Positions 1 to 32,000 are shown, counted from the stretch's first letter. The stretch: DNA of 32,000 nucleotides from Haloferax volcanii DS2 (GCF_000025685.1 NC_013967.1:1020001-1052000), one strand, 5' to 3'. Notes: generated from the letters alone by a model not told the origin. Program-made: numbers and translations.

Positions 1-444
1 GAGTACGGCGACGGGAGCGTCTACCGGTTCGACCGCGAGGGCGGCATCGGCTGTCCCTGCGAGCGCGTCGAGGCGTTCGACTGCCCGGTCGTGGACGTGC
101 AGACGCGCGACGGCGCGCTGTTTCTGACGTTCCACGCGCCGGACGTGGAGACGCTCCGCGACGTGGTCGCCGCCCTCCGAGAGTCGTCGGGGTCGGTGGA
201 CGTGCGCCGGCTGCTCCAGTCGTCGACCGACGAGTCGCGGGACCTCGTGTTGGTCGAGCGCGGCCAGCTCACCGACCGCCAGCGCGAGGTGCTGGAGACG
301 GCCCACGAGATGGGCTACTTCGACCACCCGCGGCGCGCGAACAAAGGCGAGGTCGCGGCCGAACTCGGCATCACGACCTCGACGTTCTCCGAGCACCTCG
401 CCATGGCGCAGAAGAAGCTCATGGGTGCCATTCTCCAGGAGTGA
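1..444 (+). CDS. HTH_10 / bacterio-opsin-activator-type transcription regulator, C-terminal part (5' end lies outside the window)
   Basis: Frame 1 is open from base 1 (EYGDGSVYRFDREGG...) into the listed 91..444 ORF. The C-terminus QLTDRQREVLETAHEMGYFDHPRRANKGEVAAELGITTSTFSEHLAMAQKKL is the typical haloarchaeal HTH_10 DNA-binding module. Confidence 0.8.
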   Translation, partial: EYGDGSVYRFDREGGIGCPCERVEAFDCPVVDVQTRDGALFLTFHAPDVETLRDVVAALRESSGSVDVRRLLQSSTDESRDLVLVERGQLTDRQREVLETAHEMGYFDHPRRANKGEVAAELGITTSTFSEHLAMAQKKLMGAILQE

Positions 445-538
445 CGAGATGAGACGTGTCGCCGGGGTATCAGTCCCCCGTGAATGCAGGGTGCGCCACC
501 TCGGGGCCCCGCGGCGTACCACTAGCCGGTGAGCAACG

Positions 539-673
539 ATGCGCGAGTTCGACGTGACCTGTCCCGAGTGCGGCGAGCGCTACCGGGTCAACGAGCCGAT
601 GATGCGGACGCTCCGGGAGACCGGCTGCGTCCTCTGTACCGCGCCGCTGAACGACGCCGCGAAGTCAGCGTGA
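539..673 (+). CDS. small zinc-ribbon protein (44 aa, two CxxC pairs), below the ORF-track length cutoff
   Basis: ATG 539, TGA 671-673. Translation is MREFDVTCPECGERYRVNEPMMRTLRETGCVLCTAPLNDAAKSA. CPEC and CVLC are spaced 17 residues apart, as in the CPxCG-type zinc-finger microproteins common in haloarchaea. Codon usage matches neighbouring genes. Confidence 0.55.
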   Translation: MREFDVTCPECGERYRVNEPMMRTLRETGCVLCTAPLNDAAKSA

Positions 674-706
674 CGCCGACGCCGCGCTCGCCGCGGCCGC
701 TTACGC

Positions 707-1228
707 TTACTCGACGACGACGACGCCGACCATGCCGAGCGTCTCGTGGGGGACGCAGACGTACTTGTACTCGCCGGACTCCTCGAACGTGTACTCGAAG
801 GTGTGGCCCTCGGAGACGGTGAGTTCCGACTCGAACAGGCCGTCTTCGCGGTTGACGACGTTGTGCGTCCCGCCGTTTCCGGTCCACTCCCAGACGACCG
901 TCGTTCCCGGCGAGACCTGCACCGCGGCGGGGGCGAACGCGTAGCCGCCGCCGTTGCCTGCCGCGCCGACCGCGACCGTCACGCTGTCCTGTCCCGTCAG
1001 GTCGTGGACGCCGTCGTAGTTTTGCGTCCGGTCGAACCAGCCGCCGAAGTCCCGCATCTCGTGGTCGGCCGTGTCGTCCCCGCCGGACGTGTCGCCGCCG
1101 GCTCCGTCGCCGTCGCCCGCGCCGCCGGAGCCGTCGCCGGACGAACTCGAACAGCCCGCAAGCAGCGCGATACCAGTCGAAGCCGCCGTTGCGTGGAGAA
1201 ACGACCGCCGGGAAACCCGTTGCGTCAT
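707..1228 (-). CDS. halocyanin (type-1 blue copper protein), Tat-secreted lipoprotein
   Basis: The N-terminus MTQRVSRRSFLHATAASTGIALLAGC carries a twin-arginine motif and a lipobox Cys. The C-terminus YVCVPHETLGMVGVVVVE carries Cys-x2-His-x4-Met copper ligands, with an upstream His in GGTHNVV. Confidence 0.9.
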   Translation of the reverse strand: MTQRVSRRSFLHATAASTGIALLAGCSSSSGDGSGGAGDGDGAGGDTSGGDDTADHEMRDFGGWFDRTQNYDGVHDLTGQDSVTVAVGAAGNGGGYAFAPAAVQVSPGTTVVWEWTGNGGTHNVVNREDGLFESELTVSEGHTFEYTFEESGEYKYVCVPHETLGMVGVVVVE

Positions 1229-1328
1229 TAGCTGGCTCTAGTGAGCGGCCGAACAAGTCGAAAGCTTCGATTCCCACGCGCTGAAAACGGGCGAAACGAG
1301 CGTGACCGTCCCGCCCGAAGGCGACGGC

Positions 1329-1658
1329 ATGGACGACGACGACCCGAGGCGACGACCGCGAATCGACGGCAGCCGCCAGTGGGAAGTGTTCTACCGCGAC
1401 GTGCCGACCGAGCCGATGCGCCACGTCGGCAGCGTGAGCGCGCCCTCCGAGGACCTCGCGACCGAGCAGGCGCGGACGCTGTTCGGCGGCGGCGACGCGG
1501 ACCTCTGGCTCGCGCCGGCCGACGAGTTCCTCCGACTCGGCGGGAACGACCTCGCCGCGAAGGGCGAGGAGTCGACCGACGGGACGGAACACGGCGGGAT
1601 GGAGCACGACGGTGCGGGGGACGCCCGCGGTGCCGAAAACGGGGTGTCCGCCGAGTGA
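1329..1658 (+). CDS. small PaaB-fold-like protein with an acidic His/Met-rich tail, partner of the downstream radical SAM enzyme (alternative GTG start at 1302)
   Basis: The core QWEVFYRDVPTEPMRHVGSVSAPSEDLATEQARTLFGGGDADLWLAPADEF aligns by eye with the PaaB signature (YEVFVR...HRHVGS..A.....ALE.AR.......IWVV...E). The stop TGA at 1656-1658 overlaps the GTG start of the next gene. Confidence 0.7.
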   Translation: MDDDDPRRRPRIDGSRQWEVFYRDVPTEPMRHVGSVSAPSEDLATEQARTLFGGGDADLWLAPADEFLRLGGNDLAAKGEESTDGTEHGGMEHDGAGDARGAENGVSAE

Positions 1659-2863
1659 TTTCCATCAGCAAGCTCCTCTGCGGGCAGGGAGCCGAGGGCG
1701 ACGGTCTCCGCTACGACGACCCCGACGCCGACATCGAGCAGATACGCGAGGAGAAACAGAAACGTCCGGTCGTCGTCTGGAACACGACGCGGCGCTGTAA
1801 CCTCTACTGCGAACACTGCTACGCCGGGGCCGACCTCGACCCCGCGCAGGGCGAACTCTCGACCGCCGAGGCGAAGGGCCTCATCGACGACCTCGCGGCC
1901 TACGACGTGCCGGTGCTCCTGTTTTCGGGGGGCGAACCGCTCGTCCGCGAGGACCTCGTCGAACTCGTCGATTACGCGACCGACGCCGGCATCCGGGCGG
2001 TGCTTTCGACCAACGGGACGCTCATCACCGAGGAGAAAGCCCGGGCGCTCCGCGACGCCGGCCTCTCGTACGCCGGCGTCTCCGTCGACGGCTTGGAGGA
2101 ACGCAACGACCGCTTCCGCGGGAAAGACGGCGCGTTCGACGCCGCCGTCCGCGGCATCGAAAACTGCCTCTCGGTGGGGCTCAAGACCGGCCTCCGGTAC
2201 ACCATCACCGAGCACAACGCCGCCGACATGGAGGACGTGGTAGACCTGCTGTACGACGTGGGCGTCGACCGCTTCTGTTTCTACCACCTCGACTACGGCG
2301 GCCGCGGCGGCGACATCGCCGACGCCGACCTCGACGACGAGGCCCAGCGCCGCGCCGTCCGCCGGCTGTTCGACATGACCCGCGAGTACCACGCCGAGGG
2401 CGAGGAGATAGAGACGCTCTTGGTCGGCAACTACGCCGACTCCGCCTACGTGGTCGAGTACGCCGAGGAGGAGCTCGGACGCGACCACGCCGAGCGGATT
2501 CACCGGTATCTCCGCGTCAACGGCGGCGACCCGACCGGCGAGCGCGTCGCCGACGTGGACTACCGCGGCGACGTGCACCTCACGCAGTTCTGGCAGGGGT
2601 ACAGCCTCGGCAACGTCCGGGACCGCCCGTTCGGTGACATCTGGGACGACGAGTCGAACCCGCTTCTCGCCAAACTCCGCGAGCGGGAAGAACACCTCAC
2701 CGGCAAGTGCGCGACCTGCCAGTATCAGGACGTCTGCCGCGGCTCCTCGCGGCTTCGGTCGCTCGCGGCGACGGGCGAACTGTTCGGGCCCGACCCGCAG
2801 TGTTACCTGACGCCCGACGAGCGCGGCGCGGGTGCCGACGCGAGTCCGGGCGCGGCCGACTGA
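1655..2863 (+). CDS. radical SAM/SPASM enzyme of the NirJ/AhbC/AhbD (alternative heme biosynthesis) type
   Basis: From GTG 1655 the protein reads MISISKLLCGQGAEGDGLRYDD...KRPVVVWNTTRRCNLYCEHCY, which is a CxxxCxxC radical SAM cluster with the NirJ/Ahb-type N-terminus. The C-terminal Cys-rich GKCATCQYQDVCRGSSR...PQCY is SPASM-like. The part of the listed ORF upstream of 1655 is Arg-rich and overlaps the 1329..1658 gene in another frame. Confidence 0.9.
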   Translation: MISISKLLCGQGAEGDGLRYDDPDADIEQIREEKQKRPVVVWNTTRRCNLYCEHCYAGADLDPAQGELSTAEAKGLIDDLAAYDVPVLLFSGGEPLVREDLVELVDYATDAGIRAVLSTNGTLITEEKARALRDAGLSYAGVSVDGLEERNDRFRGKDGAFDAAVRGIENCLSVGLKTGLRYTITEHNAADMEDVVDLLYDVGVDRFCFYHLDYGGRGGDIADADLDDEAQRRAVRRLFDMTREYHAEGEEIETLLVGNYADSAYVVEYAEEELGRDHAERIHRYLRVNGGDPTGERVADVDYRGDVHLTQFWQGYSLGNVRDRPFGDIWDDESNPLLAKLREREEHLTGKCATCQYQDVCRGSSRLRSLAATGELFGPDPQCYLTPDERGAGADASPGAAD

Positions 2864-2914
2864 GCGCGGCCGACCCCGCCGTCTCCTTTCACCCGCTGGG
2901 AACGCTCCGTACGC

Positions 2915-2922
2915 TTATTTTT
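2915..2922 (+). promoter_or_regulatory. TTATTTTT element: a TATA-like box for the 2943 gene and/or an oligo-T terminator for the rSAM operon
   Basis: This is the only AT-rich stretch in the 2864-2942 spacer. It ends about 20 nt upstream of ATG 2943 and lies about 50 nt after the rSAM stop. Confidence 0.3.
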
Positions 2923-2942
2923 CGTCGACTCCAACCGCGGCT

Positions 2943-3128
2943 ATGGAAACCAAACGGGGAGTTCCGAACATCCTCGGGAACGGGCTCGTCGGCGTCGGTC
3001 TCGTCATCTTCGCCGTCGCGGTCGCGGACGCGGTCGGCGTCGTGGACGCGCGCTTTTCGCCCGGCGTCTACCTGATTTTCGTGGCGATTAGCTTCGTTCT
3101 CGCGTGGCTGTTGCGGTCGCTGACGTAG
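2943..3128 (+). CDS. small membrane protein (61 aa, two predicted TM helices)
   Basis: Internal ATG of the listed 2832..3128 ORF. Translation is METKRGVPNILGNGLVGVGLVIFAVAVADAVGVVDARFSPGVYLIFVAISFVLAWLLRSLT, with two hydrophobic segments. No family recognised. Confidence 0.45.
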   Translation: METKRGVPNILGNGLVGVGLVIFAVAVADAVGVVDARFSPGVYLIFVAISFVLAWLLRSLT

Positions 3129-3194
3129 GGCGCACCGAACGAAAGTCGAGAGAAACCCGAGAGACGAACGCCGAGCGCGAGCGCGCGAGACCGC

Positions 3195-4244
3195 CTATTC
3201 GGCCGCGCCCGCGGCCGCCTGCTTCTCCTCGCGTTCGAGCTCTTCGAGGTAGTCGTCGGCGTCGAGGGCGGCCTTCACGCCCATGCCGCCGGCGGTCGCG
3301 GCCTGCTGGTAGTGGTAGTCGACCACGTCGCCCGCGGCGAAGATGCCGGGCACGTCGGTCGCGGTCTGGCCGCCGCCGGAGCCGCCCTTGGCGACGATGT
3401 AGCCGTCGTCGTCGCGCTGGACGCCCGTGCCGTCGAGGTAGTCGGCGTTCGGCGTGTGGCCGATGGCGTAGAACACCGCGCCCACGTCGAAGTCGAACTC
3501 CTCGGTCTCGGGGTCGTCGAGCTTGTCGCTCGGGTGGCCCTCGGGGTTGCGGACGAGCGTCACGTGGTCGACGCCCTCCTCGGGCGAGCCGTGCAGCTCG
3601 GTCGCCTCGGTGTTGAGCATGAGTTCGATTTCTCCCTCGTCGACCTTCTCCATCAGGCGGTCGACCCAGTAGTCCTCGGCGCGGAACTCCTCGCGGCGGT
3701 GGACGAGGTACACCGTCGAGGCGAACTTGGTGAGGAAGTTGGCCTCCTCGACGGCGGCGTCGCCCCCGCCGATGACCATGATTTTCTCGTCGCGGAAGAA
3801 CGCGCCGTCACAGGTCGCACACGTCGACAGCCCGTAGCCCATCAGGTTCTCCTCGCCGGGGATGCCGAGGGTGCGGGCCGACGCGCCCGACGCCGCGATG
3901 AGGGCGTCCGCAGTGTACACGTCGCCGTTCTTGAGCGTGACCGTGAACGGTCGCTCCGAGGCGTCCACGTCCTCGATGATGCCGTGGCGAATCTCCGTGC
4001 CGAAGCGCTCGGCCTGCTCTTTCATGTTGTTGATGAGCTCCGGGCCGGAGATGCCCTCGGGGAAACCGGGGTAGTTGTCGACCTCGGTCGTGAGCGTGAG
4101 CTGTCCGCCCGGCTCGTCGCCCTCGAGCACCAGCGGCTCGTTGTTGGAGCGGGCCGCGTAGATGGCAGACGAGAGCCCGGAGATACCCGAGCCGGCGATG
4201 ATGAGTTTCCTGTGTTCCACGAACGAATCGGCGTCCTCTGTCAT
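3195..4244 (-). CDS. trxB: thioredoxin-disulfide reductase
   Basis: FAD-binding IIAGSGISGLSSAIYAAR, redox-active CATCDG, and a second dinucleotide motif VIGGGDAAVEEANFL. Confidence 0.92.
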   Translation of the reverse strand: MTEDADSFVEHRKLIIAGSGISGLSSAIYAARSNNEPLVLEGDEPGGQLTLTTEVDNYPGFPEGISGPELINNMKEQAERFGTEIRHGIIEDVDASERPFTVTLKNGDVYTADALIAASGASARTLGIPGEENLMGYGLSTCATCDGAFFRDEKIMVIGGGDAAVEEANFLTKFASTVYLVHRREEFRAEDYWVDRLMEKVDEGEIELMLNTEATELHGSPEEGVDHVTLVRNPEGHPSDKLDDPETEEFDFDVGAVFYAIGHTPNADYLDGTGVQRDDDGYIVAKGGSGGGQTATDVPGIFAAGDVVDYHYQQAATAGGMGVKAALDADDYLEELEREEKQAAAGAAE

Positions 4245-4385
4245 AGCCGATAGTTCGCTACACCGGCGTCTTAAGGTTTCGCTGTATTGCGAGGCGCGCT
4301 ACACCACCGGCACGACAACGCATGCCACGGCTCTCGCGGCGCGCGGAGCGAAAGACCGGTATCTGTCGCGGACGCACGACTCCGC

Positions 4386-4670
4386 ATGGCCGCCGACTTA
4401 CAGGAGAAGACGAACCGCTACGAGGGGATGCTCGCCGACGCGCTCGACGAGGCGGTGCAGGCCGTCCCCGACGAGACGCACCTCGGCGCCGCCGCCGCCG
4501 ACTGTCTGGAGATGGCCGAGTCCTACCTCGACGACGGCCGGCACTTCAAAGCCGACGACGACTGGGTGAACGCGCTGGCGTCCTTTTCGTACGGCTACGG
4601 CTGGCTGGATGCGGGCGTCAGGATGGGTCTGTTCGATATTCCGGACGACTCGCACCTGTTTACGATGTGA
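4386..4670 (+). CDS. DUF357-family protein
   Basis: Internal ATG of the listed 4287..4670 ORF. MAADLQEKTNRYEG...AESYLDDGRHFKADDDWVNALASFSYGYGWLDAGVRMGLF matches the conserved archaeal DUF357 pattern. The upstream part of the ORF is basic and atypical. Confidence 0.75.
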   Translation: MAADLQEKTNRYEGMLADALDEAVQAVPDETHLGAAAADCLEMAESYLDDGRHFKADDDWVNALASFSYGYGWLDAGVRMGLFDIPDDSHLFTM

Positions 4671-4688
4671 GCCGGGGAGCCGGGAGGA

Positions 4689-6176
4689 TTACTCGAACCG
4701 GAACGTCGCGCCGTCGGGGCCGTCTTCGACGTCGACGCCGAGCGCCGTCAGGTCGTCGCGCAGGTCGTCGGCGCGCTCGTAGTTGCCGGCCTCGCGCTCG
4801 GCCTCGCGCACGTCCAAGACGAGTTGGACGAGGTCCTCCGCGACCGACACGTCGCCGCCCTCGCCCGCGTCGCCGAACGAGAGGCCGAACACCTCGCCGC
4901 CGAGGTCCTCGAACGCCTCGACGGCCCGGCGGAGCGCGCGGTAGTCGTACTCGTCGGCGTCGGCGACGTGGCGGTTGACCGCGCCGGCGAGGCCGAGCAG
5001 TTCGGCCATCGCCTCGCGGACGTTGAAGTCGTCGTTCATCGCCTCGCGGAAGTTCTCGCGGGTCTCGGTCACGGTGTCGCGGAGGTCGGTCGCCTCGACT
5101 TTCGTCCGGGCGTCGGGGCTGTCGACCGCGTCGACGGCGGCCTCGTAGGCGCGTTCGAGGCGCTCCCAGCGCTCTTCGGCCTCGGCGATGGTCTCGGCGG
5201 AGTACGTCTGCTCGGAGCCGTAGGCCGTCGAGAGGTAGAACGTCCGAATCACGTCCGCGCCGAACTCGTCGAGGGCGTCGCCGACGGTGAAGAAGTTTCC
5301 GAGGCTCGAACTCATCTTGTCGCCTTCCGTCTGGAGCAGGCCGACGTGGAGCCAGTAGCGGGCGAACTGCTGGCCGGTCGCCGCCTCAGACTGGGCGATT
5401 TCGTTTTCGTGGTGCGGGAACACGAGGTCGCGGCCGCCGACGTGGATGTCGAGGGTGTCTCCGAGGTGCGTCATCGACATCGCGGAGCACTCGATGTGCC
5501 AGCCGGGGCGGCCCTCACCCCACGGCGACTCCCACGTCTCGCCGCAGGGTGCGTGGAGCGGTTCGAGGTCGGGGTCGCGGTGTTCGGCGGCCGTCTTGGG
5601 GTCGACCGCGCCGGCCTTCCAGAGCGCGAAGTCGGTCGGGTTGCGCTTCTCGGAGCGCTCGTCTTTCGTCGCCCGCGACTCCAGTTCTTCGAGCTTCTGG
5701 TTCGAGAGCTTCCCGTAGTCGTCGAACGTGGACACGTCGAAGTAGACGGAGCCGTTGGACTCGTAGGCGTGGCCGCGGTCGACGAGCGTCTGCACGAGGT
5801 CGATAATCTCGGGGATGTGCTCGGAGACGCGCGGGTAGACCTCGGCGCGCTTCAGGTTCAGCCCGCGCATGTCGCGAATCACGTCGCCGACGAAGTGCTC
5901 GGCGACGCCCGCCTCGTCGTCTCCGAGGTCGTCCTCGCCGATGCGGGCGGCTATCTTCTCGTTCACGTCGGTGAAGTTCTCGACGTGGCGCACGTCGTAA
6001 CCCTCGTAGTCCAGCCAGCGGTGCATCAGGTCGGCGTGCATCCACAGGCGGGCGTGGCCGAGGTGCGCGTGGTCCGAGACCGTCAGTCCACAGACGTAGA
6101 GCAACACTTCGTCGCCGTGCGACTCGAACTCCTCGCGCTCTCCCGTCAGGGTGTTGGTCACGGACAGGGTCATCAC
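4689..6176 (-). CDS. cysS: cysteine--tRNA ligase
   Basis: Class I HIGH-type motif VSDHAHLGHAR, KMSSSLGN (KMSKS), and Zn/Cys-site context typical of CysRS (GWHIECSAMS). Confidence 0.95.
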   Translation of the reverse strand: MMTLSVTNTLTGEREEFESHGDEVLLYVCGLTVSDHAHLGHARLWMHADLMHRWLDYEGYDVRHVENFTDVNEKIAARIGEDDLGDDEAGVAEHFVGDVIRDMRGLNLKRAEVYPRVSEHIPEIIDLVQTLVDRGHAYESNGSVYFDVSTFDDYGKLSNQKLEELESRATKDERSEKRNPTDFALWKAGAVDPKTAAEHRDPDLEPLHAPCGETWESPWGEGRPGWHIECSAMSMTHLGDTLDIHVGGRDLVFPHHENEIAQSEAATGQQFARYWLHVGLLQTEGDKMSSSLGNFFTVGDALDEFGADVIRTFYLSTAYGSEQTYSAETIAEAEERWERLERAYEAAVDAVDSPDARTKVEATDLRDTVTETRENFREAMNDDFNVREAMAELLGLAGAVNRHVADADEYDYRALRRAVEAFEDLGGEVFGLSFGDAGEGGDVSVAEDLVQLVLDVREAEREAGNYERADDLRDDLTALGVDVEDGPDGATFRFE

Positions 6177-6289
6177 ACTCGGCTACTTCCGGGACCACTT
6201 TCAACCCGTCGGAAGCGCGGCCGGGCCGGCGTCGATACGCGGTCGCCCGCCGAGGCGACCGCCGCGCCGTCGTCACCTCATCGCAGCGG

Positions 6290-8080
6290 TTACTTCGTCC
6301 ACTCCGGGCGGTCGGCCTCGCCGCGGCGAATTTTCGCCAGCGTCTCCTCCGAGAGCAGTCGCTTGACGAACGCCGGAATCCGGTCGGTCGGGTCGGCGGT
6401 CGCATCGTCGCCGGTCGGGGTGGACGCCGCGCCGCCGACTCGGTCGCCCGTCGGACTTGCAGGTCCCGTCCCTCCTCCGACCGCGCGGTCGGCGTTCGCC
6501 GCCGACGCGAGCGCGTAGTGGCCGCCTCTGGTGGCGACGCCGCCGTCGGTCGTCGTCTCGGCGCGCCGGCGGAACGATTCGAGGTCGGCCTCGCGGTCCA
6601 ACTCCTCGACGGCCGTGTCGAGGTCGGCGGCCTGTTCGGCCTGCTCGGAGACGCTCTCGGAGATGCGGTCTATCTCCGCGGTCACCTCGTCGACCTGCGT
6701 CGCCGCGTCGTCGACGAAGGTGGCGATGTCGGAGGTGAGCGTCGCCTGCTCGTCGGTCGCCCGCGCCACCTCGTCGATGCCGTCGGTCACGTCGGCGACC
6801 GAGTCGGTTATCTCGTCGAGGCTCTCGACGGTCGATTCGACCCGCTCGATGCCGTGGTCGATGTTCTCGTCGGCCGACGACAGCGCCTCGGCGGTGTCCT
6901 CGATGTGGTCTGTCACGTCCTCTATCATCTGGCCGATGCGCTCGGCCTGCGACTTCGACTCGTTCGCGAGCGACTTCACCTCGTCCGCGACGACGGCGAA
7001 GCCGGAGCCGGCCTCGCCGGCGCGAGCGGCCTCGATGGAGGCGTTGAGCGCGAGCAGGTTCGTCCGGTCGGCCACCTCGTCGATGACCTCGACGATGTCC
7101 TGAATCTCGTCGATGGCGGCCACGAGCGCCTCGACGTTCACGGTTATCTCGTCGCGGTCGTCGCCGACCTGCCGCATCGCGTCGATTGCCTCGCCGGCCT
7201 CGGCGCGGCCCTCCTCGGCCCGCGTGGTGGCCTCGTCGCTCCGCGAGGACACGTCGTCGGCGGTGGCCGCGACCTCCTCGACGGTCGCGCTGAGGTTCGA
7301 CAGTTCGGCGGCGATTTCCTCGGTCATGTCGGCCTGCCGGGCCGCCAACCCCTCGATTTCCACGATGCTCTCGCTCGTGCCGGCGGTCTCCTCGTGGAGC
7401 TGGGATGCGACCGACTCTAAGTCCCCGCGGCTCTCTCTGGCCCGGCGGACCTCCTCGCGGACGTCCAGCGAGTACGAGTAGAGGTAGGTCGCGTTGACGA
7501 CCTGTCGGTCGAGGTTGAGCCCGCGGACGACCGCCATCATGTCCGCGAACGCCTCGTCGACGGCGTCTTCGACGCGGTCGGCGTCCTCGCCCGACAGCGA
7601 CTCGGTGGCGTCGGCGACGGCGCGCCCGCGGAGTTCGTCCGCGAAGATGCCGGTGACGTTGGCGAACATCCCGCCGAAGTAGTGCAGCGGCATGTCGAGT
7701 TTGTCGTGGAGCAGGCCGATTCGCGTGCGCGCCGCGTAGTGGTTCTGGTCGTAGTTCCCGTCGGTGAACGAGCGGTAGTAGCCGGAGACGACCGCGCGGA
7801 GGCCGTCGAGGTCGGTCTTCGAGCGGTCGATGACGTCCGTCGTCCGCTCGTTCGCGAGAATCGGCTCGACGAAGCCGTCGACGAGCGCCTCGTCGCGGGC
7901 CTCGACGACGCCCCGGAGGTCGGCGAGGCGCGCGGCGTCCTCGTCGTCGAAGCCGACGAACGACTGCCGCCAGCCCAACTCGTCGGCGTCGAGGTCGAGT
8001 TCGTCGAGGAGTTCCGTGGATGAAAGCGAGATGTTGCCGTCGTCGTCGCGGGGGCTGGGCGAAACCATTGACGAACTCAC
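6290..8080 (-). CDS. hemAT: globin-coupled methyl-accepting transducer (HemAT-type aerotaxis sensor) with a C-terminal extension
   Basis: The N-terminus [18 protein letters not shown]...[27 protein letters not shown] resembles the HemAT-Hs sensor globin (AWRLSFTGIDDD...AAQRARIGKIHDVLGL). The MCP signalling hairpin [32 protein letters not shown] is present. Confidence 0.85.
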
Positions 8081-8134
8081 CGGCTCCGAGGTAATAAGCG
8101 CCGGCCGCCGGCTATCACGGTTGATATCCGGGGA

Positions 8135-8629
8135 TCAGACGTATAAATCGCTGACGGCCGCTTCGACGACGCGGAGGGCGGCGGCCCCCTGTCGGCGCGG
8201 AACGACCACGGCGAGCGTGTCGCCCGCGACGCCCGCGGCGTCGACGACGACGGACTCGGCGTCGAGTCGGGAGAGAACGGCGGCGAGGACGGTCGGGTCG
8301 ACCTCGCCCTCAGCGATGATAGCCGTGAGCGGGCCGCCGCCCGCGAGGTCGACGCCGGCGACCGAGAGCACGGGTTCGCCATCGGTCACCTCGACGTCCT
8401 CGCCCACGAGGCCGACGCCGCTTCGCATCGTCACGGCGGCGTCTCGGGGGTCGGCTTCGAGCGGCGGGAGGTCGGCGGCGAACCGGCGGAGCGCGGCCGC
8501 GACCGCCTCGTCGTCGCCGAGGTCGAGTTCGGCCGCGGCGGCGGCGTAGTTGACGACGCCCGCGCGGAGCGCGGTGAGGAGGTACGGTCGTTCGCGGACT
8601 GCGTCGCGCGCGTCGGCGGCGAGGGACAT
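8135..8629 (-). CDS. conserved haloarchaeal hypothetical protein (acidic, Ala/Val-rich)
   Basis: 164-aa ORF with genome-typical codon bias and acidic composition. An oligo-T (minus strand, 8655-8660) lies about 27 nt upstream of the ATG. No family recognised. Confidence 0.65.
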   Translation of the reverse strand: MSLAADARDAVRERPYLLTALRAGVVNYAAAAAELDLGDDEAVAAALRRFAADLPPLEADPRDAAVTMRSGVGLVGEDVEVTDGEPVLSVAGVDLAGGGPLTAIIAEGEVDPTVLAAVLSRLDAESVVVDAAGVAGDTLAVVVPRRQGAAALRVVEAAVSDLYV

Positions 8630-8786
8630 GCCTCAGCCGTGGTCGGGCGCGCGCAAAAAAGCGCCGCTCGTCGGGCGCTGTCGCGGCCGTCTCGGAGGCG
8701 ACTCCCCGCCCCACCGCGTCGCGCCGCCTGAACGAGTAGTGAACGCGAGTTGGCCGAACCCGAAGATTCCTTTCTCCGATGCGAAG

Positions 8787-8795
8787 TTCATAAGA
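8787..8795 (+). promoter_or_regulatory. TATA-like box (TTCATAAGA) for cbiX
   Basis: AT-rich element centred about 28 nt upstream of ATG 8819 in otherwise GC-rich DNA. Confidence 0.3.
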
Positions 8796-8818
8796 CACTC
8801 CCCTCGTAACCCCCGGAC

Positions 8819-9697
8819 ATGCAAGCTCTGGTCATCGTGGCGCACGGGTCGCACCTGAACCCGGATTCGAGCGCCCCCACCTACGACCACGCGGACACGG
8901 TCCGCGAGGCGGGCGCGTTCGACGAGGTACGGACCGGCTTCTGGAAGGAAGAGCCGTCTATCCGCGAGGTGCTCCGGACCGTCGAGGCCGACGAGGTGTA
9001 CGTCGTCCCGCTTTTCATCAGCGAGGGCTACTTCACGGAGCAGGTCATCCCGCGGGAACTCCGCCTCGACGGGTGGGACGTGGCCGACTGGGACTCCGAC
9101 GGCCTGTCGGCGTCGCACGTCACCCTCACCGCGAGCGACGTGCCCGAGAAGACGATTCACTACTGCGGGCCGGTCGGGACGCACGCGGCGATGACCGAGG
9201 TGTTGGTCCGCCGGGCCGAGACGGTCACCGGCGACCCGAACGTCGGTGAGGGCTTCGGCCTCGCCGTCGTCGGCCACGGGACCGAGCGCAACGAGAACTC
9301 CGCGAAGGCAATCGAGTACCACGCCGACCGCATCCGCGAGATGGACCGCTTCGACGAGGTGCAGGCGCTCTACATGGACGAGGAACCCGAGGTCGACGAC
9401 GTGACCGACTACTTCGACTCCGAGGACGTGGTCGTCGTCCCGCTGTTTATCGCCGACGGCTTCCACACCCAGGAGGACATCCCGGAGGACATGGGCCTGA
9501 CCGACGACTACCGAACGGGCTACGACGTGCCCGCCGAGGTCGAGGGCCACCGAATCTGGTACGCCGGCGCGGTCGGCACCGAGGGGCTCATGGCCGACGT
9601 GGTACTCGAACGCGCGGCCGACGCGGGTGCCGACATCGGGAACAGCCTCGAAGTCGTGCGCGAACGCACCCGGAAGACGCCGCAGGAGGCGAACTGA
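8819..9697 (+). CDS. cbiX: sirohydrochlorin chelatase, long two-domain CbiX type
   Basis: Two repeated CbiX halves: VIVAHGSHLNP...VYVVPLFISEGYFT and LAVVGHGTERNENS...VVVVPLFIADGFHTQEDIP. Confidence 0.85.
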   Translation: MQALVIVAHGSHLNPDSSAPTYDHADTVREAGAFDEVRTGFWKEEPSIREVLRTVEADEVYVVPLFISEGYFTEQVIPRELRLDGWDVADWDSDGLSASHVTLTASDVPEKTIHYCGPVGTHAAMTEVLVRRAETVTGDPNVGEGFGLAVVGHGTERNENSAKAIEYHADRIREMDRFDEVQALYMDEEPEVDDVTDYFDSEDVVVVPLFIADGFHTQEDIPEDMGLTDDYRTGYDVPAEVEGHRIWYAGAVGTEGLMADVVLERAADAGADIGNSLEVVRERTRKTPQEAN

Positions 9698-10869
9698 TGG
9701 GGCACCACCGCGACGCCCTCGTCGACGCCGCGGCGACCGGCGACGGCGTTTCGCTCGACGGGCTCACCGTCGCCCCCGACGGCGACGGCGGGTTCCGCCT
9801 CGAAACGCCCGACGCGACGCTCTCGGGGCTCACCGAAGACGGACTCCGCGAGGCTCTCGACGACTGCGACGACTACGCGACGAACTGGTACTTCTGGTCC
9901 GAGGTCGTCGGCGAGTCCAGCCCGCAGCGACGGGCGTTCCTCCGCTGGGTCGAGGGCGCGGTGGTCGATGCGGGCGGTGACGGCGATGGAGACGGAGTCG
10001 GCGGCGACAACGACGCCGACGCTGACGCCGACGCCGCTTCGGTCCCCGAGCGCTACGACGCCCTCCGAGACGGCGTCAGCCGCGAGTGGGGCCAACTGCT
10101 CGTCACGGTCACCGTCGACGACCACGGCGAGCGCTCCTACGAACTCCGCCACGCCGACGAGGCCGCCGCCGACCGCGACGACCTCGACGCCTACCACGAA
10201 CCGCTCGCGGCCCGCCAGTTGGCGACTTACGACGAGAAGGGGCGGTACCGCCCGCTGAAGTCCGGCAGCAACCTCGCCGGCGGCTGGCTGTTCCCCGCCC
10301 TCGACGGCTGCGACCTCGTGGAGACCGTCGAGACGTTCTACCCCGCGTCGGTGCCGAACTGGTACCGCGAGCGCCGGGGCGAACTCGACGTGACCCACTG
10401 GGAGGACGCTATCGGCCGTCAGACCGGGATGTACAGCGTCGTGAAGACGTGGAACCGCGGCGACGGCCACGAACACGTCGACTGGGTCGCGGAGGCCTGC
10501 TGCGCCGACAGCCAGTGCGTCAAGCGCCGCGAGTGGCAGTACGACGACGACACCGACCTCGACGTCGACGGCGGCGACGGCGCGTTCCCGTGCCGCGAGC
10601 CGTGTTCCGTCGTCATCGCGGCGTCCCGCAAGTGGACGCGGCTGGAGGGCGAGGAGACCCAGACCTACGAGTTCGAACTCACGCCCTCGGAGAAACAACA
10701 GGTCGAAGACATCATCGACGCCGTCGCGGACGGCCGCATCGACGACATCCGCGAGGCCGACGTGTACGAGGGCGCGAACCGTTACCGGGCGCGGTTCCTG
10801 CGCGCGAAACTGTTCGACGACGACGGCAACCTCGGCGGCGTCCCGACCGACGCGCCCGACGACGAGTAG
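9697..10869 (+). CDS. DR2241-family protein (Cys-cluster domain), CbiX-associated
   Basis: Its ATG shares one base with the cbiX TGA (TGATG at 9695-9699). The Cys cluster is EACCADSQCVKRREW...FPCREPCSV. I recall DR2241-family genes as frequent neighbours of haloarchaeal cbiX, but this is from memory and unchecked. Confidence 0.7.
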   Translation: MGHHRDALVDAAATGDGVSLDGLTVAPDGDGGFRLETPDATLSGLTEDGLREALDDCDDYATNWYFWSEVVGESSPQRRAFLRWVEGAVVDAGGDGDGDGVGGDNDADADADAASVPERYDALRDGVSREWGQLLVTVTVDDHGERSYELRHADEAAADRDDLDAYHEPLAARQLATYDEKGRYRPLKSGSNLAGGWLFPALDGCDLVETVETFYPASVPNWYRERRGELDVTHWEDAIGRQTGMYSVVKTWNRGDGHEHVDWVAEACCADSQCVKRREWQYDDDTDLDVDGGDGAFPCREPCSVVIAASRKWTRLEGEETQTYEFELTPSEKQQVEDIIDAVADGRIDDIREADVYEGANRYRARFLRAKLFDDDGNLGGVPTDAPDDE

Positions 10870-10926
10870 GCCGCGCCGCGAGCGCTCTGCGTTTCGTTTT
10901 CCGATGCCGTCACCGCATCGTTAGCG

Positions 10927-11508
10927 TCACCGCATCGTCAGCACCAGCGCCGCGAGGACGCCGACGACGACGACGCCGGCCCCGAGGGTGATGGCGAAGC
11001 TCTCGAACACCGAGGCGAGCGCCACCGCGAGGACGAGCGCGACGAGCGCGAGGCCGAAAAGCGGGGCGGCCCGCGGGTCGACGCTCGGGAACACGTCGGC
11101 GATGCTCTCGGTCACGCTCGGCTCGGGTGCGGGCTGTTTCGGCTTCGACAGCGTCTCGTCCACGTCGACCGGCGGTTTGCCGCCGGAGCCGGGTTCGACG
11201 GTCACGTCGACGTATCTCGTCTCCGAGCCGTGGCCCGAGACGATTTTGAGCTTCCCCGACACCGGCTCGGACGGCTGGGTGACGAACACCTCTACGGTCT
11301 TGGTCTGGTCGCCGTCGACGAAGTGGTTCCCTTCGGACAGGCTCGCCGCGCGCGAGAGTTCGTCGTCGATGTGCAGGTGGACGTGCACCGCCTGCCCCTC
11401 GTTCGCGAGTTCGACCGAGAACGGCCCGTTCGTCGAGAACGACGGCGCTACCGAGAGGTCGTGCGGGCGCTCGTCGTTCAGCGTGACGGTGAGCGGCGCG
11501 TTCGACAC
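10927..11508 (-). CDS. hypothetical tail-anchored membrane protein (soluble beta-rich N-domain plus C-terminal hydrophobic segments)
   Basis: 193-aa ORF with no signal peptide. The C-terminus APLFGLALVALVLAVALASVFESFAITLGAGVVVVGVLAALVLTMR is hydrophobic. Composition is genome-typical. Confidence 0.7.
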   Translation of the reverse strand: MSNAPLTVTLNDERPHDLSVAPSFSTNGPFSVELANEGQAVHVHLHIDDELSRAASLSEGNHFVDGDQTKTVEVFVTQPSEPVSGKLKIVSGHGSETRYVDVTVEPGSGGKPPVDVDETLSKPKQPAPEPSVTESIADVFPSVDPRAAPLFGLALVALVLAVALASVFESFAITLGAGVVVVGVLAALVLTMR

Positions 11509-11563
11509 GGCTTCACCGTCGAGACGAGAATAGAAAAACGTTCAGGTCCGATGAGGTGTCCCC

Positions 11564-11749
11564 TCAGTCGTCTCGCATGTCCGGCGGTAGGAGGTTCGGG
11601 ATGCCGTCCTCGATGGGGTACACCTCGCCGGTGACCGTACCGATGAGCCGCCCCTCGATGATTTCGTCGCCGTCGCGCTCGTCGACTTCCAGCTCGAGTT
11701 CGCTCTTGTCGAGGGGGTCACAGAGGATGTCCATCAGGGATTCTTTCAT
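11564..11749 (-). CDS. Trm112-family small protein (methyltransferase activator-like)
   Basis: 61 aa. MDILCDPLDKSELE...GEVYPIEDGIPNLLPPD matches the Trm112/DUF343 pattern (ILxCP...YPIxDGIPxLL). Confidence 0.75.
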   Translation of the reverse strand: MKESLMDILCDPLDKSELELEVDERDGDEIIEGRLIGTVTGEVYPIEDGIPNLLPPDMRDD

Positions 11750-11857
11750 CGTCGTGACGGTGGATTGCGCGAAGTAAAAGCGTACGGGTTCGCCGCCGTC
11801 GCCGCGGTGGTCGGTGGACGGCGGAGGGCCGTCATCGGTCGGCCGACAGCGCGGCGC

Positions 11858-13189
11858 TCAGTCGTCGAACGGGTTTTCGATGTGGACCGTCTGCTCGCGG
11901 CCGGGGCCGACGCCGACGGCGTAAATCGGCACGTCGAGTTCGTCCGAGAGGTATTCGAGGTAGTCCTGTGCGGCGTCGGGGATGGCGTCGTAGCCCTCCT
12001 CGGCGACGGCCGCCCAGTCCACTTCGGGCCACGTGTCGAACTCCTTGAGGACGGGTTCGCACTCGCCCCAGCGCTCGGTCGTCGCGGGCATCGTCAGGCG
12101 TTCCTCGCCCTCCAGTTCGTAGGCGTGGCCGACTTTGACCTCGTCGAGGCCGGCGAGCACGTCGAGGTGGTTGACGGCGATGCCGGTGAAGCCGCTGACG
12201 CGGGCGGCGTGGCGGAGCATCGGCATGTCGAGCCAGCCGATACGGCGCGGGCGGCCGGTGACGGTGCCGAACTCGCCGCCCTTCTCGCGGATGAACTCCG
12301 CGAGCTCCTCGTCGCGGTCGTCGCCTTTCAGCTCGGTCGGCATCGGGCCCTCGCCCACGCGGGAGAGATACGATTTGACGATGCCGACGACCTCGCCCTG
12401 TCCGACGACGGTCGGACCGACGCCGGTGCCGGTGGCCGCGCCGCCCGCGGTCGGGTTCGAGGAGGTCACGTACGGGTAGCTCCCGTGGTCGATGTCGATG
12501 AGCGTGCCCTGCGCGCCCTCGAACATCACGTTGTCGCCGGCCTCGCGGCGCTCGGCGAGGAAGTCGCCGCAGTTGACGGCCATGTCGTCCTCGCGGAGGC
12601 GGCGGCCGATTTCGGTGTACTCCTCGACGAGCGCTTCCACGTCGCACTCCTCGCCGGCTTCGAGGCCGTACACGTCCTCGATGAGCGCTTTCTTCTGGGG
12701 AACGACGTACTCCAGTCGCTGGCGGAGCACGTCGGGGTCGAGCAGGTCGCCGACGCGGATGCCGCGGCGGCCCGCCTTGTCCTCGTAGGTGGGGCCGATG
12801 CCGCGGCCGGTCGTGCCGACGGTGAGGTCCGAGTCGGCCTTCGCCTCCTCTTCGATGTTGTCGAGGCGGCGGTGGTACGGCATGATGACGTGCGCGCGCT
12901 TGGCGAGGCGCACGTCGGGGTCGAGGCCGCGCTCGCGAAGGTCGTCGATTTCGGAGAACAGCGTCCGCGGGTTGATGACGCAGCCGTTTCCGAGCACGCC
13001 GATTTTGTCGCGGACGGCCCCGCTCGGGACGAGCGACAGCTTGTACTCCTCGCCGTCTTCGACGACGGTGTGGCCGGCGTTGTCGCCGCCCTGATAGCGG
13101 ACGACGATATCAGCGTCGCCGCCCCACAGGTCGACGAGCGCGCCTTTGCCCTCGTCGCCGAGTTGCGAACCGACGATGGTAACAGTCAT
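11858..13189 (-). CDS. purA: adenylosuccinate synthase
   Basis: N-terminal P-loop GSQLGDEGKGALVD, plus YQGGDNAGHTV and GTTGRGIGPTYEDK motifs. Confidence 0.95.
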   Translation of the reverse strand: MTVTIVGSQLGDEGKGALVDLWGGDADIVVRYQGGDNAGHTVVEDGEEYKLSLVPSGAVRDKIGVLGNGCVINPRTLFSEIDDLRERGLDPDVRLAKRAHVIMPYHRRLDNIEEEAKADSDLTVGTTGRGIGPTYEDKAGRRGIRVGDLLDPDVLRQRLEYVVPQKKALIEDVYGLEAGEECDVEALVEEYTEIGRRLREDDMAVNCGDFLAERREAGDNVMFEGAQGTLIDIDHGSYPYVTSSNPTAGGAATGTGVGPTVVGQGEVVGIVKSYLSRVGEGPMPTELKGDDRDEELAEFIREKGGEFGTVTGRPRRIGWLDMPMLRHAARVSGFTGIAVNHLDVLAGLDEVKVGHAYELEGEERLTMPATTERWGECEPVLKEFDTWPEVDWAAVAEEGYDAIPDAAQDYLEYLSDELDVPIYAVGVGPGREQTVHIENPFDD

Positions 13190-13389
13190 ACGTCGGCCGT
13201 TCCCCGCGCCGGACTAAACAGATTACGGTCGCGGCCGACGAGAAATGCACGTTCATGTCTAATTATCGCAGAACCATCGAGGAATACGCCATGAACACGC
13301 ATTGGCGTGGCGACGGATAACACAACGGTTAATTAGTGTCCTCGTTAAGGTCGCGTTATCTCATTTTTTCGCCGGCTCGGAGGGCAAGG

Positions 13390-13396
13390 CTTAAAG
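13390..13396 (+). promoter_or_regulatory. TATA-like box (CTTAAAG) for the 13423 wHTH gene
   Basis: Centred about 30 nt upstream of ATG 13423, inside a conspicuously AT-rich divergent intergenic region (13190-13422). Confidence 0.3.
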
Positions 13397-13422
13397 CCTC
13401 CCAAGAAGAGTTAACAAATGGC

Positions 13423-13728
13423 ATGATAGACCGACTTGAGAAGGAAGTCGATATGTTGGAGCGCCATCTCCAGGTCCTGAAGATGGTTATCGAAAGTGAG
13501 CCGATCGGCATCGTGAAGATGTCCAACGAGACGGGCTACCCGCACCACAAGGTTCGCTATTCCCTCCGCGTTCTCGAAGAAGAGAACCTCATCGAGCCCT
13601 CCAGCCAGGGCGCAATCACCACCGAGCGCACCCAGGAGTTCGTCGACGAACTCGACGACAAGCTCGACGAAATCGTCGGCAAGCTCGAATCGATGAAAAT
13701 CGAGGAAGCGGCCGAAATCGAGAACTAA
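13423..13728 (+). CDS. small winged-helix transcription regulator, widely conserved in Euryarchaeota
   Basis: Internal ATG of the listed 13336..13728 ORF. Translation begins MIDRLEKEVDMLERHLQVLKMVIESEPIGIVKMSNETGYPHHKVRYSLRVLEEENLIEPS, a wHTH pattern. The gene is visibly less GC-rich than its neighbours. Confidence 0.75.
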   Translation: MIDRLEKEVDMLERHLQVLKMVIESEPIGIVKMSNETGYPHHKVRYSLRVLEEENLIEPSSQGAITTERTQEFVDELDDKLDEIVGKLESMKIEEAAEIEN

Positions 13729-13993
13729 CCACACTTCAGGCGCACGCGGTCGTTCTATCCTGTTTCGTCCGACGAGTCTCTCCGGGCACGACATCGGACC
13801 GACCGCGTTAGCGACGCTTCGACGCGGTCGGAACCGAACGGTACCGACCCGACACCACGGACACTCGCCGCGGACGCTCTCCGAGCCCCGCGGTCGTTTC
13901 ACTATTGCTTCGTACCGCCGACAGCCGCGGCGAACCGCGGACACAAACTAACACAGCGACAGCGACCGCGACGACGGTCGAATCGGGGCCGAC

Positions 13994-16267
13994 TCAGAGG
14001 TCGGGCACGTTCAGGTGGAACTCGCCACCCCGCGCTTCGACCAGACAGAGATGGTAGCCCTGTTTCCGCGAGAGCTTCACGAAGCTCTTGCGTTTCGACC
14101 GACTCAGGAGACCGCCGCCGGTCTCCTCGGTCGCGGCCTCCAGCGCCCCCGGCTCGAAGAAGCTCTTCGTGACCATGAACGCCGAGCCGAGCGTCTCCTT
14201 CGCGTTGGCGACGCCCTTCGAGTCTTTGATGAGTTGGGTGACCATCGGCCGGGTCGCCGGGTCCCGCGAGTCGTTCAGGTTCGCCACGAACAGCGGCTCG
14301 CCCATCTGGTCGCGGACGATGATGTCGAACTGCCGGGACTCGGCTTCGCCGTCGCCGAGGGGTATCGAGACGCTCCCGTACAGTTCGATTCGGTCGGCCT
14401 TCGGAATCGAGTCGAAGACGCCCGCGAGGCTCGACCGGTTGCCCGTCTCGCCGATTTCGTAGAGCAGGTCGGTGACGACCCACTTGGCGAAGCCGTACTC
14501 GGGCGTCTCGTGGAGGAACTCCTCGTAGGGCTGGCCGTCGATGCCGAGCCCCTCCGTGTCGAACGTGGTGTGGTGTTCGAGCCGGAGGTTCTCGACGACC
14601 TCCTCGCGGGAGGCCTGCCCGTCGTGGGCTTTCTCCAGCGTCGCCTCGCCCTTACGGGCGTAGCGGACGAACAGGTTCGTCCCGCGGAGCGCCTCGTCGG
14701 CCGACATCGAGCGGTCGGTCGACCGAAGCCCCGCCTCGTCGAGCTGTCCCCGAAGCCGTTCGACCTCGGATTCGAGTTCGGCGACGCGGTCTGCCAGCTC
14801 CTCGGCGCGCGAGCGGTGTTCGTCGCGCTCCTCGCGGAGTGAGTCGCGCTCGGATTCGAGCCGGTCGCGCTCCGACTCCAGCGCCTCGACCTGCTCTTTC
14901 AGCGACTCGGCTTCCGCCGGGTCGACGGCGGGCTCGTCCGGCGTCCCGTCGGCCGGCTGGGCCTGCCGCTGGTTCGGCCGCTGGCTCTGGTCTTGCGGCG
15001 ACGCCCGCGATTCGCCCTGTGACTGCCGGCGATGCGTCGCCTGCGTCGTGTTCCGCTGGTGGCTTCGAGGCGTCCCGGGGCGGCCGTCGACGGACTCACC
15101 CTCGGCGTCGCGGGGGTCGAGCGACGGAATCGACCGGGCGTTTCGCCACTGCGCCTCGGCGGAGAACACGTCGTCGCCGGTCGCGCCGCCCTCCGGGTCC
15201 GGGTCCGGGTCCGGAGACGCCGCCTCGCCGTTCTTCTGTGGGGCGTCGGTGACGACCGGTCCCTCGCCTGTCGGCGGCCGCGACTCCTCCGGCACGGGCC
15301 GGCTCGTGGTCGACGCGGCCGCCTCGGTTGACTCCGGAGACCGCGACCCGCCCGGAGTCACAGACGGTCCGGACCCCGTCTCGGTCAACTCGTCGTCGGG
15401 GCTCGTCGACGCTGCCGGCTCGGCGTCGTCCGCGGTCGCGTCAGCCGCGGCCGCCGCGGGGTCCGGTTCTTCGTCGGCCGGAGCGTCGGCCATCGCCGGC
15501 TCGCTGTCGACGGATTCGCCGTCGTCGCTGTCTCCATCGTCATCGCCGTCACCGCCGGCGGGTTCGGGTGCGGTCTCGTCGACAGCGGTTGTCGCCCCCG
15601 ACTCGTCAGGGGCCGCCGGTTCGGGCTCCGGCTCCTCGGACGGGTCTGTCGCGTCGGTCTCGTCGTCCGCCGGAGCGACGCCGCCCGCGGTGGCTCCCGT
15701 CGCATCGTCGGCTTCCTCGTCGGAGTCGGCTTCGGGAATGTCGACGAGGTCGATGTCCACGTCGTAAACCTTGTAGATGCCAACCTCGTCGCTCGCGCGC
15801 TCGAACGCCTCGTCGCCGGTGATGAGCCGCTTGCTGTTGCCGACGAAGGCGGCGCTCATCGACTTCCCCCCGTGGTAGACGACGAAGTAGTCGCCCGAGA
15901 GCACGTTTTCGGACAGTTCGACGTAGCCGGTGAAGCCGCCCGACGAGAGCGTTCCGTTTGCGTCTTGCAGCGGCGTCTCCTCCGTGTAGTACTGCGCGCG
16001 GACGTCGCCGCCGGTCTCCTGCATCGCGTACAGAAGCGGCAGCGCTGGGTCCGGTGCGCGGTGCGCCTCGAACGATTCACCCTCGAAATCTGCAACCGCC
16101 CCGTCGAAAACGCCGAGGAGACGGCCGTTGAGCATGAATCCCCACGTCATGCCAGCGACGACGGCTCCTGTGAAGCCGTCGTCCGCGAGCGACCGGAGGC
16201 CACCGTAGCCTCGTTCGGCGGGCGCGGAGTCCCACCCGGTCACCGCGTCAATAATCTCGCTATCCAT
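13994..16267 (-). CDS. 757-aa hyperacidic multi-domain protein: tandem PATAN/DUF4388-like N-terminal modules, ~270-aa low-complexity linker, coiled coil, globular C-terminal domain
   Basis: Long ORF with genome-typical codon bias. Two N-terminal repeats fit G.L....GFTG.v......g.....G: GGLRSLADDGFTGAVVAGMTWGFMLNGRLLGVF and GTLSSGGFTGYVELSENVLSGDYFVVYHGGKSMSAAF. The coiled-coil heptads are LKEQVEALESERDRLESERDSLREERDEHRSRAEELADRVAELESEVERLRGQL. Function unknown. Confidence 0.85.
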   Translation of the reverse strand: MDSEIIDAVTGWDSAPAERGYGGLRSLADDGFTGAVVAGMTWGFMLNGRLLGVFDGAVADFEGESFEAHRAPDPALPLLYAMQETGGDVRAQYYTEETPLQDANGTLSSGGFTGYVELSENVLSGDYFVVYHGGKSMSAAFVGNSKRLITGDEAFERASDEVGIYKVYDVDIDLVDIPEADSDEEADDATGATAGGVAPADDETDATDPSEEPEPEPAAPDESGATTAVDETAPEPAGGDGDDDGDSDDGESVDSEPAMADAPADEEPDPAAAAADATADDAEPAASTSPDDELTETGSGPSVTPGGSRSPESTEAAASTTSRPVPEESRPPTGEGPVVTDAPQKNGEAASPDPDPDPEGGATGDDVFSAEAQWRNARSIPSLDPRDAEGESVDGRPGTPRSHQRNTTQATHRRQSQGESRASPQDQSQRPNQRQAQPADGTPDEPAVDPAEAESLKEQVEALESERDRLESERDSLREERDEHRSRAEELADRVAELESEVERLRGQLDEAGLRSTDRSMSADEALRGTNLFVRYARKGEATLEKAHDGQASREEVVENLRLEHHTTFDTEGLGIDGQPYEEFLHETPEYGFAKWVVTDLLYEIGETGNRSSLAGVFDSIPKADRIELYGSVSIPLGDGEAESRQFDIIVRDQMGEPLFVANLNDSRDPATRPMVTQLIKDSKGVANAKETLGSAFMVTKSFFEPGALEAATEETGGGLLSRSKRKSFVKLSRKQGYHLCLVEARGGEFHLNVPDL

Positions 16268-16400
16268 TTGGGGTTACATCACCGGAACCGAATCAAATAC
16301 TTTCCGGGCGAATCGAGCGAATGTTTAGCTCAGTTCACACTTCAGCGTGCCTGCTGTGACCGATTCGCTCGCCGCGGTCGGGACCGAGCCGGGAGAACGG

Positions 16401-16406
16401 TTATAC
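16401..16406 (+). promoter_or_regulatory. TATA-like box (TTATAC) for the methyltransferase gene
   Basis: Centred about 26 nt upstream of GTG 16430. This supports a leaderless start at 16430 rather than the long listed ORF. Confidence 0.3.
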
Positions 16407-16429
16407 GAGTCCGCCGAGACGGGTCGGTC

Positions 16430-17335
16430 GTGACCAGCCACGACGACCGGTTCGTCCACTACCTCCGCGCGAAGGAGCCCGTGGACGACCGCGCGCTCCA
16501 CCGACCGACGCTCGCGAGCCTCATCGACCGGCTGGAGGCGCGCGCCGAGTCGCGGTCGGGAGAGCCGCTCCGCGTCGTCTCGGTCGGGGCGGGGACGGGC
16601 GCGATGTGTCGACGGCTCCTCTCGTGGGGCGTCTTCGACGCGCACGACGAAATCAAGTACATCATGGTCGACCGCACGCGCGGGATGGCGGACAACGCGG
16701 CCGCGGCGTTCGCTGAGTGGGCGCGCGCCGCCGGCTGGACCGCCGAGCCGACGCCCGACGGCTTCCGCATCGAACGCCACGGCCGCAGCGTCTCGCTGAC
16801 CTACGTGACGAGCGACCTCTTCGAGGCGATGACGGTCCTCCCGAAGGCGATCGACCTCGTGGTCGCCCACGCGGTCCTCGACGTGCTCCCGCTCCGACGG
16901 GCGGTCGACGCGCTCCTCTCGCGGCTCACCGACGACGGCCTCTTTTACGCGCCCATCACGTTCGACGGTCGAACCGCGTTCCGCCCGAGCCACCCCGACG
17001 ACGACGCGGTGCTCGGCGCGTACCACGAGACGATGCGCGGCGGCGACCGCGCGGGACCGAACACCGGCTCCGACCTCCTGTCGACCCTGCGGGAACTCGG
17101 CGCGCCGGTCGTCGCGGCCGGCGGCTCGGATTGGGTCGTCCACCCGCCGCACGACGACGAGGCGCGAATCTTCCTCGACCGAATCCTCGGCTTCGTCGAG
17201 GAATCCGTCGGAGAGTCGGCCGCGGTCGACCGCGCGACGCTCGACGGGTGGCTCGACGCCCGACACGACGCCCTCGCGGGCGACGAACTCGCGTACGTCG
17301 CTCACAACCTCGACGTGTTGGCCGAACTCGACTGA
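16430..17335 (+). CDS. class I SAM-dependent methyltransferase with a C-terminal extension domain
   Basis: From GTG 16430 the protein reads MTSHDDRFVHYL.... SAM motif I is LRVVSVGAGTGAM and the post-I acidic residue lies in IMVDRT. The listed ORF start at 15872 would run antisense through the 757-aa gene. Confidence 0.8.
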   Translation: MTSHDDRFVHYLRAKEPVDDRALHRPTLASLIDRLEARAESRSGEPLRVVSVGAGTGAMCRRLLSWGVFDAHDEIKYIMVDRTRGMADNAAAAFAEWARAAGWTAEPTPDGFRIERHGRSVSLTYVTSDLFEAMTVLPKAIDLVVAHAVLDVLPLRRAVDALLSRLTDDGLFYAPITFDGRTAFRPSHPDDDAVLGAYHETMRGGDRAGPNTGSDLLSTLRELGAPVVAAGGSDWVVHPPHDDEARIFLDRILGFVEESVGESAAVDRATLDGWLDARHDALAGDELAYVAHNLDVLAELD

Positions 17336-18220
17336 TTACTCCGCGACTGGCGCGTCTCCGTCGCCCTCGTTTCCGAGGCGGCCCGAGACGTAGCCCCAGT
17401 CCCGAGCGAAGCCGACGAGGAGCGCCGCGGCCGCGACGCCGGTCACGAGCGGCATCCACGAGTCGAAGACGCCGGGTGCGAGCGCCAGCGGGACGACGAC
17501 CATCTGGACGCCGGCGAGGACGCGCCGCGAGGCGCGGGGCGGGAGGTCGAACGTCGGTCGCCCCGCTCGCTCGCGGAGGCGGCGGCCGACGAGAAAGACG
17601 TACCGCGCCGCCCCGACCGAGAGGTACCACCACGCGAGTTCGCCGAGGAGGACGCCCGCGAGCGGGGCGACGAGGAGGCCGAAGGCGTCGACCGCGGTGT
17701 CGAGTCGCGCGCCGAGGCGGCTGACGCGGTCGAGTCGGCGGGCGAGCGCCCCGTCGAGCGCGTCGAGCGCGGCGGCGACGCCGTAGCCGCCGGCGGCGGC
17801 CCACCCCCACGACGGACTCAGCGACCCGTGGAGCGCCACGCCGACGATGCCCGCGACGCCCGCGACGAGAAACCCGCGGACGAGCGTGACGGTGGTCGGG
17901 ACCCCGAGGTCGTCGTAGGCGCGGGGCGATTCCGCCGCGGATTCGGCCGTTCCGGCGTTTCCGGGCGCGACGTTCTCGTCCGCGTTCGCGTAGGCGTACA
18001 CGCAGAGCCCGACGACGACGAGCAGGGTCCCGGCGGCCCACGTCGCCGCGGCGGTCTCGGGCGAGGGTGCGGCCCGCGAGACGAGCCAGAGCCACTCGAC
18101 GGCGAGCAGTCCGCCGACCACCAGCGTGGCCGCGGCCGCCGCGCCGCCGGTTTCGAGCACCCGCCGTCTCGTCCGACGTGTCGTCCGCGGCGTCGCCGCG
18201 CCGTCTCCCGAGAGCGTCAC
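17336..18220 (-). CDS. CDP-alcohol phosphatidyltransferase family protein (archaeal phospholipid head-group synthase, specificity unknown)
   Basis: The family motif D-x2-DG-x2-AR-x8-G-x3-D-x3-D is present as LDALDGALARRLDRVSRLGARLDTAVDAF. The protein has multiple TM helices. Confidence 0.85.
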   Translation of the reverse strand: MTLSGDGAATPRTTRRTRRRVLETGGAAAAATLVVGGLLAVEWLWLVSRAAPSPETAAATWAAGTLLVVVGLCVYAYANADENVAPGNAGTAESAAESPRAYDDLGVPTTVTLVRGFLVAGVAGIVGVALHGSLSPSWGWAAAGGYGVAAALDALDGALARRLDRVSRLGARLDTAVDAFGLLVAPLAGVLLGELAWWYLSVGAARYVFLVGRRLRERAGRPTFDLPPRASRRVLAGVQMVVVPLALAPGVFDSWMPLVTGVAAAALLVGFARDWGYVSGRLGNEGDGDAPVAE

Positions 18221-18408
18221 GGCCGCCGACTGTCGCCTCGGCGGTCGGACGGTGTGCTACACATACCCGTACAGGGGGACGGGCGGCTGTTAAGTATTCC
18301 TCGCGTAACAGGTCAGGGCCGCGCGACGAATCATCGGCGGCGAGGAGAGCCCCCCGCGAACGCGGCGTCTCGACGGCGGCTCATGGAACGCCTCCCGCGT
18401 CAGGACGC

Positions 18409-18414
18409 TTTTAG
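18409..18414 (+). promoter_or_regulatory. TATA-like box (TTTTAG) for the K+ channel gene
   Basis: Centred about 27 nt upstream of ATG 18438. Confidence 0.3.
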
Positions 18415-18437
18415 CCACCGGCGGCCATAGCGGGTGT

Positions 18438-20096
18438 ATGTCTATTTCGGGCGACGGCCCCGGGTTGTCGAAGGCGAAGCGACGACTCGGCCGCTATCTC
18501 GCGGGTGCCGGGCTGTTGATGCTCACGTTCTCCATCGCGTACCAGTGGGCGGCGGGATTTTTCGCCGGCGAGGACATCACCTTCTTGCAGGCGGTCCACG
18601 TCGTCGTCGAGACGTTCACGACGACGGGCTACGGCGAACAGACCCGATTTTGGGTCGACCATCCGCCGCTGCTCGCGCTGTCGATTCTGATGCAACTCAC
18701 GGGCGTCACGACCGTCTTCCTCACGCTCCCGCTGTTTCTCGTCCCGCTCGTCGAAGACGCCCTGCGGACCGCGCCGCCGACGGCGTCGACGCGCTCGGAC
18801 CACGTCGTTATCTGCACGTTCACCCCTCGCGGCGACGCCCTCGTGGACGAACTCGATTCGATGGACGTGCCATACGTGATTCTCGAAGCCGACCGCGACC
18901 GCGCCGAGGAGCTACACGGCGCGGGCTACGACGTCGTCCACGGCGACCCCGAGGACGTCGAGTCGTTGGAGGCGGCGAACGCGGCCGAGGCGCTCGCCAT
19001 CGTCGCCGACGACGACGACGAGACGAACGCGAGCATCATCCTCGCCGCGAAGCAGGCCGCGCCGGACGCCCGCGTCGTCAGCCTCATCGAGGACCCCGAT
19101 GTCGCTGACTACCACCGCTACGCCGGGGCCGACCGGGTCGTCTCGCCGCGCCGGCTCCTCGGCGAGAGCCTCGCGGGCAAGGCGACCACGTCCATCTCTT
19201 CGGAACTCGGCGACGCCATCGAAATCGGCGAGGACTTCGAAGTCGCGGAGCTGCTCGTCCAGCGCGGCAGCCCCGCCGAGGGTCGGACCATCGCCGAGAG
19301 CGGCATCGGGGACGTCACCGGCGTCAACGTCATCGGCGCGTGGTTCACCGGGGAGTTCGTCTCCCCGCCGGCCCCCCACGCCGTCATCGACGAACACACA
19401 ATCCTGCTCGTCGTCGGCCGCGAGAAGCAGCTCGAAGAACTCCGCGCGCTGACGCTGTCGTCGGCGCGGCGCTTCCGCCGCGGGACCGTCATCGTCGCCG
19501 GATACGGCGAGGTCGGTTCCACCGCGGCCGAGAAGTTGGCGAGCGCCGGCGTCCCGCACCTCGTCGTCGACAAGCAGGACAAGCCCGGCGTCGACCTCGT
19601 CGGCGACATCACCGACCCGCAGACGCTCTCCGAGGCGAACGTCTCCGAGGCTCGCGGCGTCCTCCTCGCGCTCGACAACGACACCACGGCCGTCTTCGCC
19701 ACGCTCGTCTCCGAGCGCGTCTCCGAGGAGACGGAGGTCATCGCCCGCGCCAACGAGACCGAAAGCATCGCCAAGCTCTACCGCGCCGGCGCGGATTACG
19801 TCCTCGCGCTCTCGACGGTCGCCGGCCGGATGCTCGCCTCGACGGTGCTCGACGAGGAGGTCATCGCGCCGCAGTCGCAGATAGAAATCGTCCGGACGAA
19901 CGCCCCCGGCCTCGTGGGGCGGACCCTCGCCGGGGCCGACGTTCGCGCCCGAACGAACTGCACCGTCATCGCCGTCGAGCGAAACGGCGCGCTCGTCACC
20001 GAGGTCGGCCCGGAGTTCCGGGTCGAAGCCGACGACGACCTCGTCGTCGCCGGCGTGGACGAAGACATCTACCGCTTCAACGAGCAGTTCGGGTGA
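18438..20096 (+). CDS. 2-TM potassium channel with two tandem RCK (TrkA-N/TrkA-C) modules
   Basis: Pore helix and selectivity filter VVETFTTTGYGE, flanked by two TM helices. RCK2 has GYGEVG (GxGxxG). RCK1 has the degenerate ICTFTPRG. There are two TrkA-C-like segments. Confidence 0.9.
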   Translation: MSISGDGPGLSKAKRRLGRYLAGAGLLMLTFSIAYQWAAGFFAGEDITFLQAVHVVVETFTTTGYGEQTRFWVDHPPLLALSILMQLTGVTTVFLTLPLFLVPLVEDALRTAPPTASTRSDHVVICTFTPRGDALVDELDSMDVPYVILEADRDRAEELHGAGYDVVHGDPEDVESLEAANAAEALAIVADDDDETNASIILAAKQAAPDARVVSLIEDPDVADYHRYAGADRVVSPRRLLGESLAGKATTSISSELGDAIEIGEDFEVAELLVQRGSPAEGRTIAESGIGDVTGVNVIGAWFTGEFVSPPAPHAVIDEHTILLVVGREKQLEELRALTLSSARRFRRGTVIVAGYGEVGSTAAEKLASAGVPHLVVDKQDKPGVDLVGDITDPQTLSEANVSEARGVLLALDNDTTAVFATLVSERVSEETEVIARANETESIAKLYRAGADYVLALSTVAGRMLASTVLDEEVIAPQSQIEIVRTNAPGLVGRTLAGADVRARTNCTVIAVERNGALVTEVGPEFRVEADDDLVVAGVDEDIYRFNEQFG

Positions 20097-20245
20097 GCGG
20101 CCGAGGGCGGTCACGGGTGGTCCGGCCCGGCTGTCGGTCGTCGTTCGGCCCTGTACGGTCGTATCGGCGTCCGTCGCTCTCGGAGAGATCAGCGGAAAAT
20201 CGGTGCCGCCGCGACGCGGCGACAGGCGGGTCCGGTTCGGTTCGG

Positions 20246-21094
20246 TTACGCGCCGACTTCCGCGCCGACGTAGAGGACGACGACGAGGAAGATCCAGACG
20301 ACGTCCACGAAGTGCCAGTACATCGAGGCCGTGCTGACAGAGACGTGGCGCTCGGTGGAGTACTGCCCGCGGAGCGCGCGGACGAAGACGATACCGAGAA
20401 GCACCGCGCCGAGGCTGACGTGGAGGCCGTGCAGGCCGGTGAGGCCGTAGAACGCCGACCCGAAGATGCCGTCGGTAATCGAGAAGTTCGAGTGGACGAT
20501 GAACTCGTAGTACTCGTACACCTGCCCGCCGATGAATATCACGCCGAGCAGGAGCGTGACCGCGAGCCCGAGGATGAAGTTACGGTGGTTCTCCTCGCGG
20601 ATGGCGACGTGCGCCCAGTGGAGCGTGAGACTGGACACGATGAGGATGGCGGTGTTCGCTAACACTAACGACCCCGTGAGATGCGGGAGTTCCTGCGGTG
20701 GCCACGTCCCCGCGCGGATGAAGAAGTAGTACGCGAACAGCGCGCCGAACGTCCCGAGTTCGGAGCCGAGGAAGGCAATCATCCCCCAGCGGAGCTTCGA
20801 TGCGCTCTTCTGGCTCGCGTCGCGCGACCAGAAGTGGCTCACGAACGCGTGGTACAACCAGCCGTAGAGTCCGGCCAGGAAGAGGAAGATACTGCCGACG
20901 AACACGGCGGGGCCCGCCGTCTGGCCGACGATTCCGTCCTGTCCCATGACGTACAGCCCGGCACCGGCGTAGATGCCCGCGCCCCCGACGGCGGTGACGA
21001 ACGGCCACCAGCTCGCCTCGCCGAAGCCGCGCGGCCAGTCCTGAACCGCCGGCAGGTGATGGCCGTGGTCGTCGTGTGCTTCTTCGGTACTCAT
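20246..21094 (-). CDS. coxC: heme-copper (cytochrome c) oxidase subunit III
   Basis: Seven-TM protein ending in the typical subunit III pattern FGSAFYGLTGLHGLHVSLGAVLL...STASMYWHFVDVVWIFLVVVLY. Confidence 0.9.
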   Translation of the reverse strand: MSTEEAHDDHGHHLPAVQDWPRGFGEASWWPFVTAVGGAGIYAGAGLYVMGQDGIVGQTAGPAVFVGSIFLFLAGLYGWLYHAFVSHFWSRDASQKSASKLRWGMIAFLGSELGTFGALFAYYFFIRAGTWPPQELPHLTGSLVLANTAILIVSSLTLHWAHVAIREENHRNFILGLAVTLLLGVIFIGGQVYEYYEFIVHSNFSITDGIFGSAFYGLTGLHGLHVSLGAVLLGIVFVRALRGQYSTERHVSVSTASMYWHFVDVVWIFLVVVLYVGAEVGA

Positions 21095-21314
21095 AGACGC
21101 CCGTTATGCTTGGGTTACTAAAAATCCTCCCAAACTGCGTTCGTCACGGGACCGCATGGCCCTCGAATTCGGTTCCGCCGGGGTCGCGGCGGGTGCGAAG
21201 CGTGGCGTTCGCGGGAGAGGAACTAACCGCCGCGTTCGGCGGCGCTCGAAGCGAACGGACGGAGAAGAGACTCGAAAACGGAACCGAGGCCCGACCGACG
21301 GCGCGGCGTCGTCT

Positions 21315-22391
21315 TCAGTCGAGGTTCGTCGTCGCTCGGTGGAACGGCTGGCGCGAGATGATTTCGCGCATCTCGGCGAGCGACTCGGAGCTCGCACCGT
21401 TCATCTCGGAGACGACGGCGAACACCTCCTGTCGGGAGATTTTGACGCCCTCGCCCGTCACCGCGTGTTCGGGGTTGGCGACGAGTTCGCGGAGCGTCCC
21501 GACCGCGAGGAGGAACGGAATCGCCCACGCGGCGAGCGTGTTGCCCTCGCGGAGCGGCACCGTCTCCAGGTAGGTCTGCGCGTCGTCGAGGAACGACTTC
21601 GCGTGGTCGGCGGTCCGCGCGACCACCGAGGCCGTGCGGTCGTTGTGCTCGGGGTCGACGACCTCCTCCTGCGGGACGCCCGCGTCGTCGAGCCAGTCGG
21701 CGGGGAGGTAGACGTTGTTCTCGGAGGTGTAGTCGTCGTGCACGTCCTTCGCGATGTTCACGAGCTGGAGGAGCAGGCCGAACTCCTCGGCGGTGTCGTA
21801 GAGCCGCGAGCGGCGCTCGCTGTCGACGTTGCCGCGGGTCACGAGGTTCGTGATGAGGTTGCCGACGGTGCCGGCGGCGTAGTAGCAGTACTCCTCTAAC
21901 TCCTCGCGGGACTGGATGCGGAGCCCGCCGGTCTGGGAGTAGCGTTCGACGAACATCGCCATGCCCGAGACGAGTTCGCGGACCGGCGGCGTGACCGCCT
22001 CCCGCACGTCCTCCGGCAGCGCCTCGAACGTCCGGAAGACCCGAGCGGTGTTGGCGACGACCATCCAGTCGTCGGACTGTTCGCCCTCCGGGGGGAGGTG
22101 CGGCTGTACGGCGGCCACGAACTCGTCGACGGTCGTGTCGTCGTCGGAGTCGAGCGCGCGGTCGTAGAGTCGAAGGAGGTGTGCCTGCTCGTCGGGCGCG
22201 ATTGAAGACGAATCCTCCACGGTGTCGGCGATTCGACAGAGGAGATATCCGATACAGATGTGCGACGCCATCGGTTCGTCGAGGACGTCGACCGTGAGGG
22301 CGAAGGTCCGAGAGACCCCCTGAACTGCATCGTGACACCAATCGAGGTCGTCATCAGTTGCCGGTGGCCGGGCATCGGCGTGTCGAGACAT
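21315..22391 (-). CDS. crtB: phytoene synthase (squalene/phytoene synthase family)
   Basis: SRTFALTVDVL, LCRIADTVED (first Asp-rich site), YCYYAAGTVGNL, and QLVNIAKDVHDD (second Asp-rich site). Confidence 0.88.
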   Translation of the reverse strand: MSRHADARPPATDDDLDWCHDAVQGVSRTFALTVDVLDEPMASHICIGYLLCRIADTVEDSSSIAPDEQAHLLRLYDRALDSDDDTTVDEFVAAVQPHLPPEGEQSDDWMVVANTARVFRTFEALPEDVREAVTPPVRELVSGMAMFVERYSQTGGLRIQSREELEEYCYYAAGTVGNLITNLVTRGNVDSERRSRLYDTAEEFGLLLQLVNIAKDVHDDYTSENNVYLPADWLDDAGVPQEEVVDPEHNDRTASVVARTADHAKSFLDDAQTYLETVPLREGNTLAAWAIPFLLAVGTLRELVANPEHAVTGEGVKISRQEVFAVVSEMNGASSESLAEMREIISRQPFHRATTNLD

Positions 22392-22508
22392 TCGAAGCGT
22401 ACCCGTATTACGGAAGGGGGGATAAAAAGTCTCGTGGGGGGCCGCATCCGCGGACGGCCGAGACGGCGCAGGAGAAAACCATAAGCATAGTCGATGAAAG
22501 ATTCAGAC

Positions 22509-23651
22509 ATGGACTTCGCGCTCACTGCGGAGCAGAAGCAAATCAAGGAGATGGTCTCGGAGTTCGTCGACGAGGAAGTCAAACCTCGCGCGGCGGAAAT
22601 CGACGAGACCGACGAGTTCCCCGCCGACCTCGTGGCCGAGATGGGCCAACTCGGCTTGATGGGTATGCCCTTCCCCGAAGAGTACGGCGGTGCCGGCCTC
22701 GACTACCACTCCTACGCCATCGGCCTCGAAGAGATTTCCCGCGGCTCCGGCGGCCTCGGCACCATCGTCGCCGCGCACACGAGCCTCGCCGGCAACATGC
22801 TCTACGAGTTCGGCAACGAGGAGCAAAAGCAGACGTATCTGACCCCGCTCAACGAGGGCACCGACATCGGCGCGTTCGCGCTCTCCGAACCCGGCGCGGG
22901 GAGCGACGTGCCCGCTATGGAGACCACGGCTGTCAAGGACGGCGACGAGTACGTCGTCGACGGCGGGAAGCTCTGGATTTCGAACGGCTCGGTCGCCGAC
23001 ACGGTCGTCGTCTTCGCCAAGACCGACCCCGACGCGGGTAACAAGGGCATCTCGTCGTTCGTCGTCCGGCCCGAGGTTGACGACGGCTTCGTCGTCGAGG
23101 GCACGGAGCACAAACTCGGAGACAAGGGCTGTCCGACCGCCGAACTCCGCTTCGACGACATGCGCATCCCCGAAGACCGACTCCTCGGCGGCGAGGGCGA
23201 CGGCTTCGTGCAGGCGCTGAAGACGCTCAACGGCGGCCGCATCACCATCGCGGCGCGCTCTATCGGCATCGCCCGCGCCGCCCTCGACGACGCCGTGACG
23301 TACGCCGGCGAGCGCGAGCAGTTCGACCAGCCCATCGGGGACTTTCAGGCCATCAAACACGAACTCGCTGACATGGACACGAAGGTGCAGGCCGCGACGC
23401 TCCTCATGCACAAGGCCGCAGACCTGAAGATGCGCGACGAGACGTTCATCAAGGAGGCCGCGCAGGCGAAGCTCTACGCCAGCGAAATCAGCCGCGAGGT
23501 GGCCAACGAGGGCATCCAGATTCACGGCGGCTACGGCTACACCAAGGACTTCGCCGCCGAGCGCTACTACCGCGACGCGAAGCTCAACGAGATTTACGAG
23601 GGGACGAGCGAGATTCTCCGCAACACCATCGGCGACTGGCTCCAGAAGTAA
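22509..23651 (+). CDS. acd: acyl-CoA dehydrogenase (alternative ATG at 22494)
   Basis: MDFALTAEQKQIKEMVSEFV is a typical ACAD N-terminus. Also present are GAFALSEPGAGSD and the C-terminal QIHGGYGYTKDFAAERYYRDAKLNEIYEGTSEI. The AT-rich ATAAGCATA at 22481-22489 lies about 24 nt upstream of 22509 but only about 9 nt upstream of 22494. Confidence 0.92.
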   Translation: MDFALTAEQKQIKEMVSEFVDEEVKPRAAEIDETDEFPADLVAEMGQLGLMGMPFPEEYGGAGLDYHSYAIGLEEISRGSGGLGTIVAAHTSLAGNMLYEFGNEEQKQTYLTPLNEGTDIGAFALSEPGAGSDVPAMETTAVKDGDEYVVDGGKLWISNGSVADTVVVFAKTDPDAGNKGISSFVVRPEVDDGFVVEGTEHKLGDKGCPTAELRFDDMRIPEDRLLGGEGDGFVQALKTLNGGRITIAARSIGIARAALDDAVTYAGEREQFDQPIGDFQAIKHELADMDTKVQAATLLMHKAADLKMRDETFIKEAAQAKLYASEISREVANEGIQIHGGYGYTKDFAAERYYRDAKLNEIYEGTSEILRNTIGDWLQK

Positions 23652-23653
23652 CG

Positions 23654-23977
23654 TCAGTCGACGACCGATTCGTTCGTCCCCTTCGCGTCCTCCGCGCCCC
23701 GCGCCCCGTTTGCGACTCGCTCCGCGAGCCACGCGTGGTACGACTCGACCCGCTCTGCGCCCGTGTCGGTGAGGCCGTACACGTCGTGGATGCCCTCGGT
23801 CCGCCGTCGGAGGTGGCCCGCCTCCACGAGCGCGTCGAGCGTCCCGTAGAACGACTGCGGGTCGATTCGGAGGTCGTAGTAGCGTTCCAACCGGGTCTTC
23901 AGCTTCTGCCCGCGGAGTTCGCCCGCGTCGTAGAGGACGGCACACAGGTCGCGCCGACGGCCGCTCTGAAACCACAT
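23654..23977 (-). CDS. PadR-family winged-helix transcription regulator (alternative start 24004)
   Basis: RRDLCAVLYDAGELRGQKLKTRLERYYDLRIDPQSFYGTLDALVEAGHLRRRTEGIHDVYGLTDTG fits the PadR wHTH pattern. Confidence 0.72.
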   Translation of the reverse strand: MWFQSGRRRDLCAVLYDAGELRGQKLKTRLERYYDLRIDPQSFYGTLDALVEAGHLRRRTEGIHDVYGLTDTGAERVESYHAWLAERVANGARGAEDAKGTNESVVD

Positions 23978-24117
23978 GGCTCCCGTCTCGTGGGAGAGAC
24001 ACACGTCACTTTCGTTCCGCCGGCCCGCCGGTCTGCTCCGTCACGTCCAGCCACGCTCTCCCACGCCAGTCCGCCGGAACCGATAGTTTAGACAGCCCGT
24101 GCTCCCTAGCGCCTCGC

Positions 24118-24393
24118 ATGACCGACGCAACCGCAGAGGAGAACGGCGTCACCGCGCGGTACTACGTCACCGACGCCGAGCGCGTCCTCGAATTCGACCG
24201 CGACGGCCGAACCGCCGCCGTGGCCCAGAACATCGACGGCTACGCGATGTTGAAGGTCCGCCCGACCGCCGAGGGCGACGAACTCGAACGCTACTACGGC
24301 TTCGACATGGCGCTGGACCACGCCGCGGAACTCCTCGGCGCGTCGCCGCACGACCTGCCCGTCCCGGAGGACGCGGCTGACATGGGGATGTAA
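24118..24393 (+). CDS. small acidic conserved hypothetical protein (91 aa)
   Basis: ORF with genome-typical codon bias and acidic composition. The AT-rich GATAGTTTAGA (24082-24092) lies about 30 nt upstream of the ATG. No family recognised. Confidence 0.6.
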   Translation: MTDATAEENGVTARYYVTDAERVLEFDRDGRTAAVAQNIDGYAMLKVRPTAEGDELERYYGFDMALDHAAELLGASPHDLPVPEDAADMGM

Positions 24394-24421
24394 GCGGGCG
24401 CATTCCGTTCCGCCGCCCCGG

Positions 24422-25093
24422 TCACGCCCAGTAGAAGCGCGGCCCGAGAAACAGGTAGCCGAGCGCCAAGAACAGCAGGCCGAACGAGAAGCCCTCACCG
24501 AGCGTCCCCGAGCAGACGATTGCGAGGCCCTGCACCACACCCATGACGAGCGCGTCCTGCGCGTGGAGGTCGGGGTAGGTCACGTCCGAGAGCATCAGCG
24601 CGGCCATAACCGCCGAGAGGCCGACGAGCAACATCGGCTCGACGAAGCCGACGAGGACGCCCGCAGACAGAATCGTCGCGGCGAGCGTCGTCGGCACCCC
24701 GACCGTCTCGTCGGACCCGCTGTCGTAGGCGGTGTAGAGCGCCAGCCTGACGACCGCGGCCGCGACGAACAGCGCGGCGACGCCGACGCCGGCGACGACT
24801 CGGACCCGGTCGAAACCCCACATCTCGCGGACGACGGCGACGACGAGCAGCGCCGGGGCGACGCCGAAGGAGGCCACGTCCGCGAGGGAGTCGAGGTACG
24901 GCCCGGCGTCGGTCCCACCGTAGCGTCGGGCGACCACGCCGTCGAGGCCGTCGGCCATCGCGGCGAGCAGGATGACCTTGGCCGCGAGGTGCACGTCGAC
25001 CGCGGTTAACACCGCGGCGACGAATCCCAGCGCCGCGTTCCCGGCGGTGACCACGTCGGCGGGGCCCAACCGACCGACGAATCGGGGTCTCAT
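24422..25093 (-). CDS. pssA: archaetidylserine synthase-type CDP-alcohol phosphatidyltransferase
   Basis: Internal ATG (cat at 25091-25093) gives MRPRFVGRLGPADVVTAGNAALGF.... ADGLDGVVARRYGGTDAGPYLDSLADVASFGVAPALL is the PssA-type variant of the CDP-alcohol motif (DSLADxxSFGVAPA). Confidence 0.85.
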   Translation of the reverse strand: MRPRFVGRLGPADVVTAGNAALGFVAAVLTAVDVHLAAKVILLAAMADGLDGVVARRYGGTDAGPYLDSLADVASFGVAPALLVVAVVREMWGFDRVRVVAGVGVAALFVAAAVVRLALYTAYDSGSDETVGVPTTLAATILSAGVLVGFVEPMLLVGLSAVMAALMLSDVTYPDLHAQDALVMGVVQGLAIVCSGTLGEGFSFGLLFLALGYLFLGPRFYWA

Positions 25094-25230
25094 ACCGATG
25101 CGATTGCGTACCTGCCCTTTCCCTCTTACGTTCCGTCCGTCAGCCCGCGGCTCCGCGTCGTTACCGCCCGCCCCGGTCGGAGTCGGCGCGTTTCGCCCCG
25201 CTCGGCGGTTCGCCGGGCGAACCATGCGAC

Positions 25231-25237
25231 ATTTATC
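25231..25237 (+). promoter_or_regulatory. TATA-like box (ATTTATC) for the second halocyanin
   Basis: Centred about 26 nt upstream of ATG 25260. This favours 25260 over the in-frame ATG at 25224. Confidence 0.3.
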
Positions 25238-25259
25238 GGTCGCGTCCCGAGAAGCGACC

Positions 25260-25706
25260 ATGCGAGACCACGGGTCTTCGAACGGCGGTCGGACACGGCG
25301 TCAGTTCCTCGCGGCGACCGGTGCGGCGGCAACCGCCGGCCTCGCGGGCTGTGCGACCCTGACGGCGTCCGGCGACGACTTCGACATCGGGATGACCGCG
25401 GTCGCGTTCGACCCGCCGACGGTGACCGTCGAGGCCGGCGACGAGGTCGTCTGGCGCAACACGAGCTCCCGCGGCCACACCGTCACCGCCTACGAGGGCA
25501 CCCTCCCCGAGGGAGCCGCGTTCTTCGCCAGCGGCGGCTACGAGACCGAACAGGCCGCCCGCGACGCCTACTCCAACTCGCTCGGCGGGCTCATCGGCAG
25601 CGGCGAGACCTACACGTACAGCTTCGACGTGCCCGGCGAGTACGAGTATCTCTGTATCCCCCACGAGCAGGCCGGCATGGTCGGCACCATCGTCGTCGAA
25701 GAGTAG
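25260..25706 (+). CDS. halocyanin / plastocyanin-family blue copper protein, Tat lipoprotein (alternative start 25224)
   Basis: Twin-arginine motif and lipobox in GRTRRQFLAATGAAATAGLAGC. Copper ligands are RGHTV and YLCIPHEQAGMVGTIVVEE (Cys-x2-His-x4-Met). Confidence 0.88.
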   Translation: MRDHGSSNGGRTRRQFLAATGAAATAGLAGCATLTASGDDFDIGMTAVAFDPPTVTVEAGDEVVWRNTSSRGHTVTAYEGTLPEGAAFFASGGYETEQAARDAYSNSLGGLIGSGETYTYSFDVPGEYEYLCIPHEQAGMVGTIVVEE

Positions 25707-25826
25707 CCCCGGCGCGCAGCGTCGGCTCCGGGAGGTAGCACCTGATTGAAGCGCGGCGTGGCTCCCGCTCGAAGCGCGGTCGCATAAAAAGCCGAAGTTC
25801 GAAGTCGGGCCGTCGACGAGACAGGC

Positions 25827-26489
25827 TTACGCTTCGGTCTCTTCGTCGTCGACGTCGACTGCGACGTCGTCTTCGTCGACGCTGACGGCGGCTTCCTCTT
25901 CGGCCTCGACCTCTTCGGGACGGGCTTCGAGGGAGAACTTCTTGACCTCGACGCGGCGCAGGGGGTAGATGACCTTCGCGTCGCCGTAGATGGCCGACGA
26001 GAGGCGACCCTCGACGACGCTCTCGGTGAGCGCGTCGTAGGTGTGGCCCGTGATGGCCTCGCGGGTGAGTTCCGTCATGATGCGACGAATCTCGTGTTCC
26101 TGGCTCCGGTCGGCCTTCTTCGTCGTGAAGGCGACGGGCTGGAGCTGGACGCGGTAGTCGTCCTTGGTGATGGCCGTGACGTTGGCTTCGATTTTGGACG
26201 CGCCGCGGCGGACGAGGCTGCGGAGGTAGTCTCGGGTGAGCTCCTGCTGGATGAACTCGGTGTAGGCGGCGTCGCTGCCCACGTCCGTAATCTTGAACGT
26301 GAGCTTGACGTTGTTCGCGCCCTGGTCGTCGTTGAGGTCGCCGAGGGTGGACTCGACGGTGCGACCGCTGATTTTCTCGGGTTCGTCCGCGAAGGTCGAA
26401 CCGAGTTCCTTACGGTCGAAATTCTCGGGAGCGATGACGGTGTACCATCGCTTTCCGCGCTTCTGCTTGGAGACGGATCGTTCACTCAT
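25827..26489 (-). CDS. rps3ae: 30S ribosomal protein S3Ae (eS1)
   Basis: KRGKRWYTVIAPENFDRKELGSTFADEP...LTFKITDV...RVQLQPVAFT is the typical S3Ae pattern, here with an acidic C-terminal tail. Confidence 0.95.
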   Translation of the reverse strand: MSERSVSKQKRGKRWYTVIAPENFDRKELGSTFADEPEKISGRTVESTLGDLNDDQGANNVKLTFKITDVGSDAAYTEFIQQELTRDYLRSLVRRGASKIEANVTAITKDDYRVQLQPVAFTTKKADRSQEHEIRRIMTELTREAITGHTYDALTESVVEGRLSSAIYGDAKVIYPLRRVEVKKFSLEARPEEVEAEEEAAVSVDEDDVAVDVDDEETEA

Positions 26490-26724
26490 GGTTAGTGTCT
26501 GTGTGCGTTCGTGTGGCTTCGATGACGGTCTCGGCGACCGTCACGTTGACGACGTAGTCATCGACCGTGGCGTGCAGGCCGCCGGTCGAATCGCGTTCGA
26601 TTGTGGTGACGAGTTCGTCCCCCTCGACTCGGCTGTGCATCGACTCCGTGTTGTCCGGTTCGAGCGCGCCGGCGATGATGTCGGCGTCGTCGTGGGTCGT
26701 CCGCAGGGTCGCACGCCGGCTCAT
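26482..26724 (-). CDS. Pcc1-family small protein (KEOPS Pcc1/Pcc2-like)
   Basis: 80 aa. ATLRTTHDDADIIAGALEPDN...GDELVTTIERDSTGGLHATVDDYVVNVTVAETVIE fits the Pcc1/CTAG pattern (A..i..aL.PD....l...i.a.d...Lra.v...l....va). It overlaps rps3ae by 8 nt and the upstream gene by 4 nt. Confidence 0.55.
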   Translation of the reverse strand: MSRRATLRTTHDDADIIAGALEPDNTESMHSRVEGDELVTTIERDSTGGLHATVDDYVVNVTVAETVIEATRTHTDTNHE

Positions 26725-27842
26725 CGGCGCACCTCCCTGACGGCCGCGACGACATCGCTCGGCTCCGCCGCGGAGTCGAACGTCATCGTCGCCTCCGACG
26801 GCGACCCGGTCGCGGACGCGGCCGGCAGGTCGCTCGCGGCCGCGGCGAGGTCCTCGTCGAGTCCGGCGGGGCCGGTCGAGACGAGGGCCGCGGCACCGAC
26901 GCCGACCGCGAGAACGGTCGGCTCGGGCGAGCGGAAGTCGCGGGCGAGTCTCGCCACCGTGGCGAGTCGCCCCGGCGAGGACAGGTCACAGGAGAGCGCG
27001 GAGAGGCTCTCGTAGCGGCCCGTCGTCGCTCCGCGGAGCGCGGCGTGGGTCGCCTGCGCGTGGTCGCGCCACGCGTCGAGCGCGGCGTCGCGAACGTCGT
27101 GTCCGAGCGCCAGCGCGACGGCGGTCCCGGGCGACTCCCGGACGGTCGCGTCGAGCACGTCGGCGAAGCCGCCGACGGTTTCGAACGGCCCGTTCGGGGT
27201 CGTCTCCGGGCCCAAAACGCGCTCGACGGCGGTCGCCGCGCGAGCGGTCGCCTCGCCGCTCGTCGCGTCGATGGCGACGAGGGAAGCGACGCGCCTACGG
27301 GCGTCGGCGTCGAGTTCGGCCGGGAGCGACAGTTCGGCGAGGTCCGCCTGCGCGCGCTCCCTGTCGGCCGAAAACGGCGCGTGGACGAGCGTCGAATGCG
27401 CCAGCCCGTCTGCGAGGTCGCCCGTGGGGACGGCCACGCCGGGTCCGGCTTCGACGCCCGCGTCGGCCGCGGCGTCCGCGAGGTCGGTGTCTTCCTTCGG
27501 TGTCGTGCCGGCGGCGTGGAGGCCGGCCAGCGCGACCGCCGGGTCGGGGTCGACCCCGAGTTCGCGGACGACCGAAACGGCGTCGTTCGGGTCGAGTTCG
27601 AGGTCCGCATCGGCGTCCGACAGCCCGACGACTGCCACAACGTCGTCGTGTGCGACAGTGTCCGGGGCGTCGGTCGCGCGGATGCGGAAGGGGACGTCGA
27701 GTGTCCTGAGCGCCCGTCCGACGACACCCGCGGCTGCGACGGCGGCACCGCACCCGTGGACGCGGAGGCGAACGAACGTCGCCTCGCGCAGGGTCGCGGC
27801 GGCGTCGGCGGCGGGTGTCTGTTCGGCGGGGCTCACGGACAT
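26721..27842 (-). CDS. RecJ-like (DHH-superfamily-like) protein with degenerate catalytic motifs; function uncertain
   Basis: 373-aa ORF packed tightly between rps15 and the Pcc1-like gene. I recall this position being occupied by a RecJ-like paralogue in haloarchaea, from memory and unchecked. I could not find canonical DxD, DHH or GGGH motifs. Confidence is higher for the CDS itself than for the function. Confidence 0.55.
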   Translation of the reverse strand: MSVSPAEQTPAADAAATLREATFVRLRVHGCGAAVAAAGVVGRALRTLDVPFRIRATDAPDTVAHDDVVAVVGLSDADADLELDPNDAVSVVRELGVDPDPAVALAGLHAAGTTPKEDTDLADAAADAGVEAGPGVAVPTGDLADGLAHSTLVHAPFSADRERAQADLAELSLPAELDADARRRVASLVAIDATSGEATARAATAVERVLGPETTPNGPFETVGGFADVLDATVRESPGTAVALALGHDVRDAALDAWRDHAQATHAALRGATTGRYESLSALSCDLSSPGRLATVARLARDFRSPEPTVLAVGVGAAALVSTGPAGLDEDLAAAASDLPAASATGSPSEATMTFDSAAEPSDVVAAVREVRR

Positions 27843-27846
27843 TCAG

Positions 27847-28314
27847 TTATTCTTCGAGGAGTTCGACAGCGACGTCGTAGCTGTACGTGAAGTCGTCGTC
27901 GAGCTTGTCGCCGCGGTAGTACGAGACGAGGCGGCGAATCTTCGACTCCGTGTTCTGGAGCGCGCGACGGTTGGACTTGTCCTGCTGGTTCTCCTCCATG
28001 TGCTCGCGGAGGCGGATGGCGCGCTCCATGAGGTTGCGGAGGTCCTCGGGGAGGTCGCCTGCGGCGTCGTTCTCCTCGAGGATGGTGGTGACCTTCTTGC
28101 CCGTGGCGAGCTTGACATCGGGGACGGGAACGCCCTTGACGCCTTCGTCGCGCAGGGACAGGCCGATTTGGCTCGGGTCCTTGCCCTGTTCTGCCAGTTC
28201 GACGACGCGGGCTTCGATGTCAGCCGCGTCGACGTCGCTCCACTCCGGTGCTTCGTCTGCCACCGGCTTGTCCGAGCTGGACGAGCCACGGCGGCGGGTG
28301 TGCATTCGTGCCAT
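27847..28314 (-). CDS. rps15: 30S ribosomal protein S15 (uS15, S13e type)
   Basis: Internal ATG gives MARMHTRRRGSSSSDKP...LRDEGVKGVPVPDVK...RLREHMEENQQDKSNRRALQNTESKIRRLVSYYR. Confidence 0.93.
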   Translation of the reverse strand: MARMHTRRRGSSSSDKPVADEAPEWSDVDAADIEARVVELAEQGKDPSQIGLSLRDEGVKGVPVPDVKLATGKKVTTILEENDAAGDLPEDLRNLMERAIRLREHMEENQQDKSNRRALQNTESKIRRLVSYYRGDKLDDDFTYSYDVAVELLEE

Positions 28315-28527
28315 TGTTGCGGGTTGGAACCGCACTGACCGCAGAAACGAGTACCCCGCAGTCGTATCACCGACTACCGGGGCACTACCGCAATCCCAAG
28401 CCCAAACTGGGCGAGTCAGATTTGCGGCCGTGCTGGATTCCCATCGGGTTGTCCACGCGCGCCGGGTTAAACCGTTTCGACTCGGCTCCGAATTGACCGC
28501 GACTCGGTCCGGTCGGAATCGAAGGGC

Positions 28528-28535
28528 TTCTAAAC
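28528..28535 (+). promoter_or_regulatory. TATA-like box (TTCTAAAC) for tRNA-Ala
   Basis: Centred about 27 nt upstream of the first tRNA base (28559). Confidence 0.35.
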
Positions 28536-28558
28536 GGGCGACGGCTATCGGAGGATGC

Positions 28559-28630
28559 GGGCTCGTAGATCAGGGGTAGATCACTCCCTTGGCATGGGAG
28601 AGGCCCCGGGTTCAAATCCCGGCGAGTCCA
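28559..28630 (+). tRNA. tRNA-Ala (anticodon GGC), no encoded CCA, no intron
   Basis: Hand-folded cloverleaf: acceptor GGGCTCG/CGAGTCC with the G3:U70 Ala identity pair, D arm GATC-AGGGGTA-GATC, anticodon arm CTCCC-TTGGCAT-GGGAG, variable loop AGGCC, T arm CCGGG-TTCAAAT-CCCGG, discriminator A. Total 72 nt. Confidence 0.9.
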
Positions 28631-28742
28631 TTTCTGAACGAAGTGAAGAAATTGACGAGCCGAGCGCTCGCCGTTGCGAGCGCGTGGATTTGAAGCCCTA
28701 CCAGTCGCGCACAGCGAACGAAGTGAGCGAGCACGTCTGGTT

Positions 28743-28767
28743 CCGGGTTCAAATCCCGGCGAGTCCA
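28743..28767 (+). repeat. direct copy of the tRNA-Ala 3' end (25 nt: T arm plus acceptor 3' strand plus discriminator); att-like
   Basis: CCGGGTTCAAATCCCGGCGAGTCCA is identical to 28606-28630. Confidence 0.85.
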
Positions 28768-28845
28768 CTCACTTCCTTTCGGTCACTTCGTTCCCTTCAG
28801 TCGTTCGTGGACTCGCTGATGTCCCACTCGCTTCGCTGGCGGGAC

Positions 28846-28859
28846 TCCCGGCGAGTCCA
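28846..28859 (+). repeat. direct copy of the tRNA-Ala 3' end (14 nt); att-like
   Basis: TCCCGGCGAGTCCA is identical to 28617-28630. Confidence 0.75.
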
Positions 28860-29024
28860 CTAATCTCTCTCTGGACTTCCAACGAGCGAAGCGAGTCGAG
28901 AAGCCAGAGTGAATTAGGGCCTGTTCGAGGCGAGATTTGAGCAGCGAGCAAATCTCTGATCTGCGAGTGAGTTCAAATCCCGTGAACTCCGTTCACGACC
29001 TTCGCAAACCTCCGGTTTGCTCAG

Positions 29025-29041
29025 TCCCGGCGAGTCCACTC
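29025..29041 (+). repeat. direct copy of the tRNA-Ala 3' end (14 nt) plus a shared CTC flank; probable original tRNA 3' end (attR-like)
   Basis: TCCCGGCGAGTCCA is identical to 28617-28630. Its flank CTCGCTTCCTTT matches the flank of the 28743 copy (CTCACTTCCTTT) and runs into a T7 tract. Confidence 0.75.
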
Positions 29042-29047
29042 GCTTCC

Positions 29048-29054
29048 TTTTTTT
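29048..29054 (+). terminator. oligo-T (T7) tract, the likely transcription terminator originally belonging to tRNA-Ala
   Basis: TTTTTTT lies 10 nt after the last tRNA 3'-end copy. Only TTT follows the intact tRNA. Archaeal termination at T-tracts is established. Confidence 0.4.
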
Positions 29055-29066
29055 CAAGGCGAGAAT

Positions 29067-29084
29067 CCCGCCGTTTACGGCGGG
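29067..29084 (+). repeat. IS left-end subterminal hairpin (CCCGCCG-TTTA-CGGCGGG)
   Basis: Perfect 7-bp stem with a 4-nt loop, about 105 nt upstream of tnpA. The core is identical to the right-end hairpin. Confidence 0.75.
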
Positions 29085-29189
29085 CGTGAAGCCGACAACT
29101 ACCTCACGTTCTACCGTCGGTTGCAGGCCGAATACCCCACGAATACGAGCCTTTATTAGAATTGGGTGTGTAGAAACTAGCACGGCCAA

Positions 29190-29582
29190 ATGAAGTACAA
29201 CCTTGAAACCGGGTCGCACACGGTCTACGCGCTCCAATATCACTTCGTGACCGTCACGAAGTACCGCGCAGACCTCCTCACCGACGAAATCGCAGAGCGC
29301 ATCGGTGAGATTGCCAGCGACATCTCCGAGGACTTCGGCGTGAACATCCAGAACGTCAACGGCGGAAGCGACCACGTTCACATCCTCTTCACGGCGAAGC
29401 CAACGACCGACCTCACCAAGTTCATCAACTCACTCAAGGGCGTTACGTCCCGCAAAATCCGCGACGAGAACCCCGAGGTTCGGCAGGCGCTCGACAAAGC
29501 GTTCTGGCAACCGGGATACTTCCTCGCCACCACCGGCCAAGTGAGTATCGACGTACTCATGAAGTACGTGGAGGAGCAGTAG
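29190..29582 (+). CDS. tnpA: IS200/IS605 Y1 (HUH) transposase TnpA
   Basis: 130 aa. YHFVTVTKYR, the HUH motif SDHVHILF, and the catalytic Tyr context LMKYVEEQ at the C-terminus. Confidence 0.92.
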   Translation: MKYNLETGSHTVYALQYHFVTVTKYRADLLTDEIAERIGEIASDISEDFGVNIQNVNGGSDHVHILFTAKPTTDLTKFINSLKGVTSRKIRDENPEVRQALDKAFWQPGYFLATTGQVSIDVLMKYVEEQ

Positions 29583-29583
29583 C

Positions 29584-30838
29584 GTGTCTCCGACCGTCAC
29601 GAAGACGTTGCAGGCGGCGTTCGCGCCACCCACCGCGCACAAGCAGTCGAAACTCAACGACCTGCTGGAAACCTACCGTGACGGTCTGCAAGAGGCGTTC
29701 GACGCCGGGGCGAGTACCATGTCGGCGGTGAGTGAAATCGCGACGCCCTACGACCTGCCGTATCAGGCCAAAGCCGCGCTCTGCAACTACGTCCCGAAAC
29801 TCCGCAAGACGTACAGCGCGAAGGAGTTGGACGACAGCCACCCGATACGGCTCACGAACCAAGCCGCGAAGTTCGACCACTCCGCCGAACGCGACTACGA
29901 GTTCACGTGGTGTGTTCCCCGTCCCGGTCGGGGAACGAACTTCTGGATACCGCTCCGTATCAACCCCGAACAGGAAGGCCTCTGGCACGACCTCGTATCG
30001 GAGGACGCGAAGGCGGGTGAGATACGGCTTCAGAAGCATCGGAAGAACTGGGTACTGCACGTCACCGTCGAGTACCCGGTCGAAGAACCAGCGACGGGGT
30101 GACGCCACGCACATCGGCTTAGACATCGGAGAAACCGCCCTCATCACGGGCTGTGCCCTCAAGGATGGTTCTCCGACTGATCCGTTCGTGTGTAGCGGAA
30201 GCAGAGCGAAGCATCTCCGCAAAGAGATGCACACGACCCTGAAACGACTCCAAGAGCGTGACGCATCCGAGTGGCGGATTGAAGACCGATTCAGCCACTA
30301 CCAGAACGCGCTCACCGACATCGTGGAGAAAGTGTCTCGGCAAGCCGTCGAGTACGCCCAACAGTTCGAGAACCCGGTGTTGGTGATGGAGGACTTAACG
30401 TACATCCGTGAACGGCTTTACGGGAAGTACATGAACCGTCGCCTTCACTCGTGGGCGTTCGCCCGACTCCAAGGGCGCATCGAGGACAAGGCGACGGAAG
30501 CAGGCATTCCGGTCGAGTACGTGAATCCGGCGTACACCTCGCAGACGTGCCACTCGTGCCACCGTATCGGTCGGCGGGACTCACAAGCCGAGTTCCGGTG
30601 TCCGAACGACGACTGCCACGTTTCGACGTTTCAGGCCGACATCAACGCTTCCGCTAATATCGCACGACGGGTTGACCCGTGGGGAGAGAGCGTCCCGCTT
30701 GACAAGGCGGAACGCGATGACTCGCCACGGGATGGGAGCAGTTGTGACACCGCCACGACTCACCGTGAGACGAGCGTACCAGCGCAGATGACGCTCACGG
30801 CCTACGAAGAGTCGAAACCCTCTGCCAGCGACTACTGA
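29584..30838 (+). pseudogene. tnpB: TnpB (RuvC-like RNA-guided nuclease, OrfB_IS605), interrupted by a +1 frameshift at the G4 run 30096-30099
   Basis: The N-terminal half is in frame 1 (GTG 29584 to TGA 30102: MSPTVTKTLQAAF...VTVEYPVEEPATG*). The remainder is in frame 2 (GDATHIGLDIGETAL...VMEDL...CHSCH...CPNDDCH...QADINASANIA, to 30838), carrying the RuvC D/E/D motifs and the zinc finger. Removing one G from ACGGGGTGAC restores ...PATGDATHIGLDIGE. Confidence 0.85.
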
Positions 30839-30862
30839 CTGGTATTCCCCATGCGTGGGAAG

Positions 30863-30882
30863 CCTCGCCGTTTACGGCGAGG
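30863..30882 (+). repeat. IS right-end subterminal hairpin (CCTCGCCG-TTTA-CGGCGAGG)
   Basis: Perfect 8-bp stem with a 4-nt loop, 25 nt after the tnpB stop. The core is identical to the left-end hairpin. Confidence 0.75.
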
Positions 30883-30963
30883 AGGATGTCACCAGACGGG
30901 TCTACTTACCTGACTGTCAGGTACCCCGCGAGGTTTTCACCCCGCATCTCCTTCAGGTAGGTA

Positions 30964-32000
30964 ATGAGCGGTCGCCCCCGGGTTCCACTGGTCTATCGCG
31001 TCGTCAGAGACCGGACGGCGCAGACCTCGCCGATTGCCGTGGTGCTTCTGTTAGCGATTACGGTCGCCGGGACGACTGCCGTCGTCGCGCTCGGCGGCCC
31101 CGCCCTCGACGAGACGAAACAGGCGTCCCAACTGACGCGCGCCGAGCACTCGATGACGCTGTTCGACTCGCGAGTCGCCATCTCCGCGCTCGGCGAGGGC
31201 GAAACGCAGTACGTCGACCTCAGCGGCACCGGCGGCGGCGCCTACGTCGTCGACGACGACAGCGGCTGGCTGAGCATCACGCACAAGAATCACACCGACG
31301 ACGGCGACGACCAACCGCTTTACAACGAGTCGCTCGGGAGCGTCGAGTACCGCAACGGCGACGCCCGCATCGCCTACGAGGGCGGCGGCGTCTGGCGCAC
31401 GCAGGACGGCGGCACGACGATGGTCTCGCCGCCGGAGTTCCACTACCGCGGGGCGACGCTGACGCTCCCGGTCGTCCGTGTCTCCGGCGACGGGTCGTCG
31501 TCAGGAGACGTGTCGGCGCGGGTCGCGGCGACCAAACGTGCCCGGAGCATCTATCCGAACGAGACGGCGGCGTACAACGAGACAGCGGGCAGTTACGACA
31601 ACCCGGTCAGCAACGGCACAATCGTCGTGACGGTCCACAGCGACCACTACCGAGGGTGGGCGGCGTTCTTCGAGTCGCGGAGCGAGGGGACCGTGACGGT
31701 CGACGACGCCAACCAAACCGCGAGCGTGGAGCTGGAGACCCTCGGCCTCGTCGGCGAGTTCCAGATGCCGAACGAGGGCACCTCGGTCGACGTGCGCGGA
31801 ATGGCCGGGAATCACAACGTCTCGGCGTTCACGCTCACGCTCTCGAACGACCAACACCTCCAGAACATGGAGTGGGGGATGTACTACGACGGCGACCAGC
31901 GCGACCTCGAACTCCACGTGCAGGCGGACGACAAGTGCAAGGGCGGTAGCTACGACGGCACGTTCGACCTGACGCTCTACTACGCCACCGAAGACGGCAA
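30964..32000 (+). CDS. type IV pilin-like surface protein (class III signal peptide), 3' end outside the window; absent from the ORF track because no stop is reached
   Basis: An in-frame stop (TAG 30958-30960) is followed by ATG 30964, and I translated the frame by hand without a stop to base 32000. The N-terminus MSGRPRVPLVYRVVRDRTAQTSPIAVVLLLAITVAGTTAVVALG is an archaeal prepilin-type signal (charged stretch, then a hydrophobic helix). Six N-x-S/T sequons are present (NES, NET x2, NGT, NQT, NVS). Confidence 0.8.
   Translation, partial: MSGRPRVPLVYRVVRDRTAQTSPIAVVLLLAITVAGTTAVVALGGPALDETKQASQLTRAEHSMTLFDSRVAISALGEGETQYVDLSGTGGGAYVVDDDSGWLSITHKNHTDDGDDQPLYNESLGSVEYRNGDARIAYEGGGVWRTQDGGTTMVSPPEFHYRGATLTLPVVRVSGDGSSSGDVSARVAATKRARSIYPNETAAYNETAGSYDNPVSNGTIVVTVHSDHYRGWAAFFESRSEGTVTVDDANQTASVELETLGLVGEFQMPNEGTSVDVRGMAGNHNVSAFTLTLSNDQHLQNMEWGMYYDGDQRDLELHVQADDKCKGGSYDGTFDLTLYYATEDG

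What the first reader, a model, noticed from the sequence alone, without database searches (positions are those of the whole stretch)
1302..2863. Translationally coupled PaaB-fold-like protein + NirJ/AhbD-type radical SAM/SPASM enzyme, outside any phenylacetate context
The small upstream protein has a core (QWEVFYRDVPTEPMRHVGSVSAPSEDLATEQARTLFGGGDADLWLAPADEF). By eye it matches the PaaB signature of the phenylacetyl-CoA epoxidase subunit B (YEVFVR..HRHVGS..A....ALENAR......IWVV..SEI). A ~40-aa acidic tail rich in His, Met and Gly follows (TDGTEHGGMEHDGAGDARGAENGVSAE). Its stop overlaps the GTG start of the rSAM gene (GTGA at 1655-1658), implying coupled translation and 1:1 stoichiometry. No paaA/C/D/E genes are in the window. 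The rSAM N-terminus (MISISKLLCG..GDGLRYDD..KRPVVVWNTTRRCNLYCEHCY) is the heme d1 / alternative-heme type (NirJ, AhbC, AhbD). I recall, without being able to check, a haloarchaea-restricted family labelled rSAM-partnered (Htur_1727 family, candidate RiPP precursor), and this may be a member. There are two competing readings. (a) The tail is a peptide substrate, although it lacks Cys, which is unusual for SPASM RiPP maturases. (b) The folded PaaB-like domain is an accessory or tetrapyrrole-handling subunit of a heme-pathway rSAM. Neither role has been demonstrated to my knowledge.
Basis: partly seen in the sequence, partly recalled or inferred. Interest (0 to 1): 0.7.

Follow-up and report, generated by a model that had tools for sequence, protein, structure and literature searches.

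The report
Heme enzyme AhbC with PaaB-like partner
This is the Haloferax gene for the heme-pathway radical SAM enzyme AhbC, preceded by an overlapping small gene for a PaaB-fold protein; the pair is real, conserved across salt-loving archaea and already catalogued, but the small protein's job has never been tested and it is more likely a helper subunit than a modified peptide.

Summary
A 118-aa ORF (1302-1658) overlaps by 4 nt (GTGA) a 402-aa radical SAM gene (1655-2863). The small protein passes the NCBIfam Htur_1727 model and Pfam PaaB. Its AlphaFold core matches only PaaB structures (TM 0.80), and its tail is predicted disordered. The rSAM is a TIGR04347 protein with an intact CxxxCxxC and the NirJ/AhbC-type CX2CX5CX21C motif. 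Gene order identifies it as HVO_1121, curated in the literature as ahbC.

Of 80 haloarchaeal loci, 74 carry the partner directly upstream, and 71 of those keep the 4-nt overlap. Median pairwise identity is 72% for the rSAM, 53% for the partner core and 10% for the tail. The conserved tail end coincides with the rSAM's Shine-Dalgarno site. Five loci lack the partner yet keep an intact rSAM. An AhbD-like rSAM lies within 4 kb in 28 loci, and by locus-tag numbering the namesake Htur_1727 lies between the curated ahbC/ahbD orthologs.

I favour a non-catalytic PaaB-like accessory or bridging subunit of haloarchaeal AhbC (confidence about 0.55) over a RiPP precursor (about 0.1). Both proteins are already named in RefSeq, so this is a known pair of unknown function. 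Interest is moderate.

The parts
1302..1658 (+). Small partner gene, 118 aa as annotated (GTG start). An alternative, more conserved start is the ATG at 1329, giving 109 aa. It belongs to the Htur_1727 family (TIGR04031) and is presumably the gene just before HVO_1121.
   Evidence: ORF. TIGR04031 scores 69 bits against a cutoff of 57.2. It is 100% identical to the RefSeq 'Htur_1727 family rSAM-partnered candidate RiPP [Haloferax]'. Met10 is invariant in alignment A1.
1374..1565 (+). PaaB-fold core of the partner (residues ~25-88), with a strand-strand-helix-strand-helix layout.
   Evidence: Pfam PaaB covers aa 26-79 at 32.9 bits. AF2 elements are E25-32, E40-47, H50-61, E67-72 and H81-88, with block-mean pLDDT 82-94 over residues 21-80. 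The only significant Foldseek PDB hits are PaaB 4iit_B and 3egr, TM 0.80. There are 19 invariant columns in 20 homologs, and the core motif is conserved in 74 loci.
1566..1655 (+). Acidic, Gly-rich C-terminal tail of the partner (residues ~89-118). It is predicted disordered and varies by lineage.
   Evidence: pLDDT is below 50 for residues 90-117. No residue after L84 is invariant. Median pairwise tail identity is 10%, against 53% for the core. Tail length ranges from 0 to 47 aa beyond the profile match in 74 loci and reaches ~100 aa in P0198.
1641..1646 (+). SD-like GGGGTG inside the partner's last codons, 9-14 nt upstream of the rSAM start. It encodes the 'GV' of the conserved ...NGVSAE end.
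   Evidence: Across 81 junctions, G occurs at -12 in 68 and at -11 in 76. An SD-like pentamer lies at -18 to -6 in 65 of 81, including the partner-less loci.
1655..1658 (+). GTGA overlap: the rSAM start codon GTG overlaps the partner stop codon TGA.
   Evidence: Sequence. The same 4-nt overlap (36 GTGA, 35 ATGA) occurs in 71 of 74 partner-bearing loci.
1655..2863 (+). Radical SAM enzyme, 402 aa, of family TIGR04347. It is the haloarchaeal AhbC ortholog (HVO_1121), the predicted 12,18-didecarboxysiroheme deacetylase.
   Evidence: TIGR04347 scores 752.8 bits against a cutoff of 525. The next best models are AhbC (450 bits) and NirJ1 (449 bits), both aligned full-length from model position 1. Counting genes to CbiX2 = HVO_1128 identifies it as HVO_1121 (PMC8305020). 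That paper reports 47% identity to M. barkeri AhbC.
1796..1819 (+). Radical SAM cluster motif C48-x3-C52-x2-C55 (CNLYCEHC).
   Evidence: The motif is present in 120 of 120 homologs. C48, C52 and C55 are invariant in alignment A2. The five partner-less rSAMs also keep it.
2708..2803 (+). Auxiliary-cluster motif C352-x2-C355-x5-C361-x21-C383.
   Evidence: These Cys are invariant in A2, and the motif is present in 80 of 80 loci. It matches the CX2CX5CX20-21C motif described for NirJ, with almost the same motif in AhbC and AhbD (PMC10114771).
2918..2922 (+). T5 run 55 nt after the rSAM stop; a possible archaeal terminator marking the end of the two-gene unit.
   Evidence: Read directly from the sequence. 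It was not tested with any tool, and its role is inferred.
8819..9697 (+). Context only, not part of the operon: the double-CbiX chelatase gene cbiX2 (HVO_1128), the predicted sirohydrochlorin ferrochelatase of the same heme pathway.
   Evidence: Pfam CbiX x2 in the gene table. NF002670 scores 594 bits, with a CfbA-type chelatase domain match. The prediction as ferrochelatase is from PMC8305020.

Best explanation
The two genes form a bicistronic, translationally coupled unit of the siroheme-dependent (alternative) heme pathway.

The large gene is the haloarchaeal ortholog of AhbC. AhbC is the radical SAM enzyme that removes the two acetate side chains of 12,18-didecarboxysiroheme to give coproheme. 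Coproheme is then converted to heme b by AhbD (anaerobic) or ChdC (aerobic).

The small gene encodes a folded PaaB-type domain followed by a disordered acidic tail. I propose it is a non-catalytic accessory subunit that binds AhbC. By analogy with PaaB, which clamps onto PaaA/PaaC and dimerises to bridge two catalytic units, it would stabilise or oligomerise the enzyme. It might also bridge AhbC to the next enzyme. On this view it is not a peptide substrate.

Shown here: the PaaB fold, family membership, the conserved 4-nt overlap and SD, the conservation pattern, and intact radical SAM and auxiliary-cluster motifs.

Inferred: AhbC activity (from orthology and pathway logic), physical binding of the partner, and any bridging role.
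For: rSAM = AhbC ortholog:
- The AhbC and NirJ1 models align full-length, including the N-terminal extension.
- The CX2CX5CX21C auxiliary motif fits NirJ/AhbC/AhbD.
- The gene is curated as ahbC/HVO_1121, 47% identical to the M. barkeri enzyme, and listed as the pathway's AhbC.
- CbiX2 of the same pathway lies 7 kb downstream.
- An AhbD-like TIGR04053 rSAM lies within 4 kb in 28 of 80 loci, 26 of them divergent and directly upstream of the partner.
- By locus-tag numbering, the family namesake Htur_1727 lies between Htur_1726 and Htur_1728, the curated ahbC/ahbD orthologs.

Partner = folded accessory protein:
- It has the PaaB fold and PaaB homology.
- PaaB is a bridging subunit that dimerises.
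- The conserved part is the domain: 53% median identity and 19 invariant columns. The tail is disordered and only 10% identical.
- The partner is directly upstream in 74 of 79 evaluable loci, with a 4-nt overlap in 71.

Against a substrate role:
- Five loci lack the partner gene yet have a full-length rSAM with both Cys motifs and no shared substitutions.
- No H. pallida or H. persicus homolog was found elsewhere.
- The conserved tail end is explained by the rSAM's SD.
Against: - Nothing here shows physical interaction. I could not run a complex prediction.
- M. barkeri AhbC was active in E. coli cell-free extracts with no such partner, so AhbC chemistry does not intrinsically need it.
- The partner is absent from five loci, so it is not obligatory everywhere.
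- The rSAM fails the curated AhbC cutoff (450 against 650 bits). NCBI places it in a separate family labelled 'pseudo-SAM/SPASM' with a 'candidate RiPP' partner.
- No haloarchaeal ahbC has been tested genetically or biochemically.
- Lineage-specific tail motifs (e.g. EPRVYEETEGTP in Natrialbales and Halorubrum) show that parts of the tail are under peptide-level selection that I cannot explain.
- The 80 loci are the best-matching 80 of 262, not a random sample.
Confidence: 0.55

Rival explanations
1. RiPP-type system, as in the NCBIfam label. The PaaB-like domain acts as a large leader or recognition domain, and the C-terminal tail is a core peptide modified by the rSAM. This would resemble the NHLP and Nif11 precursor families, whose leaders derive from folded proteins (from memory).
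For: - The pair is strictly adjacent and translationally coupled to an rSAM with a C-terminal auxiliary cluster.
- The pattern of a conserved N-terminal part and a variable C-terminal part is what many RiPP precursors show.
- Lineage-specific tail motifs such as EPRVYEETEGTP contain Tyr, Glu and Thr, and occur only in partner ORFs.
- The rSAM has weak homology to PqqE and MftC-type maturases.
Against: - The rSAM is 69-98% identical among the 120 listed homologs and is the curated heme enzyme ortholog.
- There is no universally conserved tail residue. Tails range from 0 to ~100 aa, and the window's tail lacks Cys and Tyr.
- Conservation at the tail's end coincides with the SD.
- Five loci lost the 'precursor' yet kept an intact 'maturase'.
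- No RRE/PqqD domain is present on the rSAM, and no peptidase or exporter is conserved nearby.
- The 'leader' is a confidently folded domain.
Confidence: 0.1
2. The small gene matters mainly for expression. It would be an upstream cistron whose translation delivers ribosomes to the rSAM start and tunes AhbC synthesis. Its PaaB-like product would have an unrelated function, or none.
For: - The 4-nt overlap and the internal SD are the most conserved junction features.
- In the four partner-less Halorientalis loci a short ~26-aa ORF still ends in the same ATGA overlap. This suggests that coupling itself is retained when the domain is lost.
Against: - The PaaB-like core is under clear protein-level constraint across orders: invariant W, E, R, H, G and W positions, and 53% median identity. 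A pure spacer cistron would not need that.
- An exhaustive search found about 80 clusters with halophile-like composition.
Confidence: 0.12
3. The rSAM is not AhbC but a neofunctionalised haloarchaeal paralog acting on another tetrapyrrole or an unknown small molecule, with the PaaB-like protein as its specific partner. In that case the DDSH-to-coproheme step in haloarchaea is done by something else.
For: - It fails the curated AhbC cutoff and forms its own NCBIfam family.
- Natrialba magadii was reported to lack ahbC/ahbD orthologs yet is thought to make heme. That implies another route for this step may exist in haloarchaea.
- No genetic or biochemical test of HVO_1121 was found.
Against: - It has full-length similarity to the AhbC and NirJ1 models and 47% identity to the characterised M. 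barkeri AhbC.
- It is the gene that two papers list as the pathway's AhbC in H. volcanii.
- It clusters with an AhbD-like gene in many genera.
Confidence: 0.12

Closest known systems
PaaB, bridging subunit of phenylacetyl-CoA epoxidase PaaABC(D)E (PF06243; PDB 3egr, 4iit_B)
   Same: It has the same small strand-strand-helix-strand fold (TM 0.80, rmsd 1.7-1.9 A, 24-29% identity). It shares the WEVF..R....HVGS signature and scores above the Pfam gathering score. PaaB is a non-catalytic subunit that binds its catalytic partners and dimerises (PMC4498308), which is the role I propose here.
   Different: It fails both NCBIfam PaaB equivalog cutoffs: 24.5 against 85.45 bits, and 22 against 150 bits. 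No paaA/C/E genes lie nearby. Its partner is a radical SAM enzyme, not a di-iron oxygenase. It carries a family-specific N-terminal PR motif, a WLCPA motif and an acidic disordered tail. Family members have halophile-like composition.
AhbC (12,18-didecarboxysiroheme deacetylase) of Methanosarcina barkeri and Desulfovibrio; NirJ1
   Same: The AhbC (TIGR04546) and NirJ1 (TIGR04054) models align full-length, including the N-terminal extension. It has CxxxCxxC plus a CX2CX5CX21C auxiliary motif. It is 47% identical to Mbar_A1793 (PMC8305020). It has the same predicted place in the siroheme-dependent pathway.
   Different: It scores below the curated AhbC cutoff and forms a haloarchaea-specific clade (TIGR04347). 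It is the only clade seen here with a dedicated, overlapping PaaB-like upstream gene. The M. barkeri enzyme worked in E. coli cell-free extracts with no such protein mentioned (PMC10114771). Its activity is untested.
NCBIfam pair TIGR04031 (Htur_1727 family rSAM-partnered candidate RiPP) + TIGR04347 (pseudo-SAM/SPASM protein)
   Same: The window's two proteins are members. Both pass the curated cutoffs, and they are identical or 98% identical to RefSeq proteins carrying these names.
   Different: The names do not fit what I found. The SAM-cluster motif is intact in 120 of 120 homologs and the auxiliary motif in 80 of 80 loci, so the enzyme is not visibly 'pseudo'. The evidence also disfavours a RiPP role for the partner.
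Folded-domain-derived RiPP leaders (NHLP and Nif11 precursor families) with rSAM/SPASM maturases; PqqA/PqqD/PqqE
   Same: A small protein with a conserved N-terminal part and a variable C-terminal part is encoded next to an rSAM with an auxiliary cluster. The closest solved structure to the rSAM is PqqE.
   Different: There is no conserved core peptide, no Gly-Gly type cleavage site, no RRE/PqqD, and no peptidase or exporter. There is a single copy at each locus. The rSAM is much more conserved than its supposed substrate and survives loss of that substrate. The features of those families are stated from memory.
TIGR04053 rSAM/SPASM (AhbD-like) + TIGR03995 'CGCGG family putative rSAM-modified RiPP'
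   Same: This is a second haloarchaeal heme-type rSAM clade that NCBIfam pairs with a small 'RiPP' protein. It lies in the same cluster as the AhbC-like pair in Natrialbales.
   Different: The small protein belongs to a different family (a Cys-rich CGCGG motif, not a PaaB fold). It is not translationally coupled to its rSAM in the locus I examined. It is absent from this window.

Membership tests
TIGR04031 Htur_1727 family | Score at or above the curated NCBIfam cutoff | tested here: met
   69 bits against a cutoff of 57.2, covering aa 18-78. The protein is 100% identical to the RefSeq protein of that name.
TIGR04031 Htur_1727 family | Encoded next to a TIGR04347-type rSAM, in Halobacteria | tested here: met
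   It overlaps the TIGR04347 gene by 4 nt. The window is a Haloferax locus. The same arrangement is found in 74 of 79 evaluable loci.
PaaB (Pfam PF06243 / PaaB fold) | Pfam gathering score and PaaB three-dimensional fold | tested here: met
   32.9 bits against 27. The only Foldseek matches at about E <= 0.001 are PaaB chains, TM 0.80.
PaaB sensu stricto (phenylacetyl-CoA epoxidase subunit B; TIGR02157, NF041867) | Equivalog cutoff score | tested here: not met
   24.5 against 85.45 bits, and 22 against 150 bits.
PaaB sensu stricto (phenylacetyl-CoA epoxidase subunit B; TIGR02157, NF041867) | Genomic association with paaA, paaC, paaE | tested here: not met
   No such Pfam families were found among the called or scanned genes of the window.
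TIGR04347 rSAM family | Score at or above the curated cutoff | tested here: met
   752.8 bits against 525, full length.
Radical SAM superfamily | CxxxCxxC cluster motif and GGEP SAM-binding motif | tested here: met
   CNLYCEHC at residues 48-55, and G92 G93 E94 P95 are invariant. Pfam Radical_SAM scores 107 bits.
SPASM domain | Seven-Cys pattern binding two auxiliary clusters | tested here: not met
   Only C352, C355, C361 and C383 are present in the C-terminal part, with Ser where the CX3C cysteine would be. There is no Cys between 208 and 352. The Pfam SPASM hit is weak but above its gathering score: 26.1 against 21.5.
AhbC (TIGR04546, 12,18-didecarboxysiroheme deacetylase) | Equivalog cutoff score | tested here: not met
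   450.2 against 650 bits, although the alignment spans model positions 1-389 of 390. The haloarchaeal clade has its own model.
AhbC (TIGR04546, 12,18-didecarboxysiroheme deacetylase) | NirJ/AhbC-type auxiliary motif CX2CX5CX20-21C | tested here: met
   C352-x2-C355-x5-C361-x21-C383 in the window, and a match to CX2CX5CX20-22C in 80 of 80 loci. The motif is described in PMC10114771.
AhbC (TIGR04546, 12,18-didecarboxysiroheme deacetylase) | Association with other genes of the siroheme-dependent heme pathway | tested here: inconclusive
   CbiX2 lies 7 kb away in the window. An AhbD-like rSAM lies within 4 kb in 28 of 80 loci, but not in Haloferax. The curated ahbC/ahbD orthologs flank Htur_1727.
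AhbC (TIGR04546, 12,18-didecarboxysiroheme deacetylase) | Converts didecarboxysiroheme to coproheme | not testable with these tools
   This has been shown only for the M. barkeri enzyme in cell-free extracts (PMC10114771). No study of HVO_1121 was found.
RiPP precursor plus rSAM maturase system | A conserved or recognisable core peptide in the precursor | tested here: not met
   There is no invariant tail residue. Tail identity is 10% and tail length varies from 0 to ~100 aa. Motifs are only lineage-specific.
RiPP precursor plus rSAM maturase system | RRE/PqqD-like recognition domain, peptidase or exporter in the cluster | tested here: not met
   The rSAM has only the Radical_SAM, Fer4_12 and SPASM domains. 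The neighbours are a halocyanin, thioredoxin reductase and CysRS. No such neighbour is conserved across loci.
RiPP precursor plus rSAM maturase system | Maturase depends on the precursor (the two are lost together) | tested here: not met
   Five loci lack the partner but keep an intact rSAM. No H. pallida or H. persicus homolog was retrieved. Relocation within those genomes is not fully excluded.
RiPP precursor plus rSAM maturase system | Covalent modification of the peptide | not testable with these tools
   This needs mass spectrometry.

The most novel reading that the evidence does not exclude
The PaaB-like protein really is a substrate. On this reading, a heme-pathway-derived radical SAM enzyme modifies the tail of a protein whose 'leader' is a whole PaaB-fold domain, either in addition to or instead of its AhbC chemistry. 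That would be a new RiPP or protein-modification class and a moonlighting tetrapyrrole enzyme. The lineage-specific EPRVYEETEGTP-type motifs would be the modified sites.
Probability: 0.08. Interest if true: 0.8.

Novelty: already known. Interest (0 to 1): 0.35.

Why it matters
AhbC is the least understood step of the alternative heme pathway. According to a 2022 review, its activity has been shown only in cell-free extracts, and no study with purified enzyme, structure or mechanism has been published.

If haloarchaeal AhbC works with a dedicated PaaB-fold subunit, that would be the first accessory subunit known for a tetrapyrrole radical SAM enzyme. It might help in obtaining a stable, purifiable AhbC. 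It would also show the PaaB bridging module reused outside aromatic catabolism.

There is a practical point too. Two public annotation traditions contradict each other for this pair: 'candidate RiPP + pseudo-SAM' against 'ahbC'. The evidence here favours the heme reading. The same conflict may affect the neighbouring TIGR04053/CGCGG pair.

The finding itself is not new. The pairing and the PaaB similarity are already in public databases.

Tried and rejected
1. The first literature search was swamped by 'pseudo-sample' hits. None of the listed papers contains Htur_1727, TIGR04031 or TIGR04347. Later searches for HVO_1120 and 'rSAM-partnered' also found nothing.

2. I looked for natural partner-rSAM fusions among 1.84 billion representatives. 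The only long hits (P0174, P0201) are mis-framed, Arg-rich ORF calls, so I rejected them.

3. The 'pseudo-SAM' label suggested a lost cluster motif. I rejected that: 120 of 120 homologs keep CxxxCxxC, and 80 of 80 loci keep the auxiliary motif.

4. Unsupervised clustering of neighbour ORFs merged unrelated families because of high-GC spurious ORFs. I replaced it with targeted BLAST.

5. The listing of cluster members gave almost no taxonomy for distant hits. I used composition (pI, Lys content) and NCBIfam scans instead.

6. I asked whether the EPRVYEETEGTP motif is shared with other proteins at these loci, as a docking motif might be. It is not.

7. I considered predicting the complex by handing in an artificial partner+rSAM concatenation.

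8. There are only 2 His and 1 Met, and they are not conserved within the genus.

9. Correction: during the work I first miscounted 73 of 80 loci with a partner and 7 exceptions. The tally gives 74 with a partner and 6 exceptions (5 true absences and 1 truncated contig).
Full report
**1. What is in the sequence**

The window carries a 118-aa ORF at 1302-1658 (+, GTG start) and a 402-aa ORF at 1655-2863 (+, GTG start). The TGA stop of the first overlaps the GTG start of the second as GTGA at 1655-1658.

A more conserved start for the small gene is the ATG at 1329. That Met10 is invariant in 20 homologs, whereas the nine residues before it occur only in the closest relatives. The long antisense and out-of-frame ORFs in this region are Arg/Pro-rich products typical of wrong frames in high-GC DNA, and I did not pursue them.

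**2. Family assignment**

- The small protein passes the NCBIfam model TIGR04031, 'Htur_1727 family rSAM-partnered candidate RiPP' (69 bits, cutoff 57.2).
- It also passes Pfam PaaB (32.9 bits, gathering score 27).
- It fails both PaaB equivalog models (24.5 against 85.45 bits; 22 against 150 bits).
- The large protein is a full-length TIGR04347 member (752.8 bits, cutoff 525).
- Its next best models are AhbC (450 bits) and NirJ1 (449 bits), both below their 650-bit cutoffs but aligned from model position 1. After those come NirJ (369 bits) and AhbD (223 bits).

Both proteins are identical or 98% identical to RefSeq Haloferax proteins that already carry these names.

**3. Where the window comes from and what the rSAM is called in the literature**

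The small protein is encoded identically on Haloferax chromosomes. The gene table there gives this order: halocyanin, partner, rSAM, a 61-aa protein, thioredoxin reductase, DUF357, CysRS, a protoglobin-MCP, DUF7523, a double-CbiX protein, and a DR2241/Fer4_23 protein.

The curated Haloferax volcanii annotation names HVO_1128 as cbiX2 and HVO_1121 as ahbC, 47% identical to the characterised Methanosarcina barkeri AhbC (PMC8305020). Counting seven genes back from the CbiX gene lands on the window's rSAM. Kosugi et al. also list HVO_1121 as the AhbC of the H. volcanii pathway (PMC5746218).

Identifying the window's rSAM with HVO_1121 is therefore an inference from gene order. I did not see the locus tags themselves.

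**4. The rSAM is a bona fide radical SAM enzyme by sequence**

The 'pseudo-SAM' label made me check the cluster motifs.

- All 120 listed homologs keep CxxxCxxC.
- In a 20-sequence alignment spanning many genera, C9, C48, C52, C55, C208, C352, C355, C361 and C383 and the GGEP motif are invariant.
- The C-terminal pattern C352-x2-C355-x5-C361-x21-C383 is present in 80 of 80 loci. It matches the CX2CX5CX20-21C auxiliary-cluster motif described for NirJ, with almost the same motif in AhbC and AhbD (PMC10114771).
- The seven-Cys SPASM pattern is not present, so this is a one-auxiliary-cluster arrangement.
- No AhbC or NirJ structure exists in the PDB. The nearest solved structure is PqqE.

**5. 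The small protein is a PaaB-fold domain plus a disordered tail**

AlphaFold2 with 20 homologs gives a strand-strand-helix-strand-helix core with block-mean pLDDT of 82-94 over residues 21-80. Residues 90-117 have pLDDT below 50.

In the Foldseek search of the PDB, the top three matches are all PaaB chains: 4iit_B, 3egr_B and 3egr_A. E-values are 7.6e-4 to 1.2e-3, target-normalised TM is 0.80, rmsd is 1.7-1.9 A over 59 columns, and identity is 24-29%. The next hit has E = 0.2.

An exhaustive profile search of 1.84 billion representatives found 244 hits. The top ~78 have halophile-like composition (median pI 4.5, almost no Lys) and the family motif WEVF.R....HVGSV.A....A.E.A..LF......WLCPA....R. 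The weaker hits are ordinary PaaB proteins, including ~180-aa tandem forms. There are no genuine fusions to an rSAM.

**6. Conservation of the pairing**

I fetched the 80 best of 262 genomic matches to the rSAM. All are Halobacteria, spanning Haloferax, Halobellus, Halorubrum, Natrinema, Haloarcula, Halosimplex and others.

- A partner homolog lies immediately upstream on the same strand in 74 loci.
- One further locus is cut off by a contig end.
- Five loci lack the partner: Halorientalis pallida (two assemblies), Halorientalis sp., H. persicus, and a Haloferacaceae MAG.
- In 71 of the 74 the genes overlap by 4 nt (36 GTGA, 35 ATGA).
- Upstream of the rSAM start there is a conserved purine-rich element: G at -12 in 68 of 81 junctions and at -11 in 76 of 81. 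An SD-like pentamer lies at -18 to -6 in 65 of 81, including the partner-less loci. In the window it is GGGGTG at 1641-1646.

These are the sequence hallmarks of translational coupling. Coupling itself, and 1:1 stoichiometry, remain inferences.

**7. What is conserved in the partner**

Among non-redundant locus pairs, median pairwise identity is 72% for the rSAM, 53% for the partner core and 10% for the tail.

Tails extend 0 to 47 aa beyond the profile match in the 74 loci and reach ~100 aa in one metagenomic member. No tail residue is universally conserved. The window's 'TEHGGMEHDG' segment is replaced or deleted in sister Haloferax species.

The only recurrent feature at the very end ('GV' or 'EV' four to five codons before the stop) coincides with the SD of the rSAM.

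Some lineages do share a peptide motif. EP-RVYEET-EGTP occurs in Natrialbales and Halorubrum, and MSVDEMESETLRG occurs in Haloarcula. At these loci RVYEET is found only in partner ORFs. The window's protein lacks these motifs, and I cannot explain them.

**8. Heme context**

An rSAM of ~377 aa lies within 4 kb in 28 of the 80 loci. In 26 of them it is divergent and directly upstream of the partner. The Halopiger member is TIGR04053 (495 bits, cutoff 395), with AhbD as the next best model (339.5 bits). The others are 65-84% identical to it.

The Natrialba magadii genome paper states that the AhbC and AhbD orthologs of Haloterrigena turkmenica are Htur_1726 and Htur_1728, and those of Natronomonas pharaonis are NP1542A and NP1546A (PMC3403918). 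By locus-tag numbering, the family's namesake Htur_1727 should therefore lie between the two curated heme rSAM genes. That is the arrangement I see in Halopiger.

In Haloferax the AhbD-like gene is elsewhere, but cbiX2, the predicted sirohydrochlorin ferrochelatase, lies 7 kb downstream.

No paaA/C/D/E-type family was found in the ORFs I scanned in the window.

**9. The natural deletions**

In the four Halorientalis loci the halocyanin gene ends about 80-170 nt from the rSAM start, and the PaaB-like gene is gone. A conserved ~26-aa ORF (MSPRL..ARSIVGRDRSPT..DR*) still ends in the ATGA overlap. Halorientalis brevis keeps the partner.

The partner-less rSAMs are full-length and 84-86% identical to the H. 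brevis enzyme. They retain both Cys motifs and share no substitutions at otherwise conserved positions.

A database search with the H. brevis partner retrieved H. salina and a Halorientalis MAG, but nothing from H. pallida or H. persicus. This is consistent with real loss, although it does not prove it.

An enzyme whose only job was to modify this protein should decay once the protein is lost. It has not decayed.

**10. Interpretation**

The best-supported reading is that the rSAM is the haloarchaeal AhbC and the small protein is a non-catalytic PaaB-fold accessory subunit.

PaaB in its own system is the 'bridging subunit'. It binds in a cleft between PaaA and PaaC, and two PaaB molecules dimerise to build the heterohexamer (PMC4498308). 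By analogy, the Htur_1727 protein may clamp onto AhbC and oligomerise it, or link it to a neighbouring pathway enzyme. Its position between ahbD and ahbC in many genomes makes that last idea attractive but untested.

The partner cannot be intrinsically required for AhbC chemistry. The M. barkeri enzyme worked in E. coli cell-free extracts with no such protein mentioned (PMC10114771), and some Halorientalis loci lack it. A halophile-specific stabilising role, or an oxygen-protective one, is possible but pure speculation.

I put this explanation at about 0.55. The rivals are:
- the RiPP reading, about 0.1;
- an expression-only role for the upstream cistron, about 0.12;
- a neofunctionalised, non-AhbC rSAM, about 0.12.

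**11. Novelty and interest**

The pairing, the family names and the PaaB similarity are already in public databases, and the rSAM is already curated as ahbC. In that sense the finding is already known.

What is not known is the function of the partner. I found no paper that mentions it. [quoted passage not shown]

The useful outputs of this analysis are three. It reconciles two conflicting annotations. It shows that the RiPP label is poorly supported. It sets out a testable subunit hypothesis. Interest is moderate (0.35).

Noticed in passing
L034, L035, L042, L050 at about 3920-4004: In four Halorientalis loci the PaaB-like gene is deleted. A conserved ~26-aa ORF (MSPRL..ARSIVGRDRSPT..DR*) still ends in the ATGA overlap with the rSAM start, preceded by GAGGTG or GGGGTG. 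It may be a remnant, or a minimal coupling ORF.
   Followed up: partly
Partner tails in L039, L048, L054, L057-L059, L061, L064, L067, L070, L072, L077, L079 and others: A lineage-specific tail motif, EP-RVYEET-EGTP, occurs in Natrialbales and Halorubrum. It often starts exactly 15 residues from the C-terminus. Haloarcula has MSVDEMESETLRG instead. At these loci RVYEET is found only in partner ORFs, and the window's protein lacks it. It is unexplained.
   Followed up: partly
L003 6719-7852 (-) and 10262-10594 (-); 11 Natrialbales-type loci: The AhbD-like rSAM (TIGR04053) and a TIGR03995 'CGCGG family putative rSAM-modified RiPP' gene flank the AhbC-like pair. So both heme-type rSAM clades of haloarchaea are labelled as RiPP systems by NCBIfam, and the same re-interpretation may apply to this second pair.
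   Followed up: partly
window 1796-1819 and homologs P0021-P0140: The family name 'pseudo-SAM/SPASM' does not match the sequences. CxxxCxxC is intact in 120 of 120 homologs, and the GGEP motif is invariant in the 20-sequence alignment A2. What is reduced is the SPASM part, which has four Cys instead of seven.
   Followed up: yes
window 6290-8080 (-), 8819-9697 (+), 9697-10869 (+): Within 8 kb of the ahbC-like gene lie a protoglobin-domain methyl-accepting transducer (a likely heme-based sensor), the double-CbiX chelatase cbiX2, and a DR2241/Fer4_23 ferredoxin-like protein whose start overlaps the CbiX stop. Together these form a loose heme-related neighbourhood in Haloferax.
   Followed up: partly
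P0220-P0276 (representative search): A set of ~165-210-aa proteins carries two tandem PaaB-like domains and has non-halophilic composition. They are probably bacterial PaaB variants. Their context is unknown.
   Followed up: no
PMC3403918: Natrialba magadii was reported to lack ahbC and ahbD orthologs while keeping ahbA/ahbB. If that is true, some haloarchaea must convert didecarboxysiroheme to coproheme with an unknown enzyme. Two other Natrialba species (L057, L061) do carry the pair.
   Followed up: no
window 29732-30838 (+), 28382-28444 (-), 28559-28630 (+): A TnpB/Cas12f1-like TNB-domain ORF (IS200/IS605-type element), an S15-Halobacteria ribosomal leader (67 bits) and a tRNA.
   Followed up: no
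window 707-1228 (-), 24972-25706 (+), 20246-21094 (-): The window has two halocyanin-type blue copper proteins, one of them divergent from the partner gene, and a cytochrome oxidase subunit III. A halocyanin is the upstream neighbour of the pair in 30 of 80 loci, mostly Haloferacales.
   Followed up: partly
window 2943-3128 (+): A 61-aa hydrophobic ORF lies directly after the rSAM. It is called as a gene in the public assemblies and is conserved only within Haloferax (10 loci). It has no family match.
   Followed up: partly
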